NCBI GenBank assembly: GCA_048268855.1
Contig: JBLWUR010000006.1
Coordinates: 38,474 to 102,473 of the forward strand
Length of the DNA stretch: 64,000 bases
Direction: 5' to 3'
Source of the DNA: Fulvivirga sp.
GTDB taxonomy: Bacteria; Bacteroidota; Bacteroidia; Cytophagales; Cyclobacteriaceae
In this document: in pieces, positions 1 through 64,000 of the stretch
How positions within the stretch are numbered: position 1 is the stretch's first letter
How the letters are laid out: the number at the start of each line of letters is the position of its first letter
The notes under the pieces: model-generated
The model's database searches: none
What the model saw: only the letters and a program-made list of their open reading frames with translations
Told to the model about the DNA's origin: nothing
Made by a program: the position numbers and the translations under genes

Positions 1-471
1 AACATTCCTAAATACAATCCTAATTTACCTCCTGTTCTGGATATCAACCAAATAGGAAGTATTCTTCCACATAGATATCCTTTTTTACTGATCGATAAAA
101 TCATTCATTTGAGTGACGAAAGTGTATCAGGAATCAAAAATGTAACGCTCAACGAGCACTTTTTCATGGGTCATTTCCCAGGCAACCCAGTGATGCCAGG
201 TGTACTTCAGGTAGAAGCTATGGCTCAAATTGGAGGTATATTGGTATTAAATACTGTTCCTGATCCTGAAAACTATTGGACGTATTTCTTAGGAATTGAG
301 AACTTTAGATTTAGAAAAATGGTTCTGCCGGGTGATACATTGGTTATCAAATGTGACTTATTGGCCCCCATAAAAAGAGGCATAGCTAAAATGACAGGAA
401 AGGCATACGTTGGAAACACTCTTGTATGCGAAGGAACAATGACAGCCAGCATAGTAAGAAAAGACATATGA
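1..471 (+). CDS. fabZ: 3-hydroxyacyl-ACP dehydratase FabZ domain, 5'-truncated by the window; probably the C-terminus of bifunctional LpxC/FabZ
   Basis: Frame 1 is open from base 1: NIPKYNPNLPPVLDINQIGSILPHRYPFLLIDKI...FFMGHFPGNPVMPGVLQVEAMAQ. LPHRYPFLL and HFP..PVMPGV are FabZ motifs. The upstream PKYNPN linker is typical of the Bacteroidota fusion. Directly precedes lpxA. Confidence 0.93.
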   Translation, partial: NIPKYNPNLPPVLDINQIGSILPHRYPFLLIDKIIHLSDESVSGIKNVTLNEHFFMGHFPGNPVMPGVLQVEAMAQIGGILVLNTVPDPENYWTYFLGIENFRFRKMVLPGDTLVIKCDLLAPIKRGIAKMTGKAYVGNTLVCEGTMTASIVRKDI

Positions 472-1247
472 ACCAGCCATTAGCATACATAGACCCACAA
501 GCAAAAATTGCCAGAAACGTTGTTATCGAGCCTTTTTCAACCATTCATAAGAATGTAGTGATAGAAGAAGGCACCTGGATAGGGCCAAACGTTACTATTT
601 TTGAAGGAGCTCATATTGGTAAAAATGTAAAAATATATCCAGGGGCATCCATTTCTTCCGTACCACAAGATCTGAAATATGCAGGTGAAGAAACAGAAAC
701 TTACATAGGCGACAATACTGTTATAAGGGAATATGTGACCATTTCACGAGGTACTGATGATAGGTACAAAACCGTAGTTGGAAACAACTGTCTTTTGATG
801 GCCTATGTGCACGTAGCTCATGATTGTATTATCGGTGATAATTGTATTATCGCCAATGCAGTTCAGATTGCGGGTCATGTAACCATTCACGATCATGCTA
901 TTATTGGGGGATCGAGTGCCATACATCAGTTTGTAAAAGTAGGCTCTCACACTATGTTGTCAGGTGGGTCATTAGTAAGAAAAGATGTGCCGCCCTATAC
1001 TAAAGGAGCACGTGAACCACTTACCTACTGTGGAATCAACTCAATAGGCTTAAGAAGAAGAGGCTTCAGCTCAGAAAAAATCAATGAGATTCAGGAGATT
1101 TATAGATATATATTTTTGAAAGGACTCAACAACTCCAAGGCACTTGACTTGGTTGAACTAGAATTATCACCTTCTAAAGAAAGGGATGAAATCATCAACT
1201 TCATCCGTAGCTCAGACAGAGGGGTGATGAAAGGTTACTCATACTAA
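468..1247 (+). CDS. lpxA: UDP-N-acetylglucosamine O-acyltransferase
   Basis: Hexapeptide repeats and the motifs PQDLKY, REYVTISRGT, MAYVHVAHDC, HQF. ATG at 468 overlaps the fabZ stop (ATGA); the track start at 426 is too far upstream. Confidence 0.96.
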   Translation: MNQPLAYIDPQAKIARNVVIEPFSTIHKNVVIEEGTWIGPNVTIFEGAHIGKNVKIYPGASISSVPQDLKYAGEETETYIGDNTVIREYVTISRGTDDRYKTVVGNNCLLMAYVHVAHDCIIGDNCIIANAVQIAGHVTIHDHAIIGGSSAIHQFVKVGSHTMLSGGSLVRKDVPPYTKGAREPLTYCGINSIGLRRRGFSSEKINEIQEIYRYIFLKGLNNSKALDLVELELSPSKERDEIINFIRSSDRGVMKGYSY

Positions 1248-1253
1248 TTATTG

Positions 1254-1874
1254 ATGCAGGTAAAGCTTGAAAAATTAACGAAGCGATTTAATCGCGAATT
1301 GATTTTCAAGGACCTAAATTTCACTTTTGAATCGAGTAAAAGTTATGCTATAATTGGGCCGAATGGAAGTGGCAAATCTACCCTCCTCCAAATTATAGCA
1401 GGATATACCTTACCTTCCTCTGGTGCAGTGATTTACAATACGGGCTCAAATACGATTGAACCCGAAGAGATTTACAGTTATGTTACTATAGCTGCTCCTT
1501 ATTTAGAAATTATTGAAGAATATACCTTAGTAGAACAGCTGGAGTTTCATTTTAAGTTTAAGAAAATAAGGCCTAATTGTACTATTGACTCAGTTATTAA
1601 GGCAGCGGATTTTGAAGGAGTAGAGCACAAGTTTATCAAGAATTTTTCTTCAGGAATGAAGCAACGACTAAAACTTGCAATGGCCTTTTATTCAGAATCT
1701 GATATACTTTTATTGGATGAACCAACTTCTAATCTTGACCAAAAAGGAATAGCCTGGTACCAGACACACTTAACCAATATCCATGATAGGTTAATAATTA
1801 TTGCATCAAATCAAGAATATGAATATATTACGGCTACAGAACACTTAAACATAATGGATTACAAACAAACCTGA
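1254..1874 (+). CDS. ABC transporter ATP-binding protein (stand-alone)
   Basis: Walker A GPNGSGKST, signature FSSGMKQR, Walker B LLLDEPTSNLD; no permease gene adjacent. Confidence 0.9.
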   Translation: MQVKLEKLTKRFNRELIFKDLNFTFESSKSYAIIGPNGSGKSTLLQIIAGYTLPSSGAVIYNTGSNTIEPEEIYSYVTIAAPYLEIIEEYTLVEQLEFHFKFKKIRPNCTIDSVIKAADFEGVEHKFIKNFSSGMKQRLKLAMAFYSESDILLLDEPTSNLDQKGIAWYQTHLTNIHDRLIIIASNQEYEYITATEHLNIMDYKQT

Positions 1875-2009
1875 TTAGGTTACCAAAGTAAAAATAGAAG
1901 TATACAATTAGGCTTTAGTACTTATTATATTTAAAATAAATGCGTACTTTAGTTTTTTAAACACAAACAAAAGAATTTCAACTTATAATAAATTTCAAAT
2001 TCGATCTCA

Positions 2010-2495
2010 ATGAAAAATTTAAATTATTTTCTTAGTCTAGCTGTATTAGTTATCATTTTGGCCAGTGCTGGATGTGGCGGTAGCGATGGACCAGGTGTAC
2101 CAGCTGACGATCAGGTAGGAACAAAATTCGCCTCTGCATGGAATGCAACTAGTGTCGTATTTGAAACTACTCAAGACAGATCTACTGATTACGCAAATTT
2201 TGTTCTAACTATTGGATACAATGCGGAAACCAATGAAGGATCTTATAGTATTTCAGGTGGACCAACAGACGGAACAAAACCATTTGCCTCTAGTGGAACA
2301 TGGACTTTTGATGGCACAATTGCTGACCCAAGTGTTACATTTTTTAACGTTTTGAGAAATGATGGTTTAGTTATGAAAATTGAGCAACTAACTGATACTA
2401 ATCTTCAAATGTCATTTTCATTTGATCCTGCAGATCATGAAAGTTCAAGAACAGAAGCTGTTGAAGGAACATGGGTGTTTGGTTTTATCAAATAA
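2010..2495 (+). CDS. Lipoprotein of unknown function (lipocalin-like beta-barrel type)
   Basis: Signal peptide with lipobox SAG-C; beta-rich body with SGTWTF and GTWVF motifs; followed by a terminator. Confidence 0.75.
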   Translation: MKNLNYFLSLAVLVIILASAGCGGSDGPGVPADDQVGTKFASAWNATSVVFETTQDRSTDYANFVLTIGYNAETNEGSYSISGGPTDGTKPFASSGTWTFDGTIADPSVTFFNVLRNDGLVMKIEQLTDTNLQMSFSFDPADHESSRTEAVEGTWVFGFIK

Positions 2496-2512
2496 TCATC
2501 ACAACAAAAATC

Positions 2513-2546
2513 ATAAAAAAAGGCCTCAATTGAGGCCTTTTTTTAT
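2513..2546. terminator. Bidirectional intrinsic terminator
   Basis: Perfect 34-bp palindrome ATAAAAAAAGGCCTCAA-TTGAGGCCTTTTTTTAT between convergent genes, with a T7 tract on each strand. Confidence 0.92.
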
Positions 2547-2581
2547 GCATTATAAATCCGTTACAGATACCTTACACCCCA

Positions 2582-4969
2582 TTACTTTAAGTTGATCACT
2601 GTAATGCCTGCCCCACCCCTATCAATTTGCTCATCTTGGGCCGAGGCCACAAAACTTTGAGATTTCGCATGATTTCTTACCACTTCTCGGAGCACACCAT
2701 TTCCCTTTCCATGAAGAATTCTTACTTCATCCAGTCCAAATAAAATAGCATCATCTAAAAACCGATCTAACTCGCTCATCACTTCTTCAGCTCGTTTTCC
2801 CCGTAAGTCCAAGGTAGTGTTAAAATTCACTAGCTTGTCCGTCATGTTCAATCCATGGGTGGATCTTACTTTTTCCTTCTGTATCGTCTTATCCTGTCCT
2901 TTAGAAATCCGTATAAGCCGCTCCAATTTCACCTTAGACTTCAATAAACCAATCTGGACTTCAGCATCCTTACCCTTAATGGCTAATATGGTAGCCGTCA
3001 CGTCCTGATCAGTTAACTTAACCAGATCACCTGGCACTAATGGCTTGTCTGTCCTGTTAACTCTTAGCGGCTTAGGCACCACTTTCGGTTCTTCAACTTT
3101 ATCCTTTAAATTCTGAAGTCGCTCACGTGCTTTCTTCGTTTCAGCTTTATGAGCACTGTTAGCCTTAATGTGTCTTATGGTTTTTTCTATTTCCCTATTA
3201 GTGTCTTTCAACAGTCGAGAGGCCTCTTCTTTGGCCTTTGAAATAATATCCTTCTTATTTAGTTCGAGCTTCTCTAACAAACTTTTATAATCATGCTCCA
3301 ATCTTTTTACTTCACGCTCCCGATCTCTTAGTTTTTCGTCTCTTTCTTTCACCAATTGCTTCTGTCGCTCAAGTTTCATCAGTAGATCGTCTACATCAAT
3401 GTTTTTATCTCCAATTGCAGTTTTAGCATAGTCAAGTAAGTCTTTTGGCAAACCGGTTTTACGTGCTACTTCCAAAGAAAAAGAACTGCCCGGTTTACCA
3501 ACATCAAGTTGGAACATCGGTTCTAACTTGTTCATATCAAAACGCATAGCGCCATTCACAAGCCCAGCCGTGCGCTCGGTGAAGCTCTTTATATTACTAT
3601 AGTGGGTGGTGATCACACCAAAAGTCTTCTTCGCATTTAGCTCTTTTAATATAGCCTCTGCAATAGGACCACCAAATTGAGGGTCCGTTCCCGTTCCAAA
3701 TTCATCAATTAAACAAAGCGATTCTTTATTAGACTGCTCTATAAAAAACTTCATGCTTTTTAGATGAGAACTGTAGGTACTCAAATCATTTTCCAATGAT
3801 TGTTCGTCACCAATGTCAATGAAAATATTATCGAAAACACCGGCTTCAGAGCCTTGATCGAGAGGTACCAATAGTCCACATTGTAACATGTACTGGATCA
3901 AGCCAACCGTTTTTAAGCTCACCGACTTTCCACCGGCATTGGGCCCTGAAATAACAATGATGCGTTCTTCCGTTTGTAGTTGGATTGAGAGTGGAACAAT
4001 TGTTCTGCCTTCTTTCTCCAATGCAAGTTTCAATAATGGATGTGTTGCATTTTTCCATTGCACCAATGGATTTTTGTGTAATGGAGGTTTAATCCCCTCT
4101 ATATCTTTTGAAAACCGTGCCTTTGCTCTAATAAAATCTATTTTCCCTAGAAATGAATACCCTTCCTTTAGATTAGGTAGGTTGAGCCTTATGGTATCGG
4201 TAAGTTGAATTAATATCTTTATTACCTCACGTTTTTCTGCATATTCAAACTCACGAATTTCGTTATTGCCTTCCAATATGGAAGTAGGTTCCATGTAGAT
4301 GGTACCTCCAGTTGAGGATTCATCATGGATAAAACCGCTAATTCGCTTTTTATATTCTGCCAATACTGGAATAACCATCCGGCCATCTCTGACCGTAATT
4401 GAAGACCCACTAGGTACTAGCCCATCTTCAACCGCCTTTTTATATATTGACTGCATCGATTTTCGTACCTGATTGTACCTGTTCCTTAAATTATGACGAA
4501 TATCCTGTAAGGCTTTTGTCGCATTATCCTTTACACGGCCATCAAGGTCTATCTTCTCGGCAATGGCATTTCCTATGGCTCCATCCACTTCTATATTTGC
4601 GGAAAGCAAGCTTAAATTGGGGTAGGTCTCCTTCTTTAATTTTAGAAAGTGAATACATTTAACAATAGTCTCCAATGATTTACTGATATCCAATAGTTCC
4701 AACTCAGATAAAAAAGTCCCTTCGGTGGTACATTTTTTCAATAAATCAGTGACATCTATATAATTTGAAGCTGGGAATGTATCTCCAGAGATTAGTATCC
4801 TCTGAAATTCATTGGTTTGATCAAGGAGTTTAACAATGAGTTCATAATTAGCGGTGAATCGCATTTGGTCTGCTACCGAAGTGCCTAAGGTGGAGGCGCA
4901 CCTGCTCTTGACAAGTGCTCTGATCTTATCAAATCCTAATTTTTCCTCTATATCGTTTGGGTAAAGCAC
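2582..4969 (-). CDS. mutS2: Endonuclease MutS2 (ribosome collision factor family) with C-terminal Smr domain
   Basis: KLGFDKIR N-terminus, Walker A SGPNAGGKS, DIGDEQS, DEFGTGTDP, TTHY, Smr motif LDLRG...ILHGKGNGVLR; GTG start. Confidence 0.95.
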   Translation of the reverse strand: MLYPNDIEEKLGFDKIRALVKSRCASTLGTSVADQMRFTANYELIVKLLDQTNEFQRILISGDTFPASNYIDVTDLLKKCTTEGTFLSELELLDISKSLETIVKCIHFLKLKKETYPNLSLLSANIEVDGAIGNAIAEKIDLDGRVKDNATKALQDIRHNLRNRYNQVRKSMQSIYKKAVEDGLVPSGSSITVRDGRMVIPVLAEYKKRISGFIHDESSTGGTIYMEPTSILEGNNEIREFEYAEKREVIKILIQLTDTIRLNLPNLKEGYSFLGKIDFIRAKARFSKDIEGIKPPLHKNPLVQWKNATHPLLKLALEKEGRTIVPLSIQLQTEERIIVISGPNAGGKSVSLKTVGLIQYMLQCGLLVPLDQGSEAGVFDNIFIDIGDEQSLENDLSTYSSHLKSMKFFIEQSNKESLCLIDEFGTGTDPQFGGPIAEAILKELNAKKTFGVITTHYSNIKSFTERTAGLVNGAMRFDMNKLEPMFQLDVGKPGSSFSLEVARKTGLPKDLLDYAKTAIGDKNIDVDDLLMKLERQKQLVKERDEKLRDREREVKRLEHDYKSLLEKLELNKKDIISKAKEEASRLLKDTNREIEKTIRHIKANSAHKAETKKARERLQNLKDKVEEPKVVPKPLRVNRTDKPLVPGDLVKLTDQDVTATILAIKGKDAEVQIGLLKSKVKLERLIRISKGQDKTIQKEKVRSTHGLNMTDKLVNFNTTLDLRGKRAEEVMSELDRFLDDAILFGLDEVRILHGKGNGVLREVVRNHAKSQSFVASAQDEQIDRGGAGITVINLK

Positions 4970-5356
4970 TTATTTATTCTTGGCTTTTTTTCTAACTATA
5001 GAATCCGCTTTTGCTCGGATGTTTTTCAATCTAGATTCTCTTTTTGTAAGTGTATCTAAAATTGCCTCGTAAATAATCTCCAATTGATCGGCATGATCAT
5101 AATAGTAGGTCAAGCTCTTCTTATATTTCTCATGATCTACATTTAGTGAATCATAAATCAACTCCTCATAGGTTCTAAATATGCTAGCTGTGGTATCTCT
5201 ATTTATCCTCAACTCGGTTAATTGGCTCTCAGCCAAATAGATATCCAACAAAACTGGCACCATCTCATTTGGCTTCATTATGTCTTTTGGTATATCTTCA
5301 GTTCGCTTGCAACATACAATCATTAGGCAAGCAAATAATAAAATAATTATTCTCAT
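4970..5356 (-). CDS. DUF4296 domain lipoprotein
   Basis: Signal peptide with Cys; MVPVLLDIYLAE...KSLTYY pattern typical of DUF4296; abuts mutS2. Confidence 0.75.
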   Translation of the reverse strand: MRIIILLFACLMIVCCKRTEDIPKDIMKPNEMVPVLLDIYLAESQLTELRINRDTTASIFRTYEELIYDSLNVDHEKYKKSLTYYYDHADQLEIIYEAILDTLTKRESRLKNIRAKADSIVRKKAKNK

Positions 5357-5478
5357 TTTTTTAATCTTTTGAGCTTTTTAACCGTTGATAAAGTTTGTTG
5401 GTCTTTTGATCATCGATATTTTTTCAATACAAGTATTATTCCACAAATTTGTGACATCAATAAGCTAATATTGAGCCA

Positions 5479-6357
5479 ATGAAGGAACTCCTTAAGAAGC
5501 TTCGAAAATACGAAATACAAATAAGAAAGGCTATCAACAGTCAAATGCAGGGAGACTTTCATTCGATTTTCAAGGGATCTGGATTGGAATTCGATGATGT
5601 GCGTACCTATCAATATGGTGATGATATAAGAACCATAGATTGGAATGTTAGTGCAAAAGGCCAAGGAACGTTTGTAAAGACCTTTAAAGAGGAAAAAGAA
5701 CAAACTGTGTTTTTCATACTTGATGTGAGTGCTTCACAGGAAATTGGAGATGATGGCAAGCAAAAATTAGATATCGGTAAGGAAATTTGTGGTGTTTTAG
5801 CACTATCAGCAGCCAAAGAAGGTAGTCAGGTAGGTTTTGTTGGGTTCTCTGACAAAAAAGAAAAATATCTAAAGCCAAGTAAAGGAGCAAAACATGCCTA
5901 TGAGCTCATTCATAGTCTGGTACATCTGAAACCTGAGTCAGTAAAAACTGATTTAAGCAAGGCTATACTTTTCACTCTCAATACCCTTAAGCGTAGAAGT
6001 GTAATGGTATTTATCTCTGACTTTATAGATGAAGACTATTTTCACAACCTGAAGGGAATGGCTCGAAAACACGATGTGGTGGCCATAAGAATCACCGATA
6101 AAAGAGAGACACGTCTGCCTAAATTAGGCATTGTACCTGTATACGATAAAGAAAGTAAAAAAACCGTTTGGGTAAATACTTCATTTGGAAATTTCAGATC
6201 AAAGGTAAAAAGTAACTATGCAGATAAGGAAAAAGAACTAACATTGTTTGCAAAAAAACATCAAATCAACTTTATATCAGTTGATACAGATGAAGATTAT
6301 GTACCCAAACTCATCAAATTATTTAAGATCAGAAATAAATCATTTAAAAGTGTTTAG
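5479..6357 (+). CDS. DUF58 domain protein (MoxR/VWA-associated)
   Basis: FKGSGLEFDDVRTYQYGDDIRTIDWNVSA, LDVSAS, ISDF motifs. Confidence 0.92.
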   Translation: MKELLKKLRKYEIQIRKAINSQMQGDFHSIFKGSGLEFDDVRTYQYGDDIRTIDWNVSAKGQGTFVKTFKEEKEQTVFFILDVSASQEIGDDGKQKLDIGKEICGVLALSAAKEGSQVGFVGFSDKKEKYLKPSKGAKHAYELIHSLVHLKPESVKTDLSKAILFTLNTLKRRSVMVFISDFIDEDYFHNLKGMARKHDVVAIRITDKRETRLPKLGIVPVYDKESKKTVWVNTSFGNFRSKVKSNYADKEKELTLFAKKHQINFISVDTDEDYVPKLIKLFKIRNKSFKSV

Positions 6358-7255
6358 AAATTTTGTTTTTGGCTCTCTGGTACTTTTACTGTTTCCACTT
6401 AGTTCTTCGGCACAAGAAAAAGAAGTCATCGCTAAAGGATATTTTCTCGAGGACAGCATTAAAATTGGAATAAGTTCGCCCTACGTTTTAACAGCAAAAT
6501 ACCCGATTAACAAGGATGTTGTTTTTCCTGATTCGTTGTATGACTACAAACCCTTTGAACTTGGAGAAAAAATATATTTTCCAACCAAGTCAGATACAAA
6601 GTATAGTTACGACAGCGCAGTATATTACCTAACTACTTTCGAAATAGACAGTGTACAGTACTACCAACTGCCTGTCTATATGGTCTCTGGTAATGATAGT
6701 ATGAAAATACTTGTAGTTAGAGACTCAATACTTCTGACCCAACTTGTTAAGGAAATACCGGATTCAGTGGCTGCCGAAGCTATGCCCCTAATAGAAAATA
6801 CAACCTTTAAAAATGTAAGGTTGGCCTTTAATTATCCTTATCTGATAGCAGGCCTATGCCTCCTCCTTGTAGTTTTTTTGGTCATTTTGATCTTCTTTGG
6901 GAAGCGAATTCGCCAGTGGTTTGTGTTAAAACGATTGAACAGAAAACACCTTCAGTTTTTAAGTAAGTTTGATAATTTACTATATAACGAAAAAAATGGA
7001 CATGACTTTTATGAACATGTTCTGCAACTATGGAAAAAATACCTAGAGGATCTGGAAGGCAAGCCCTACACTAAAATGACAACCAAAGAACTCTCTAAAT
7101 TTGATCATATTGCAACAATTGCGCCCCTTCTTGGATTGATTGATAAAGCCATATATGGTAAACAAAACGGCATTGAAAATAAGGAGTTGGATCAGTTTAG
7201 ATCTTATTCGCAAGAGCGATATGAAGTAAAAATAAAGGAGGTGAAAAATGGATAA
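6350..7255 (+). CDS. Bat-locus membrane-anchored protein
   Basis: Signal peptide after GTG 6350, one TM helix (YLIAGLCLLLVVFLVILIFFG), YLE...TTKE C-terminal pattern; lies between DUF58 and batA. Track start 6248 overlaps DUF58 and is unlikely. Confidence 0.7.
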   Translation: MFRNFVFGSLVLLLFPLSSSAQEKEVIAKGYFLEDSIKIGISSPYVLTAKYPINKDVVFPDSLYDYKPFELGEKIYFPTKSDTKYSYDSAVYYLTTFEIDSVQYYQLPVYMVSGNDSMKILVVRDSILLTQLVKEIPDSVAAEAMPLIENTTFKNVRLAFNYPYLIAGLCLLLVVFLVILIFFGKRIRQWFVLKRLNRKHLQFLSKFDNLLYNEKNGHDFYEHVLQLWKKYLEDLEGKPYTKMTTKELSKFDHIATIAPLLGLIDKAIYGKQNGIENKELDQFRSYSQERYEVKIKEVKNG

Positions 7256-8297
7256 ATCAGCATCTGTACTACCTTGGTATTCGTTTGATAATTTTTCACC
7301 AGCTATCCTGCAAAACTACAATTGGGAATTCAGCCTTGTGTTGTATGCCCTTTTGGCCATTCCATTGTTCTTTATAGCTCGTTGGATAATCCGCTACTAT
7401 TTAAACCAAAAACTTCCTGTTGCCTTTACCAAAAGTCAAGTAGTTTCTAACCCGTTGAATGTGATCAGACTTCTGCCTGATCTACTCATGATAATGGTTG
7501 TCGCATTGATCATTGTAGCCCTGGCTCGACCACAAAAAACAAATGAAAAAGTAGAGCAGTGGACAGAAGGTATCGATATCATGCTAGTAATTGATATTTC
7601 CCAGTCTATGCAAATTGAGGACTTTGTGCCTAATAGACTGGAGGCGGCTAAAAAAGTGGCTGAGAATTTCATAGATGGGCGAATGCAAGATCGTATAGGC
7701 ATAGTGGTCTTTTCAGGTGATGCTTACTCACTATCTCCCCTTACCACTGATTATGACCTATTGAAGTCTTATATCGATGATATTGACTTCGATATGATAG
7801 AAAATAGAGGTACTGCCATTGGTAGTGCACTTGCTGTGGCTACTAATAGAATGACCGAAACTGATTCAAAATCTAAAGTCTGCATTTTGTTAAGTGATGG
7901 AGACAACACAGCAGGTAATATTGACCCCATAACTGCGGCTAAATTGGCGGCTGCCTATAGTATAAAGACTTATTCTATTGCTATAGGTAAAGAAGGCAAA
8001 GTGCCTTTTGGAAAGGACTTTTTTGGCCGACCTCGGATGGTTGAAAACACTATGGATGAAACCACTTTAAGAGAAATCGCTAGAATAGGTGGGGGTAAAT
8101 TTTTCAGGGCATCAAACAATGAAGCTTTATCAGAAGTGTTTCAACTCATTGATAAATACGAGAAAGCAGAAATCAAAGAAACTCGCTACAAAGACACTAC
8201 GGATTTTTATCGCAATTATTTGATGTGGGCTTTGGTATTGTTCCTTTTCTGGATGCTTTTAAAATCCACATTCATCTCAAACATACTTCAGGATTAA
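7248..8297 (+). CDS. batA: VWA domain protein BatA
   Basis: ALARPQ, MIDAS motif DISQSM, RIGIVVFSG, GTAIGSAL, LSDG, TLREIARIGGGKFFRA; C-terminal TM helix. Confidence 0.85.
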   Translation: MDKSASVLPWYSFDNFSPAILQNYNWEFSLVLYALLAIPLFFIARWIIRYYLNQKLPVAFTKSQVVSNPLNVIRLLPDLLMIMVVALIIVALARPQKTNEKVEQWTEGIDIMLVIDISQSMQIEDFVPNRLEAAKKVAENFIDGRMQDRIGIVVFSGDAYSLSPLTTDYDLLKSYIDDIDFDMIENRGTAIGSALAVATNRMTETDSKSKVCILLSDGDNTAGNIDPITAAKLAAAYSIKTYSIAIGKEGKVPFGKDFFGRPRMVENTMDETTLREIARIGGGKFFRASNNEALSEVFQLIDKYEKAEIKETRYKDTTDFYRNYLMWALVLFLFWMLLKSTFISNILQD

Positions 8298-8329
8298 TTG
8301 GCGGTCGTTGACAAAACCAACAAAGGCAG

Positions 8330-8938
8330 CTACCACGAATAAGTTGCCATCCTTATAGCAAAAAGGATAAAAGCGATACCTACTGTGATATTCAGTATTT
8401 TAATAACTCTGTCATTTATCCATTTTGACAACTTATTGGCCAAGTGAGCTTTGATTAGATCTGTAATAAAAACAACACTAACGATGGATACAAAAAATGC
8501 CACCAATTCATATCCACTGTAACCATATTTTACTTTGGCAATACTCATGGTTCCCATCCAAAAGATAGGGACAAAGGGACTAATTGCATTGATTAAAAAG
8601 CCTTTGATAATATATCTAAAAACTCCTTTTATCTCTTCAGCGTCTTTTCTTTTTTCAATACGTTTGTTGGCCTTTAATATGTTGGCCACTCCAAATACTA
8701 GTAATATAAAAGAACCTACATAGCTTATTAGTTCTTCATTTTCTTCAAATCCAACAACTGTTGAAAATCCAAAATAGGTAATCAAAATCAATGCTAAGTC
8801 GCCAATACTTACCCCAACTGCTACTAGGGCCGCTTTGCCAAAGCCTTTTTCTATGCTGGTTTGAATAACTGTGAAAAAAATTGGCCCGACCATCACTGAG
8901 AGTGTGAGCCCAAAAAGTATTCCGTGAAAAATCTCCAT
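8330..8938 (-). CDS. LysE/RhtB-family translocator
   Basis: GLTLSVMVGPIFFTVIQTSIEKGF, GDL, GFLINAISP, multiple TM helices. ATG overlaps the GH3 stop (TAATG). Confidence 0.88.
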   Translation of the reverse strand: MEIFHGILFGLTLSVMVGPIFFTVIQTSIEKGFGKAALVAVGVSIGDLALILITYFGFSTVVGFEENEELISYVGSFILLVFGVANILKANKRIEKRKDAEEIKGVFRYIIKGFLINAISPFVPIFWMGTMSIAKVKYGYSGYELVAFFVSIVSVVFITDLIKAHLANKLSKWINDRVIKILNITVGIAFILFAIRMATYSW

Positions 8939-10479
8939 TAACTCCTACTAATAAAATTTTGCCAGTCATCTAAAAGTGGGCTTTTCATCACCCTAGGAAA
9001 TTTATTCTGTCCACCAACTTTTCCTCTTGACTCCATCCAATTATAAAACATATTGACGGGCAAAACATCTACTATTATATCTTTTAAAGCCGCAGAGCGC
9101 TCTACGGCATAATCATCATTAAGCTCCTTTAGATAACTATCCAATTTCGTTCGGAAAAGACTAGAATCTACTTTATCGTCTGTACCCACGTACCAGTGGT
9201 GAGCAAATAAAGATCCATGAGGTATGCCTGCTACTGTAAATTCAGGAACCTCAATATTCAATTCATCCGCCACCATTTCTACAGCTTTATTCATGTTATC
9301 CACTGATAAATGTTCTCCGCAAAGACTTAAAAAATGCTTCGTTCGACCAGTAATTACAATCTCAGCCTCTTCTATACTCGTAAATTTTATGACGTCTCCG
9401 ATCATATATCTCCAGGCTCCCGCACAAGTGGACAACAGAAGTGCATATTCTTTGCCTTCTTCAACTCCATCAATCATAAAAGTTTCCGCATTCTCTTTCA
9501 CATCGCCATTAGAATCGAAATTGTTGTCATCAAATGGGATGAACTCATAAAAAATACCATTATTTAACACCAATCTCATTGATCGATAATTTGGCTTATT
9601 CTGAAAAGCTATAAAACCCTCCGAAGCTAGATAGGTTTCTATGGTATAGATTTCACGTCCAAGTAATTTAGCAAATCCTTTTCTATATGGATCAAAAGAA
9701 ACTCCCCCATGAACATAGACACTTAGGTTTGGCCATATCTCATGAATATTACTCACTTGGTGGTGGGCAATTATCTTTTCCATTAATATCTGTATCCAAG
9801 CAGGTACACCTACTATAATATTGATGTTCCAATTTTTAGCATTTTCAGCTATTTCATTCAATTTCGAATCCCAATCTCTGGTTTTTGCTATTTTCTTCCC
9901 TGGTTTGTAAAAATGTTGAAACCAAAACGGTAACTGTGCCGCTTGAATTCCGCTCAAGTCCCCTTCAAAATAGCTACCTCTATTATTTAAATGTGTACTT
10001 CCTCCTAACATTAAGATCCCTCCCTGAAAAAATTCAGCTGGTAAATCATACCTAGATAGAGAAAGAATTTGCCTAATACTTGTCTTTTGAATTGCCTTTT
10101 TCATATCCTTCGTAATCGGAAGATATTTTGATGCAGCCTCTGAAGTACCCGAGCTTAAAGCAAAATATTTAACTATACCGGGCCAGGTAACATTCCTTAC
10201 CCCTTGTCTTGACTTATACCACCACTCCTCATACATTTTATTGTAATTATGAATGGGTACATTGGTCTTGAATTTATTATAATAGTTGTTACCTCCCCAA
10301 GATTTAAACTCATTCAACACTTCTTTAAAATTATAATGTTGTCCGAAAAGTGTCTGGTTGGCTGTGATTAGCAAGTGCTTTAACTCTATCTTTTGCAAAT
10401 CAAGTGGATTCGTATAATCCTGTTCAAGACTTTCCCTTATTCGTATTCCTTTCTTTAATAAAGTACCCAGAATTGGCAT
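8938..10479 (-). CDS. GH3 auxin-responsive-promoter family protein (adenylate-forming acyl-amido ligase fold)
   Basis: FALSSGTSEAASKYLP (P-loop), GDLSGI, TYLASEGFIAFQ, YEFIP, GAWRYMIGDVI, ITGR, GGQNKFPR. Confidence 0.9.
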   Translation of the reverse strand: MPILGTLLKKGIRIRESLEQDYTNPLDLQKIELKHLLITANQTLFGQHYNFKEVLNEFKSWGGNNYYNKFKTNVPIHNYNKMYEEWWYKSRQGVRNVTWPGIVKYFALSSGTSEAASKYLPITKDMKKAIQKTSIRQILSLSRYDLPAEFFQGGILMLGGSTHLNNRGSYFEGDLSGIQAAQLPFWFQHFYKPGKKIAKTRDWDSKLNEIAENAKNWNINIIVGVPAWIQILMEKIIAHHQVSNIHEIWPNLSVYVHGGVSFDPYRKGFAKLLGREIYTIETYLASEGFIAFQNKPNYRSMRLVLNNGIFYEFIPFDDNNFDSNGDVKENAETFMIDGVEEGKEYALLLSTCAGAWRYMIGDVIKFTSIEEAEIVITGRTKHFLSLCGEHLSVDNMNKAVEMVADELNIEVPEFTVAGIPHGSLFAHHWYVGTDDKVDSSLFRTKLDSYLKELNDDYAVERSAALKDIIVDVLPVNMFYNWMESRGKVGGQNKFPRVMKSPLLDDWQNFISRS

Positions 10480-10538
10480 ATCGTGTCGGTTAAAAGTTCT
10501 TAATTTGTCAGAAATGCTATGTGGGCTAAAGTTATAAA

Positions 10539-11207
10539 ATGGATATTAAAAAAAGCATAAACGAAATCATCAATTACTTAAAAGGAAGTAATACAAGGTT
10601 AGTGGCAGTATCAAAAACGAAACCAGCATCCGCTATAATGGAAGCCTATGATACAGGGCATCGAGTATTTGGAGAAAATAAAGTTCAGGAACTAACTGAA
10701 AAAGCAGATCAGCTGCCTAAAGATATTGAATGGCATATGATTGGTCATTTACAACGTAATAAGGTAAAATATATGGCTTCCTTTGTTACGCTAATACATG
10801 CAATAGATAGTTTTAAATTGCTTAAGGAAGTAAATAAACAAGCAAAAAATAATGATAGAGTGATTGAGTGTTTGCTTCAAATACATATTGCTGAGGAGGA
10901 TACGAAATTTGGCCTAGATGAAAATGAAGTAATAGATTTATTGAAATCAGATGAACTTCAAACACTAGAAAACGTGAAAATTGTGGGGTTAATGGGCATG
11001 GCCACATTTACTGAAAATCAAGAACAGGTAAGAAGGGAATTTAAACATTTGAAAAATATTTTTGAGCTCGCTAAATCCACAAACTCGAAGAATGTGGAAA
11101 TAAAAGAATTGTCAATGGGAATGAGTGGTGACTACAAAATTGCTGTTGAAGAAGGTAGTACGCTTATCCGCGTTGGGAGTTCTATTTTTGGAGAAAGAAA
11201 TTATTAG
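10539..11207 (+). CDS. yggS: PLP homeostasis protein YggS/PROSC
   Basis: LVAVSKTK (PLP lysine), FGENKVQE, WHMIGHLQRNK, LSMGMSGD, RVGSSIFG. Confidence 0.96.
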   Translation: MDIKKSINEIINYLKGSNTRLVAVSKTKPASAIMEAYDTGHRVFGENKVQELTEKADQLPKDIEWHMIGHLQRNKVKYMASFVTLIHAIDSFKLLKEVNKQAKNNDRVIECLLQIHIAEEDTKFGLDENEVIDLLKSDELQTLENVKIVGLMGMATFTENQEQVRREFKHLKNIFELAKSTNSKNVEIKELSMGMSGDYKIAVEEGSTLIRVGSSIFGERNY

Positions 11208-11233
11208 AATATAGTCACAGGTTGATTTTTAAA

Positions 11234-11599
11234 ATGAATAAAACTATAAAAATAGCAGCCGTTTTTGGAGCATTGGCAGTAGCTATAGGTGCCTTTGGCG
11301 CACATGGATTAAAACCTTTTCTTATTGAAGCTGGACGTTTAGATACTTTTAAAACTGCGGTAGAATATCAGTTTTACCATACACTTGCCTTACTTTTTAT
11401 TGGTGTATTACAAATGCATTTCGATAATAAAAAACTTCAATGGGCTGCTCATGCAATGACTTTGGGCATTATCCTGTTTAGTGGTAGTCTTTATGTTCTT
11501 TGTGTTAGTGGTTTGGGAATTTTGGGTGCAATCACACCTATTGGTGGTCTCTTTTTAATCGCTGGCTGGGTATTGCTAATCTTTAATGCAAAAAAATAG
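11234..11599 (+). CDS. DUF423 inner membrane protein
   Basis: AVAIGAFGAHGL, FSGSLY, LGAITPIGG. Confidence 0.92.
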   Translation: MNKTIKIAAVFGALAVAIGAFGAHGLKPFLIEAGRLDTFKTAVEYQFYHTLALLFIGVLQMHFDNKKLQWAAHAMTLGIILFSGSLYVLCVSGLGILGAITPIGGLFLIAGWVLLIFNAKK

Positions 11600-11624
11600 G
11601 CCTACTTGCTATGCAAATAGGCCT
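11590..11624 (-). terminator. Probable intrinsic terminator between convergent DUF423 and DUF1573 genes
   Basis: AGGCCTA-C-TTGC/GCAA-A-TAGGCCT hairpin preceded on the + strand by an A-tract (U-tract on the minus strand). Confidence 0.6.
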
Positions 11625-11645
11625 TGATATAATTATTGATTTTCT

Positions 11646-12065
11646 TTAATTCTGATTCTCAGTTTTCTTTGGAAGTATATTGGTGATTATCGCTACCTTA
11701 TTTTGAGCTGTAGTTGCATTAGAAACAATAGTCACTACTTTATGTTGTCTTCCCATTTTTCCAGTGCTGTTAAATACTACTTTGATTTCAGATTTCTGTC
11801 CAGGAGCAATTGGATCTCTTGGCCAAACTGGAGCGGTACATCCACAAGTGGTTTGCACATTAGTGATAATTAGAGGCTCATTCCCTGTATTCTCAAATTC
11901 AAATACATGCTCAACTTTATCACCTTGCTGGATATCACCAAAATCAAATTGACTTTCACTAAATGCTATAGTTGGACCCGATGTTGATTCTGATGCCGCC
12001 ACTTCTTGAGCCACTGCTCCATAAATCGTAAATACTCCAAATACAAATACTATTAATGTTTTCAT
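11646..12065 (-). CDS. DUF1573 domain secreted protein
   Basis: Signal peptide; FDFGDI...FEFENTGNEPLII..V.TTCGCTAP...IAPG motif. Confidence 0.92.
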   Translation of the reverse strand: MKTLIVFVFGVFTIYGAVAQEVAASESTSGPTIAFSESQFDFGDIQQGDKVEHVFEFENTGNEPLIITNVQTTCGCTAPVWPRDPIAPGQKSEIKVVFNSTGKMGRQHKVVTIVSNATTAQNKVAIITNILPKKTENQN

Positions 12066-12153
12066 TTTTAGTTTAATTTATTACTTAACAAATATAAGTT
12101 CTTACTTACAACAATTAACAGGTTCTAACCAATTTTAACATTTCATTAAGAAG

Positions 12154-13545
12154 TTAGGCAAACATACATTTGTCAAAATTCACCAAAAACAATTGTGAAG
12201 TTGCCCTTGTTATTGCTGTATAAAGCCAACGAACATACTCTTTATCTATGCTATCCTCCTTTAGGTAACCCTGATCTACAAAAACGGTAGCCCATTGGCC
12301 TCCTTGTGCTTTATGGCAAGTAATGGCATAGGCAAATTTTACTTGTAGCGCATTAAGATAAGGATCACTTTTAATAGCTTCTTTTTTCTTTTTTGCCGTT
12401 AGATCAGCATAATCTGCACTTACACTTTGGTAAAGTGCATGATTTTGCTCCTGAGTCATCGCTGGACTTTCGGAATACAAAGTGTCTAGTATTACCTTAG
12501 CTTCAAAACTACTTTCTGATGGGTAATCCGCTAATCTTAATTGAAGAGTTGCAAACCTAAGGCCATGCATTTCTTCGAAATTGACAATCTTCATTATTTC
12601 CATAAAGTCACCATTAGCAATAAAACTGCCCGTAGTATCATCCGGAGAGTGTATATAATTATTCCTGACGACCATAAGTAGCTCCCCTGCCTCAATCTCG
12701 GATTCATAAAAATGAATGGCATTTCGGATATACTGATTGTAAGCATTGGCCGTCTTATTCGAACGGCATAAAATGATAGTATTTTCAATGCCCACATTAT
12801 CATAAGCATACCTAATACCATCTTCCATACGCGCCCCGGTCATCTTAAAGGTGTCATTAAAGGCCGTTGAAATCGCAATCCTCGGTGTATTGGCACTTAA
12901 TTGATTTCTTAGATTGGTCGCATTAATCAAAATTCCTGAATCAATTTCCTGTCGCATTACCTCAGTAAGGGTGACCTCATCGGTTTTTATATTAAATTTC
13001 AACTGCAGGGCTTCACTATCAAGCGCTGGGCTCAATAACTGTCCCACGGGAGGTAATTGAGCATCATCTCCAACTAATATGAGTTTATTTGTGCTATCAG
13101 AGAACACATAATCTACCAAATCTGTCAGCAGTCCCGTTTGACCGAATCCTGCATCTTCATTAATCATGGATGATTCATCAACTATATAGACTGTGTTTTT
13201 GGCATAATTTTTTTGTCTTTTGAATTTCAGACCTACCTCTCCTTCGGCTACTTGCTTATAAATTTTTTTATGAATTGTGAAGGCCATTCGTTGAGAATAA
13301 GAAGACATCACTTTTGCCGCTCTACCTGTTGGTGCAAGTAAAACGAACTTCATATTAAAGGAAGGTAACACCTGTACCAATGTACTGATGACAGTAGTCT
13401 TTCCTGTACCAGCATAGCCCTTAACCAATAGAACAGGTAAGCTATTTTCGTCCAATAGTTGATCTACCTTATGGAAGAACTCAACCTGCCCCTTAGTAGG
13501 TTCGAAGGGAAATTTTTGAAATAATATTTCTGATGGTTTTGGCAC
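12154..13545 (-). CDS. ATP-dependent RecD-like SF1B DNA helicase
   Basis: Walker A GYAGTGKTT, LAPTGRAA, DESSMI, GDDAQLPPV, FAYAITCHKAQGGQW, RWLYTAITRA; GTG start. Confidence 0.92.
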   Translation of the reverse strand: MPKPSEILFQKFPFEPTKGQVEFFHKVDQLLDENSLPVLLVKGYAGTGKTTVISTLVQVLPSFNMKFVLLAPTGRAAKVMSSYSQRMAFTIHKKIYKQVAEGEVGLKFKRQKNYAKNTVYIVDESSMINEDAGFGQTGLLTDLVDYVFSDSTNKLILVGDDAQLPPVGQLLSPALDSEALQLKFNIKTDEVTLTEVMRQEIDSGILINATNLRNQLSANTPRIAISTAFNDTFKMTGARMEDGIRYAYDNVGIENTIILCRSNKTANAYNQYIRNAIHFYESEIEAGELLMVVRNNYIHSPDDTTGSFIANGDFMEIMKIVNFEEMHGLRFATLQLRLADYPSESSFEAKVILDTLYSESPAMTQEQNHALYQSVSADYADLTAKKKKEAIKSDPYLNALQVKFAYAITCHKAQGGQWATVFVDQGYLKEDSIDKEYVRWLYTAITRATSQLFLVNFDKCMFA

Positions 13546-13547
13546 TT

Positions 13548-13997
13548 TTAAGACAGTGGCTTAAAATCTCCAGGAGATATCGTCACCATAGTTGCAGAAG
13601 CCTTAGCTATTAAGGTTTCCTTTTCTTGAGCAATACTCCATACTTCAGCTTCGCAAAAATTCATTTTACGTCCTTGTTTTAAAACCCACCCTTTTGCTCT
13701 CAACTTCTCCCCCACACCTGGGTTGAGATATGAAATTTTCATTTCTCCAGTGACCACGTTATGTCCTTTTTCTACAAGAGTGTAAGCTGCAAATCCAGCA
13801 ACAGTGTCGGCCAGAGTAGCAACGAGCCCTCCATGGGCAAAGCCTTTTTGTTGTTTATGAATTTCTTTTAGTTCAAGTTCTCCTTCTGTGCGACCCACTT
13901 CAATTACATCAAGGGTGAACCCAATAAACTTCATGAAATGTTGCTTCTCGAGGTGCTCTAATATTAATGATTTAAAATCAGGATTATATGCTTGCAT
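13548..13997 (-). CDS. PaaI-family thioesterase (hotdog fold)
   Basis: HKQQKGFAHGGLVATLADTVAG, ISYLNP. Confidence 0.9.
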   Translation of the reverse strand: MQAYNPDFKSLILEHLEKQHFMKFIGFTLDVIEVGRTEGELELKEIHKQQKGFAHGGLVATLADTVAGFAAYTLVEKGHNVVTGEMKISYLNPGVGEKLRAKGWVLKQGRKMNFCEAEVWSIAQEKETLIAKASATMVTISPGDFKPLS

Positions 13998-14016
13998 ATT
14001 TTAATATTGAAAAGTG

Positions 14017-14024
14017 CAAATATA
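14017..14024 (-). promoter_or_regulatory. Bacteroidota sigma-A -7 element for the PaaI/RecD-like operon
   Basis: TATATTTG on the minus strand matches TAnnTTTG, 19 nt upstream of the PaaI ATG. Confidence 0.6.
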
Positions 14025-14131
14025 GGTCTTGTTTTGACAAGCTCATACTTAGGTGGGTCTAGTATTTGATGGGCTAAATATTAAGCAAGATCTTTAAGTG
14101 ATACTTGCTTAACAGCTTCATTGGACAAATA

Positions 14132-14297
14132 TTAAACCCCTTTGGGGTTATTTAAGTTGTCTGTCTCTTTTATTAACGTTTAATCCCTTCGGGATTAGAA
14201 TTCATTAACTGTTAAAACCTGGAGTGAGATTAATCCCGAAGGGATTAAATACGAATAACTATAAAAGAATATTCCCTCAAACCCTGAAGGGGTTTAA
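14132..14297. repeat. Nested inverted REP-like element (REPIN/MITE-like), four hairpin units
   Basis: Inner pair 14179-14197 and 14231-14249 are exact 19-bp reverse complements (TTTAATCCCTTCGGGATTA). Outer pair 14132-14150 and 14279-14297 match at 16/19. Spacers are 28 and 29 nt. Confidence 0.75.
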
Positions 14298-14338
14298 CCA
14301 TGCAGGAATTAGGAGTAAAGTGCTTAATTTAGACCTAC

Positions 14339-14818
14339 ATGAATAATATAGAGGAGACATTTGGTCATAGTGTGCGTATCAGGGTCTGTGGAATTTGTAT
14401 TGAAGAAGGTAAATTATTGTTAGTGAACCATGCTATGGGAAGGAAAATGGAGCTTTGGTTGCCCCCGGGTGGTGGGATAAATTTAAATGAAAGCGCTGAA
14501 GAAGCTCTAATCAGGGAATTCAAAGAAGAGACGGGTTTAAATATTGAAGTGGAAAAATTTATGTTTGTTAATGAATTTAAATCTGGTGTACTGCATGCAA
14601 TAGAATTGTTTTTCAAGGTAAAAAAAACTGGCGGAACATTAGCTAAAGGATTTGATCCAGAGCTTTCAAAAGGCCATCAGATAATAAATAAAGTAGAATT
14701 TGTGTCTTTTAAAGAGATCGCAATTATGGAAGATGAAATACTACATAATATATTACACGGAAATATCAGTCAAGAATATTTATTAAATATGACGGGCTAT
14801 TTTAAATTATGGCAATAA
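14339..14818 (+). CDS. NUDIX hydrolase
   Basis: Nudix box PGGGINLNESAEEALIREFKEETGL. Confidence 0.92.
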   Translation: MNNIEETFGHSVRIRVCGICIEEGKLLLVNHAMGRKMELWLPPGGGINLNESAEEALIREFKEETGLNIEVEKFMFVNEFKSGVLHAIELFFKVKKTGGTLAKGFDPELSKGHQIINKVEFVSFKEIAIMEDEILHNILHGNISQEYLLNMTGYFKLWQ

Positions 14819-14894
14819 TTGCATTAATTAGCGGGTATATTCATTATGTTTTACTTCGCAAAAGACTTATAATTGCAATCAAAAAATCATAGAA

Positions 14895-15704
14895 ATGAGC
14901 GTTACTAGAATTATCTCAATTGTCCTTTTAGTCCTAAGCCTTGGATTGGGATTTTATTTGGTGAATAGTATAAAATCCACCATCGATGATCAGTCTTTAA
15001 TAGCTGAGAGGGAAGCCGCAATTATCAATAAACTGATGCTAATTAAAGAAGCTGAAATAGTTTATCTTGAAGTAAATGGTAGTTACACCAGTGACTGGGA
15101 TAAATTGATCAATTTTATTGAAAACGGTAAATACCCTATTGTTCAAAAGAAAGAAAGAGTAGTAACGCTAAGTTATGGGGCAGATAGCTCTATAGTGACG
15201 TACGATACTTTAGATATAATATCAGCTAAAGATAGAATATTTAAAGCATCACATAATATCAATGCTGCTAACAGTGGCACATTTGTGGAATATAACATTG
15301 CGCTAGGCGAACAAGCTTTAAAAGGTGCTCCTGCCTATACTATTAATCAAGATGGTAAAAATGTGACCCACAAGTTTAAAGAAAATGGTAAGGTAACTAG
15401 CCGTAAAAGATTTACAGAAGGTATGCCTCTTACTAAGGGTCAATTGATGATGACTATTGAAGAAAATAAATTTGACCGTAACATTGATATTAGTCGATTA
15501 GCTTACGTGCCAGGGTATGATGATGTGAAATTCGATATTTACGCAGCTGAAATTGAAAGAAGTAATCAATTGGTTGATGTGATTGAGGTAAAAAACCCAA
15601 AGCCATTTAATCCGGCAAGGCGTGAAGACAACGAGGCTAAAAACAGAAAGCCTCTAAGATTTGGATCAAAAACAGACGTAACCACTTCAGGAAACTGGGA
15701 ATAG
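14895..15704 (+). CDS. Conserved membrane-anchored hypothetical protein with a pilin-like N-terminal helix
   Basis: N-terminal TM helix then a long amphipathic helix, WDKLINFIENG; C-terminal LRFGS..D...SGNWE; leads the DUF3822-coaD operon. Confidence 0.75.
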   Translation: MSVTRIISIVLLVLSLGLGFYLVNSIKSTIDDQSLIAEREAAIINKLMLIKEAEIVYLEVNGSYTSDWDKLINFIENGKYPIVQKKERVVTLSYGADSSIVTYDTLDIISAKDRIFKASHNINAANSGTFVEYNIALGEQALKGAPAYTINQDGKNVTHKFKENGKVTSRKRFTEGMPLTKGQLMMTIEENKFDRNIDISRLAYVPGYDDVKFDIYAAEIERSNQLVDVIEVKNPKPFNPARREDNEAKNRKPLRFGSKTDVTTSGNWE

Positions 15705-15708
15705 ACTA

Positions 15709-16596
15709 TTGAATACGACAGCGGAAGGCTACAAGCTTATAAAAAAAATTAAGGATGCAAAGTTCGAAGTTGAGAACTTACATCAGTATAATCTATTGTT
15801 GCAGGTCGGGGTTCGTGATTTACAAATTGCTGTAATAGATTCTTCAAACAACAAAACAATGTTGCTTGAAGATTATGTTCTGGCAAGTACCAAAACTTAC
15901 CGTGAGCTCAAGGTTTTACTGACTCATTTATTCGAAGATCATCACTTATTAATGGCGGGATTTTGGAAGACCGTGAGAGTAAGTGTAAAGAACAATAAAT
16001 TTTCTCTTATCCCTTCTTCACTTTTTGTAAAAGAAGCATCAGTAGACTATTTGAGGCTCAATTCAAAATTTGATAGCTCTTCAGAAGAAATTCTATATTA
16101 TAAGCATATAAAGTCAGATGCCATTTGCGTGTTTGCGATGAACAAACTCCTCGTGGAGTGGATAAAATCCCTTTATCCAAATGCAGAGGTACAGTTTATC
16201 CATCAGTCAAGTGCACTAATTGAAGGGGCAATTAATTTCGCTAAAGTGAACAAAAAAGATTCAATGTATTTATACGTTGATCGATTCAAATTACATATTA
16301 TCACCCTTCGTAATGGACAGCTTGAATACTACAACCAATTTGCCATTAAGCAGTTCAATGATTATATACGTTATATCATGTTGGTGATGAAAGGGCTTAA
16401 TAAAAGTCAAAAAACTAGTGATGTAGTAATGTGGGGTTATATTGGCAAACAATCGCCTCATTACAATGAGTTCTATCGATTCATAAAAAACATATCATTC
16501 GGAGACCGACCTGATTACCTAAAATTTGGATTTGTTTTTGACGAAGTGCAAGAACATCACTTTTTTGACCTGTACAGCATGCACCTTTGTTCGTAA
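15709..16596 (+). CDS. DUF3822 family protein
   Basis: Cytoplasmic protein with NNKFSLIPSSLF, YYNQF and DYIRYIM patterns; usual position upstream of coaD; TTG start. Confidence 0.8.
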   Translation: MNTTAEGYKLIKKIKDAKFEVENLHQYNLLLQVGVRDLQIAVIDSSNNKTMLLEDYVLASTKTYRELKVLLTHLFEDHHLLMAGFWKTVRVSVKNNKFSLIPSSLFVKEASVDYLRLNSKFDSSSEEILYYKHIKSDAICVFAMNKLLVEWIKSLYPNAEVQFIHQSSALIEGAINFAKVNKKDSMYLYVDRFKLHIITLRNGQLEYYNQFAIKQFNDYIRYIMLVMKGLNKSQKTSDVVMWGYIGKQSPHYNEFYRFIKNISFGDRPDYLKFGFVFDEVQEHHFFDLYSMHLCS

Positions 16597-16656
16597 TGAT
16601 GCCTTTTGGAATTAGTAAATAATCTAACTCCAACTGACAATTAAACATTAGAAACC

Positions 16657-17118
16657 ATGAATAGAAAAGTAGCCATTTTTCCAGGTTCATTTGATCCATT
16701 CACAAAAGGCCATGAAGACATCGTACTAAGGGGATTAGAGCTCTTTGATGAGATTATTGTAGCTATTGGCCACAATGCTCAGAAAAACATTCGCTATTTC
16801 GAGATTGAAAAAATGGTCGGTTACATTGAAAAAACGTTTGTAGACCAACCTAATGTAGGTGTTATGGTCTATAACGAACTTACTGCAGATTTAGCAAGAA
16901 AACACCAAGCTAATTTTTTATTGAGAGGCCTTAGAAATACTACAGATTTTGAATATGAAAATAGTATAGCTCAGGTTAATCGCTATTTAAATACCGAACT
17001 AGAATCTGTATTTCTTATTACATCACCACAATTTGCAGCTATAAGCTCTTCCATTATTCGTGAAGTACATAGATATGATGGCAATATTAGCGACTTCCTT
17101 CCCTACCAGATAGATTAA
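16657..17118 (+). CDS. coaD: Phosphopantetheine adenylyltransferase
   Basis: FPGSFDPFTKGH, RGLRNTTDFEYE, ISSSIIRE. Confidence 0.97.
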   Translation: MNRKVAIFPGSFDPFTKGHEDIVLRGLELFDEIIVAIGHNAQKNIRYFEIEKMVGYIEKTFVDQPNVGVMVYNELTADLARKHQANFLLRGLRNTTDFEYENSIAQVNRYLNTELESVFLITSPQFAAISSSIIREVHRYDGNISDFLPYQID

Positions 17119-17813
17119 GAAGCTATCTGCGCGCTGTCCTTTTCCTTCTCTTTTACAAAATATTGGTCAAAGACAAAGCTTATTGATTTATAGGAATGCT
17201 CAAGCGCATGAAAAACTTCTTTAGGGGTCATCCAGCGAACCTCTTCAATATCTTCCTCCACCTGTGGTCGCATTTTTTTGTCCTTCAACACGTCCATGGC
17301 AAACCAAGTTGTCTTTTTTAAGATCATTTTGCGCTTCATAGTGTAGGTATGCCAAGTAGTACATATTTTTTCTCCAAGCTCCACTTCTACACCACACTCC
17401 TCTTCCACCTCACGTTTGGCACCTTGTTTATGGTTCTCCCCTTTTTCAAGTTTCCCTTTTGGCAGATCCCATTTTTTCAATCGGTAGATCATGAGTACTT
17501 TATCCTTTTTTCTCACCAATCCACCAGCTGCTTTAATGACCTTAAATTTCTTTTTTAAAAAGGTCTTTACCTCCTCATAGTCATCTACAGTCAACGTAAG
17601 TGAAATTAATCCACTGAAGCTAGTTGTATCCAATAGATTTAGAATCCTTTCTATTTCATCTGTTTTTGCGTGCTTTATCCAAACCCTATGTAGCAATTTT
17701 GCCTTTGTAATGGGTTCAATCTCAGCGTTAATAATAAGATTGAATTCTCTTTTATCAGGCTTTACCTGTGGCCCTAAAATTTGAACTGGAATGTCATTGA
17801 TGAAGAGGTTCAT
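17115..17813 (-). CDS. NUDIX hydrolase with N-terminal extension
   Basis: IKAAGGLV, WDLPKGKLEKGE...AKREVEEECG Nudix box. Confidence 0.88.
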   Translation of the reverse strand: MNLFINDIPVQILGPQVKPDKREFNLIINAEIEPITKAKLLHRVWIKHAKTDEIERILNLLDTTSFSGLISLTLTVDDYEEVKTFLKKKFKVIKAAGGLVRKKDKVLMIYRLKKWDLPKGKLEKGENHKQGAKREVEEECGVEVELGEKICTTWHTYTMKRKMILKKTTWFAMDVLKDKKMRPQVEEDIEEVRWMTPKEVFHALEHSYKSISFVFDQYFVKEKEKDSAQIAS

Positions 17814-17906
17814 CGAAAAGCGTTGAGGTTTAAGTTTAACAAATGACTGTAAAATTTATTTGCGCACCAATAGATATTAACTTTTTTAATCAATAATTTC
17901 GTGTCC

Positions 17907-18557
17907 ATGACGCATTCCCCAAATACCAATAGCATTGGAGCTGAAGTCGCTTCAAAACTACTTGACATAGAAGCCATAAAGCTCAATTTAAACAAGCCCT
18001 TTGTTTGGAGCTCTGGGTGGAACTCACCCATCTATTGCGATAATAGACTTTCACTCTCTTATAGCGATATAAGAACTACAATTAAGAATGCGTTAGCGGA
18101 TGTTATAAAGTCTGCGTATAGTAATGTAGAAGCCATTGCAGGCGTAGCTACTGCGGGCATCCCGCAGGGTGCATTAGTAGCTGATGCCTTAAATATTCCC
18201 TTTGTCTATGTGCGATCAAAAGCTAAAGGACATGGAATGGAAAATATGATTGAGGGTAAGGTAACACCCGGGCAAAAAGTCGTAGTCATTGAAGATCTTG
18301 TTTCTACCGGTGGAAGTTCACTCAAGGCAGTAGCTGATTTGAGAAATGCAGGTTTTGAAGTTCTGGGTATGGCGGCCATATTTACCTATGGCTTTGATCT
18401 TGCCGATCAAAATTTTAAAGAGGCTGATGTTACACTCCATTGTCTCAGTAATTATAATATCCTACTGAAAGAGGCCCTTGAAAGAGGGGTGATAAAAGAA
18501 GAGCAACTAGCTACTCTTGAGAGTTGGAGGAAAGATCCTGCAAGCTGGGGGAAGTAG
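17907..18557 (+). CDS. pyrE: Orotate phosphoribosyltransferase
   Basis: WSSGWNSPIYCDNR, AGVATAGIP, PRPP motif VVVIEDLVSTGGSS. ATG 17907 preferred over GTG 17901. Confidence 0.96.
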   Translation: MTHSPNTNSIGAEVASKLLDIEAIKLNLNKPFVWSSGWNSPIYCDNRLSLSYSDIRTTIKNALADVIKSAYSNVEAIAGVATAGIPQGALVADALNIPFVYVRSKAKGHGMENMIEGKVTPGQKVVVIEDLVSTGGSSLKAVADLRNAGFEVLGMAAIFTYGFDLADQNFKEADVTLHCLSNYNILLKEALERGVIKEEQLATLESWRKDPASWGK

Positions 18558-18651
18558 ATCACTTGACATTTCCGTCCATAGACAAAGGCTAATTTTAAGT
18601 ATATTTATATAGTGATATCATTATAGAGGGTAACAATTCATCAAAATAGAT

Positions 18652-19419
18652 CTAGAATTTCTCTTCAATACCCAACCCAAATAAGGCAAAATCATATTTC
18701 ACTGGATCATTAGCATCGAATTTCTTTAAATTCTCGGTAAGCTCTACGGCTGTTCTCCAGTCAGTTTGCTTTCTTGTGATAAGCCCTAGTTTTCGAGCCA
18801 CTCGATCAACATGCAAATCACAAGGGCATATAAGCTGTGCTGGTTTAATGTTTTTCCAAAGGCCAAAATCTACACCCTTGTTATCATCACGAACCATCCA
18901 GCGTAGAAACATATTGATCCGCTTACAAGCCGACTTGCGCTCAGGAGTGGCAACGTGTTTTTTAGTTCTGGCCGGGGCAATTGGAGAATCAAAAAAGGTA
19001 TTATGAAAATTAACAAGTCCGTTTTCTACGTTTTCATCATCTGAATCAAACAAAAAGGCCGTTTCTAAACTTTTATGTTGTGTATAATAATTCTTAAAAA
19101 AATCAATAAAATAAAGGGTATCAGTAGCATTGAAAGTGCGGTGCTTGAATGAAGTAAACTTTTTTAAATCGCTTTCCTTATGGTTTAAAACAAAATCATA
19201 AGGTGCGTTATCCATTGCCAAGAACAGTTCGTTGCATTTATTGATGATAGTTACCCGTTGGCCCCAAGCCAATATTGCCGCCCAAAATCCAGCTATTTCA
19301 ATATCCTGTTCTAATTTGAATCCATGAGGGATAACAATGGGGTCGTTTTTAATAAAGTCAGGCCGGTTGTACTGGCCTACCTTACTATTCAAAAAATCTT
19401 CCAGTTGATCGGTAATCAA
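18652..19419 (-). CDS. TIGR02757 (DUF2400) family protein
   Basis: DPIVIPH, LAWGQR, FKHRTFN, SACKRINMFLRWMVR, DLHVDRVARKLGL, DPVKYDFALFGLG. Confidence 0.93.
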   Translation of the reverse strand: MITDQLEDFLNSKVGQYNRPDFIKNDPIVIPHGFKLEQDIEIAGFWAAILAWGQRVTIINKCNELFLAMDNAPYDFVLNHKESDLKKFTSFKHRTFNATDTLYFIDFFKNYYTQHKSLETAFLFDSDDENVENGLVNFHNTFFDSPIAPARTKKHVATPERKSACKRINMFLRWMVRDDNKGVDFGLWKNIKPAQLICPCDLHVDRVARKLGLITRKQTDWRTAVELTENLKKFDANDPVKYDFALFGLGIEEKF

Positions 19420-20468
19420 GGAATGTAGGAAATAGTAACCCTAAATTTGGGATCAATCGCCCCTAAACGGTCATAAGCGGCTTTTGATATTTTGATCACC
19501 ACATTTTTATTTACTCCGGTATCTGGCAATTTTCCGATTATCCTCACAAAAACTTCCTGATCATTCATTTCATTTTTAACCTTCATGATCGTTCCGACTT
19601 TAGCTTTTCGGTGCATGCCTAGGTACTTGCGTGAGCTAGTTGTTCCCTCTATCTGCTCTGCTAATCCAGATTCTACAGTCTCTTCAAAATTCGTTCTTGT
19701 TTCGGGTTTAATATTGTATTTGGCTGTATCGATAGCCTGACTTTTAACAATAACCTCAGGTTTAATCACAACTACTTTGCTAGTATCAACCGACTTGGTT
19801 TCGTTTCGAGTATTTTTACCAACAACCAATTGTTGACCAATGCTAATTTCGTTACCTATCAGGCGATTCCATTTTTTAATATCATCAATACTTACTTCGT
19901 AAAGCTTAGAAATTGAATATAATGTTTCGGATGGACTTACCACGTGAATTTTGTCGCTGGTTTCTGTGACAACAGAAGGTTGACTTTTCTCTATAATGGT
20001 TGTTGGTGATACTCCTTTTTTGATCACAATACGCTGTCCAATTTCCAGCTCATTCCCACTTAAATTATTCCATTCTTTAATATCAGCAACAGTAACACCA
20101 TACATTCTTGAAATTGAAAACAAGGTCTGCTTAGCCTCTACAATGTGTATTTCGTTGCTTTTCACCAAAGGCTTATCTACCTGTGGTTTCGGAGTCTCTA
20201 CTTTTTTTACTTCCTTTTTAATAATTGGAATTAGAATTATTTTACCTACTTCTAACCCGAACTCCGTGGGTGGATTACTTTCAATAATTTTATAAATAGG
20301 CACATTATATCTTCTGGAAACTGAGTAAAGTGTTTCACCCTCAACCACTACATGCTGGATATAAGTTAGGTCACCTTTTTTTTCTATTCCAACTGAGTCC
20401 ATGCTCAGTGAGCCAGTAAATCCATTTAATTGAAACGCGCAAAAAATAACAACTAATGTCCAACGCAT
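19416..20468 (-). CDS. Triple-LysM peptidoglycan-binding protein with C-terminal RlpA-like DPBB domain
   Basis: Signal peptide from ATG 20468; three LysM repeats (HVVVEGETLYSVSRRY, HIVEAKQTLFSISRMY, HVVSPSETLYSISKLY); DPBB-like tail. Track start 20612 overlaps the upstream gene. Confidence 0.88.
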   Translation of the reverse strand: MRWTLVVIFCAFQLNGFTGSLSMDSVGIEKKGDLTYIQHVVVEGETLYSVSRRYNVPIYKIIESNPPTEFGLEVGKIILIPIIKKEVKKVETPKPQVDKPLVKSNEIHIVEAKQTLFSISRMYGVTVADIKEWNNLSGNELEIGQRIVIKKGVSPTTIIEKSQPSVVTETSDKIHVVSPSETLYSISKLYEVSIDDIKKWNRLIGNEISIGQQLVVGKNTRNETKSVDTSKVVVIKPEVIVKSQAIDTAKYNIKPETRTNFEETVESGLAEQIEGTTSSRKYLGMHRKAKVGTIMKVKNEMNDQEVFVRIIGKLPDTGVNKNVVIKISKAAYDRLGAIDPKFRVTISYIP

Positions 20469-20469
20469 A

Positions 20470-21246
20470 TTATGGTAATTGATAAATGAATAATTCGGTT
20501 TTGTTTTTAACAAATATAAGCTTGTTATGTTGAATGAAGAAAGTATCCTTACCAATTCCCTCAAGATCAACCCCAAGAGCTTCATGCAACAATATATCCT
20601 TGTTTTGATCAACTACAAGCAAATTATTAGCCATTTTTTGCTGGTCTGTATAATATGAAATAAATGCGCTTTCATTGTGTTCAAGATACTCTGCCCCTAC
20701 CCCAATTTTTTCTGACGTCATCTGCTCAACAAAACGTTCGATAGTTGGAAAATATTGATTTTTCCGCGGATAAAATTCTGGTGAATGAATTTCGAGAATA
20801 CTCTCTCTGATATCATTTCTATTTAAGTCTGTTTTCTTACCATTTGAAATATCAAATACAGTAGGTTCTGCACTATTTTCATCCCTCACCAGTACTTGAT
20901 CATTTACAATGGAAACATTTTTCCATTGGTCATATCTCCATAATTCTTTATTCTCCTTCAAGCTCCAACCAATGTAATTGGCAACGTCAGGATTAGTCTC
21001 AGATAGATATGTTTGTAATATTAAAATTGATTGAGAAATATAAAAAGGAGATATTAACCACTGTTCTTCCAATATAATTTTATCTCCTAATGCGGATGTC
21101 TCTAAGTCAAACTTATAGAATGAGGCCTCCATTATCTCAGCATCCCTAATTTCCAACAACAGAATTTTTCCTTCGGCATCAGTTTTTATGCTCCATACTT
21201 TACCCTTGAAGCTGTGTGAAAAGATGAGGTGTAAGTTTCTTACCAA
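20470..21246 (-). CDS. DUF4905-type hypothetical protein
   Basis: Long ORF with beta-repeat character (KVWSI, EEQW, ELWRYD; C-terminal DTFFIQHNKLIFVKNK), in tandem with the LysM gene. Confidence 0.65.
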   Translation of the reverse strand: MVRNLHLIFSHSFKGKVWSIKTDAEGKILLLEIRDAEIMEASFYKFDLETSALGDKIILEEQWLISPFYISQSILILQTYLSETNPDVANYIGWSLKENKELWRYDQWKNVSIVNDQVLVRDENSAEPTVFDISNGKKTDLNRNDIRESILEIHSPEFYPRKNQYFPTIERFVEQMTSEKIGVGAEYLEHNESAFISYYTDQQKMANNLLVVDQNKDILLHEALGVDLEGIGKDTFFIQHNKLIFVKNKTELFIYQLP

Positions 21247-21283
21247 TGGTTATTATTCTTTAATTTAGACAAAAATACATCGT

Positions 21284-22633
21284 ATGAATCGGTTAGAAAG
21301 TTTTGTGCTTCTTTTTTGTTTGATCTCATCACTGAGTTTAAATTATAATGTCTTTGGTCAAACCAAACCGAAAGTGATGGTGATGGAGTTGAAGGCCGAG
21401 ATCGATCCACGAACCAACCGTTATGTTGATTTGGCCTTGAAGTATGCTGATGAAATTAAGGCTGACTATGTTATAATCGAAATGGACACTTATGGTGGAG
21501 CCGTAACCGATGCTAAAGACATTGTTGAAAATATTATGGATTTCGATAAGCCTGTTTGGGTGTTTATCAATAAAGATGCTGCCTCCGCTGGAGCCTTGAT
21601 ATCCATTGCCTGTGATAGCATTTATATGTCACCCGGTGCTAATATCGGAGCGGCTACAGTAGTTACTCAAGATGGTGCCGCTGCCCCTGACAAATACCAG
21701 TCCTATATGCGGAGTACCATGCGATCTATTGCTGAAGAAAAAGGACGAGATCCAAAAATTGCAGAAGCCATGGTAGATCAGACTATTGAAATTGAGGGCA
21801 TAAGCCCAGCCGGTCAAGTGATTACTTTTTCAACGAATGAGGCCATTGAACATGGTTTTTGTGAAGCCAAAGTGTCTAGTATTGAAGAAATACTGACCAG
21901 AAATAAGATTGACAACTACGAACTCATTAAATACGAGCAAAGTACAACAGAATATATTATTTCTATTTTCCTTAACCCCTTCATAAGCGGCATTTTGATA
22001 ATGGTAATTATTGGCGGGATATATTTTGAACTTCAAACACCAGGCGTAGGGTTTCCAATAGCTGCTGCCCTTATTGCACTTGTGCTCTATTTCGTCCCTT
22101 ATTACCTTACCGGCCTTGCTGAAAACTGGGAGATCATTGCTTTTTTCATTGGTTTATTGCTCATCGGATTGGAAATTTTCGTAATTCCTGGTTTTGGAGT
22201 AGCTGGAATCCTTGGTATTACATTGACTCTTAGTTCTCTAATACTTGTGATGCTCAATAACGATGCATTTGATTTTACTTATGTTGATTACAATTCGATT
22301 ATTGTGGCGATAATCGCAGCCAGTTTAGGCGTATTTGGTGGTGTGGCACTGCTTTTCATTGTTGGGATAAAAATGACTGATTCCAAATTTTTTGCACGAG
22401 TGGCCCTTACGGATACGATGAACCGAAGTGAAGGCTACACGAGTAGCTTTATCAAAGAGTCGATGATTGGCAAAAAAGGCGTAGCGCATACGGTATTGCG
22501 ACCAAGTGGAAGAGTAATGATTGATGGGGAGGTATTTGATGCTTATACAAGAGGTGATTATATCGACAAAGATCAAAAAATAATAGTGACAAGTGAAGAA
22601 GGAACTTCCTTGAAGGTAAAGTTGGATAGTTAA
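21284..22633 (+). CDS. nfeD: NfeD family membrane-bound serine protease (long form)
   Basis: MDTYGG, DAASAGALI (S49 serine), TM core, LEIFVIPGFGVAG, C-terminal OB fold TVLRPSGRVMIDG. Confidence 0.9.
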   Translation: MNRLESFVLLFCLISSLSLNYNVFGQTKPKVMVMELKAEIDPRTNRYVDLALKYADEIKADYVIIEMDTYGGAVTDAKDIVENIMDFDKPVWVFINKDAASAGALISIACDSIYMSPGANIGAATVVTQDGAAAPDKYQSYMRSTMRSIAEEKGRDPKIAEAMVDQTIEIEGISPAGQVITFSTNEAIEHGFCEAKVSSIEEILTRNKIDNYELIKYEQSTTEYIISIFLNPFISGILIMVIIGGIYFELQTPGVGFPIAAALIALVLYFVPYYLTGLAENWEIIAFFIGLLLIGLEIFVIPGFGVAGILGITLTLSSLILVMLNNDAFDFTYVDYNSIIVAIIAASLGVFGGVALLFIVGIKMTDSKFFARVALTDTMNRSEGYTSSFIKESMIGKKGVAHTVLRPSGRVMIDGEVFDAYTRGDYIDKDQKIIVTSEEGTSLKVKLDS

Positions 22634-22649
22634 TTTCAAAGTTTAATAC

Positions 22650-23384
22650 ATGAAAATACTAGGCGTAATTCCTGCACGATATGCATCAACCAGATTTCCT
22701 GCCAAGGCTTTAGCTGATATTGGTGGAAAACCTATGGTTCAACGTGTGTATGAACAAGCACTTAAAGCTAAAGAACTCTCCAAAGTAATTGTCGCTACAG
22801 ATCACGCTAAAATTGTGGAGGCTGTCCAGGGATTCGAAGGAAATGTATGTCTGACCAATGAAAATCATCAAAGTGGAACAGACCGATGTAATGAAGTACT
22901 TGCTAAAGAGATAGATGAATTTGATTATGTCATCAACATTCAAGGAGATGAACCTTTCATCGATCCTAGTCAGATTAATTTACTGGCAGCTTTGCTTGAT
23001 GGTAAAACAGAACTTGGCACTTTGGTTAAAAAGATTGAAGATACCCATGAGCTATTTGATCATAATGTCGTGAAATGTGTCTTTAACAAAAAACAAGAGG
23101 CTTTATATTTTAGCCGTTCCACAGTACCATTCTTAAGAAATCAGCCAAAGGAACAATGGCTTGAGCATCAAGACTTTTATAAACATATTGGCATTTATGC
23201 CTATAGAGCAGATGTACTCAAACTCATAGCTAGTCTGCCCTCTTCATCTTTAGAACAGGCAGAATCTCTGGAACAATTAAGATGGTTGGAGAATGGCTAT
23301 AAGATAAAAATTGCAGAAACCCATCTACCTTCTTTTGGAGTAGATACCCCTGACGATCTGATGCGTTTGAAAGATTTTTATTAA
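22650..23384 (+). CDS. kdsB: 3-deoxy-manno-octulosonate cytidylyltransferase
   Basis: IPARYASTRFPAKAL, SGTDRC, INIQGDEP, ALYFSR, KHIGIYAY, EQAESLEQLRWL, GVDTPDD. Confidence 0.96.
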   Translation: MKILGVIPARYASTRFPAKALADIGGKPMVQRVYEQALKAKELSKVIVATDHAKIVEAVQGFEGNVCLTNENHQSGTDRCNEVLAKEIDEFDYVINIQGDEPFIDPSQINLLAALLDGKTELGTLVKKIEDTHELFDHNVVKCVFNKKQEALYFSRSTVPFLRNQPKEQWLEHQDFYKHIGIYAYRADVLKLIASLPSSSLEQAESLEQLRWLENGYKIKIAETHLPSFGVDTPDDLMRLKDFY

Positions 23385-23426
23385 CACTAATTTCAATGTA
23401 TTTTCGCGCATTAAAATGAATGGTCA

Positions 23427-24518
23427 GTGCGATTTAGATTATTAATAGCTTTTCTTTTTATCTCTACACTAGCTTTTTCCCAGTTTACACCAGGGTTAAA
23501 CAAAACCCTAGGAATTGAGATCTTTGACGGATTTATTTTACAACATAAACCTCAAATCAGTCATTTGATCACCAAGCACCCAATAGGATTCAGGGTAACC
23601 ATGGACAAAAAAGTATATGGGGATCAACCTTGGGAACAGCGTTATAACTATCCAGATATGGGGATGACACTCGTATATATGGATTATCGCAATCCGGTAT
23701 TAGGTAAAACAATTGGGCTGATCCCACATATCAATTTTTACCTTCGTGGCAACCGTGAAGCAAAAGGCCAGTTGCAATTTAAAATGGGATTTGGTATGGG
23801 GTATACTACCAACAAGTATAATCCTGAGACCAACAACAAAAACAATGTAATCAGTACTGATCTTACTGGTGCAGTATTATTCCAATTCGGATATCAATAC
23901 GAATTGACCAAAAAATTATTCTTTAACAGTTCTGCATCCGTTACTCATTTCTCCAATGGTGCCATAAAAAAACCAAATTCTGGAGTCAACATAATTGCCA
24001 CTAATTTAGGTCTCAGTTATATGATCCGTTATGAACCTAAAACCTATACCTATAATGAGGAGAAACCATTGGAAGATAAGGCAATTGGCGCTTCAATTAC
24101 CCTTACGGGAGGTGCACATGAAAGCTTAAAAATTGGCAGTGGTGCCAAACCTTTTTTTGTGCTCTCTGGATTAGTTGATAAGGAACTTAACTATAAAAGT
24201 AGACTTGGATTGGGGCTAGAGTGGTTTTATTCGGCCTCACTGAAGGATGAAATAAAATATGATGACCTAGTAGACAAAGGGACTGACTTTAATCGAATTG
24301 GATTGTATGTAAGCCATGAGCTAATGATCAATGAATTTTCGATAATGGGACAGGTAGGTTATTATATTTATGATCCTTACAAGCCCTATCAACCTGTATA
24401 TCTAAGACTTGGACTGAGACGGTATTTTTCAAAAAGATTTTATTGTTCCATTGGAGTAAAATCACATAGTGCTAAAGCGGAAGCTATGGAATTTGCGATA
24501 GGGTATAGATTAAAATGA
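23427..24518 (+). CDS. Outer-membrane beta-barrel with PagL-like (acyloxyacyl hydrolase) motif
   Basis: Signal peptide, amphipathic beta-strands, HFSNG...PNSGVN (PagL H-x-S-N motif), C-terminal aromatic strand; GTG start. Confidence 0.75.
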   Translation: MRFRLLIAFLFISTLAFSQFTPGLNKTLGIEIFDGFILQHKPQISHLITKHPIGFRVTMDKKVYGDQPWEQRYNYPDMGMTLVYMDYRNPVLGKTIGLIPHINFYLRGNREAKGQLQFKMGFGMGYTTNKYNPETNNKNNVISTDLTGAVLFQFGYQYELTKKLFFNSSASVTHFSNGAIKKPNSGVNIIATNLGLSYMIRYEPKTYTYNEEKPLEDKAIGASITLTGGAHESLKIGSGAKPFFVLSGLVDKELNYKSRLGLGLEWFYSASLKDEIKYDDLVDKGTDFNRIGLYVSHELMINEFSIMGQVGYYIYDPYKPYQPVYLRLGLRRYFSKRFYCSIGVKSHSAKAEAMEFAIGYRLK

Positions 24519-25249
24519 AAAAATTTCTCCTGATATTAACCATTGCTTTTGCCTTCGGGTGTAACAGTGAGGATGCACCCGATTGTCTCAAATCCGCTGG
24601 CAAACAATTAACAAAAAATGTTGTGTTGGATGATTTCGATCGACTCTATATCAATAACGATTTTAATGTTTTAATAACGCAAGGAGCCGTTCAAAAAGTT
24701 ACAATCACTATTGGTGAAAACTTATTTAAAGAGATTGATTTTAAAGTAATAGAGGGTGAGTTACACATTACAAACCACATCAGTTGCCGATGGGTTCGAA
24801 AGTATGATTTTCCCACTATCAATATAACTGTCCCTACTATTTCAAAAATAGAGATCACAGGTGGAAGCGTCATTCAAACAGTAGGCACCCTTAACGTACC
24901 TTCTATAGAATTGCGGTCACAGGATTGTAATGGTGATTTTTATATGGATATTGATAGCAATAATTTAAACGTATGGAGCAATGAAATTTCTAACTTCACA
25001 TTAATCGGACAGGTTAATAATTTGTCAGTAAGCTTTACTGCAGGTGATGGTTTGTTTAAAGGAGCTGATTTACTTGCCACCGATGCCAACATCTATCATA
25101 ATGGAACGAATATCATCACTGTAAATGTTAGCAATGAGCTAAAAGGGAGTATCAATTCTACCGGCAACCTCAAATATGTTGGTAATACACCTGCAACAAT
25201 TGATGTAAAAGACAATGGGCGAGGCCACTTAATAAACGGAAGCAATTAA
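24515..25249 (+). CDS. DUF2807 (head GIN domain) lipoprotein
   Basis: Lipobox AFG-C; Gly/Ser-rich beta-helix repeats; follows the PagL-like gene with ATGA overlap. Confidence 0.8.
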   Translation: MKKFLLILTIAFAFGCNSEDAPDCLKSAGKQLTKNVVLDDFDRLYINNDFNVLITQGAVQKVTITIGENLFKEIDFKVIEGELHITNHISCRWVRKYDFPTINITVPTISKIEITGGSVIQTVGTLNVPSIELRSQDCNGDFYMDIDSNNLNVWSNEISNFTLIGQVNNLSVSFTAGDGLFKGADLLATDANIYHNGTNIITVNVSNELKGSINSTGNLKYVGNTPATIDVKDNGRGHLINGSN

Positions 25250-25779
25250 TGGGAAAGATAGCTGTTATCTGTGGAACAAATAGAATAGATTCAATGTCTT
25301 TTCAAATTGCCAAAATTTATCAGGATTTATTGAAGAATATTGGACATGATAGTGAGTTAATCGATCTTTCTGATCTACCCAATGACTTTGCTTTTAGTGC
25401 GTTGTATGACAACGCTGGCAAGAATGCAGAATTTAACCACTTCAGAGATATCATAAGTAACGTGGATAAATTTGTTTTCATTGTTCCTGAATATAATGGT
25501 TCCTTTCCTGGTGTACTTAAGACATTTATTGATGGCTTAAAATACCCTGATAGCTTTAAAAATAAAAAATGCGCCCTAGTAGGCTTATCTTCTGGCGTCC
25601 AAGGAGCAGGCCTTGCGTTAAGCCATTTGACTGATATATTTCACTATTGTGGAATGGAAGTGCTCTCTTTGAAGCCCAAGTTATCATATATTGAACGCCA
25701 TTATAAGGATGGAGTAATCGCCAATGAACTTTATGTTAGTTTACTGGCCGACCAAGCGAAAAAGTTTATTGCGTTTTAA
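25249..25779 (+). CDS. NADPH-dependent FMN reductase
   Basis: GTNR, PEYNGSFPGVLKTFID, GLSSG; TAATG coupling to the upstream gene. Confidence 0.92.
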   Translation: MGKIAVICGTNRIDSMSFQIAKIYQDLLKNIGHDSELIDLSDLPNDFAFSALYDNAGKNAEFNHFRDIISNVDKFVFIVPEYNGSFPGVLKTFIDGLKYPDSFKNKKCALVGLSSGVQGAGLALSHLTDIFHYCGMEVLSLKPKLSYIERHYKDGVIANELYVSLLADQAKKFIAF

Positions 25780-25828
25780 ATGCATATCTTAAGGATTGCC
25801 GCGTCCTACCTTCCTCGCAATCACCAAA

Positions 25829-26842
25829 TTACTTCACCTCTTCCCTACCATCTACATGCTTGGCAAAACGACCCATTTCACGTGGGTGTACATGATCATG
25901 ACTTGGCCAGGGCCAACCACCAAACTGTGTTGATCTGTAGTCGTTCATGGCTTCCTGAATTTCATTCTGAGTGTTCATTACAAATGGACCATATTGAGCT
26001 ACAGGTTCCCCAATTGGTTTGCCTTGCAACAAGAGTAATCGGGCTGGCTCACCATCATTCTTTATTGTCACCTCACTATTTGGTTGTAACTCAACTCCGT
26101 GATAGGGTCTGATAGATTGATCTGCTATTTTCAGATCGTTCCCTTCAAAAAAATAAACTGTTCTATTGCTCCCTTCTTTGGCTTCTGGAATTGTCCACTC
26201 AGCCCCGGATTCCATAGAGATTGTCCAAATAGCCACGTCATTAGCAGGATCAGCCGCCCACGATTTGGGGGCCGGAGCTGGTGCGTTGGTATCGTCAAGT
26301 TGCCCCGCAATAATATCTACTGCCGTTTTCTTTCCATTTTCATCTTCGTATTCAAGTGTAGGTATGGTATCGCTCCAAAGCATCGCAAAATGTGGCTCTA
26401 CTAGCTTATTGGCCTTTGGTAGGTTCAGCCAAATTTGAAATAGCTCTACCTGATTTCGGTTTTCTTTGTCAAGTAACGGAAACATCTCTGAATGTTGAAC
26501 CCCTTTACCAGCAGTCATCCATTGTACATCGCCATAACCAAATCGGGCTGCTGCACCAAGGGAATCAGAATGATCAATTAAACCATTTTTTGCAATGGTA
26601 ACGGTTTCAAATCCACGATGAGGATGAGCAGGAAAACCTGGTACTGTTCTCCCGTGGTACATTCTCCAGCCATCTTTCACAGTAAAATCCTGGCCTATAT
26701 TTCTACCTGCCAGTGATTCATCTGGCCCTAGTTGATCATTGCCCTTAGGATAATTATCGGCATGGTGAACACAAAATAAAAAAGGATCACTTGTTTGCCA
26801 TGGGAAGTCTAGTGCTTTGATTTTTATAATTGGAGAATCCAT
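25829..26842 (-). CDS. Pirin family protein
   Basis: DPFLFCVHH, GFPAHPHRGFETVT, HSDSLG, QWMTAGKGVQHSE, GPFVMNT. Confidence 0.94.
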   Translation of the reverse strand: MDSPIIKIKALDFPWQTSDPFLFCVHHADNYPKGNDQLGPDESLAGRNIGQDFTVKDGWRMYHGRTVPGFPAHPHRGFETVTIAKNGLIDHSDSLGAAARFGYGDVQWMTAGKGVQHSEMFPLLDKENRNQVELFQIWLNLPKANKLVEPHFAMLWSDTIPTLEYEDENGKKTAVDIIAGQLDDTNAPAPAPKSWAADPANDVAIWTISMESGAEWTIPEAKEGSNRTVYFFEGNDLKIADQSIRPYHGVELQPNSEVTIKNDGEPARLLLLQGKPIGEPVAQYGPFVMNTQNEIQEAMNDYRSTQFGGWPWPSHDHVHPREMGRFAKHVDGREEVK

Positions 26843-27196
26843 AGATTTGGTATTTATAAGATCAATATGAAGATAAAGAAGTTCCTATCACCATCAACAA
26901 TATTTTAGCTAAAAACTAATGTCATTATTACTTTTTTTGCCGACTTAAATGATCAATAAATTCTATTATTTATACGGAAAACAGGGTAAAGAGTATTACA
27001 TTAAACTATTGGTGTGGATCAGTTGATAACTAATTAGCGTATCTATTGTTGGTAACCCTGGTGGAGCTAACGTACCACATTTAACGCTCGTATAAATCTT
27101 TCCTTGGTTTTACTGGGCCAACCAATCATTTTAATAAAATTGAGTTTTTGTCACCTAACAAAGGTTATTCAATTAATGATTCACAAAACATAATAA

Positions 27197-27931
27197 ATGA
27201 ACATCAATTTTATATTTCTCCTCCTTGCCCTGTTCGCTGAAATAGTCGGTACAGTAGGAGGATTTGGTTCTTCTGTGTTTTTTGTTCCTATTGGCAATTT
27301 CTATTTTGATTTCTATTCTGTTTTAGGACTAACTGCCATATTTCATCTATCAAGTAATCTGAGTAAAATATTCCTGTTCAAAAAAGGACTGGACAAAAGG
27401 TTACTGATTAATATTGGGATTCCTTCTGTAGTGTTTGTGATCATTGGGGGCCTATTGTCTAAGTATTTAGATAGTGCCATTTTAGAAATTATATTGAGCA
27501 TATTTTTAGTAAGCTTTAGCCTTTTATTTTTAATAAAAAGCAAAGTTGTCATTCCTCCAAATAAGAAGAATGCACTTATTGGTGGTTCATTATCTGGATT
27601 TTCTGCGGGGTTGTTAGGGACAGGCGGAGCAATTCGTGGCTTAACTATGGCCGCATTCAACTTAGAGAAAAGTGTCTTTATAGCAACTTCGGCATTTATA
27701 GATTTTATGATCGATTTTTCCCGAACATTTGTATACTACAACAATGGTTACATACATGATCACGATTTAAAATACGTCCCTTTTCTATTTGTTATTGGTC
27801 TTTTAGGCTCATACATAGGAAAAAAACTATTGGTTCACATACCCCAAAGCAAATTTAGAAGACTATCTCTTTTCCTAATCTTATTCGTTGGAATAGTAAC
27901 GGTAGTTCAACTATTTGTTGAGAAAGTATAG
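27197..27931 (+). CDS. TauE/SafE (TSUP) family permease
   Basis: GTVGGFGSS, GLLGTGGAI, about eight TM helices. Confidence 0.88.
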   Translation: MNINFIFLLLALFAEIVGTVGGFGSSVFFVPIGNFYFDFYSVLGLTAIFHLSSNLSKIFLFKKGLDKRLLINIGIPSVVFVIIGGLLSKYLDSAILEIILSIFLVSFSLLFLIKSKVVIPPNKKNALIGGSLSGFSAGLLGTGGAIRGLTMAAFNLEKSVFIATSAFIDFMIDFSRTFVYYNNGYIHDHDLKYVPFLFVIGLLGSYIGKKLLVHIPQSKFRRLSLFLILFVGIVTVVQLFVEKV

Positions 27932-28061
27932 TACAATCCAAACTTGTCTGATAGGTTACCAACTTCTGTTTTCTTTGAAATCTGTTAGAAATTTTCAAAA
28001 CTATTTTTACTCGACTACGTTTCAATGTTTAAACATTGATTATTTACTAACTACAAACTTT

Positions 28062-29141
28062 ATGTCATTATTTGAATCTTATAGTTCTAATGGGCTGAAC
28101 CTTAAAAATAAAATGGTTATGGCTCCCATGACTCGTTCTAGATCAACAGAAAATCATATTCCAACACCTATTATGGCCAATTACTACGGACAACGTGCAG
28201 GAGCTGGTCTGTTGATTACCGAAGGGACAAGCCCCTCGCCAAATGGTGTCGGATATCCGAGAATACCAGGATTATACAATCAGGAACAAGTAAAAGCTTG
28301 GCAAGCAGTTACCGATAAAGTGCATCAGAAAGGTGGAAAAATATTCGTCCAGTTAATGCATACTGGTCGTATTAGCCATCCGCTAAATCTCCCATCTGGA
28401 GCTGAAGTATTGGCACCCTCTCCTATTGCTGCTGTAAATACCAAAATGTATACAGATCAGGAAGGTATACAAGCATTACCTGCCCCAAGAGAAATGACTG
28501 CTTCTGATATCGCCAAGGCGATTGATGAATATGTTACTTCTGCAAAATTGGCTATCGAAGCTGGATTTGATGGTGTGGAACTTCATGGGGCCAACGGCTA
28601 CTTAATGGAACAGTTTATCAATCCTGGCGCCAACAAACGTAGTGACAACTATGGTGGGTCAGCAGAAAACAGAAGTCGTTTTGTGTTGGAAATAGCTAAA
28701 AAGACAGTAGAAGCCATTGGAAAAGAAAAAGTAGGAATTCGGTTGTCACCTTATGGAGCATTCAATGATATAATGCCTTTTGATGGCCAGGATGAAACCT
28801 ATGAGTATCTGGCAACTGAACTAGGAAAACTAGGCCTCACCTATATTCACTTGGTTGACCAGTCGGATATGGGTGCACCAGAAGTACCCTTGTATTTAAA
28901 AGAAAAAATAAGGGATGCTTTTGGTGGTACCATCATTATTTCTGGAGGTTATGATAAAGAAAAGGCCGAACAAGATCTAAAGGATGGACTTGGCCATTTA
29001 GTAGCATTTGGGAAAGCGTATTTGGCTAATCCGGATTTACACCTACGTCTTAAGGTGGGTGCTGAATTGAACCAACCTGACTTTAGCACTTTCTACACCC
29101 CCGGTGAAAAAGGATATACAGATTATCCGGTGATGAATTAA
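28062..29141 (+). CDS. Old yellow enzyme family alkene reductase (NemA-like)
   Basis: MAPMTRSR, ITEGT, QLMHTGRISH, AGFDGVELHGANGYL, RSDNYGGS.ENRSRF, IRLSP, ANPDL, FYTPGEKGYTDYP. ATG 28062; the track's upstream extension is spurious. Confidence 0.94.
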   Translation: MSLFESYSSNGLNLKNKMVMAPMTRSRSTENHIPTPIMANYYGQRAGAGLLITEGTSPSPNGVGYPRIPGLYNQEQVKAWQAVTDKVHQKGGKIFVQLMHTGRISHPLNLPSGAEVLAPSPIAAVNTKMYTDQEGIQALPAPREMTASDIAKAIDEYVTSAKLAIEAGFDGVELHGANGYLMEQFINPGANKRSDNYGGSAENRSRFVLEIAKKTVEAIGKEKVGIRLSPYGAFNDIMPFDGQDETYEYLATELGKLGLTYIHLVDQSDMGAPEVPLYLKEKIRDAFGGTIIISGGYDKEKAEQDLKDGLGHLVAFGKAYLANPDLHLRLKVGAELNQPDFSTFYTPGEKGYTDYPVMN

Positions 29142-29163
29142 TTATAGCATATTGATCTAACTT

Positions 29164-29196
29164 AAAAAGCACCTGCAAAATGCAGGTGCTTTTTTT
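29164..29196 (+). terminator. Intrinsic terminator
   Basis: AAAAAGCACCTGCA-AAA-TGCAGGTGC followed by a T-tract. Confidence 0.9.
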
Positions 29197-29283
29197 ATAC
29201 AAATTTTGAAATAAAGAAATGAAGGATTCTATACGCATTTTAATAATGGCTCTATTATCTTGAACCTAAATTATCACGGCATT

Positions 29284-30276
29284 ATGAAAACATCATTCTT
29301 GAAATACCTCCTACCATTACTAATTATAGTTGGCTGCAATTCCCCCGACAAATCAAAAACTGAAGTCCAAACTACTCCTAAATTTGAGCATGACTTAGCA
29401 GAAGGTCCAACACCTTGGACGAGTACCGAATTTGAACTGGAAGAAGATGATTTCACATTTGCCATCATCTCTGATCTTACAGGGGGCGAAAGACCAGGTA
29501 TTTACAAAATAGCTGTTGCGCAGCTCAATAGACTTGACCCAACTTTCGTATTGAGTGTTGGTGACCTGATTGAAGGGAGTACTCAAGACACTATACAACT
29601 GGCCAAAGAATGGGATTCTTTTGACAACAGAACCTCAAAATTGAATATGTCTTTCTTTCATTTAGGAGGAAATCATGACCTTACCAATCCACTGATGCGA
29701 AAGTTTTGGAAGCATCGCTTCGGACCTACTTATTATCATTTTGTATATGAGAATGTACTCTTCCTTATGATGGACTCTGAAAACTTTGAAGAAAAAAGGA
29801 TGATGGAAATTTATCATGCTCGTGAAGAAGCCATGAAAATAATCCGTGGAGAAAAAGAGGGCAACTTTAATGAAACAGAATATGCTCAGATGTATGAGAG
29901 TCAAGTAGGAGGCATAAGTGTTGCACAACATGATTATTTCAGAAAGGTATTAGCACAATATCCCGATGTACGCTGGACTTTTGTATTGATGCATAAGCCA
30001 ACTTGGATGCGCGAGGATAACAAAGGCCTTGGTCCATTAGAAACCCTTCTCGCAAATCGTAATTATACAGTGATCAATGGTCATTATCACTCCTACTCCC
30101 ACCGCAAACGTAATGACATGGACTACATCATGCTCGGTACCACGGGAGGTTTTCAAGCTCCTGGTGACACGATGGCCTTTGATCATGTGACTTTAGTACG
30201 TATGGCAGCAAAGCCCGTAATTACTCATTTGAAGATGGAAGGAATATTGGATGAAACGGGCGCGGTACCTAAATAA
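29284..30276 (+). CDS. Calcineurin-like metallophosphoesterase lipoprotein
   Basis: Lipobox IVG-C; motifs SDLTGG, GDLIEG, GNHD, MHKP, GHYH. Confidence 0.85.
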   Translation: MKTSFLKYLLPLLIIVGCNSPDKSKTEVQTTPKFEHDLAEGPTPWTSTEFELEEDDFTFAIISDLTGGERPGIYKIAVAQLNRLDPTFVLSVGDLIEGSTQDTIQLAKEWDSFDNRTSKLNMSFFHLGGNHDLTNPLMRKFWKHRFGPTYYHFVYENVLFLMMDSENFEEKRMMEIYHAREEAMKIIRGEKEGNFNETEYAQMYESQVGGISVAQHDYFRKVLAQYPDVRWTFVLMHKPTWMREDNKGLGPLETLLANRNYTVINGHYHSYSHRKRNDMDYIMLGTTGGFQAPGDTMAFDHVTLVRMAAKPVITHLKMEGILDETGAVPK

Positions 30277-30324
30277 AACCTACTAGGTTTAACTTTCACC
30301 GAGCAGATAAACCTAGTAGGTTCC
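30276..30324. repeat. REP-doublet element, copy 1 of 3
   Basis: AAACCTACTAGGTTT-AACTTTCACCGAGCAGAT-AAACCTAGTAGGTT; the two arms are mutually inverted and each is self-palindromic. Confidence 0.8.
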
Positions 30325-30357
30325 AAATTCACAACAAACGACAAAATCTACTTCAAT

Positions 30358-30462
30358 TCGTCATTTCGAACCGAGGTACGAGGGAGAAATCCCCAAAAAC
30401 CGAAGGAGTTCGCTGCACTCGAGATGACGATGCTATTTTCAGTTTAATCATTGCGAGGACGA
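30358..30462. repeat. CGTC-tagged palindromic repeat doublet plus a truncated third unit
   Basis: TCGTCATTTCGA (30358-30369) pairs with TCGAGATGACGA (30419-30430) at 11/12; truncated ATCATTGCGAGGACGA at 30447-30462. Confidence 0.6.
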
Positions 30463-30493
30463 CTGTATGGAAATATAAAAACCACTCAGTATC

Positions 30494-30534
30494 AAACCTA
30501 CAAGGTTTAACTTTCACTAAGCAGATAAATTTCC
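30494..30534. repeat. REP-doublet element, copy 2 of 3 (second arm deleted, overlaps TetR 3' end)
   Basis: AAACCTACAAGGTTT-AACTTTCACTAAGCAGAT-AAATTTCC; lacks 9 nt relative to copy 3. Confidence 0.75.
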
Positions 30535-31106
30535 AACCCCTTTTTACTTAAATAGGGTTTAAGTAGTCGATTGACATAGTTTGAAAAAGAAATTTTATCA
30601 TACATTTTATAATCTAAGGATTGAAAATAGAATAATCGAACACTTGTACTGATCAGTATAATATATTCCAAATCATCATTTTCAAGAGAGTCTTTCAAAA
30701 AACCATCTTCTCTTAATTCAATCAACAAAGACAACCATTTGTCTTTCCTGATTTTATTTAATTGCTGACTTTTAGCAAATAGACTTGGATAATGACGCTT
30801 TATCTCAAGAAAATCTTGATTAAAAAAAAGGTATTTAAGAGTTATATCGAAACTATATTCAGGAAGCTTCAGAAAATATTTCAATAAATCATTTTTTGGA
30901 ATAGTTGCCAAGCTTAAAGACATTAGTTCTTCATTCATATCTTCAAATATTGCCAAGAGTAAATCTTCTTTTGATGGAAAATGGTAAGTTATATTTCCAT
31001 AACTCCTATCTAAATGATTAGCAACCTCCCTTAGGGTTACATTTACCACCCCTAACTCATTGAATAATTGTATCGCTTTAGTCTTTATTAGATTTTTGGT
31101 TTTCAT
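30507..31106 (-). CDS. TetR/AcrR family transcriptional regulator
   Basis: HTH AIQLFNELG...TLREVANHLDRSYGNITYHFPSKEDL; ATG 31106. Confidence 0.92.
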   Translation of the reverse strand: MKTKNLIKTKAIQLFNELGVVNVTLREVANHLDRSYGNITYHFPSKEDLLLAIFEDMNEELMSLSLATIPKNDLLKYFLKLPEYSFDITLKYLFFNQDFLEIKRHYPSLFAKSQQLNKIRKDKWLSLLIELREDGFLKDSLENDDLEYIILISTSVRLFYFQSLDYKMYDKISFSNYVNRLLKPYLSKKGLEIYLLSES

Positions 31107-31108
31107 TA

Positions 31109-31144
31109 TTTGTAAAATTAGTCCATATGGCCTAATCTTGCAAA
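31109..31144. promoter_or_regulatory. Candidate TetR operator within a divergent promoter
   Basis: 36-bp imperfect palindrome TTTGTAAAATTAGTCCAT|ATGGCCTAATCTTGCAAA (15/18 paired) in the 65-bp gap between TetR and the hydrolase. Confidence 0.65.
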
Positions 31145-31171
31145 GAAACAATAATCAATATTTCATAATTC

Positions 31172-32035
31172 ATGAAAAGCATTTATAAAAACAAAGAGGC
31201 TAAGCAAATCATAATGAATCTCTATGAAGAGAAACTCAATAGTCTTAATATCAACTATACAGAGATAGATGTACAAACTTCATTTGGAAGGACTAGAATT
31301 ATAAAAACAGGTAACGAAAATGGCAAAGTCATTGTACTATTTCATGGCATCAATGCTGGCTCTCCAATAGCACTTGAAGCAATCAAAGAATTGAATAGTA
31401 AATATTTACTATTTGCTATAGATACTATTGGACAGGCTACAAAGAGTGATGAAACTATATTAGATATCAATAATGATTCCTATGCAGTATGGGCTGATGA
31501 AGTCTTGGATAAGCTATCAATCACTGAAGCCAATTGTATTGGAATTTCATACGGAGCGTTTATTCTACAGAAACTTATAAAACACAAACCCAACAAGGTT
31601 GTCAAATGTATTTTCGTGGTCCCAAGTGGTTTAGTAAATGGCAAACTCTGGCCTTCATTGACTAAATTAACTTTCCCTTTAATACGATTTATGATAACAA
31701 AGAAAGACAGTCATCTAAAATCATTTATTAACTCTTTTGTTCCAAAAGAGGATGACTTCATGTTTAAAATGCAAAAAGCTCTATTGTTAGGTGTGAATAT
31801 TGATTTTAGAAGGCCAATTCTATTGAAAAGTAAGGATGTGGAACATTACAACCAACCCGTTTATATGATTGTTTCAGACAACGATATATTTTTCCCTGGC
31901 AATAAAGCAGTAAAAAGAGCAAAGCAAATATTTAGTAACCTAAAAGAATCATACTTCCTGAAAAACAGTAAACATATGCCAGAAGTAACTTCCTTTTCTG
32001 AAATACAGAATAAAATAGAAATGTGGATTAATTAA
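31172..32035 (+). CDS. Alpha/beta-fold hydrolase
   Basis: FHGINAG oxyanion motif, nucleophile GISYGA, candidate Asp (SDNDIFF) and His (SKHMP). Confidence 0.88.
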   Translation: MKSIYKNKEAKQIIMNLYEEKLNSLNINYTEIDVQTSFGRTRIIKTGNENGKVIVLFHGINAGSPIALEAIKELNSKYLLFAIDTIGQATKSDETILDINNDSYAVWADEVLDKLSITEANCIGISYGAFILQKLIKHKPNKVVKCIFVVPSGLVNGKLWPSLTKLTFPLIRFMITKKDSHLKSFINSFVPKEDDFMFKMQKALLLGVNIDFRRPILLKSKDVEHYNQPVYMIVSDNDIFFPGNKAVKRAKQIFSNLKESYFLKNSKHMPEVTSFSEIQNKIEMWIN

Positions 32036-32084
32036 GTACTTGTAATATGTAATTATTGATCTTGCCCAGTCCTTTATAGCAATA

Positions 32085-32134
32085 AAACCTTCTAGGTTTA
32101 ACTTTCACTGAGCAGATAAACCTAGAAGATTTCC
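32085..32134. repeat. REP-doublet element, copy 3 of 3
   Basis: AAACCTTCTAGGTTT-AACTTTCACTGAGCAGAT-AAACCTAGAAGATTTCC; same orientation and similar flanks to copy 1. Confidence 0.8.
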
Positions 32135-32260
32135 AAATCAACAAACTTTAAATTATTGATAATGTGGTGGTTATAATATTGAACAGTTAATAGAAACTCA
32201 TTTTATCATTATTATAATTTTATTATTACCTTATTTAATGATTATAAAGTAAATTCATTA

Positions 32261-33202
32261 ATGAAACTAAATAACAATAAGATGAAAATAATCTCAACTC
32301 TAGCCGTACTTTTAATCACATTTACGGTTTGCCATGCTCAAAAGTCAGAATTGGTTTTGAAGCTTGAGAAGGATGTTGAATACATACAATCAACTAATTC
32401 GGAATCGACTATAATTCAAGAAATCAATGGTCAAAAGATGAATATAGTAATGACAATTAATGGAACAATGTCATATTTAGTAAAGGCGATTAATGATGAT
32501 AGTTTTGATATGGATGTTGCATATAAAAGTTTAAGTATGTCAATGCAACTTCCTCAAGGCAAAATGGAGTTTAGTTCAGAAAAAAAAGATGAAGGTGACA
32601 TATTTTCTCTAATCCTGTCTGAAATGAAGAACAAAGAGTTCCAAGTAAAAATGACTAAGTATGGAAAAATTACTGAAATAAGAAATATTGAGAAGCTTTT
32701 TGAATCTGCATTTAGCATCCTACCTGAAATTCCTGAGGCTCAATTATCACAAATAAAGGCTCAGTTGTTAAAAGCTTATGGAAAAGAAGCCTTTAAAGGT
32801 AATATCGAAATGATAACTGCCATATACCCCAATAAGAAAGTGGCAAAAGGAGATGAGTGGGTTATTAATACTAAATTAGAATCAGGAATGTCCGCTAATA
32901 TGACGACAACATACAAGTTTTTAGATAGTACAAAAGAACACTATTTAATAGTTGGAGAATCAAAAATTGAGACTGCTGATAAAGATGCTTATATTGAGTC
33001 AAACGGTATGCCAATGAAGTTTGACTTAACAGGATTCATGACTTCAAATATAAAAATTGATAAGACATCTGGCTGGATAGTTGAAGCTAAAATTGATCAA
33101 GATATTCAAGGAGATACATATATTAAAGAAAATCCTCAAATGCCAAATGGAATGAAAATACCTATGATCATGAAGAGTAAAATGGTTTTTACCAATAATT
33201 AA
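32261..33202 (+). CDS. DUF6263-like secreted protein
   Basis: Signal peptide (start may be ATG 32282); beta-rich; YPNKKVAKGDEW and IDKTSGWI patterns. Confidence 0.7.
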   Translation: MKLNNNKMKIISTLAVLLITFTVCHAQKSELVLKLEKDVEYIQSTNSESTIIQEINGQKMNIVMTINGTMSYLVKAINDDSFDMDVAYKSLSMSMQLPQGKMEFSSEKKDEGDIFSLILSEMKNKEFQVKMTKYGKITEIRNIEKLFESAFSILPEIPEAQLSQIKAQLLKAYGKEAFKGNIEMITAIYPNKKVAKGDEWVINTKLESGMSANMTTTYKFLDSTKEHYLIVGESKIETADKDAYIESNGMPMKFDLTGFMTSNIKIDKTSGWIVEAKIDQDIQGDTYIKENPQMPNGMKIPMIMKSKMVFTNN

Positions 33203-33366
33203 CTACCTCCAACATTAGATAAAAAAATAGAGCTCTACTATTTCAAAGTTAATTGGTTCTACTAAGTCAACAAAATTACTGTTTGTCTCTCCACGTTTTT
33301 GAGCAGAACCATTAATTTGACCCTTCATAAAAGTCGCATTCCCGAAGAAATTGTTTGAAGCACAAC

Positions 33367-33399
33367 AAAAAAACCTCCCCCGACACAGCGGGGGAGGTT
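33367..33399 (-). terminator. Intrinsic terminator of the dcw/ftsZ transcript
   Basis: Minus strand AACCTCCCCCG-CTGTGT-CGGGGGAGGTT followed by a T-tract. Confidence 0.92.
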
Positions 33400-33404
33400 C
33401 AATT

Positions 33405-33495
33405 AAAAAATGACATTGCAGCACCGGCCAAAAAATTTACAACCAACAACCACTACGAATTGGAAAGTAAGCCGGTTTTAATGCTGCATCTGTCA
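33405..33495 (-). ncRNA. Candidate structured 3'-UTR element or sRNA downstream of ftsZ
   Basis: Three outer helices UGACA/UGUCA, UGCAGC/GCUGCA and ACCGGC/GCCGGU enclose a 42-nt interior antisense to the ftsA and ftsZ initiation regions; followed by U6. Confidence 0.5.
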
Positions 33496-33505
33496 ATCAG
33501 TGGAT

Positions 33506-35056
33506 CTAGTCCACATTATCGTGTAAGAATTTGTTGTTACCCAAAATCTGATTGTCATCGTTCAAATTATACTTTGATACATGAGGTTCAGAAGAATGAG
33601 GAACATTGTTGAGCCTTACATCTTTGCGCAAAAATGCAGGTATGTCAAGTTTCTCCTTAAACTCATTGGCGTTCATCTCCGCTTTGCTTAAGCCTTTCAG
33701 CTTATTAATACGCTCTTCCGCCTGTAGTCTAAGTCGTTCCTTTGTAGAGCGCACGTCCATCATGCCATCATCATTGATCAACTGATCAGAATCATCTTCA
33801 TCTACAATCTCAAACTCTTCGTCCAGCTCAGTGAATAAGCCATCATCTCCATCCATTTCATCTTCTTCACTTATATTGCTTTCAGGTCTGCCAAAAGAAT
33901 AACTAGGTGATGATTTGGGTTCTTCCTCCTCCTCTATACGAGAGGTGATCTCACTTTCACGTCTATCGTTCACCGAATTATCGGTATTAAACAAGTTGAT
34001 CTGCTCGTGAGCTTCGAGGTCAAATACCCTTTTGCCTTCCTCTTCTTTTTCTTTGGCGACAGGCGCAACTGGTTTTTTAACATTTTTATCAAACCCAGTA
34101 GCTATTACTGTTACTCTTATGCTTTCTTCCAAACTAGGATCAACCCCGTGACCGAAAATTACTTCAGCTTCATCTCCTGCTTGTTCCTGAATGTATTCAG
34201 TGATCTCTGTTAATTCATCCATTTGCAATTCAGCCTGATCGCCAGAAATGATCGAAAGCAAGATTTTCTGAGCACCGAGAATATCTCTATTGTCCAATAA
34301 TGGAGAAGATAGTGCCTCTTCAGCCGCTCTTCTTGCTCTGTTGTCACCTTTGGTGGTGGCAGAGCCCATAACGGCAGCACCCGCATTGTGCATAACAGCT
34401 TTCACATCTTGAAAATCGACATTGACATAACCCGCAACAGTGATGATTTCAGCTATGCCTTTGGCAGCCGTTGTCAATACATTATCTGCTTGTGCAAAAG
34501 CACTTCCAATAGAAAGGTTGCCATGGATCTCACGGAGTTTATCATTCAAAATAACTAACACGGTATCGCAGCATTCTTTCAAAGCATTGATCCCTAATTC
34601 GGCCTGAGCCATTTTCTTTTTGCCTTCAAAAGAGAAAGGAGAAGTGACAATACCTACAGTGAGGATGTCCATTTCCTTTGCTATTTTGGCAATCACAGGA
34701 GCGGCACCTGTACCAGTACCTCCACCCATTCCTGCGGTAATAAATACCATTTTGGTATCTGTACCCAGCAGGTCGCGTATGTCTTCTTTACTTTCCAGCG
34801 CTGCATTTTTTCCAACTTCAGGATTGGCACCCGCACCAAGACCTTCGGTGAGGTTCACTCCTATTTGGATTTTTGCAGGTATTGCGCTTGATTTTAAGGC
34901 TTGTGAGTCAGTATTACATACAACAAATTCTACATCTTTAATGCCCTGATTGTACATGAAGTTGACTGCGTTACTTCCGCCACCCCCAACGCCAATTACT
35001 TTAATAATCGACTTGTGGTGCTTTGGAATCTCGAATTTATATCCATTGTCCTCCAT
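33506..35056 (-). CDS. ftsZ: Cell division protein FtsZ
   Basis: [23 protein letters not shown], tubulin signature [18 protein letters not shown]-terminal LDIPAFLRK after a long acidic linker; ATG 35056. Confidence 0.98.
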
Positions 35057-35090
35057 AACTTTAATATTTAGTGGTTCGCATTTAATTTGA

Positions 35091-36392
35091 CTAGTAGTCT
35101 TTGCCCCCATCGAGGTCATCGATTAACAAGCCTTTTGTTTTATTTAATATTTTAGCAAAGAAGTCTCCACTAGATACCTTTTTATGGGCTACTAATTTTC
35201 CGCCTCCTTTTGCTTCTTTGTATCGCTCCTCCCTATTGTCGAGCGCACGGAATCCAGAGAGTACCAACCCAACTGTGGTAGCGTACATTGGACTTTTTAC
35301 AATATCTACCTTGCTCTTCCCAAGGTGTTCATTTGGATAACCGACACGTGTATCCATGCCAGTCATATATTCTACAAGTTGTTTCAAACTGTTGAGCTGT
35401 GCACCACCACCGGTGATCACAATTCCACCAGCCAATCTGTTTTCAAAACCAGAAGTAATGATTTCAGCATGAGCTAACTCTACAATCTCTTCCATCCTTG
35501 CTTCTATGATATTGGCAAGGTTTCTTACAGATATCTCCTTTGGAGCTCTATTTCTAATTCCTGGTATCGATACTATCTCATTAGGACTAGCCTCTTCGCC
35601 AATCGCTTTACCAAACTTAGTTTTTAGCAATTCAGCTTGATGCTGCATGACCATACACCCTTGCTTGATATCAGAAGTAACGATGTTGCCTCCAAATGGA
35701 ATGACAGCGGTGTGTCTGATAATATTATCGTGGAAAATAGCGATGTCTGTTGTTCCACCACCTATATCGATAAGGCAAATACCTGCTTCTTTCTCTTCTT
35801 CACTTAGCACAGCAAGACTTGAAGCCAATGGCTCAAGAATGAGGTTTTCTATTTCCAGCCCTGCTCTTCTTACGCATTTGTTGATATTATTGATCGCATT
35901 GGTTTGAGCGGTGATCACATGGAAATCAGCTTCCAGCTTCACCCCTGACATCCCTACAGGATCTTTAATGCCCTCTTCATAGTCTACTGTGTAGTCTTGT
36001 GGCATTACATGTATAATCTCACTCCCTGGAGGGATTACAATGCGATACATATCATTGGTCAATCTGTTGATATCCTCAATGGTAATTTCGTCATCGTTGC
36101 TTGATCGGGTAATGCTACCGTGATGAATGGAGCTTTTAATGTGCTGGCCAGCAATGCCCACATTAACGACCCTAATGTCGATGCCTGCTTGCTCTTCAGC
36201 TTCTTTTACTGCTTTTTCAATTGCGTTTACAGTTTTGTCTATGTTGGTAACAATGCCACGGATTACGCCATCCGATTCGGCTTTGCCCATTCCCAAAACT
36301 TCGAGTTTGTCGTACTCGTTCTTTCGCCCCACAATCGCGCAAATTTTTGTGGTTCCAATATCGAGTCCGACTACAATTTTGTCATTTTCCAT
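35091..36392 (-). CDS. ftsA: Cell division protein FtsA
   Basis: [42 protein letters not shown]. Confidence 0.98.
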
Positions 36393-36430
36393 GGTTGTAA
36401 ATTTATTTTTAGTGGTTGTTTCTTTTTTTA

Positions 36431-36496
36431 GTTCAATGTTTTATGTTCTAAGTTTTAAGTCGAGTTCAACTTTGAACTCTGCACTTTGCACTTTGA
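36431..36496. repeat. Two head-to-head heptamer arrays around a central hairpin
   Basis: GTTCAAT GTTTTAT GTTCTAA GTTTTAA, then GAGTTCAA-CT-TTGAACTC, then ACTTTGA ACTCTGC ACTTTGC ACTTTGA (reverse-strand units of the same GTTCAAA-like consensus). Confidence 0.75.
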
Positions 36497-36499
36497 ATT

Positions 36500-37264
36500 T
36501 CATTCCGCTATTATCTGATCTTTATATTCCAAATTGACCCTATCATAGGTGTTCCATCCCTTCTGGGGTAAAATCTTCTGATAAAATACTTTCAGCTTTC
36601 TGAATTTTTCTTCCAGCTGCACCGGTTGCCCAAACTCCACAATCTGCTTTGTCACTTGTGGGTATATTTTCACATATAAATTCTTATCGATATCAATTTC
36701 TGCGATCTGAGCCTTCCAAAATTTATCTTCATTGATAAATTTCAATAGCTCATAAATCTTTTGCCCATCTTCTGTGGCTTTCAAATCCTTTTCTGTCATT
36801 TTACCCATGTAGCTGCCCGTAATCACCATCGTTCTAGAGGTATACTTACTGGATGCTGGTAAAATCACACCGTCCATTGCTACATAGCCACTTGGGGTTC
36901 CGTTATTTAATATTCTGGCAAAAGGTCTTCTTAGGGAGGCATTTACCAAAATATTACCTTTCAAATCTTTATAGATTTCTGCTTTATTAAGAAATTTTTG
37001 TGCACGTACACGTTCTTCAATTTCCTTCAAGTTCAAATCCTTAAAATCAACACCCACAATGGCCTCTTCTCCATCATCGGTCATGAGAGAAAGGATATCA
37101 TTTTCATCAATAAAGAAGTTATTCGCCTGATTGTTGAGTTTGATAACGATACTTCTGCATACCTCTGCACTCTGCTTGCGTTCAGCAAAACTTATCACAG
37201 AAAGTATAACTACTCCAGCTATGATCATTCTAACTCCCTTTCCGATTTTTATCTTCTTAAGCAT
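36500..37264 (-). CDS. ftsQ: Cell division protein FtsQ
   Basis: N-terminal TM, POTRA-like region, FWKAQIAEI, VEFG, LKVFY, YDRVNLEYKDQIIA; sits between murC and ftsA. Confidence 0.88.
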   Translation of the reverse strand: MLKKIKIGKGVRMIIAGVVILSVISFAERKQSAEVCRSIVIKLNNQANNFFIDENDILSLMTDDGEEAIVGVDFKDLNLKEIEERVRAQKFLNKAEIYKDLKGNILVNASLRRPFARILNNGTPSGYVAMDGVILPASSKYTSRTMVITGSYMGKMTEKDLKATEDGQKIYELLKFINEDKFWKAQIAEIDIDKNLYVKIYPQVTKQIVEFGQPVQLEEKFRKLKVFYQKILPQKGWNTYDRVNLEYKDQIIAE

Positions 37265-38651
37265 CGTATTTGTCAGTTAAAAGTTTCTTAATAGGTGCAA
37301 CCAATTTATCTATGTCCCCTGCTCCGATGGTGGCCACAATTTCAAAATCCATTGCTGTCATTTTCTCTAAAAGTTCCTCTTTAGAGGTCAATACTTTAGC
37401 CGTCTCGATTTTATCAAAAACAAGCTGCGAGGTTACACCTTCCATTGGTTCTTCACGTGCAGGGTAGATATCCAAAAGAATAACTTCATCAGCAAGACTT
37501 AGACTTTCGGCAAAGCCATCTACAAAATCACGGGTGCGACTGAAAAGGTGCGGCTGAAATATGGCCGTCACTTTTCTGTTAGGATAAAGCGCTTTCAATG
37601 ATTTTAAGAATGATTCAATTTCTACCGGATGATGTGCATAGTCATCTACCAAGACGATATGCTCTTCTTTCAAGATATACTCAAATCTCCTCTTTACACC
37701 TCTATATGACTTAATTCCATTTCTGATTTCCTCCACAGAAAGGCCTAATTCCAATGCTACTGCAATGGCAGCTGTAGCATTTTCCACATTATGAAAACCG
37801 GGGACGCCTAGCTCAAGCTTTTCAATATTATGCTGCTTGTCGTTATAGTTGAATTCAAAAAAACCATTATTCATGGTAATATTGCTGGCAAAAAATTGTC
37901 CTCGGCTTAAGCCATAAGTATGTACTGATTGTTTGTAATTGTCGGTTACAAGGTCTTTCGCAATCTTCTCATTAATGAAAAGTTTCCCATCCTGTTTTAT
38001 TTGGTTGATAAAGTCTTTAAAGGAATTTTCTAGGTGTTTCTTATCTCCATAGATATCCAAATGATCAGCATCTGCTGAAGTCACTATGGCTACATCAGGA
38101 TGTAAAGTCAAGAATGAGCGATCGAACTCATCTGCCTCCACTACTGCAATGGCCGTTTTACCTTCTACCTTACTGGCAATGAAATTAGAATTATAGTTAG
38201 TGGCTATGCCTCCTAAAAATGCAGTGATATCTCTACCTGAATGTTTCAGCAGGTGAGCTACCATTGAAGAGGTTGTAGTTTTGCCGTGTGTACCAGCAAC
38301 AGCCACTAAATAAAAATTGGCAGAAATCATTCCTAATACTTCTGATCTCTTATGAAGTTTGTAATTACTTGAAGTGAAAAAATTTAACCCTTTATGCGAT
38401 TTTGGAATAGCAGGCGTAATTACCACCAATACCTTCTCCTTATCGATTCTGATTTTTTCAGGAATGCTATCTAAATCATCTACAAAATGGATGTCTATGC
38501 CTTCAGTTATTAATTGATCCGTCAAAGCTGTAGGTGTACGATCATAACCCGATACAGCAAAACCATTTTGGTTGAACCATCTAGCCAAAGCACTCATACC
38601 TATCCCACCGATACCTATGAAATAAACGCTATGGTATTGAGTCAGATTCAT
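37257..38651 (-). CDS. murC: UDP-N-acetylmuramate--L-alanine ligase
   Basis: FIGIGGIGMSALA, VAGTHGKTTTS, EADEFDRSFL, DDYAHHP, FQPHLFSRT. Confidence 0.98.
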   Translation of the reverse strand: MNLTQYHSVYFIGIGGIGMSALARWFNQNGFAVSGYDRTPTALTDQLITEGIDIHFVDDLDSIPEKIRIDKEKVLVVITPAIPKSHKGLNFFTSSNYKLHKRSEVLGMISANFYLVAVAGTHGKTTTSSMVAHLLKHSGRDITAFLGGIATNYNSNFIASKVEGKTAIAVVEADEFDRSFLTLHPDVAIVTSADADHLDIYGDKKHLENSFKDFINQIKQDGKLFINEKIAKDLVTDNYKQSVHTYGLSRGQFFASNITMNNGFFEFNYNDKQHNIEKLELGVPGFHNVENATAAIAVALELGLSVEEIRNGIKSYRGVKRRFEYILKEEHIVLVDDYAHHPVEIESFLKSLKALYPNRKVTAIFQPHLFSRTRDFVDGFAESLSLADEVILLDIYPAREEPMEGVTSQLVFDKIETAKVLTSKEELLEKMTAMDFEIVATIGAGDIDKLVAPIKKLLTDKYDA

Positions 38652-39757
38652 TTGACGATTTTCATTAATTCCTCTACTATATCTTTTGCAGCCGATGGTT
38701 TGGCGAGTTTCTTTATATTTTTCGAAAGCTTATTTTGTGTCTCAGCATTTTCTAGAAGATCAATTATATTGAGCATCAGCGTAAGCCTGGCTGCAGAATC
38801 CTTTATCAGGATTGCCGCATCTACAGTGCTTAATGCTTCAGCATTTTTGGTTTGGTGATCTTCAGCCACATTGGGTGATGGCACTAGAATGACTGGCTTA
38901 CCCACAATGCACATCTCTGATATCGACAATGCACCTGCCCTTGAAACAATGACATCAGCCACAGCGTAGGCCAAATCCATTCGATCAATAAACTGAACGA
39001 CACGAACATTAGTTAAATCAAAATTTTTGGACTTAGAGGTCATTTCATCAAAGTAGAACCTACCTGTTTGCCATAACACCTGATGACCTGCCTTTATAGC
39101 CTGATCCAGCTTCCCAATTATACTATCATTAATGGTTCTTGCCCCAAGACTACCTCCTAATATTAGTATAGTTTTTCTCTTGCTATCTAGATTAAAATAG
39201 GTCAAGCCTTCACTCTTCTTTTGTTCAATATCAAGAATGTCTTTTCTAACTGGGTTTCCGGTAAGTACAATTTTATTTGCAGGGAAATACTTTTCCATGC
39301 CATTATATGCCACGCATATAATACTTGTATTCTTACCAAATTTCTTATTGGTAAGCCCTGCATAAGAATTCTGTTCTTGAATTAATGAAGGCACTTTGTA
39401 ACTGTTCGCTGCAAACATCATCGGCCCACTTGCATAGCCACCAAAACCTAATACCGCATCAGGCTTAAATTTTCTTACTATTTTCTTTGCAGCAATAAAA
39501 CTATAGATCACCTTAAATGGGAAAATCAAATTACTGATCGTAACCCTACGCTGGATTCCACTTATCCAAAGTCCAACTATTTCATAGCCCGCCTTTGGCA
39601 CCATGGTCATTTCCATTTTGCCCATTGCGCCAACAAATAATATTTGCGCATCAGCATGGATCCGCTTGATCTCATTGGCCACAGCCAAAGCTGGATAGAT
39701 ATGGCCACCTGTGCCTCCTCCGCTTATAATGAATCGATATGGTTCCTTTCTAGTCAA
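38648..39757 (-). CDS. murG: Undecaprenyl-PP-MurNAc-pentapeptide GlcNAc transferase
   Basis: SGGGTGGHIYPALA, GFGGYAS, QEQNS, TGNPVR, GGSLGA, SRAGA, EDHQTKNA; TTG start. Confidence 0.98.
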   Translation of the reverse strand: MTRKEPYRFIISGGGTGGHIYPALAVANEIKRIHADAQILFVGAMGKMEMTMVPKAGYEIVGLWISGIQRRVTISNLIFPFKVIYSFIAAKKIVRKFKPDAVLGFGGYASGPMMFAANSYKVPSLIQEQNSYAGLTNKKFGKNTSIICVAYNGMEKYFPANKIVLTGNPVRKDILDIEQKKSEGLTYFNLDSKRKTILILGGSLGARTINDSIIGKLDQAIKAGHQVLWQTGRFYFDEMTSKSKNFDLTNVRVVQFIDRMDLAYAVADVIVSRAGALSISEMCIVGKPVILVPSPNVAEDHQTKNAEALSTVDAAILIKDSAARLTLMLNIIDLLENAETQNKLSKNIKKLAKPSAAKDIVEELMKIVK

Positions 39758-40918
39758 TTATGCTGCTTTTGCTATATTTCTAATTTCCCCACTGGCGCTT
39801 TCCCAAGTGGTATCTGTTTCTCCTCTACTCACACTTATTATTATACCAATTGAAAGTCCTGTAAATAAAAGCGATGTTCCACCCATACTTATTAGCGGAA
39901 GTGGAAGTCCGGTAATCGGCCCTAAACCTACAACTACACCCATATTTACCATAGCCTGTAGTACAATGGCAAAGCTCAACCCTGCCGATAATAGTCCTCC
40001 AAAGGCCCGCTCACTATTGGTAACCGCCTTCATGCCTCTGGATAATAAAATGAGATAAAGTATGAGCACTACCACCCCTCCTACCATACCATATTCTTCA
40101 ATGATGATTGCAAATACAAAATCAGAGTAGGGATGTGGTAATATATTTCGTTGTTGACTTTGTCCCGGTCCTTTGCCAAACACACCACCAGTTGCTACAG
40201 CGATTCGGGCATATTTTGCCTGAAATGGTAGTTCATCACCATTAATAAAGCTTTCAATTCTGTTCTTTGCTGTTTCTCCTCTTACTCCAAACATTAAGGC
40301 CGCTGTACCGGCTAGTAAACCAACAAAAATGAGCATCCCCAAATATTTGACTGGCACTCTACCTATAAACATGACCAACATACAGGTTAAGAATAAAAGC
40401 ACTGCAGAAGATAAATTGGTAAGTGCTATCAACCCACAGATAACCCCTATCCATATTAACATTGGAATAAATGACTCTTTAAAATCTTCTATATTTTGCT
40501 GCCTTTTGGAAAGCATGCTTGCCAAGCTGGTAATTAAGGCCAAACTCGCTAAGTCTGATGGTTGAAATGACGCATCGATAACTGGAATCAATATCCAACG
40601 AGAGGCATCATTCAGGCTCACCCCATTGGTGAATGTATAAATGAGTAATGGCACACTTAACCAAAGAGCGAACCTTGATAATTTGGAATAATAGCGATAA
40701 TCTACCCTATGAGCCGCCCACATGGCAAAAATACCCACGCCTACAAGGAAAGTATGCTTGATAAGATAAGACTCAGGGTTTTTCATATGCTTGAATGCAA
40801 GCGTACCTGTAGCGCTATATACCACCAGAATACTGATCAGAGAAAGCGCAAATATTACTACCCAGATCACCGGATCGCCTTTTAAATGATTGTCTACCCA
40901 AGCTTTTACTTTAATCAT
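39758..40918 (-). CDS. ftsW: Peptidoglycan polymerase FtsW (SEDS)
   Basis: NDASRWI, FQPSDLA, GGVFGKGPG, LPHPYSDFVFAII.EEYG, GLPLPLISMGGTS. Confidence 0.96.
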   Translation of the reverse strand: MIKVKAWVDNHLKGDPVIWVVIFALSLISILVVYSATGTLAFKHMKNPESYLIKHTFLVGVGIFAMWAAHRVDYRYYSKLSRFALWLSVPLLIYTFTNGVSLNDASRWILIPVIDASFQPSDLASLALITSLASMLSKRQQNIEDFKESFIPMLIWIGVICGLIALTNLSSAVLLFLTCMLVMFIGRVPVKYLGMLIFVGLLAGTAALMFGVRGETAKNRIESFINGDELPFQAKYARIAVATGGVFGKGPGQSQQRNILPHPYSDFVFAIIIEEYGMVGGVVVLILYLILLSRGMKAVTNSERAFGGLLSAGLSFAIVLQAMVNMGVVVGLGPITGLPLPLISMGGTSLLFTGLSIGIIISVSRGETDTTWESASGEIRNIAKAA

Positions 40919-42270
40919 TGTTCTAAAGCTTTAGATTCAAAATCGTTTTTCAATTCTAATACTGCTTGTCTAAACTGATCGCCTCTGTCTTCGTAATTGT
41001 TGAACAGATCGAAACTTGCACAAGCGGGTGACAGCAGTACTACATCATGGGCATCAGCATAATCTAAGGCTGCATTAACAGCTTCTTGGATGCTGTCGGT
41101 TTCCATCATATTGATGATCTTATTATGGAATGCATCTCTCAACTTGGAATTGTCTTTACCCAAACACACCAATGCTTTCACCTTTTCATTCACGGCATCC
41201 ATAATCAAATCGTATTGATTCCCTTTATCAATGCCACCAGCAATCCAAACTAAAGGCTCTGAAAAGCTATCCAATGCATATTTCACCGCATCCACATTAG
41301 TTGCTTTGGAGTCATTAATGAAGCGTACATTATTAATTGTAGCCACATACTCCATGCGATGAGGGGCATTTTTAAATGTTTTTAAGGATTTTTTTATACT
41401 TTGCTCGTCAATACCTACCAACTGAGCTGCACAAATGGCAGACATCATATTTATTGCATTATGTTTACCTAATAAGGAAGTGTCTATCTGATTGACAGAA
41501 AATGAACCTACATTCATAACCCCATCCTGGGAATAACCAAAACTGTCAGTATGCTCTAATGAAATTGGCTTCAAGCCATTTTCGATGTTCAAACGGTCTA
41601 CTTCCTGCTTAATTAGTTCATTATCAGCATAATAGATGAAATGATCCTTGGCATCTATGTTCTGTATTATTCTAAATTTAGAATTGACATAGTTTTCAAT
41701 TTTGTATTCATACCTGTCCATATGATCAGGTGTGATATTCAGAAGTATGGAAATAAATGGTTTCAATGAATAGCAACCATCCAGTTGAAAACTGCTCATT
41801 TCAATTACGTAATAATCGAATTCATCTTTAATTACCTGCTTTGCCAAACTGTGCCCCACGTTGCCAGCTAATCCCACCTTTAAACCTGCCTCTTTTAATA
41901 AATGATAGGTAAGTAAGGTGGTAGTTGTTTTACCATTGGTACCGGTGATGGCTATTAATTTTGCCTTAGTATAACTGAAAGCAAATTCTATTTCATCCAC
42001 TATTTTGATTCCCGCTTCCCTTATCTCTTTTATTATAGGCGCTTTCTCAGGAATTCCCGGACTCTTTATCACCATTCTTGATTTCAGGATCTTTAGCTTA
42101 GAATGTCTTTCTTCTTCAAATTCAATACTAGCTGCAACTAGCTGATTTTTAAATTTCTTACCTATAAGCCCATTGTCAGATACAAACACATCATACCCTT
42201 TCGCTTTCGCTAAAAGTGCTGCGCCTGTTCCGCTTTCTCCTGCTCCCAATATGGTTATTAGATGTGCTAT
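40915..42270 (-). CDS. murD: UDP-MurNAc-L-Ala--D-glutamate ligase; apparent ATA start
   Basis: ILGAGESG, SPGIP, ITGTNGKTTT, EMSSFQL, LNITPDHMDRY, NDSKATN, LLSPACASFD. The reading frame extends 7 codons upstream of TTG 42249 to ATA GCA CAT CTA ATA ACC ATA, 1 nt after the mraY stop. Confidence 0.96.
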   Translation of the reverse strand: MAHLITILGAGESGTGAALLAKAKGYDVFVSDNGLIGKKFKNQLVAASIEFEEERHSKLKILKSRMVIKSPGIPEKAPIIKEIREAGIKIVDEIEFAFSYTKAKLIAITGTNGKTTTTLLTYHLLKEAGLKVGLAGNVGHSLAKQVIKDEFDYYVIEMSSFQLDGCYSLKPFISILLNITPDHMDRYEYKIENYVNSKFRIIQNIDAKDHFIYYADNELIKQEVDRLNIENGLKPISLEHTDSFGYSQDGVMNVGSFSVNQIDTSLLGKHNAINMMSAICAAQLVGIDEQSIKKSLKTFKNAPHRMEYVATINNVRFINDSKATNVDAVKYALDSFSEPLVWIAGGIDKGNQYDLIMDAVNEKVKALVCLGKDNSKLRDAFHNKIINMMETDSIQEAVNAALDYADAHDVVLLSPACASFDLFNNYEDRGDQFRQAVLELKNDFESKALEQ

Positions 42271-42271
42271 G

Positions 42272-43480
42272 TTATCTTAGTTTTAATGTTGCTAATGTTA
42301 AAATGGCTAACAGAATACCTACGATCCAAAACCGTGTTACAATTTTAGATTCGTGGATTTCCATTTTCTGATAGTGATGATGCAGCGGTGACATTCTAAA
42401 AATCCTTCTGCCCTCGCCATATTTTTTTCTGGTGTATTTGAAATAGCTTACCTGTAATATCACAGAGGATGTTTCTATAAGGAATATTCCGCATAATAAG
42501 GGTATCATCAATTCCTTACGCACTGCCAATGCGATAACGGCTATCACGCCACCAAGTGTAAGACTGCCTGTATCCCCCATAAAAACTTGTGCCGGGAAAG
42601 AATTGTACCATAGAAAGCCAAGACAGGCTCCAACCATTGCAGTACAAAATATTACCACTTCACTTAAGTTTGGAATGTGAAGTATATTCAGATAATTACT
42701 AAAATCGACCCGACCAGATAGGTAGGCCAAAATAGCTAAGGCTAGTACAATAATTGCGGAAGAACCGGCTGCCAATCCATCAATACCATCGGTAATATTA
42801 GCAGCGTTAGAAACGGCAGTAATGATAAAAATTACAATCAGTACGTATACAATCCAGGTGTATTCATGGTCTAAAAATGGGATTAACTTATCGTAATCCA
42901 GTTCATTATTTTTTAGAAATGGAACTGTTGTTTTAGTAGATTTCACATCTTCATAAGATCTGATAATCTCGTGATTTTCGATAATTGGATCGTCAGAATA
43001 TTCCCTTACTACTACATTTTCATTGAAATAAAGAGTAAGCCCAATGATCAATCCAATAACAACTTGCCCTACGATTTTGAACTTACCAGCAAGACCTTCT
43101 TTGTTCTTTTTAAATACCTTGATGTAATCATCAAGAAATCCAATCAGTCCAAAACCAACGGTCGCGAAAATGAGGAGAATTACGTATACATTATCCAATC
43201 GAGCGAAAAGCAATACGGGAATGAGTATAGCACTTATCATTATCAGCCCACCCATGGTTGGTGTTCCTTTCTTTTCCATTTGACCTTCAAGTCCTAAATC
43301 CCTAATACTTTCTCCAACCTGTTGCTTACTTAAAAAATTGATGATTCTTTTTCCTATGAGTATGGTTATAAAAAGGGAAATAACCGCAGCCATACCAGCT
43401 CTGAATGAGATGTATTGAAATACACTCGCCCCTGCCAGGTTATATTCTCTTTCTAAAAAATCAAACAAATAGTATAGCAT
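42272..43480 (-). CDS. mraY: Phospho-MurNAc-pentapeptide transferase
   Basis: [44 protein letters not shown]. Confidence 0.98.
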
Positions 43481-43483
43481 ACT

Positions 43484-44947
43484 TTAGTTTGCGAATAAGT
43501 TTAACATACGTCCTAATACTTCTTTATCATCAAAGGGGTGTTTTACACCTTTGATGTCTTGATACTTCTCATGGCCCTTTCCTGCCACAAGTATGATGTC
43601 ATTAGCTTTGGCCAATAAACAAGCTGTCTTAATAGCCTCTTCTCTGTTGGCTAACACTACGGTTTTCTTATAGTCTACTGGACTTACCCCTTTTTTCATG
43701 TCATTGATGATCTCATCGGGATCTTCATTGCGTGGATTATCAGAAGTAAAAACCACTTTATCACTCAGTTTGCAAGCAATTGAAGCCATAAGCGGCCTCT
43801 TTGAGGTATCTCTATTTCCACCACAACCCACAACAGTAATTACCTGTTCGTTGCCAGTTCTTAATTCTGCAATAGTTTCCAACACGTTTTTGAGAGCATC
43901 TGGCGTATGAGCATAATCTACAATGGCCGTAATGTCCGATTCGGAAATCACCTGCTCAAATCTGCCAGGGGCGCCATCTAAGGATGACAATGTGGTAAGT
44001 ACATCCTCTTTATCTTCACCTAAAAGAACAGCTGCGCCATATACCGCTGTCAAATTATAGGCGTTAAAATCTCCAATGAGTCTAAACCAAACACTCTTAT
44101 TATCAATTTCTAGTTCAAGCCCTTGAATAGTATTCGACACCATTTTCGACTTAAAATCAGCCATGCTTCTCAGCGCATAAGTGTTTTTAGATGCCTTGGT
44201 GTTTTGCATCATGATATTTCCACGCTTATCATCAGAATTGACTATGGCAAAGGCATGACTGCCTAACCCATCAAATAATTTCTTTTTCGCAGCTATATAA
44301 GCATCGAACGTTTTATGATAATCAAGATGATCGTGCGATATATTAGAGAATATAGCTCCTGCAAAACTTACACCTGCAATCCTGTTTTGATCAATAGCAT
44401 GGGAGCTCACTTCCATAAAACAATATTCACAGCCTTGATCTACCATTTTCCTGAGTAATTTATTCAGGGTCAAGGCGTCAGGAGTGGTGTGCGATGCTGG
44501 GATGATCTCATCATCAATTTGGTTATTAATCGTTGATATCAAGCCAGCTGAATAACCCAGTTTTCTGAAAAGGTTGAATAAAAGTGTGGCAATGGTTGTT
44601 TTTCCATTTGTTCCTGTTACTCCTACTAATTTCAATTGAGCACTTGGGTTACCATAGAAATTAGAGGCCACTATGCCTAACGCTACAGCACTATCTTTAA
44701 CAGCTACGTAAGTGACATTCTCCTCAATTTCTTCAGGAAGTTTTTGACATATAATAGCTACAGCTCCAGAGTCGATGGCTTTTATTATGAATTCATGACC
44801 ATCCACCTGCGTGCCTTTTATCGCTACGAATAATGCACCTTTTTCGACTTCACGAGAATCAAAACACACTTTTGTTATGTCACTCGACATGTCTCCTGAG
44901 GCTGAAACCAAAGGCACTTTGTACAATATGTCTCTTAACTCTGCCAT
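43484..44947 (-). CDS. murE: UDP-MurNAc-dipeptide--2,6-diaminopimelate ligase
   Basis: GVTGTNGKTT, HTTPD, MEVSSHA, HDHLDYH, VDYAHTPDAL, DNPR (meso-DAP specificity), AGKGHE. Confidence 0.98.
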   Translation of the reverse strand: MAELRDILYKVPLVSASGDMSSDITKVCFDSREVEKGALFVAIKGTQVDGHEFIIKAIDSGAVAIICQKLPEEIEENVTYVAVKDSAVALGIVASNFYGNPSAQLKLVGVTGTNGKTTIATLLFNLFRKLGYSAGLISTINNQIDDEIIPASHTTPDALTLNKLLRKMVDQGCEYCFMEVSSHAIDQNRIAGVSFAGAIFSNISHDHLDYHKTFDAYIAAKKKLFDGLGSHAFAIVNSDDKRGNIMMQNTKASKNTYALRSMADFKSKMVSNTIQGLELEIDNKSVWFRLIGDFNAYNLTAVYGAAVLLGEDKEDVLTTLSSLDGAPGRFEQVISESDITAIVDYAHTPDALKNVLETIAELRTGNEQVITVVGCGGNRDTSKRPLMASIACKLSDKVVFTSDNPRNEDPDEIINDMKKGVSPVDYKKTVVLANREEAIKTACLLAKANDIILVAGKGHEKYQDIKGVKHPFDDKEVLGRMLNLFAN

Positions 44948-47037
44948 TAACTTAGTGTAATTGTTATTGATCCTCCCTTAGAAGCCCTGCTACCAGCTAT
45001 TTTCGACTGAGTAACCACTCTTCCTTTACCTTTGATATTTACGTTTAGTCCCGAACTTTCAAGTAAGTAAAGGGCGTCTCTCAACGTCATTCCTTTTACA
45101 TTGGGTACCAGGTTCTCTATTATTTTATTTTCTTTCCATTTAATTGAATTGCCAAATCGCTCAGTTACCACCCAATCCTTTTCTGTAGTACTGTGGTTGG
45201 AGACCCCTAATTGATTGCACAAGTATTTTAAGTCTTCTTGATTACCTGATTGAATAACTGGAAATACGCCAGCCTCCGCTATATAATCTTTTGGCATAGG
45301 ATCGTGCATTTCCACATCACGAGCATAGATATTATCTGCAATTTCTTTAAAAACTGGAGCGGCTACATTGCTACCATATTGTTTCCATCCTTTAGGATTC
45401 TTAATCAATACAATTGCACTATATTTTGGATCCTCTGCGGGGAAATAACCGACAAATGAGGTAAGGTATTTTTTAGTGTATCTTCCATTTTCTAGAATTT
45501 GTGCTGTACCCGTTTTACCTGCAATTTTATAATGGCTGTTTTTTATGTTTTCAGCTGTACCACGCTCTACTACGCCTTCCAACATTATTTTGAGTTTATC
45601 CAGTGTTTCATCTGAACAAATCTTACTATTGAGCACAACTGGCTTATATTTTTCTACTACCTTATCTGCCTTCCTTACTTTTTTGACAAAAACAGGTTTA
45701 ATCATTTTGCCTCCATTTGCCACAGCATTATATAAGGCCAATGTTTGAATTGGTGTTATCTCCAAACCATAACCATAAGCCATCCAAGGCAATGTAATTC
45801 CACTCCAGTCCTTATCAGTAGGTCTTTTTATTATAGGAATTCCCTCTCCTTTAATTTGAAGTCCCAATGGTTTGGTAATGCCTATCTTATCTAGTTGCTC
45901 AATGTATTTCATGGGTTGTTTGCCAAAATACCGATCCGCCAATCGTGCCATAGCTACGTTTGATGAAAGCTCAAAAGCCTGTTGAATGGTAATAATTCCA
46001 TAGCCACCCTTTTCATGGTCTCTGACAGTATCATTATAAAATTTATAGACCCCTTTGCCAGTTCCTATGGTGTCAGCAAGTCTGATACTTGTATTTTCAA
46101 GTAATGCGATCATAGTAGCCAGTTTAAAAGTTGATCCTGGCTCTCTTAGTCCCCCCACAGCATAGTTGTACCTTTCATAATAGTGACCAGTGCTGTTCCT
46201 ACTTAGGTTTGATATGGCTTTAATTTCTCCAGTATGAACCTCCATTACCACTACTACCCCATAATCTGCCTCATGATAATCAAGTGCCCTTAAAAGTGCT
46301 GTTTCACTAACATCTTGCAAATTGATATCGATAGTAGTTTCAATATCTAATCCCTGTTCTGTTTTAACTTCTGAGCCATCGAACACAGGTTTCCAGTTCC
46401 CACCCGCGATTCTTTGATATAAGGCTTCTCCGTCTTTGCCAGCAAGCTGCTCGTTAAAACTATATTCAAGTCCGGCACCCCTATTATTTTCATTGATGAA
46501 ACCTATGGTTCTTAAACTGAGGTTGGAAAATGGTCTAAATCTTTTATCTACTTTTTCAAAAATTACCCCTCCCTTTAATCTGCCTTCTCTAAATATTGGC
46601 CAACTTTCAATTAATTTCTTTTCCTGGTATCCAATAGACCGATTACTTATCGGAATAAATTGTCGGTTCGAGGCTCGTGCGTTTTTAAGCATCCGCTTAT
46701 AACTCTCCGCACTTTGGTCCTTGAAAAAACGAGACAAATGATAAGCAAGGGAGTCTAATCCTTTTGCAAAAAGTTCATTAGAGGCTATCGTGGCATCATA
46801 AGCTACTTTATAAAATGGTAATGAGGTAGCTAGCAAGCTGCCATTGTCACTATAGATATTGCCTCGTGTGGCCTTTACCGGACGATATTGAAAAGTCATC
46901 TGGTCAGACACCTCTTTCCACTTCTCGCCTTCAAAAAACTGTATACGACCAACCTTTATGGCAACCGCAGCAGCAAATATGAAGACAAGCAGAAATGCTA
47001 TCCTTACCCTTAGTAATATGGACTTCTTAATGTTCAC
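44947..47037 (-). CDS. ftsI: Septal transpeptidase PBP3/FtsI with C-terminal PASTA domain
   Basis: RGNIYS, EPGSTFK (SxxK), SSN (SxN), KTGTAQ (KTG), VPNVKGM PASTA; GTG start. Confidence 0.94.
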   Translation of the reverse strand: MNIKKSILLRVRIAFLLVFIFAAAVAIKVGRIQFFEGEKWKEVSDQMTFQYRPVKATRGNIYSDNGSLLATSLPFYKVAYDATIASNELFAKGLDSLAYHLSRFFKDQSAESYKRMLKNARASNRQFIPISNRSIGYQEKKLIESWPIFREGRLKGGVIFEKVDKRFRPFSNLSLRTIGFINENNRGAGLEYSFNEQLAGKDGEALYQRIAGGNWKPVFDGSEVKTEQGLDIETTIDINLQDVSETALLRALDYHEADYGVVVVMEVHTGEIKAISNLSRNSTGHYYERYNYAVGGLREPGSTFKLATMIALLENTSIRLADTIGTGKGVYKFYNDTVRDHEKGGYGIITIQQAFELSSNVAMARLADRYFGKQPMKYIEQLDKIGITKPLGLQIKGEGIPIIKRPTDKDWSGITLPWMAYGYGLEITPIQTLALYNAVANGGKMIKPVFVKKVRKADKVVEKYKPVVLNSKICSDETLDKLKIMLEGVVERGTAENIKNSHYKIAGKTGTAQILENGRYTKKYLTSFVGYFPAEDPKYSAIVLIKNPKGWKQYGSNVAAPVFKEIADNIYARDVEMHDPMPKDYIAEAGVFPVIQSGNQEDLKYLCNQLGVSNHSTTEKDWVVTERFGNSIKWKENKIIENLVPNVKGMTLRDALYLLESSGLNVNIKGKGRVVTQSKIAGSRASKGGSITITLS

Positions 47038-47395
47038 GCTTTACAATTACTTTTTCTGGTGGTCTTAAACTTTCCTTTATTCCTATTTTTGCTACACTTT
47101 TAGCTACTTCAGATTGCTTACCCGCAAACATATAGTTGGCCTTCAGTGTGGTATAATCAGCTCTTAAATCTTCAACTTCTCGTTCTAGCTTGTCAATTTT
47201 TCTTACATTTCTCTCTGCATAGTGGCTATTGCCAATATAAAATATGCCTATAGCTGCTATGAATAATACATAAGGCATATAGCGAACAGGAATGCCATTT
47301 TCAAAGGCCGAATCAATGCGCATAAGATTATCTAAGCGATTAAAAAGGCTACCCCCTCGCTTATTATCTTTTGACTTGAATGAATTCTCTGACAT
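47027..47395 (-). CDS. ftsL: Cell division protein FtsL-like
   Basis: Single TM followed by a coiled coil (IDKLEREVEDLRADY); position between rsmH and ftsI. Confidence 0.82.
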   Translation of the reverse strand: MSENSFKSKDNKRGGSLFNRLDNLMRIDSAFENGIPVRYMPYVLFIAAIGIFYIGNSHYAERNVRKIDKLEREVEDLRADYTTLKANYMFAGKQSEVAKSVAKIGIKESLRPPEKVIVKREH

Positions 47396-47397
47396 AC

Positions 47398-48306
47398 CTA
47401 TAATTTTTCTGCTACACGAAGTTTAGCACTCCTTGCGCGATTGTTTATTGCTCTTTCCTCTTCAGAAGCCTCTACAGGCTTTCGATTTACTGCAGCTAGA
47501 GGTTTTAATACATTCCCATAAAAATCTTTTTCAACTCCTCCAATGGTTTTACCCGTTGCAATAAAATTTTTCACAGGTCGATCCTCCAGTGAGTGATAAG
47601 ACATGATCACCAATCGTCCTCCTTTATTTAGTACTTCTGCACTTTGCTCCAATACCTCCTCCAATGCCTTTAACTCCTCATTTACTTCAATTCTTATCGC
47701 CTGAAAAACCTGGGCATAATACCTGTTCTCCTTGCCTCTTTTAGCAAATCGGTTTAGTATGGCCTTTAAATCTTCCACTGTTACTATTTCCTTATTAATC
47801 CTTTCAGCCACTATGGCCATTGCCAGTGTTTTTGCATTCCTTACTTCACCATACATTCCCAGAACACGCTGCAATTCATCCTGACTGTAACCATTTACAA
47901 CATTTCTTGCTGTCAATTCAGCAGATTGATCCATTCGCATGTCTAATTCTGCATCAAATCGAGTTGAAAAACCCCGTGACCCTTTATCAATTTGATGAGA
48001 AGATATTCCCAAATCACCAAGAATGCCGTCCACCTTTGTAACACCATAAGCTTTCAAATACCTTTTCAAATACCTGAAATTCCCTTCAATAAGCGTGAAC
48101 ATCTCACTGTCAAGTTTTTCTGCATTAATCACAGCATCTTTATCCTGATCAAAGGCATACAAATGACCACCTGTCATTTTTTTTAATATTTCTTTCGAAT
48201 GACCACCACCTCCAAATGTTAAGTCCACATAAATCCCATTGGGCTTTATGTTGAGCCCTTCAATGCATTCTTTGAGCATTACAGGGATATGGTAGGTGTC
48301 AGTCAT
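47398..48306 (-). CDS. rsmH: 16S rRNA m4C1402 methyltransferase
   Basis: YHIPVML, DLTFGGGGHS, FDQD, DLGISSHQID...RGFS, LDMRMD, FQAIRIEVN, SYHSLEDR, RARSAKLR. Confidence 0.98.
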   Translation of the reverse strand: MTDTYHIPVMLKECIEGLNIKPNGIYVDLTFGGGGHSKEILKKMTGGHLYAFDQDKDAVINAEKLDSEMFTLIEGNFRYLKRYLKAYGVTKVDGILGDLGISSHQIDKGSRGFSTRFDAELDMRMDQSAELTARNVVNGYSQDELQRVLGMYGEVRNAKTLAMAIVAERINKEIVTVEDLKAILNRFAKRGKENRYYAQVFQAIRIEVNEELKALEEVLEQSAEVLNKGGRLVIMSYHSLEDRPVKNFIATGKTIGGVEKDFYGNVLKPLAAVNRKPVEASEEERAINNRARSAKLRVAEKL

Positions 48307-48362
48307 AAGTTTCATGTCTTAAGATTCAAGTTTGCTTATTAAGCCATACCTCTTGAACCTTT

Positions 48363-48806
48363 TCATTCATCTAGGTATTTTTGTGCAAGCTTCGAAAATT
48401 CGGCTGGATCACTAATCAAATGCTGCTCAAACAGAGCTGGACTCCATATTTCTATCTTATTTCCCATACCTACTACCACTGCATCTTTCTCCAACTGGGC
48501 ATATCCAAGCATTAGTTTGGGAATGAGTAATCTGCCAGAATTATCAAGTTCAACCACAGAACTCCCTCTAAAGAAGTTCCGTTGTAGTTTTCGATACTCT
48601 TCATTGAATTCACTCAGACCTGCAATTTTTGAGTATATCTTTTTATACTCAATCATTGGGTAAATAATAAGGCAAGGTTCAAAACCTCTACGCACAACTA
48701 TCTCATTACCAGACGATTCTGGTAAATTAGCCTTGATCTTTGCTGGCAATACCAACCTGCCCTTGGCATCGATCTTACACTCATACTCACTAGTGAAAAA
48801 AGCCAT
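48363..48806 (-). CDS. mraZ: Division/cell-wall cluster transcriptional repressor
   Basis: IDAKGRLVLP and LDNSGRLLIP (tandem SpoVT/AbrB DxxGR motifs), GMGNKIEIW. Confidence 0.97.
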   Translation of the reverse strand: MAFFTSEYECKIDAKGRLVLPAKIKANLPESSGNEIVVRRGFEPCLIIYPMIEYKKIYSKIAGLSEFNEEYRKLQRNFFRGSSVVELDNSGRLLIPKLMLGYAQLEKDAVVVGMGNKIEIWSPALFEQHLISDPAEFSKLAQKYLDE

Positions 48807-48835
48807 TGTTGCGTTTATTCTATTATTCTAATAAC

Positions 48836-48892
48836 CAAATTTAGAATAAAATCTGACATTTTCAACCACTTTCTACCACTTTACTCCACTTT
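48836..48892 (-). promoter_or_regulatory. dcw promoter (-7 and -33 boxes) with three MraZ boxes
   Basis: Minus strand: -7 TAAATTTG (48836-48843), GTTG 19 nt upstream (48863-48866), and AAAGTGG three times at exact 10-bp period (48866-72, 48876-82, 48886-92). Confidence 0.82.
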
Positions 48893-49005
48893 TTAACATT
48901 TAATTACTGAATAGTTGCAAAAAAGCTGTTTCATGGCACTTTGGAGAAATTCTAGAGAAAATCAATTTGAAAAACTTAAAATTGGGGAGTATATAAGAAT
49001 CTGAC

Positions 49006-50181
49006 CTAAACTATCCTCAAATTGATCAGTTCATTGATTTTTGATTCTTGGAGGCCTAGTGTTGTTGATAAAATAAGTTTTGAATGTTCACCGAGATAAG
49101 GTGGTGGGAGAAAGTGGGCTAATTTTGAGCGATCGATGCCTTTAGCAACAAAAGTTTGTATGCCTTTTAACTGTTTTTGATCGTAAAGTGCCAAATTTTC
49201 ACCGTAAGTACGTAATGATTCTGAAACGGAATTGACAATTCCTGCTGGTACCTTATTGATATTTAGGAGTCGCATGAGCTCTTCTGATTCGAATAACTTT
49301 ATTGTATTTTGAAGTATTCGCATTAGCTCTGCTCTATTTTCAACACGCTTTGTATTCGATTCATAATTAGAACTAAAGGGTATACTCAGAATTTTGCATA
49401 AAGCTTGAAATTGTTGATCGTTACCAACCGCCAAGATGATAAGCTTGTTATCCTTTGTCGCATATACATCGCCATAGGGAGCAATATTGGGATGTGAGGA
49501 GCCTTGCTTTTGTGGTTCATGGTTAGCTATCAGAAAATTAGTAGCTTGATTGGCCAACGAAGCTAGGGCGGAATCAATAAGAGATACCTCCACAAGGCTT
49601 CCTTCACCTGTTTGCAGTAACTTAATATAGGCCAATAGTATTGCCTCTTTAAGTTGATGTCCCGCCAATAAGTCCATCAATGCCACAGGCATTTTTAAGG
49701 GCATTGATCCTTTTTCGCCATTAATTGACATATATCCAGCTTCCGCTTGAATAATGGCGTCATATCCCACTTTATCGTTTTCGCTGCCATAGCCTGAGAT
49801 CTGCCCGTAAATTAATTTCTTATTAATCTGTTTAAGTGTTTTATAATCGACCTTAAGTTTTTTATCATCACCTGGTTTATAGCTACCAATCACAACATCC
49901 GCCCAATTCGCCAGTTTGTATAGAATTTGGAGTCCTTCATCCTTACTTATGTCCAAAGTAAGAGACTTCTTACCCCAGTTTACACAACTGAAATAGGCTG
50001 AATTCTCTCCATCTTTCTCTCCTTTAACTTTCCATGATCTTGTTACATCGCCATTTTGTTTTGGATTCTCCACCTTTATGACTTCGGCTCCCAGTTCTGC
50101 AAAAAATTGACCTACGCTTGGGCCTGCTAAAACAGAAGCAAGTTCCAGGACTTTCAGATTTGAAAAAATAGGTTGAGTCAT
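49006..50181 (-). CDS. CaiB/BaiF family CoA-transferase
   Basis: VLELASVLAGP, GAEVIKVE, NWGKKSLTLD, GYDAIIQAEAG, HPNIAPY, PPPYLGEHS. Confidence 0.92.
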   Translation of the reverse strand: MTQPIFSNLKVLELASVLAGPSVGQFFAELGAEVIKVENPKQNGDVTRSWKVKGEKDGENSAYFSCVNWGKKSLTLDISKDEGLQILYKLANWADVVIGSYKPGDDKKLKVDYKTLKQINKKLIYGQISGYGSENDKVGYDAIIQAEAGYMSINGEKGSMPLKMPVALMDLLAGHQLKEAILLAYIKLLQTGEGSLVEVSLIDSALASLANQATNFLIANHEPQKQGSSHPNIAPYGDVYATKDNKLIILAVGNDQQFQALCKILSIPFSSNYESNTKRVENRAELMRILQNTIKLFESEELMRLLNINKVPAGIVNSVSESLRTYGENLALYDQKQLKGIQTFVAKGIDRSKLAHFLPPPYLGEHSKLILSTTLGLQESKINELINLRIV

Positions 50182-50286
50182 AAGTGAATGAATGTAAAGA
50201 GCCCCTACAAATTAGGTTACTTTTTATTTATTTAAGAATTTAGCGGCCAAATTAAGGCATTTATTTACAGTCAACAATCTATACCT

Positions 50287-52125
50287 ATGAAAGGCAGAAT
50301 AAAATTATTTTTTAGTTATATGCTCTATTGGGTTGTGATTTTTATTGTTTACAAAATTCTATTCCTGATTTATCATTTCGATAAAACGGCTGAATTACCT
50401 GCATCTGACGTTGCTAAAATTTTCATCTATGGATTTAGAATGGATCTAGCGATGGCTGGCTATTTTATGCTTGCTGTCGGACTGATGATAATAGCTACAC
50501 TACATAACAACAAGGCCTTAAAAATATCACTTAATATACTCACTATATTTCTTGTAATAGTCACTTCACTTTTGGTGGTTATTGACATGGAGCTTTATCG
50601 TATTTGGGGATTTAGATTAGACGCTACACCAATATTGTATGTAACCACAAATGCAGCTGGTGCAACCGCATTAGGTAACAATTGGATCATTGTAAGGCAA
50701 CTCGTGATTTGGATAGTACTTATAATCTTGAGTTGGTGGGCATTTAAAAAGTCCATTACCCCTCAAGTCGAACGTTTAGAAAAAATTAAATGGGTTTGGG
50801 TGCCTGTACTTTTTTTATTGACCGCTTCAATGATTTTGCCTATTCGTGGTACATTAGGTATGACACCACTCAATTCCGGTTTTGTCTACTTCCACAAAAC
50901 TAATGTGTTTGCCAACCATTCTGCATTGAACCTGATTTGGAATATCGGGAAGTCGGTCACAAGTTTAAATAAACTAAGCACACCTAACGATCTGTTTGAT
51001 CAAAGTAAAACCACTCAGCTTTGGAATGAGCTTTACAGCAATGATACAGGTAAAACTGTGAAATTATTAAATACAGATAGACCTAACGTAATCATTATTG
51101 CTTTAGAAAATTATACTGCAAAATTCATTGAATCATTAGGGGGCAAAAAAGGAGTAACTCCAAATATTGAGAAGTTTATCAAAGAAGGAGTTTTGTTTAC
51201 AAATTTCTATGCCAATGGAGACAGAACAGAACGTGGTTTGGTTTCTATATCAAGTGCCTATCCCCAACACCCTACCACCTCCATTATTAAGTTTCCCAAT
51301 AAAACCCAACACATGGATTTTATTAGTAAGGAATTAAATAAAGTAGGTTACAGCAGTGGGGTTATTTCTGGCTATGATCTTTCCTATGCTAATTTTAATT
51401 CTTATTTCAGTAATGCTGAGTTTAATAAAATTACCAGTAAAGGTGATTTCGACTCCTCTATACCAGTTGGAAAATGGGGAATTGATGACCATTATGTGTT
51501 TCAGAAACTACTTTCAGATATTGAAACCATGCCTAAACCATTTTTCAGTTTGTGTTTGACATTAAGCAGCCATCACCCATTTGATGTGCCTATGGAGACA
51601 GTGATTAAAGGTAAAGATGAGGAGAGTCGATTTATGAATTCAGCCTATTATACTGACAAATCACTAGGTGATTTTATCAAATCAGCTCAAGAAAAAGATT
51701 GGTGGAAAAACACTTTGGTAATCATTACTGCCGATCACGGAAATATACTTCCTGCAAATGTATTCAATAGGGCCGATGAAAGCTTCAAAATTCCAATGGT
51801 ATGGTTTGGTGGTGCCTTGGCCAAAAAAGATACCGTAATCAATACATACGGTTCACAAAATGACATCGCCAAAACATTAATGGGGCAGCTTGATTTAAAG
51901 AGTGATACCTTTAAATTCAGCCGCGACTTATTGGCAGAAAACGCTCGTTCTTTTGCCTTTTTTAGCTATAATAATGGGTTTGGTTTTGTTAACGACTCTT
52001 CTCTATTAAAGTATGATAATGTCTCAAATCAATATATGACAAAAGATGGGGTGTGTTCTTCTAAAGAGATGGAAGAAGGAAAAGCTTGTATGCAAATGAT
52101 CTATAATGACTTAAGTAAACTATAA
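50287..52125 (+). CDS. LTA synthase (LtaS)/sulfatase-family membrane protein
   Basis: Several N-terminal TM helices; catalytic domain with IIIALEN, ANGDRTERGL, LSSHHPF, ADHG. Confidence 0.88.
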   Translation: MKGRIKLFFSYMLYWVVIFIVYKILFLIYHFDKTAELPASDVAKIFIYGFRMDLAMAGYFMLAVGLMIIATLHNNKALKISLNILTIFLVIVTSLLVVIDMELYRIWGFRLDATPILYVTTNAAGATALGNNWIIVRQLVIWIVLIILSWWAFKKSITPQVERLEKIKWVWVPVLFLLTASMILPIRGTLGMTPLNSGFVYFHKTNVFANHSALNLIWNIGKSVTSLNKLSTPNDLFDQSKTTQLWNELYSNDTGKTVKLLNTDRPNVIIIALENYTAKFIESLGGKKGVTPNIEKFIKEGVLFTNFYANGDRTERGLVSISSAYPQHPTTSIIKFPNKTQHMDFISKELNKVGYSSGVISGYDLSYANFNSYFSNAEFNKITSKGDFDSSIPVGKWGIDDHYVFQKLLSDIETMPKPFFSLCLTLSSHHPFDVPMETVIKGKDEESRFMNSAYYTDKSLGDFIKSAQEKDWWKNTLVIITADHGNILPANVFNRADESFKIPMVWFGGALAKKDTVINTYGSQNDIAKTLMGQLDLKSDTFKFSRDLLAENARSFAFFSYNNGFGFVNDSSLLKYDNVSNQYMTKDGVCSSKEMEEGKACMQMIYNDLSKL

Positions 52126-53382
52126 GTCCTTATCAATTGTAAAGTGGTCTAAAACATCTCCACTTTCTGAAGAAATAAGTTCGAAAAATAGTTTCTGTTT
52201 ATCAATTTCAACCCTTGCAAATGCCAATTCATGCACAGCTCTAGCAACAATGTCTTCTTTACAATACCCCTCACCAAAAGGCTCCCAACTTGACGGTTTC
52301 CCTGAAGTGCCTGCAGTTACTGAAATAAACCCATCTTTGATATCAGGGTAAACAAATTCCGTTTCACTAAAAGCAGGTAATACGTTACCCAAACTGTCCA
52401 TCGGTTTCAATCTTTCATAGGTATGTATATGACCATTTAAAACGAGATCAACATTGTATTTTACAAATAAGGGATACATACCAATGACGTCCAATTCCTG
52501 ATTTTTATAAGAGCAAGTCCGGCCATGATGATGCAGAAACACCACTATCCAATCATACTTGCCTTGTGCTTTTTTTAAGTCAGAATCTAGCCAATCCAAT
52601 TGATTATCTTTATCAAATAAACCCGAATCATCACCAGAATCGAGCCCAATAAAATGTGCTGACCCATAGTCAAAACTATAATAATGTTCATTGTTGGGTA
52701 AAATCCATTCTTGCTTGAAGTTGACATCTACAGGACTTTTATGATCATGATTACCAAGTATTGCATAAACGGGTGTATTACGCATTAATGAGGCTGTCTT
52801 TTTGAAAAAATAGTCATCAGCCTTTTCACTCTCACCATCAGGATACACAACGTCCCCTAGTACTAAACCTAAATCAGGCTTCTCTTTCATTTTTGAAATC
52901 ATATCCGTGGTTTCGTCAAAATGTCCATGCCAGCTTGGGGGTTGTCCCACATCTGCAATGGCAATAAATGAAAAATTATCACATGCACTTTGTGCTGAAT
53001 AAAAATAATAATCGTCCCCTTCGGCTAATAGTGTTTCATTCGTATATACTTTATAATAATATTTCTCGAAAGGTGCTAAGCCATGCAGGGTGACATAGTT
53101 CATGGTATTAATTCTTTGTGGTTCTATTATTCCCACTTTATGAACCATCTCAGATGGTTTAGTACCATATTCAATGTAGCAAGTCTTAGCAGCTTTTGTT
53201 GTTTTCCATGCTATCGTCACGCTGTCGGCTATATTATTTTGAAGGTAGGGTGCACGAATTAATTTCAAAGGTGGATCGGTCATTTTATTGTAATACTCCG
53301 CATCCGTTTCCCCATCACAACCGTACAATGCCGGTAAAATTAGTATTAAAAACAGTAATGGCTTCAACAATATTTTAATCAT
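52120..53382 (-). CDS. Purple-acid-phosphatase-like metallophosphoesterase lipoprotein with N-terminal FN3-like domain
   Basis: Lipobox LYG-C; RAPYLQ, IAWKT; motifs ADVG, GDVVY, GNHD, HH, GHIH.YER. Confidence 0.86.
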   Translation of the reverse strand: MIKILLKPLLFLILILPALYGCDGETDAEYYNKMTDPPLKLIRAPYLQNNIADSVTIAWKTTKAAKTCYIEYGTKPSEMVHKVGIIEPQRINTMNYVTLHGLAPFEKYYYKVYTNETLLAEGDDYYFYSAQSACDNFSFIAIADVGQPPSWHGHFDETTDMISKMKEKPDLGLVLGDVVYPDGESEKADDYFFKKTASLMRNTPVYAILGNHDHKSPVDVNFKQEWILPNNEHYYSFDYGSAHFIGLDSGDDSGLFDKDNQLDWLDSDLKKAQGKYDWIVVFLHHHGRTCSYKNQELDVIGMYPLFVKYNVDLVLNGHIHTYERLKPMDSLGNVLPAFSETEFVYPDIKDGFISVTAGTSGKPSSWEPFGEGYCKEDIVARAVHELAFARVEIDKQKLFFELISSESGDVLDHFTIDKDL

Positions 53383-53546
53383 TGCCCGAATTTAATTGAT
53401 TTGAAATTAAGAGTGTAGATACTGGGTTAAAAGTTGTGAAATCCTATATATATTTTCTCTTCCAGTCAAATTATTGAGAAGGACGAACTATTTCTAGTCA
53501 AAAATCCTTGAGTAACTTATGTCTTATTTGTTTTAACTTTGCATTA

Positions 53547-54731
53547 ATGAAAAGAGTAGTTGTAGGAATGTCTGGCGGGGTAGACTCAAGTGTAGCAGCT
53601 TATTTGCTTAAAGAGCAGGGCTACGATGTAATTGGTATTTTCATGAAAAACTGGCATGACGACACTGTTACTATTAGTAATGAATGTCCATGGTTAGAGG
53701 ATTCAAATGATGCCATGATTGTTGCTCAAAATTTAGATATACCGTTCCAAGCCATTGATTTAAGTAAAGAGTATAAGGAAAGGATAGTAGACTATATGTT
53801 CGATGAATATCAAAAAGGTCGTACACCAAATCCAGATGTACTGTGTAATAGGGAAATCAAATTTGATATTTTTCTTAAAGCTGCAATAAAACTCAAAGCC
53901 GATTATATTGCAACTGGTCACTATTGCCGCAAAGGTGAAGAGTCAGTTGATGGGGTGAACACCTATAAATTACTTGCAGGTAAGGATGGAAATAAAGATC
54001 AAAGTTATTTCCTCTGTCAACTTACTCAAAATCAACTGTCTAAAGCTTTATTCCCAATAGGAGAACTCACTAAACCAGAGGTAAGGAAGATAGCAAAAGA
54101 TATGGGTTTAATAACGGCTGATAAAAAAGATAGTCAGGGTCTTTGTTTTATAGGAAAGGTAAGGCTTCCAGAATTCTTACAACAAAAATTAGAGCCTAAA
54201 AAAGGCATTGTCATTGAAGTTCCTGCTACTTCACCGATGTATTTGAACCCTGTTAATGCCAATGGCGATAATTCAACATTGGAAGATCTAACACAAGGAT
54301 TCAGCTATACAGTTGCCGATGGTAAAGTTGTAGGAGAGCACTCTGGTGCTCATTATTTTACTATTGGTCAAAGAAAAGGGTTAAACATAGGCGGGAAACC
54401 GGAACCATTATTTATCATTGAAACAGATACCAAAAACAATGTAATCTATACTGGACAAGGTGAAACCCATCCGGGGTTATTTAGAAAAGGGCTTTTTATT
54501 ATTGAATCTGATATTCATTGGGTTAGAGAGGATATGGCAATGACTATTGGAGAAAATCGTACCTATGACGTTCGGATCAGATATAGGCAACCTTTGGATA
54601 GAGCTACGCTGTACAGAGAGCCAAATGGCCTTTATATAGTATTTGACAAACCACAAAAAGCAGTAGCTGCTGGTCAGTTTGCTGTTTGGTATGACGGAGA
54701 TGAGTTAATTGGCTCAGGGGTTATCAACTAA
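53547..54731 (+). CDS. mnmA: tRNA 2-thiouridine(34) synthase
   Basis: [70 protein letters not shown]; ATG 53547. Confidence 0.98.
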
Positions 54732-54736
54732 GTAAT

Positions 54737-55336
54737 TTATTGTTTATTAGTAACCTCTCCTTTATCCGTATTCAATAGTTCCAATCCGGAAACACCACCC
54801 GACACTACAAATTTCATTGCTGCCGTTGAAGACATATTTAATGGGGTGACGAATTTTTTGTCTACTAGAAATTGATTGCCTGACCACGCATATGAATGTG
54901 GCATGTAGACGGATATATAGCCTGGTAAGTCAATTTGTTCCAAATTTTCATTGGTCACAAAACCCAATTTAAGCATCCTATTATGTTCATCAACAGATAC
55001 CAATACGGGTTTGTTAAATTTTTTCTGATCTCCTACAAATGCCCCAATTAAATCTTTTAGGGATGTATAAATAATATTAACAAGTGGAATTTTAATTAAG
55101 TACTTTTCAAAGTATTCAAAAAAAGGTCGAGTAATAAAAAAAGAAGCCAAGTAACCCATTACCGTAATGGTTGATAGTACAACTATTAAACCGATGCCTG
55201 GTATATCTAATGGAATTAGTCCATCTATCCAACCAAGCACTTCATAGATCACATATATGGTTAGTGCGAGCGGAACAACAAATAACAAACCCCTGAAAAA
55301 ATAAGTTACAATTCTATTAAATGTGAATTTGGTCAT
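54737..55336 (-). CDS. DUF502 domain membrane protein
   Basis: FFRGLLFVVP, IPLVNIIYTS, VYMPHSYAWSG, AMKFVVSGG. Confidence 0.9.
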   Translation of the reverse strand: MTKFTFNRIVTYFFRGLLFVVPLALTIYVIYEVLGWIDGLIPLDIPGIGLIVVLSTITVMGYLASFFITRPFFEYFEKYLIKIPLVNIIYTSLKDLIGAFVGDQKKFNKPVLVSVDEHNRMLKLGFVTNENLEQIDLPGYISVYMPHSYAWSGNQFLVDKKFVTPLNMSSTAAMKFVVSGGVSGLELLNTDKGEVTNKQ

Positions 55337-55355
55337 GGTTATTTATTTAAAGCAT

Positions 55356-55383
55356 AAAAAAAGGGCTTCTAAGAAGCCCTTTT
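55356..55383 (-). terminator. Intrinsic terminator after nqrE
   Basis: AAAAGGGCTTCT-A-AGAAGCCCTTTT inverted repeat with a longer T-tract on the minus strand. Confidence 0.82.
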
Positions 55384-55402
55384 AATTTATAAAATTTCCT
55401 TC

Positions 55403-56014
55403 TTAAATCGCGATTCCAATAAATGATTTAAAGGCAATTCCCATTAAACCGGTGATGAGCATCGTAATACCTAAGCCTTTCAAACCATCAGGTACGTTTG
55501 AGTATTTCAGTTTTTCCCTGATTGCTGCTAAAGCTACAATGGCTAGCATCCAACCAATTCCGGATCCAAAGCCATAAACAGTGGCCTCAGAAAGTGAATA
55601 ATCTCTTTGTACCATAAATAATGAACCTCCAAGTATTGAACAGTTTACAGCAATAAGTGGTAAAAATATACCTAAAGAACCATATAGTGCTGGTGACATT
55701 TTTTCAACTACCATTTCCACCAATTGCACCATGGCGGCTATAATGGCTATGAACATTATGAATTGTAAAAATTCAAGATTGATGTCTGCAAAACCAGCTC
55801 CAAGCCATAACAATGCGCCTTCTTTAAGTACATATTCCTGGATTAACCAGTTCATAGGTACCGTAATACTAAGTACAAATATTACAGCCATTCCTAGCCC
55901 TACTGCTGTACTTACCTTTTTCGATACCGCAAGAAAAGAACACATGCCTAAAAAATAGGCAAAGATCATGTTCTCAATAAATATTGATTTGATACCTATA
56001 CTAATTAACTCCAT
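55403..56014 (-). CDS. nqrE: Na+-translocating NADH:quinone reductase subunit E
   Basis: [32 protein letters not shown]; ATG 56014. Confidence 0.96.
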
Positions 56015-56019
56015 AATTT

Positions 56020-56703
56020 CTAATTTTCTACGTAACCAGTTTTGGATCGTTGAATCCAAATAATAATTCCTAATATCATGAAAGCACCAATCGAATCCAC
56101 CATTAAACCATTAGTTTGAATATGAAATCCCAAGTTATTTGCAATCCAATCATATATTTTAATATCAAATATAGATCCTGATCCAAACAGCTCTCTAAAA
56201 AATGCCACTACTAATATGATCCAGGCATAGCCAAACCCACTTCCTAGTCCATCTAATATTGAATCGTATGGCTTATTACCCATGGCAAATGCTTCAAGTC
56301 TACCCATAACTATACAGTTGGTAATGATCAACCCAACGAAAGCACCAAGTACCTTATACATTTCATAGCTGTAGGCCTTTAATACTTCACTTACTAACGT
56401 TACTAGCGTGGCCACTACAGCTAGCTGTACAATTATCCTAACCCTTGATGGAATGATATTTCGCATCAATGATATAATCAAATTTGAAAAAACTACCACA
56501 AAAACCACCGCTATTGACATAATCAAAGTGGGTTCCATTTTAATGGTAATCGCCAATGCTGAACAAATACCCAACACCTGAACAGTGATCGGGTTATCTT
56601 CACTCAACGGATCGGTAACTAGTTTTTTTCTTCTTTTGGAAAACATCTCCTCAACGGGGACTTTTACTGCTTCCTTTGGTTTTTCTAAAATTTCAGTACT
56701 CAT
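56020..56703 (-). CDS. nqrD: Na+-NQR subunit D
   Basis: [33 protein letters not shown]. Confidence 0.96.
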
Positions 56704-56732
56704 CTTTATGCTTTAAATAGCTTAAATTTATT

Positions 56733-57494
56733 TCACAAATTGGCAACACTGCCTGAGTTTACTTTTTTGAAATAAGATTGGTAATAACTCAAATACTTCT
56801 CTAACATGGCAGTTAAACCCCGGCCTGTAATAGTGGCACCTGACATCCCATCAACTTCATGATTTGTCAATCCTGTGTGACCCTCGCCTTTAACCATCTT
56901 CACAGAAACTAAGTTTCCAGCTTCATCATATATTTGCTTACCTACAAATCTGTTTTGAACCTCTGGAGTGGCAATTCTTGCTCCCAAACCGGGGGTTTCA
57001 CTTTTATGGTCGAAAGAAGTTCCTGCTATGGTATTAAGATCACCCTTCAAGGCTACATAGCCCCAAATTTTATCCCAAAGACCAGCTCCATATAATGGTA
57101 ATATATAGGCGTCCACTTGTGTTGGGTTTTTCTCATCCATGTACTTAAATACCGGAAAAACTCTCTCTTCAGGTGTTTTTTTGTAATTTTTAGAAATATC
57201 AACTTCCTCTGCTATCATTGGATTGCCCTTTGCGTTTTTCAAAACCTCTTCACCATTGATATCTACTACCAGCGATTTTATTCTTGCTTTATACAAATCC
57301 AAAACCTCGTTCTTTTTCAGTTTATCTAATACTTCCCTGTCCATTACTGAGGAAAGTATCTGTGTCTTTGTATCCAACTCCACAGATATTTTCTGAGCTG
57401 GGGCAAGTCCTTGAGATGCCATTGACAGCAACCCTCCTACTACAATAGTAAGGGCTGCAGTAAATAATAATATGTATGTGTTAGACTGTCGCAC
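56733..57494 (-). CDS. nqrC: Na+-NQR subunit C
   Basis: GAGLWDKIWGY, HKSETPGLGA, FMN site VDGMSGATIT; GTG start. Confidence 0.96.
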   Translation of the reverse strand: MRQSNTYILLFTAALTIVVGGLLSMASQGLAPAQKISVELDTKTQILSSVMDREVLDKLKKNEVLDLYKARIKSLVVDINGEEVLKNAKGNPMIAEEVDISKNYKKTPEERVFPVFKYMDEKNPTQVDAYILPLYGAGLWDKIWGYVALKGDLNTIAGTSFDHKSETPGLGARIATPEVQNRFVGKQIYDEAGNLVSVKMVKGEGHTGLTNHEVDGMSGATITGRGLTAMLEKYLSYYQSYFKKVNSGSVANL

Positions 57495-58680
57495 GTTGTA
57501 ACCTCCTTTTCTTATTAGCGTTCACTACTGTATAATCTATAAGTGGTGCAAACACATTCATTAGTAGAATGGCTAGCATAATTCCTTCAGGATAAGCAGG
57601 GTTAAACACTCTTATCAATACGGTTAACAAACCTATCAAAAACCCATAAATCCACTTTCCTCGTTCCGTTTGCGCGGCTGTTACTGGATCTGACGCCATG
57701 TAAACCGCTCCAAATGCCAATCCACCAATTACCAAATGATAATGAGCAGGCATTAGCATAAATTCATTGGCACCAATTCCATTCATAAGTAAGCCCATGG
57801 CATAAGCACCAGCAAACACACTTACTATAATTTTCCAGCTTCCCACTCCGGTTATTATTAAAATAGCCGCACCAATCAGACACATCAGTGTTGATGTTTC
57901 GCCTATACTACCGGGCATAAAGCCGAAAAACATATTAGAGAAATTAAAAATATTGTCAGCCCATCCTGAACCAAAAGCACCAAGTGATGCTACTACATTA
58001 TCACCAGTAGTAAGTGCCTGAGCACCTATTGCTAGTGGGGTAGCACCTGAATATCCTGCCACTACATTGGCGTCACCAATGTAAGTCCATACTTCACCTG
58101 AAATCTGGCTTGGGTAAGCGAAGTAAAGAAATGCTCTTGCAGTCAAAGCCACGTTCAATACGTTCATTCCTGTACCGCCAAAAGCTTCCTTAGCTATAAT
58201 AACAGCAAATAAAGTAGCAAGAGCTACCTGCCATAAAGGAATGTCTGGAGGCATTACCAATGGAATCAACATACCAGTTACCAAGAACCCCTCGTTAATC
58301 GGGTGCTGCCTAATAGTGGCAATAGCGAATTCTGTCCCTAAACCAACAGCATATGAAACAACTACTATAGGGAGTACTTGAATTGCCCCTATTACAATCA
58401 TATCCATAAGCGATGCTTCCTGACCAATAGCTAAAAAATGTTGGTAGCCAACATTATAAATACCAAAGAGTAAACATGGAATCATAGCAATGATGACTGT
58501 CATCATCATACGCTTCATATCTACTGCATCTCTAATTTGCGCACCTTTCGCCTTGGTGGTGTGATCAGGGACAAATAAAAGTGTTTCATGTGCTTCGAAG
58601 ATATAATGAAACTTCTCCCATTTTCCACCTTTTTGAAAGTGTGGCTTAACTTTATCAAGTTGTTCTCTTAAAAAATTCAT
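57481..58680 (-). CDS. nqrB: Na+-NQR subunit B
   Basis: RDAVDMKRMM, EGFLVTGML, KEAFGGTG.N..N.AL, FMN site SGATPL, GSIGETS, YPEGIMLAIL. Confidence 0.97.
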   Translation of the reverse strand: MNFLREQLDKVKPHFQKGGKWEKFHYIFEAHETLLFVPDHTTKAKGAQIRDAVDMKRMMMTVIIAMIPCLLFGIYNVGYQHFLAIGQEASLMDMIVIGAIQVLPIVVVSYAVGLGTEFAIATIRQHPINEGFLVTGMLIPLVMPPDIPLWQVALATLFAVIIAKEAFGGTGMNVLNVALTARAFLYFAYPSQISGEVWTYIGDANVVAGYSGATPLAIGAQALTTGDNVVASLGAFGSGWADNIFNFSNMFFGFMPGSIGETSTLMCLIGAAILIITGVGSWKIIVSVFAGAYAMGLLMNGIGANEFMLMPAHYHLVIGGLAFGAVYMASDPVTAAQTERGKWIYGFLIGLLTVLIRVFNPAYPEGIMLAILLMNVFAPLIDYTVVNANKKRRLQRATV

Positions 58681-58691
58681 TCTATCGACAA

Positions 58692-60056
58692 TTAACTATA
58701 CTGTATAAGATCTAAACCTTCTCTTACTATTGATTGTACATCATGTTTGGAAACGTCAACAAACTCACAAAGGGCTAAATCTTCCTCTATAATTTCATAA
58801 ATCCCTAAACCTTCCATATCATCATAATCTTCTGCGAGTATCGCCTTTAAAAGATAAGTTGGCAATATGTCCATTGGCGTAACCTTCTCAAAAACACCTG
58901 TTTGAACAAATGCTCTTGGCTCTCCTTTTAAGTTTGTATCCACCACAAATTCCTTCTTTGGGTTAAGGAAAGAAAGAAGCCCAAAAGCCCGTTGAAAACT
59001 TAACTTATTAGTTGTGGGTAGAATCCAGCCGAACATCTCATGGTAGTCACCTTCAGGAATAACTGTTACCATATTATCAAAATAACCAATGTGTCCCTCC
59101 GCATCAATTTTCTCTCCTGTTAAAACATTACCAGCAACATACCTTACATTATCACTCTTAATGTTACCGGTCACCATCTTTTTAATCGATGCACCAGTGT
59201 ATGTTTTATAATACTGAGGGTTATTCACTTCTGAACCTGCTAGTGCAACCACCTTTGAGGAGTCATATATTCCTTCGAGGAATAATTTCCCTATTTGAAT
59301 AACTCCAAATGGATTAATGGTCCAAACAACGTCACCCTTATTTATACTATCAATATGATGAATCTGGACTCCCACATTACCAGAAGGATGTGGCCCTGAG
59401 AATTTGTTGAGCTGAACATTTTTAGCATGTGCGAAAATCTGAGCTACTTCATGGTCAGAATTAATATTAAGATGTATAAGTCCAGGAGTAAGTTTTTTGA
59501 TTACATCAATTCCCGCCTGAAAATATTGATCTTCCCCTCTGAATAACATATCGTAATCTGGTGCCAAAGGGCTAGAATCAAAAGCAGATATAAAAATAGC
59601 CTTAGGAGCTTCTTCTGGATCAGCAATAATACCAAATGGTCGCTGTACAATATTTAACCACGCTCCTGAGCCCAGTAAATGTTCAACAGCTTCCTCCCTA
59701 CTAGCGTTACCAATATCGGAAACAGAATACTTCTTATGTTGAACATACTCCATTTGCTTATCAGCCAAAATTACAATTTCAAGTAACTTTCGTTTTTCGC
59801 CTCTTTTAATCTCTACAATTTCACCACTTACAGGAGCCACGTGAATAACTCTTTCGTTCTTTTTATCAAACAAAATAGGAGCACCTGCTTTGACATTGTC
59901 CCCTTCGTTGACAGTCACTTTAGGTCTTAATATTCCGTGAAAACTTGTTGGTTTGTAGGCGAAAGTTTCTGGTTGATCAACTTCCGCAAGTCTTTTTTCG
60001 GCTTTGCCAGCTAAGTTGATGTCAAACCCTTTTTTTAGCTTTATGAATTTAGACAT
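58692..60056 (-). CDS. nqrA: Na+-NQR subunit A
   Basis: IKLKKGFDINLAG, GPHPSGNVG, EEDLALCEFVDVSK. Confidence 0.97.
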   Translation of the reverse strand: MSKFIKLKKGFDINLAGKAEKRLAEVDQPETFAYKPTSFHGILRPKVTVNEGDNVKAGAPILFDKKNERVIHVAPVSGEIVEIKRGEKRKLLEIVILADKQMEYVQHKKYSVSDIGNASREEAVEHLLGSGAWLNIVQRPFGIIADPEEAPKAIFISAFDSSPLAPDYDMLFRGEDQYFQAGIDVIKKLTPGLIHLNINSDHEVAQIFAHAKNVQLNKFSGPHPSGNVGVQIHHIDSINKGDVVWTINPFGVIQIGKLFLEGIYDSSKVVALAGSEVNNPQYYKTYTGASIKKMVTGNIKSDNVRYVAGNVLTGEKIDAEGHIGYFDNMVTVIPEGDYHEMFGWILPTTNKLSFQRAFGLLSFLNPKKEFVVDTNLKGEPRAFVQTGVFEKVTPMDILPTYLLKAILAEDYDDMEGLGIYEIIEEDLALCEFVDVSKHDVQSIVREGLDLIQYS

Positions 60057-60097
60057 GCTTTCTTTTAAAATTCAATCTAACGATATAAAATCGAAGT

Positions 60098-60105
60098 CAA
60101 AATTA
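60098..60105 (-). promoter_or_regulatory. -7 element upstream of nqrA
   Basis: TAATTTTG on the minus strand matches TAnnTTTG; no clear -33 box found. Confidence 0.5.
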
Positions 60106-60168
60106 ACAAATTTTGCTACAATAAAAATTGAATATATTATTTAAAATAAAATTAAATAAACATCCATT

Positions 60169-60873
60169 TTATGATCCCATTTCTTCTTCATTGTGGTCTA
60201 TAATCTTGCTTAATGCAAGGTTTACCACCTCCTCTACTTGTTCTTCCAAAGTCATAAATGTAGTATCAACCACAATTGCATCATCAGCTTGTTTCAAAGG
60301 GCTTTCTTCGCGCGTAGTATCTAGCTGGTCCCGCTTCTTCAGATTATCAATAATGTCCTCCAAATCTACAAGCTGATCTTTTGCAAGAAACTCAGCCTGA
60401 CGCCTACTAGAACGCACATAAATGTCAGCATTCATGAATATTTTCAATTCAGCATCAGCGAAAACAACCGTTCCTATGTCACGACCGTCCATTACCACTC
60501 CCTTCTTTTTACCAAGTCTTCTTTGTTGTGCCACCATGGCATCGCGAACCTCCTTTATACTGCTAACTTGACTTACCTGATTGGAAATGGACATGTCACG
60601 AATTTCATTTTCTACATTTAATCCATTTAAATATGTTTCTGTTTGCTCAGTTTTTTGATTTATCTGAAACGATACTTCAATTTTATCAAGTGCCTTATTT
60701 ATTTCTATCTTGTTAGTCTGGCTCACGTGATTCTCAAGAAAATATAGTGTTACTGCACGGTACATAGCTCCTGAATCAATATAAGTATAACCCAAAATGG
60801 AAGCTACTCTTTTTGCTGTAGTGCTCTTACCACATGCAGAATACCCGTCAATAGCAATTACAATCTTCTTCAT
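60169..60873 (-). CDS. cmk: Cytidylate kinase
   Basis: IAIDGYSACGKST, DSGAMYRA, VMDGRDIGTVVF, RDQLD..RE.SPL; ATG 60873. Confidence 0.97.
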   Translation of the reverse strand: MKKIVIAIDGYSACGKSTTAKRVASILGYTYIDSGAMYRAVTLYFLENHVSQTNKIEINKALDKIEVSFQINQKTEQTETYLNGLNVENEIRDMSISNQVSQVSSIKEVRDAMVAQQRRLGKKKGVVMDGRDIGTVVFADAELKIFMNADIYVRSSRRQAEFLAKDQLVDLEDIIDNLKKRDQLDTTREESPLKQADDAIVVDTTFMTLEEQVEEVVNLALSKIIDHNEEEMGS

Positions 60874-60878
60874 ACTTA

Positions 60879-60998
60879 CTAACAGTCCTTTTGTGGGCAA
60901 GGAATAGGTTTGCCTGGTTTAAGTTTACCGTTTCGTTTTGTGGTGACACAGCCCGAAACTAATGATGCTATTACAATTAGTACTAATAATTTCCTCAC
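60879..60998 (-). CDS. Small cationic lipoprotein, 39 aa (below the ORF-track cutoff)
   Basis: Manual translation from GTG: MRKLLVLIVIASLVSG-CVTTKRNGKLKPGKPIPCPQKDC*; n/h regions plus lipobox VSG-C; TAG lies 5 nt before the cmk ATG. Confidence 0.78.
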   Translation of the reverse strand: MRKLLVLIVIASLVSGCVTTKRNGKLKPGKPIPCPQKDC

Positions 60999-61003
60999 AA
61001 TGA

Positions 61004-61011
61004 CAAATATA
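61004..61011 (-). promoter_or_regulatory. -7 element for the small lipoprotein-cmk unit
   Basis: TATATTTG, 5 nt before the GTG start; ATTG 20 nt further upstream as a possible -33 box. Confidence 0.6.
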
Positions 61012-61045
61012 TGTCTAGAATACGGGGCAACCAATTATTAACTCG

Positions 61046-61732
61046 TCATTCTAGTCGTTGTTGATAGCTCATTTGAAAGCCAATCTTATGCCCACCACCA
61101 AGTGCTTGAGTATTTTCTAATTTTTCATTTAGAGAAATAACTCTAATTGATGGAAAAGGTGAGGTTATTAGGTCAGATTCAATTGATTGACTGATAACCA
61201 ACTGGATTATAATACTTAAATCAGTTTTAGTAAGCGGTTTAGGAGATACTTTTTCAAACATAAAATTGAGTTGCCGCTCTCCCTCTACTAAGAAATGATT
61301 TTCATAATTACAGAAAACACGAGCTACTAAATAGCCAGGGTCATTTAATCTGTTAAATTTTAAGGAATCGGCCATGAAGTTATATATATTAATTTGGCCA
61401 AGATATTTACGAAGTGGTTCTTGCTGCACATAAGGGCTTTTTGAGAAGCCATGGGTATCATCAAGAGTAATGATGTTGGTATGCAAAAGAAACACAAGCA
61501 TATCTCCAGCAATTCTCACCTGAAATTCTTGATTACTTATTTTTGTAACAGACAACTCAATATCTTTATCTTTATCAACTATCTTATCACTGATCTGCTT
61601 TATCACATTCTTAGCTTCATTTTCCAAATCTTTGAAATTTTTACAAAGCGTGCGATAGGTTTTTTGTTTTATGGCTGATTTTGACTCTATTGTTTTAGCT
61701 ATAGACTCAATAGGATTTTGATTTGATGGCAT
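61046..61732 (-). CDS. Conserved hypothetical cytoplasmic protein
   Basis: 228-aa ORF with ATG and globular composition (FLLHTNI, GQINIYNFMADS, NDPGYLVAR, HFLVEG); no family recognised. Confidence 0.75.
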   Translation of the reverse strand: MPSNQNPIESIAKTIESKSAIKQKTYRTLCKNFKDLENEAKNVIKQISDKIVDKDKDIELSVTKISNQEFQVRIAGDMLVFLLHTNIITLDDTHGFSKSPYVQQEPLRKYLGQINIYNFMADSLKFNRLNDPGYLVARVFCNYENHFLVEGERQLNFMFEKVSPKPLTKTDLSIIIQLVISQSIESDLITSPFPSIRVISLNEKLENTQALGGGHKIGFQMSYQQRLE

Positions 61733-61794
61733 AATTTAAATTAAAACTTATTTTCTAAATTTCGTTAGTATAATTAGTAAACATAAATATTAAC

Positions 61795-62088
61795 ATGGGA
61801 AGAAAACCAGAAGGATCAGCAGAAAATCTTTTTAAAAATCTCGGTAAAAAGATCGATGAGTTAATAGAAGATATTAAATCTGGGGCGGAAAATGTGCGCC
61901 ACTCTGAGAGATTTGAAGAATTAAAAAGAAATGGGGAGTCGTTGAAAAAAGAATTCAAGGATTTTAAGGACAGTAACAAGGATGTAATTGATCGAGTAGA
62001 TAAATCATTTGAGAAGGCCGGTAAAGAGATAAGAGAGGCATTTGATAGGGCCTTTTCAAAGGAAGACAAAAACAAAAAGGAGGCTTAA
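61795..62088 (+). CDS. Small highly charged amphipathic helical protein
   Basis: 97 aa rich in K/E/D; own -7-like box (TAAATTTCG) upstream and a terminator overlapping the stop. Confidence 0.72.
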   Translation: MGRKPEGSAENLFKNLGKKIDELIEDIKSGAENVRHSERFEELKRNGESLKKEFKDFKDSNKDVIDRVDKSFEKAGKEIREAFDRAFSKEDKNKKEA

Positions 62089-62100
62089 ACCTCCTTTTTT
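62074..62100. terminator. Intrinsic terminator overlapping the stop of the 97-aa gene
   Basis: AAAAAGGAGG-CTTAAA-CCTCCTTTTTT. Confidence 0.82.
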
Positions 62101-62126
62101 TATTATTATTAAATATTTTAATTTCT

Positions 62127-63218
62127 TTAACCAATATCCCAATTTTCAATCTCAAGCTCTAAATTGTCTAATTCATCGAATATAGGCTTCAACACATCTT
62201 CTAATTTCTCAGTAGATCCGTCCGCATATTTTATATATGGCACATCATCTTCTTCTTGATCAATGATTTCTGTGACGAATATAATGTCTCCTAACTTATT
62301 GCCACTATTGAACAATGCTAGTTTTATAAAATTATTAGGATTAGGATCATTCGAATTTTCTAAACCGTTTACATCAATAGTGCCTTCAAGTTTAATTGTT
62401 CTATACTGAACAAAACCATTAACCTTATCTATATCTTCTTTTTGAACGGTTAAAAAACTAAACGCAGCGTTTACCGAAACAATTGTTTCAGTTCCTTTCT
62501 TGATGGAAGCCTCCAAATTGGATTGCTTAGATCCAGATGTATCAAAGGCAAAAGCAAAGGTAAACGGATTTAGATACAATGAAACATCACCAGAAATTGG
62601 TTCACCATTTGAATTAAAAAAGGCCTCGAAGTCAATCTCTATTTGCTTTACTTCATTTATTGATAAATCAGCATTCAAAAGTGTGGGTAAGTAATAATGA
62701 TCAAACTCGTCTTCGAAAAGTTGTTCTTCGAATGCTGTTAATCTCAACGTTACATTATTGGTGGAAGATCCTTCTGCTGGAAAATTAATTTCTATAATTT
62801 CCTCTGTTGTTTCAGATTTATCAAATGATTCCGTAGTTGGATTCCAATCATATTGACCCCAATGTAGTGAGAAATTAAACCCATCATCTTCTGTTTTTGC
62901 TAATTTTGATGATTTGCTTACAAAAATCCTCTTAAACAATTTTGCATTCCTTTTGAACCAGTTTTTTGACTCCTTTTCATTCATTACCCTTCCATTAAAA
63001 GGGTCGTTCAACTGCATAAGAGCTGCCAAGTCACTTATTGCTCCTACACCTTCTGATTGCGTTAATTCAACAATATCTACACTCATATCTGTAGATAACT
63101 TAGCCATTGATTGTTTAGCCTCATCAACTGAAACTTGGTTGGATGATTCATCATCCGAATTGCAAGACAAAACAAATAAGCTTAATACCACAAGGAAATA
63201 ATTACTTAATTTTTTCAT
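62127..63218 (-). CDS. Lipoprotein of unknown function, probably surface-exposed
   Basis: Lipobox VLS-C followed by acidic NSDDE (resembles the Bacteroidota lipoprotein export signal). Confidence 0.78.
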   Translation of the reverse strand: MKKLSNYFLVVLSLFVLSCNSDDESSNQVSVDEAKQSMAKLSTDMSVDIVELTQSEGVGAISDLAALMQLNDPFNGRVMNEKESKNWFKRNAKLFKRIFVSKSSKLAKTEDDGFNFSLHWGQYDWNPTTESFDKSETTEEIIEINFPAEGSSTNNVTLRLTAFEEQLFEDEFDHYYLPTLLNADLSINEVKQIEIDFEAFFNSNGEPISGDVSLYLNPFTFAFAFDTSGSKQSNLEASIKKGTETIVSVNAAFSFLTVQKEDIDKVNGFVQYRTIKLEGTIDVNGLENSNDPNPNNFIKLALFNSGNKLGDIIFVTEIIDQEEDDVPYIKYADGSTEKLEDVLKPIFDELDNLELEIENWDIG

Positions 63219-63273
63219 GTTTTGAATAGTTTAGATAGTTTACTGCACTGCAAATGTATCTAGCTTTTTGGAC

Positions 63274-63310
63274 AAAAAAAGGGGTTCATTTGCATGAACC
63301 CCTTTTTTTT
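63274..63310. terminator. Intrinsic terminator after tsf
   Basis: AAAAAAAGGGGTTCAT-TTGC-ATGAACCCCTTTTTTTT. Confidence 0.92.
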
Positions 63311-63328
63311 AATTTATTTTTTTCTGAC

Positions 63329-64000
63329 TTAACCGATAGAAATCCTTTTGAATTCTGTAACAGTTAATCCACTGCTTACACTGTCAAGGTATTTAGCAAC
63401 AGTCATTGAATTATCTTTAACAAACTGCTGGTTCAATAAGGTGTTGTCCTTATAAAACTTCTGCAGTTTTCCTTCCGCAATTTTATCGATGATGTTCGCT
63501 GGCTTACCTTCAGCTAAAGCCTGTTCTTTACCAATTTCCAATTCTTTTTGAATTGTTGAAGCGTCAACTCCATCCTTATCTACAGCTACTGGGTTCATGG
63601 CTGCTATTTGCATCCCCACATCTTTACCAGCTTCCTGTACATCAGTTCCATTAACACCTTTTAAAGAAACTAATACACCTAATTTACTTCCAGCATGAAT
63701 ATAAGGTACAACGGCCTCACCAGTTACCTTAACAAATTCGCTGATTTCTATTTTCTCGCCAATTTTTCCTACCAACTCTGTGATTTTCTCCTGAACGGTG
63801 AAATCACCAATTTTTTGAGTCAATAGCTCTTCTGTAGAAGCTACTCCACTTGTAAAAGCTACATCCAAAATGGCATTTCCTAAATTTTGGAATTCTTCAT
63901 TTTTTCCAACGAAGTCAGTTTCACAATTGAGAGCTACTAATATTCCAATAGAATTGTCATCATTGGTTCTAATGAAAACAGAACCTTCGGTAGTTTCTCT
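63329..64000 (-). CDS. tsf: Elongation factor Ts, 5'-truncated by the window
   Basis: Frame open from base 64000: RETTEG...CETDFV, GEKIEI, MQIAAMNP, EGKP..IIDKIAEGKLQKF, LLNQQFVKD. Confidence 0.97.
   Translation of the reverse strand, partial: RETTEGSVFIRTNDDNSIGILVALNCETDFVGKNEEFQNLGNAILDVAFTSGVASTEELLTQKIGDFTVQEKITELVGKIGEKIEISEFVKVTGEAVVPYIHAGSKLGVLVSLKGVNGTDVQEAGKDVGMQIAAMNPVAVDKDGVDASTIQKELEIGKEQALAEGKPANIIDKIAEGKLQKFYKDNTLLNQQFVKDNSMTVAKYLDSVSSGLTVTEFKRISIG

Follow-up and report, generated by a model that had tools for sequence, protein, structure and literature searches.

The ftsZ transcript of Fulvivirgaceae-type Cytophagales, which closes the dcw operon, quite probably carries at its 3' end a new family of base-pairing regulatory RNA. 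The hairpin that follows ftsZ is a conserved structured RNA of the Fulvivirgaceae, which our searches found nowhere described. A/C-rich conserved sites for overlapping registers of its seed lie within the ribosome-binding windows of four genes: ftsA, ftsZ, dnaB and dnaE. The invariant loop is complementary to the starts of these genes, making the RNA probably a small-RNA regulator of the cell cycle.

The window analysed is the whole stretch of 64,000 nucleotides from Fulvivirga sp. (contig JBLWUR010000006.1, positions 38,474 to 102,473). It contains the following features:

33364 to 33400, minus strand (stem 33400-33371): second, canonical intrinsic terminator with a 12-bp GC-rich stem and a U-run, from a terminator scan
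33405 to 33495, minus strand: structured RNA of about 91 nt, from sequence, fold and covariance-model match
33435 to 33459, minus strand: nearly invariant G/U-rich 25-nt seed UUCGUAGUGGUUGUUGGUUGUAAAU, made up of the apical loop and the 3' strand of the inner helices
33506 to 35056, minus strand: ftsZ coding sequence, 516 aa
35069 to 35076, minus strand: ftsZ-leader site AACCACUA, complementary to the loop sequence UAGUGGUU
35091 to 36392, minus strand: ftsA coding sequence, 433 aa
36392 to 36404, minus strand: ftsA site 2, the 13-mer AAAUUUACAACCA, complementary to UGGUUGUAAAUUU
36410 to 36420, minus strand: ftsA-leader site 1, the 11-mer AACAACCACUA, complementary to UAGUGGUUGUU

The hairpin begins 10 nt beyond the ftsZ stop codon (33506-33508, minus strand). 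In the RNA sense it reads, from 33495 to 33411, TGACA GA TGCAGC ATTAAA ACCGGC TTAC TTT CCAA TTCGTAGTGGTTG TTGG TT GTAA ATTTTTTG GCCGGT GCTGCA A TGTCA, and a U6 tract (33410-33405) lies directly 3' of it. The outer helix is formed by TGACA with TGTCA and TGCAGC with GCTGCA and the middle helix by ACCGGC with GCCGGT, 17 bp in total. The inner helices, TTAC with GTAA and CCAA with TTGG, close an apical loop of 13 nt. The minimum free energy fold recovers the three outer helices with their 17 bp, and sequence, fold and U6 tract are exactly as an earlier note on this DNA had described them for 33405-33495. Over 151 nt (33360-33510, downstream terminator included) the z-score against dinucleotide shuffles is −4.26. 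Separate targets use separate registers of the 25-nt seed.

The element was seen in 92 Fulvivirgaceae-type loci, always just 3' of ftsZ and on the same strand. Its carriers are Fulvivirga, Ohtaekwangia, Chryseolinea, Dawidia, Chryseosolibacter, Parachryseolinea and many MAGs, with FtsZ 62-99% identical; FtsZ relatives assign the window to Fulvivirga, with L001 (MAG UBA1842) 99% identical in FtsZ, and Fulvivirga and Ohtaekwangia are both Fulvivirgaceae in the NCBI taxonomy. A covariance model derived from the hand-annotated structure matches the window at 33394-33505 (84.9 bits, E 1e-20), finds a single copy in this genome and detects the RNA in 76 of 80 related loci, with E values from 1e-31 to 1e-4. 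The outer helix varies freely in sequence yet keeps pairing. In the model-derived alignment, which is fitted to the model so that pair counts lean towards structure, compensatory changes occur at 12 of 12 outer-helix pairs, and 92.7-94.6% of cells are paired against 29-48% when the partners are slid, values reached by none of 500 shuffles. Independently, RNAalifold applied to a plain MAFFT alignment gives an 8-pair helix with double changes at every pair. The G-U pairs are compatible with the ftsZ-sense strand only.

The loop, to go by its letters, is under strong selection. The sequence GUAGUGGUUGUUGG is identical in 70 of 70 aligned sequences from genera with FtsZ identities of 62-99%, G50-G63 of the first aligned sequence (GTAGTGGTTGTTGG) is invariant in the 70 sequences, and divergent lineages retain the architecture together with a GUGGUUGUUGG loop. 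Conservation of the hairpin had been named in the earlier note as a test of its proposal, and the hairpin passes it, with an outer helix that covaries and a loop that is invariant.

An order-wide sample contained the element in 3 of 151 genomes, all three in the window's own GTDB family. Within a sample of that family it was present in 28 of 151 genomes, corresponding to 24 of 132 genera, and was adjacent to ftsZ every time. No match to the covariance model was obtained in 143 other Cytophagales genomes or in 29 ftsZ loci sampled phylum-wide, with stricter filters that may miss divergent forms. Two or three tandem copies follow ftsZ in L015 (5660-5990), L128, L133 and L016, every copy with its own covarying stem and GUGGUUGUUG loop; tandem copies in some lineages are what would be expected of a dosage-sensitive RNA that acts in trans.

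The RNA is probably co-transcribed with ftsZ, as suggested by its short distance from the ftsZ stop (median gap about 28 nt at the 92 loci) and by the lack of a Bacteroidota −7 box (TAnnTTTG, the one consensus used) within 70 nt upstream of it at all 92 loci. Its stem and U-tract may well terminate transcription. In Fulvivirga the RNA's own stem and U6 are backed up by the second terminator (33364-33400), where the terminator scan finds a stem and a U-run just as the earlier note had read a separate GC-rich terminator after the hairpin. This second terminator is missing in many other genera, and the RNA stem is in many genera the only terminator-like structure 3' of ftsZ; the outer helix with its U-tract either doubles as the operon terminator or directly precedes one. 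Several of its features are those of base-pairing sRNAs derived from 3'UTRs, such as CpxQ, SdhX and OppZ: location in a 3'UTR, a shared terminator of stem and U-tract, and absence of a promoter as far as a single consensus can indicate it. A purine-rich AAAGAnAUGGCA flank, AAAGA(n)AUGGCA, is conserved directly 5' of the outer helix in many genera (L018-L080) and could mark either the RNA's 5' terminus or a site of processing.

The interior of the hairpin (33433-33455) is the exact reverse complement of AACAACCACUA and AAAUUUACAACCA, with the two blocks in swapped order. ftsA site 2 adjoins the AUG and takes in its A, and its partner UGGUUGUAAAUUU is the 3' strand of the RNA's inner helices; the ftsZ-leader site AACCACUA ends 12 nt 5' of the AUG in this genome. 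These 13-, 11- and 8-nt antisense matches, and the swapped order of the ftsA blocks, agree in every letter with the earlier note. The 13-mer is found only twice in the 4.13-Mb genome, in the hairpin interior and in the ftsA leader, and the dinucleotide-shuffle check that had been proposed for it gave a match of at least 13 nt to the leader in just 6 of 5000 shuffled elements. The ftsZ 8-mer fails as a signal in this genome alone, being reached by 469 of 5000 shuffles, and its duplex energy, −11.3 kcal/mol, is just what shuffles give on average. The weight of the ftsZ site comes therefore only from its conservation in relatives. An RNAduplex ranking of start regions over the whole genome, noisy because the seed is G/U-rich, placed dnaB third of 7246 and gave ftsA −17.7, with ftsZ indistinguishable from shuffles. 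Exact matches of at least 9 nt at gene starts in this genome number 27 against about 19 expected by a rough estimate, meaning that matches within a single genome are mostly chance. A conserved-sequence search of the 15 contigs of this assembly (G000) with the 16S sequence GTGCCAGCAGCCGCGGTAA found no 16S rRNA gene.

Leaders were compared between 92 distinct RNA-bearing loci and 40 loci of relatives in which no RNA was found. The motif AACCAC was distributed as follows:

ftsA leader, RNA-bearing loci: 90/92
ftsZ leader, RNA-bearing loci: 76/92
ftsA leader, RNA-less loci: 0/40
ftsZ leader, RNA-less loci: 2/40
other ORF starts in the same RNA-bearing loci: 5/494 (1.0%)
crude gene starts in this genome: 40/4239 (0.94%)

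AACCAC as a general leader motif was rejected, since its presence at 0.94% of starts is about the chance level and a positional peak is absent. The usual form in ftsA is (A)ACAACCACUA, which ends a median of 18 nt 5' of the AUG (interquartile range 16-20); in ftsZ it is AACCACUAA, the AACCAC core of which ends a median of 15 nt 5' of the AUG (interquartile range 14-15). Several of the ftsZ leaders that have no AACCAC contain ACAACCAAC, the complement of GUUGGUUGU, which is a shifted register of conserved RNA sequence. ftsA site 2, in the form AUUUACAACC, likewise has flanks that follow the RNA sequence and not a shared core. The complementarity is thus conserved along with the hairpin: leader motifs of ftsA and ftsZ stand at set distances from the AUG, only in genomes that carry the RNA. 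This joint conservation lends support to what the earlier note had put forward, a riboregulator in the ftsZ 3'UTR predicted to act on the translation of ftsA and ftsZ.

In a tree of FtsA and FtsZ (FastTree, 133 rows, among them one further locus that ends too soon 3' of ftsZ for the RNA to be scored), all RNA-less loci group in a single clade (support 97). The RNA and the motifs therefore changed together once, and since the tree has this one change only, their co-distribution has the weight of a single event and was not taken as repeated independent evidence. Co-variation of the loop with the leaders, the other comparison to which the earlier note had looked, is sparse because the seed hardly varies, and it is borne out only in part. 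In L128 the loop GUGGUGGUUG (A to G) is accompanied by AACCACC in the ftsA leader (U to C), a double change from A-U to G-C. Dawidia and Parachryseolinea combine the RNA sequence GGUGGUAAA with the leader UUACUACC, a U-G compensation, and at ftsA site 2 UACAACC survives in 30 of the 50 loci where the RNA has GGUUGUA, versus 5 of the 33 where it has GGUGGUA. Against these hints stand several genomes with AACCACC leaders yet an unchanged GUAGUGG loop, L046 with GGUGG in the RNA and ACAACC in the leader, and L137 with a UACCACC leader and GGUUG in the RNA. Pairing also does not explain a conserved A that follows AACCACUA in the ftsZ and ftsA leaders. Just 5' of the ftsA leader sites, between ftsQ and ftsA, lies a long heptamer-repeat hairpin (36431-36496, minus strand), which could alter the accessibility of the ftsA leader.

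Two further start regions with matches to the seed, found with no gene favoured beforehand, belong to replication genes elsewhere in the genome:

G000:C10:34143-35699, minus strand: dnaB, with the 13-mer CCAACAACCACUA in its start region
G000:C3:339254, plus strand: dnaE (Pol III alpha), with AACCACUAC in this genome

The dnaB 13-mer, which ends 1 nt 5' of the AUG, is the best start-region match in an exact-complement scan of the genome. For dnaB, the median length of the longest Watson-Crick match to the seed is 11 nt among 19 RNA-bearing genomes and 5 nt among 20 RNA-less ones (p 5e-5); for dnaE it is 8 nt among 14 RNA-bearing genomes and 4 nt among six RNA-less ones (p 0.002). These p values, from one-sided Mann-Whitney tests, overstate the evidence because the genomes are related. 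The sites end 1-5 nt (dnaB) and 4-20 nt (dnaE) 5' of the AUG. At dnaB the site extends 5' into CCAACAACC, and G-U variants such as CCAACAACCAUUAC preserve pairing. Several relatives have at dnaE the 13-mer CAACCACUACGAA, the complement of UUCGUAGUGGUUG, and the site extends 3' into ...CUACGAA, which pairs with UUCGUAG; the dnaE complementarity explains why the 5' part of the loop is conserved. Two other candidates, purL (an 11-mer in this genome) and nrdA (AAACCACC in this genome), were rejected as targets because neither has conserved complementarity in five RNA-bearing genomes. They serve as negative controls, indicating that the comparative criterion discriminates.

Upstream of dnaB in RNA-bearing genomes (L154-L161), a conserved TAcgTTTG (−7 box) is followed by GTCGCCCTACGAA, about 35 nt 5' of the AUG. 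Beside CCAACAACCACU, the short dnaB 5'UTR thus seems to have another small site, CUACGAA, complementary to UUCGUAG. In L144 (G184:C14:15409-15712) a mini hairpin, aACTATtaGTGGTTGTTgATAGTc, lies upstream of dnaB with the RNA loop sequence in the sense orientation, and the dnaB start region of that genome has no complementary site. This mini hairpin might represent the regulator a second time, in minimal form.

The conserved single-stranded seed and the conserved sites complementary to it in target mRNAs are features of a base-pairing sRNA, and the ftsA and ftsZ sites, which lie on the RNA's own strand 1.6-3 kb upstream of it with no terminator between them and the RNA according to the scan, are arranged as for an autoregulatory one of the OppZ/CarZ type. 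In the mechanism we propose, the RNA would arise by read-through from ftsZ and either remain a 3'UTR or be excised as a stable RNA of about 90-110 nt. Pairing with leaders that have no Shine-Dalgarno sequence would be initiated by the loop and would block binding of the 30S subunit, lowering translation. The operon would in this way exert negative feedback on its own ftsA and ftsZ, and synthesis of the replisome (DnaB helicase and Pol III alpha) would be coupled to that of the divisome. The location of the sites within the 30S footprint of Shine-Dalgarno-less leaders suggests repression; that it is repression and not activation is a guess, in which we lean mildly to the former. We regard it as likely that a base-pairing RNA embedded in the 3'UTR and terminator represses translation of ftsA, ftsZ, dnaB and dnaE. 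To the fuller reading, a vertically inherited riboregulator in which one G/U-rich loop, through several registers, co-controls FtsA, FtsZ, DnaB and Pol III alpha via their Shine-Dalgarno-less leaders, we give slightly better than even chances.

The earlier note had left the choice between a processed sRNA and a long-range contact within the mRNA. Action in cis only would mean that the element stays within the ftsQAZ mRNA and closes that transcript on itself by contacting its ftsA and ftsZ initiation regions, tuning the FtsA:FtsZ ratio with no free sRNA being made. The element is indeed on the same strand, adjoins the ftsZ stop and has no promoter box upstream, two of its targets are on its own operon transcript, and the swapped ftsA blocks suit alternative contacts. 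The conserved dnaB and dnaE sites, however, are on other contigs and other transcripts, which requires action in trans, and the tandem duplication of the RNA in some lineages better fits the dosage of a diffusible molecule. Action in trans is thus favoured over a purely intramolecular contact, which may operate at ftsA and ftsZ but could not serve dnaB or dnaE and is improbable as the whole account.

The motif might instead be read at the level of DNA, with GTGGTT/AACCAC as a transcription-factor site, MraZ being the candidate, and the complementarity a by-product of sites in opposite orientations. A regulator of division genes near ftsA and ftsZ makes biological sense, and the AAAGTGG(T/A) boxes at the mraZ promoter resemble UAGUGGUU. 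Three direct AAAGTGG boxes with 10-bp spacing (48866-48892, minus strand), the third of them AAGTGGTTG, lie upstream of mraZ (48363-48806, minus strand) and constitute a typical MraZ operator. Of 151 family genomes, 56 have such triple boxes; many of these, for example G273, G183, G226 and G168, lack both the RNA and AACCAC in their ftsA and ftsZ leaders, so that the leader motif tracks the RNA and not the MraZ boxes. The leader sites are moreover single and inverted, not 10-bp repeats, and their spacing is fixed relative to the AUGs. Their flanks extend the complementarity to the RNA in different registers, ACAACCAAC and AUUUACAACC doing so even without a CCACT core, and the downstream copy of the motif lies within a loop closed by an RNA helix that covaries. 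With neither at least three direct repeats at about 10 bp nor a distribution that follows MraZ, the operator reading is very improbable and was rejected. That the hairpin is only a terminator or 3'-end stabilising structure, perhaps with a protein-bound loop, and that the leader complementarity has no regulatory meaning, is hardly credible: it would suit a stem and U-tract at the operon end that is in many genera the sole such structure after ftsZ, but a terminator does not need an invariant 25-nt interior, four start regions have conserved motifs only where the RNA is present against a background of 1%, and the chance matches at purL and nrdA are not conserved, as expected if the comparative test discriminates.

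If the trans-acting riboregulator is real, replication and division would be linked by an RNA that is hard-wired in the dcw operon. The division operon itself appears to bear a conserved regulator whose predicted targets span division and replication, and the element offers a sequence-defined case of an sRNA predicted to target Shine-Dalgarno-less, A/C-rich leaders in Bacteroidota. To our knowledge, post-transcriptional control in this phylum is little understood outside gut Bacteroides, and its members are reported to have neither Hfq nor ProQ; the only RNA control of ftsZ that we know of is by accessory or stress RNAs of enterobacteria (DicF, DinR and StfZ). The prediction is open to direct test, consisting as it does of four leaders and one 25-nt seed, with cultured hosts in Fulvivirga, Ohtaekwangia, Chryseolinea and Dawidia.

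When the element was scanned against Rfam 15 at E values up to 10, no family matched, DicF included; the best overlapping matches were rnk_pseudo (25.7 bits, gathering threshold 55) and Ref55 (26.8 bits, gathering threshold 43), with E values of 0.2-0.7. The sequences flanking ftsZ in 35 more loci, 15 of them from relatives and 20 from the phylum sample, likewise gave no gathering-level match to Rfam 15. Our literature searches found no description of a structured RNA downstream of ftsZ in Bacteroidota and, within their reach, no sRNA described for Fulvivirgaceae. A candidate motif called ftsZ-DE (ftsZ downstream element) is said to have been reported by Weinberg et al. 2017, and it is like our element, by name only, in being a conserved structure downstream of ftsZ. 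The main text of that paper does not mention ftsZ. If ftsZ-DE exists, it is not detectably the same RNA, judging from the lack of any Rfam 15 family that matches the element.

GcvB offers a likeness in the mode of recognition. In Salmonella and E. coli, the G/U-rich R1 seed of this RNA base-pairs with C/A-rich elements that precede start codons. The ftsZ-associated RNA has likewise a long, conserved, G/U-rich single-stranded seed, used in several registers, and C/A-rich sites in initiation regions. The two RNAs are unrelated: GcvB depends on Hfq, is encoded by an independent gene and has a regulon of amino-acid transport functions.

In its genetic arrangement the element resembles OppZ and CarZ of Vibrio cholerae, which are autoregulatory sRNAs derived from 3'UTRs (Hoyos et al. 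2020, as summarised in PMC9438474). According to that summary, they are encoded at the 3' end of an operon, share its terminator and are made 1:1 with the mRNA (PMC9438474), as the ftsZ RNA would be. They are also complementary to the translation start of a cistron inside their own operon, which points to feedback and to control of stoichiometry (PMC9438474), and this complementarity too has its counterpart here. A relation in sequence or structure is absent. The same summary describes OppZ as dependent on Hfq and RNase E and as acting through Rho (PMC9438474), which sets it apart from a phylum reported, as noted above, to be without Hfq. The ftsZ RNA further differs in having sites in two cistrons of the parent operon and in two unlinked replication genes, and in being a system deduced from genomes.

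In its predicted target it resembles two enterobacterial repressors of ftsZ translation described in PMC10907235, the sRNA DicF, which is encoded by a prophage, and the sRNA DinR, which derives from the 3'UTR of dinI. Like these, it is a small RNA predicted to pair with the ftsZ initiation region, and DinR too comes from the 3' end of an mRNA (PMC10907235). DicF and DinR are said there to sequester the Shine-Dalgarno sequence and to be accessory RNAs under stress or prophage control (PMC10907235). The RNA described here is instead vertically conserved within the dcw operon, faces A/C-rich leaders that have no Shine-Dalgarno sequence and matches ftsA, dnaB and dnaE as well. It stands outside all the families of OppZ, CarZ, DicF and DinR, and would constitute a new RNA family of a known regulatory kind.

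Follow-up and report, generated by a model that had tools for sequence, protein, structure and literature searches.

A conserved gene for a predicted mini-lipoprotein precedes cmk in Fulvivirga and other Cytophagales

The window, a stretch of 64,000 nucleotides of Fulvivirga DNA, carries on its minus strand, directly upstream of the cytidylate kinase gene cmk, a short open reading frame that we regard with high confidence, on comparative sequence evidence, as a real protein-coding gene. It is fairly probable that its product is a genuine mini-lipoprotein, i.e. a lipid-anchored, periplasm-facing 23-mer whose C-terminal Cys-x4-Cys knob contacts a partner in the envelope. The family to which it belongs is undescribed and lineage-restricted; it is ordinary in kind and absent from the curated family databases, and it stands out by its degree of conservation, by the fixed twin-Cys knob at the C-terminus and by its coupling to cmk.

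The gene (60879–60998, minus strand) comprises 39 codons from a GTG start (60998–60996) to a TAG stop (60881–60879), which is directly followed by an in-frame TAA. It is thus present as the GTG-started 39-aa ORF proposed in an earlier note on this DNA. The product, MRKLLVLIVIASLVSGCVTTKRNGKLKPGKPIPCPQKDC, consists of a signal peptide and a mature part (MRKLLVLIVIASLVSG|CVTTKRNGKLKPGKPIPCPQKDC). The signal peptide MRKLLVLIVIASLVSG (60951–60998) contains an n-region with RK, a hydrophobic core and the lipobox L-V-S-G before the Cys. Codon 17 (60948–60950) encodes this lipobox Cys, the predicted acylation site and residue 1 of the mature peptide, which was invariant in three alignments. Mature residues 2–15 form a cationic linker, VTTKRNGKLKPGKP (60906–60947), recognized by the charge pattern and the conservation within the family. 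The protein ends with the motif I-P-C-P-x-K-D-C (60882–60905), of which seven residues are invariant in 96 unique sequences. The composition reported earlier for the mature 23-mer (5 Lys, 1 Arg, 1 Asp and 4 Pro, with the end CPQKDC) is correct, and so is the distance of 5 nt between the stop and cmk (60169–60873, minus strand; Pfam PF02224, E 1.7e-65), the ATG of which lies at 60873.

Comparison with relatives established the coding status of this ORF. A coding signature is kept in more than 90 distinct loci, which on sequence grounds is far beyond chance, and the frame is open in every one of them. Conservation in relatives, intact frames and variation at third positions agree with the selected gene postulated in the earlier note. 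For the last 14 codons of 96 distinct sequences, the entropy at codon positions 1, 2 and 3 was 0.37, 0.30 and 1.41 bits, respectively. Third positions are saturated, while the lipobox Cys and the C-terminal IPCPxKDC remain invariant, and each of the seven invariant C-terminal residues uses all of its synonymous codons across the 96 unique sequences. Altogether eight alignment columns are invariant, the lipobox Cys and seven of I-P-C-P-x-K-D-C at the very end; a conservation check of the lipobox Cys and both C-terminal cysteines, suggested earlier, thus found all of them unchanged. The stretch K-L-K-x-G-K ahead of the C-terminal motif is at least 90% conserved. Within the genus, the mature part has a pN/pS of 0.14; the signal peptide, at 0.72, is the fast-evolving part of the protein. 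RNAalifold yielded 0 conserved pairs for 18 Fulvivirga junctions between the peptide gene and cmk, and a search of Rfam gave no match. Codon pattern, pN/pS, the absent consensus RNA structure and the lack of an Rfam match argue that selection acts on the amino-acid sequence. The short length, the GTG start and a promoter box almost on the start codon would also suit a chance ORF in the 5′ UTR of cmk or a conserved RNA element. However, variation with a three-base periodicity around invariant amino acids, a frame open in all loci and the missing consensus structure speak against both, and the codon pattern together with the RNAalifold result refutes a chance ORF as well as an RNA element or hairpin at the cmk start, the probability of which is negligible.

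Upstream of the GTG, the sequence TATATTTG (61004–61011, minus strand) fits the Bacteroidota sigma-A '-7 box' TAnnTTTG and ends 5 nt before the start codon, as had been described. In most Fulvivirga loci a strict TAnnTTTG precedes the start by 5–25 nt, and in several independent lineages that use ATG by 5–8 nt. The sigma-A box spans −12..−5 in F. psychrophilum (PMC9723704). If the box of the window holds the same position, the transcript is predicted to start at 60999, which would leave a leader of 1 nt before the GUG. Such short leaders are the exception in Bacteroidota, at about 4–6% of mRNAs: leaderless mRNAs account for 5.5% in F. psychrophilum (PMC9723704), and about 3.7% of the 5′ UTRs of B. 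thetaiotaomicron are shorter than 10 nt (PMC7366714). A 1-nt leader combined with GUG would make for atypical and perhaps weak initiation, which counts against the reading preferred here. The mechanical list of ORFs carries the same frame further, to a TTG at 61034, which results in a protein of 51 aa. In other Fulvivirga species, stop codons stand directly before the homologous ATG, GTG or TTG start, hence the N-terminal extension of 12 codons is not conserved. Moreover, the TTG (61032–61034, minus strand) lies at approximately −35..−33 of the predicted promoter, where the −33 'TTG' element of the promoter is expected. The 51-aa form was rejected on both grounds.

The organization with cmk was likewise established by comparison. 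In every carrier of the same genus the peptide gene is located immediately upstream of cmk. Of the 89 distinct loci that have cmk close by, 42 share one base between the stop codon of the peptide and the cmk ATG (TGATG/TAATG), most of the others have a stop-to-start gap of 0–16 nt, and the gap measures 35–350 nt in five. From overlap and abutment it is safe to infer co-transcription with cmk, which the earlier note had assumed, and translational coupling to cmk is probable. The same junctions bring up a purely cis-acting upstream ORF, whose translation only delivers ribosomes to the cmk start or tunes cmk, possibly with pausing at the Pro-rich C-terminus as in coupling ORFs or in SecM, MifM and VemP. 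In its favor are the junctions themselves, most of which have the stop on or right against the cmk ATG, and a conservation that is densest in the last ~12 residues, by the stop. Bacteroidota do without Shine-Dalgarno-led initiation (cf. PMC9723704), hence such coupling could matter. Nonetheless, the motif and the lipobox Cys persist where the gene is not by cmk or lies 85–350 nt from it: seven loci (L023, L027, L028, L030, L034, L096 and L111) have no cmk within reach and an unchanged motif, and at such loci various genes adjoin that of the peptide (for primase, adenine deaminase, NDH-2-like and hydrolase proteins). In five Cytophagales genomes lacking the peptide, cmk follows its own TAnnTTTG-like box at a distance of ~35 nt with no small ORF in between and is thus expressed from its own promoter. 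The retention of the peptide away from cmk in several families and the self-promoted cmk of peptide-less relatives argue that the peptide is not just a leader of cmk. Furthermore, two characteristics of the secretion-monitoring arrest peptides SecM, MifM and VemP, the obligatory place ahead of a regulated gene of the export pathway and an mRNA structure that hides the downstream start until a stalled ribosome opens it, were not found here: cmk belongs neither to the secretion nor to the lipoprotein pathway, a fixed downstream gene is not obligatory, and no conserved RNA hairpin masks the cmk start (RNAalifold, 0 pairs in 18 junctions). An arrest peptide would have no need for an invariant lipobox Cys either, and we consider a cis-acting upstream ORF very unlikely. 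A match in the PDB sequences to a MifM-stalling construct was dismissed as coincidence; it concerns a G-K-P-I-P-x-P stretch, which we take to be a V5 epitope tag.

Beyond cmk, the gene order peptide-cmk-nqrA is kept in most loci. This order and the conserved cysteines of the peptide could point to an accessory protein of the Na+-pumping NADH:quinone reductase (Nqr) or a factor in its maturation, loosely comparable to the small Cys-containing protein NqrM; the nqr operon comes after cmk. In contrast, the co-occurrence of peptide and NqrA fails in both directions among 401 evenly drawn Cytophagales genomes. The peptide was found in 17/17, 9/18 and 7/33 genomes of the families f10, f16 and f17, with NqrA in 2/17, 0/18 and 0/33, respectively; conversely, the families f11 and f22 had the peptide in 0/8 and 0/9 genomes and NqrA in 8/8 and 9/9. 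In family f1, to which the window belongs, the values were 26/55 for the peptide and 54/55 for NqrA. These family tallies rule out an NqrM-like accessory factor, a role that we rate as extremely improbable.

When 40 relatives were searched in six frames, the peptide turned up in 23 of the 24 genomes that belong to the same genus (E 1e-7 to 1e-20) and in seven further families of the order. Scanning 185,579 species for the pattern, each represented by a single genome, yielded 299 stretches that were confirmed. The best 80 of these carry Cytophagales names or unresolved labels of Bacteroidota MAGs, and the named ones are all Cytophagales; carriers among these 80 include Fulvivirga, Ohtaekwangia, Chryseolinea, Dawidia, Chryseotalea and Agaribacillus along with MAGs labelled Roseivirgaceae or Cyclobacteriaceae. 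In the 401 Cytophagales genomes, the profile matched in 130 (about a third), and presence follows families: the peptide is near-universal in f2 (13/13), f5 (14/14), f7 (10/11) and f10. It was essentially not found in f3 (0/39), f12 (0/55) and f14 (1/55). Among 401 genomes drawn across the phylum, matches outside the family of the window were confined to the signal-peptide part of long ORFs, with no genuine match in ~385 other Bacteroidota genomes. As the first-look filter scores 18 candidates per genome, these negatives are to be read as 'not found' and not as 'absent'. The restriction to part of one order implies that the phylum does not use the peptide as a general envelope factor. An exhaustive HMMER search over 1.84 billion representative proteins retrieved 103 clusters of 34–153 aa, in which the match always extended to the last residue; the longer ones look like over-extended gene calls. 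This search returned short proteins with the terminal motif only, and no remote relatives or fusions. Within the genome of the window, the same tail (PCPxK[DE]C, or CPxxxC at the C-terminus) occurs in no ORF besides this one. In public records the matches are called 'hypothetical protein' or 'Lipoprotein', or bear generic names that seem to have been carried over from the signal peptide, and none of them has a Pfam domain on record. The exact sequence, in its 39-aa or 51-aa form, is not among ~15 billion predicted proteins, and its relatives are often called with wrong, over-long starts; the gene presented here hence corrects the annotation.

The reading as a periplasm-facing lipoprotein is well supported by sequence features. 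The signal peptide of the window passes the lipobox rule PROSITE PS51257, applied as a regular expression (basic n-region, hydrophobic core, [LVI]-x-[GAS]-C, Cys at 15–35), although Pfam LPAM_1 scores with 18.6 bits (E 0.0025) just under its cutoff of 20; the SPII signal seen by the earlier note holds with this reservation. Of 93 distinct family members, 64 comply with the strict rule and 29 fail it, e.g. by D or E at −1 or −2, while the Cys is invariant in all. Their mature peptides have 23–31 residues, most often 23, carry a net charge of +4 to +7 (+5 in the window), start with C-A/G-S (Ala at +2 in 69/93) and contain three Cys in 91/93. AlphaFold2 predicted a helix at residues 2–15, within the signal, and coil for the rest (pLDDT 77, pTM 0.31); that the peptide-only model is a coil, at a pLDDT of ~70, counts against the preferred reading. 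The export signal of Bacteroidota lipoproteins consists of K-(D/E)2, Q-A-(D/E)2, SDDDD or SDDFE at +2..+6 (PMC5080379). No such surface-export signal is present in the window peptide, which has V-T-T-K-R at these positions, and only 1/93 members has an acidic residue there. By this rule the peptide is predicted on the periplasmic side, and the earlier proposal of a periplasm-facing lipopeptide without an acidic residue after the lipobox Cys stands. Basic residues begin at mature position +5, and since such residues can hinder Sec export, they are a point against the lipoprotein reading.

The lipobox data also bear on a non-lipidated product, either an exported cationic peptide with antimicrobial or signaling function or an uncleaved single-pass membrane micro-protein. 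The non-canonical residues before the Cys in 29/93 members and the LPAM_1 score just below the cutoff are compatible with it, and the cationic peptide with its C-terminal Cys-x4-Cys loop resembles the 'Rana box', the C-terminal Cys loop of amphibian antimicrobial peptides, a resemblance to be taken as a lead only. However, no member deviates from Cys at the cleavage position, a conserved A/G-S comes after it, and the hydrophobic stretch of 12–16 residues is too short for a stable transmembrane helix. In addition, no immunity, transporter or modification genes adjoin the gene at the loci examined, and it is a single-copy gene in a housekeeping operon. We consider a non-lipidated product unlikely.

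For the favored lipid-anchored peptide, the following sequence of events is proposed. The signal peptide of 16 residues would be removed at Cys17 and Cys17 would be lipidated. The remaining 23 residues, with a net charge of +5, would be held in a membrane leaflet by their lipid anchor and face the periplasm. The Lys-rich, Pro-containing linker may lie on anionic lipid head groups. The two C-terminal cysteines would most likely close a six-residue disulfide loop in the oxidizing periplasm; the metal site that the earlier note offered as an alternative is speculative, as are the roles it suggested in LPS binding or as a stress sensor. The rigid knob thus formed would be the functional part, which may dock onto, or swap disulfides with, a lineage-specific envelope partner. 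In line with such a partner, IPCPxKDC-COOH is invariant across families while its x varies freely and widely (Q, M, V, L, H, T, R, K or I), which argues for a specific contact surface and not merely a cationic tail. As the gene appears to stand under the promoter of cmk, with a predicted near-leaderless transcript translationally coupled to cmk, the peptide is probably made constitutively.

A more specific function of the knob can be drawn from the periplasmic C-tails of SprF and PorG, where invariant twin cysteines are first joined in an intramolecular disulfide, which a Cys of the partner GldK then attacks, so that the two proteins become covalently bound (PMC12635249). What these proteins share with the present peptide is an invariant Cys pair at the very end of a tail that faces the periplasm, in a lineage of gliding Bacteroidota. 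The SprF and PorG tails, in contrast, have C-x-C and belong to outer-membrane β-barrels, whereas C-x4-C is found here on a 23-residue lipopeptide, so that the analogy concerns the mechanism only. By this analogy, Cys-Pro-x-Lys-Asp-Cys might be a 'loaded' intramolecular disulfide that is attacked by a Cys of the partner, making the lipopeptide a reversible covalent membrane tether or adaptor. We regard such a tether as quite unlikely; if true, a free mini-lipoprotein would do what the SprF/PorG-GldK links do in the gliding and T9SS machinery, and a leaflet of the membrane would be coupled to a periplasmic machine in a way not seen before.

Searches of Pfam, NCBIfam, the PDB sequences and Rfam returned no significant match beyond the similarity of the signal peptide; the NCBIfam matches of this kind were LptM, entericidin and TrbH. 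LptM (YifL) of the LptDE translocon in Enterobacteria is likewise a very small lipoprotein that is often missed or poorly annotated; it works through the short N-proximal part of its mature form, which binds a large machine of the outer membrane. The present peptide is not a member of that family, as NF047847 scored 12.2 bits against a cutoff of 27.7 and covered residues 1–17 only, and PF13627 matched one of 27 members with E 0.09; sequence kinship does not extend beyond the signal peptide. Unlike the present family, which is confined to part of Cytophagales, LptM lacks a C-terminal twin-Cys motif. The mini-lipoproteins VirB7 and TrwH, small structural subunits of type IV secretion systems with ~45 residues, are of a similar size class. 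TrwH was the best PDB match (7o3j_C, E 0.032), aligned with residues 5–26 of the query, i.e. signal peptide and lipobox only, whereas no T4SS genes occur near the peptide gene and the C-terminal motif is unrelated. Lastly, the enterobacterial mini-lipoproteins entericidin A/B, OsmB and Lpp have size class and lipobox in common with the peptide. The top NCBIfam match, entericidin A (NF007319), reached 14.4 bits against a cutoff of 86 in the signal peptide only, and mature sequence, charge pattern and distribution differ from all of these proteins.

Tiny lipoproteins such as LptM, which gene callers routinely overlook, have recently emerged as functional subunits of essential envelope machines. 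In our case, eight invariant residues across divergent Cytophagales families indicate strong purifying selection on a gene that is hard-wired to a housekeeping gene. The predicted peptide of 23 residues with two cysteines offers a clean, small target for the study of an envelope interaction in marine and soil gliding bacteria.

A few Cytophagales genomes had two profile matches (G222, G027, G192, G194, G234 and G276). In G222 (C32:157073-157413) the two lie in tandem, ~60 nt apart, which suggests an occasional duplication of the mini-lipoprotein gene. At least some of the second matches (G027, G192, G234 and G276) are signal-peptide matches inside long ORFs only.

The surroundings of the gene gave further observations. 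In many, though not all, relatives, a 228-aa protein (40–93% identity) is encoded directly upstream of the peptide gene (61046–61732, minus strand, in the window); it lacks a signal peptide and gave no match in Pfam or NCBIfam. On the plus strand, at 61795–62088, a divergent charged helical protein of 97 aa is syntenic in most relatives and weakly resembles sll1863-family and YtxH-like stress proteins (NF052504, 29.7 bits, cutoff 35). Its gene converges with that of a 363-aa lipoprotein-like product without Pfam or NCBIfam match (62127–63218, minus strand), and between the two sits a perfect bidirectional terminator-like hairpin, AAAAAGGAGG...CCTCCTTTTT (62074–62099). At L023, L096, L128, L130 and L131, an adenine deaminase gene (Amidohydro_1 and Adenine_deam_C) divergently adjoins the peptide gene. 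This adjacency occurs in several families, with or without cmk downstream, and looks like a remnant of an older gene order and not like a functional link.

Lastly, records of Bernardetia, Thermonema and Thermoflexibacter (L128:3568-3958, L129:3805-3996 and L131:3837-3980) have one or two more genes for tiny cationic lipoproteins immediately ahead of that for the peptide, in the same orientation. A motif scan of the genome of the window found no copy of them. Their mature peptides read C-x-H-A/S-P-x-x-A-W-T-P-K..., or C-A-P-K-R-P-P-Y-G-Y... in Thermonema, and from these sequences they look like a second, unrelated mini-lipoprotein family in a small array.
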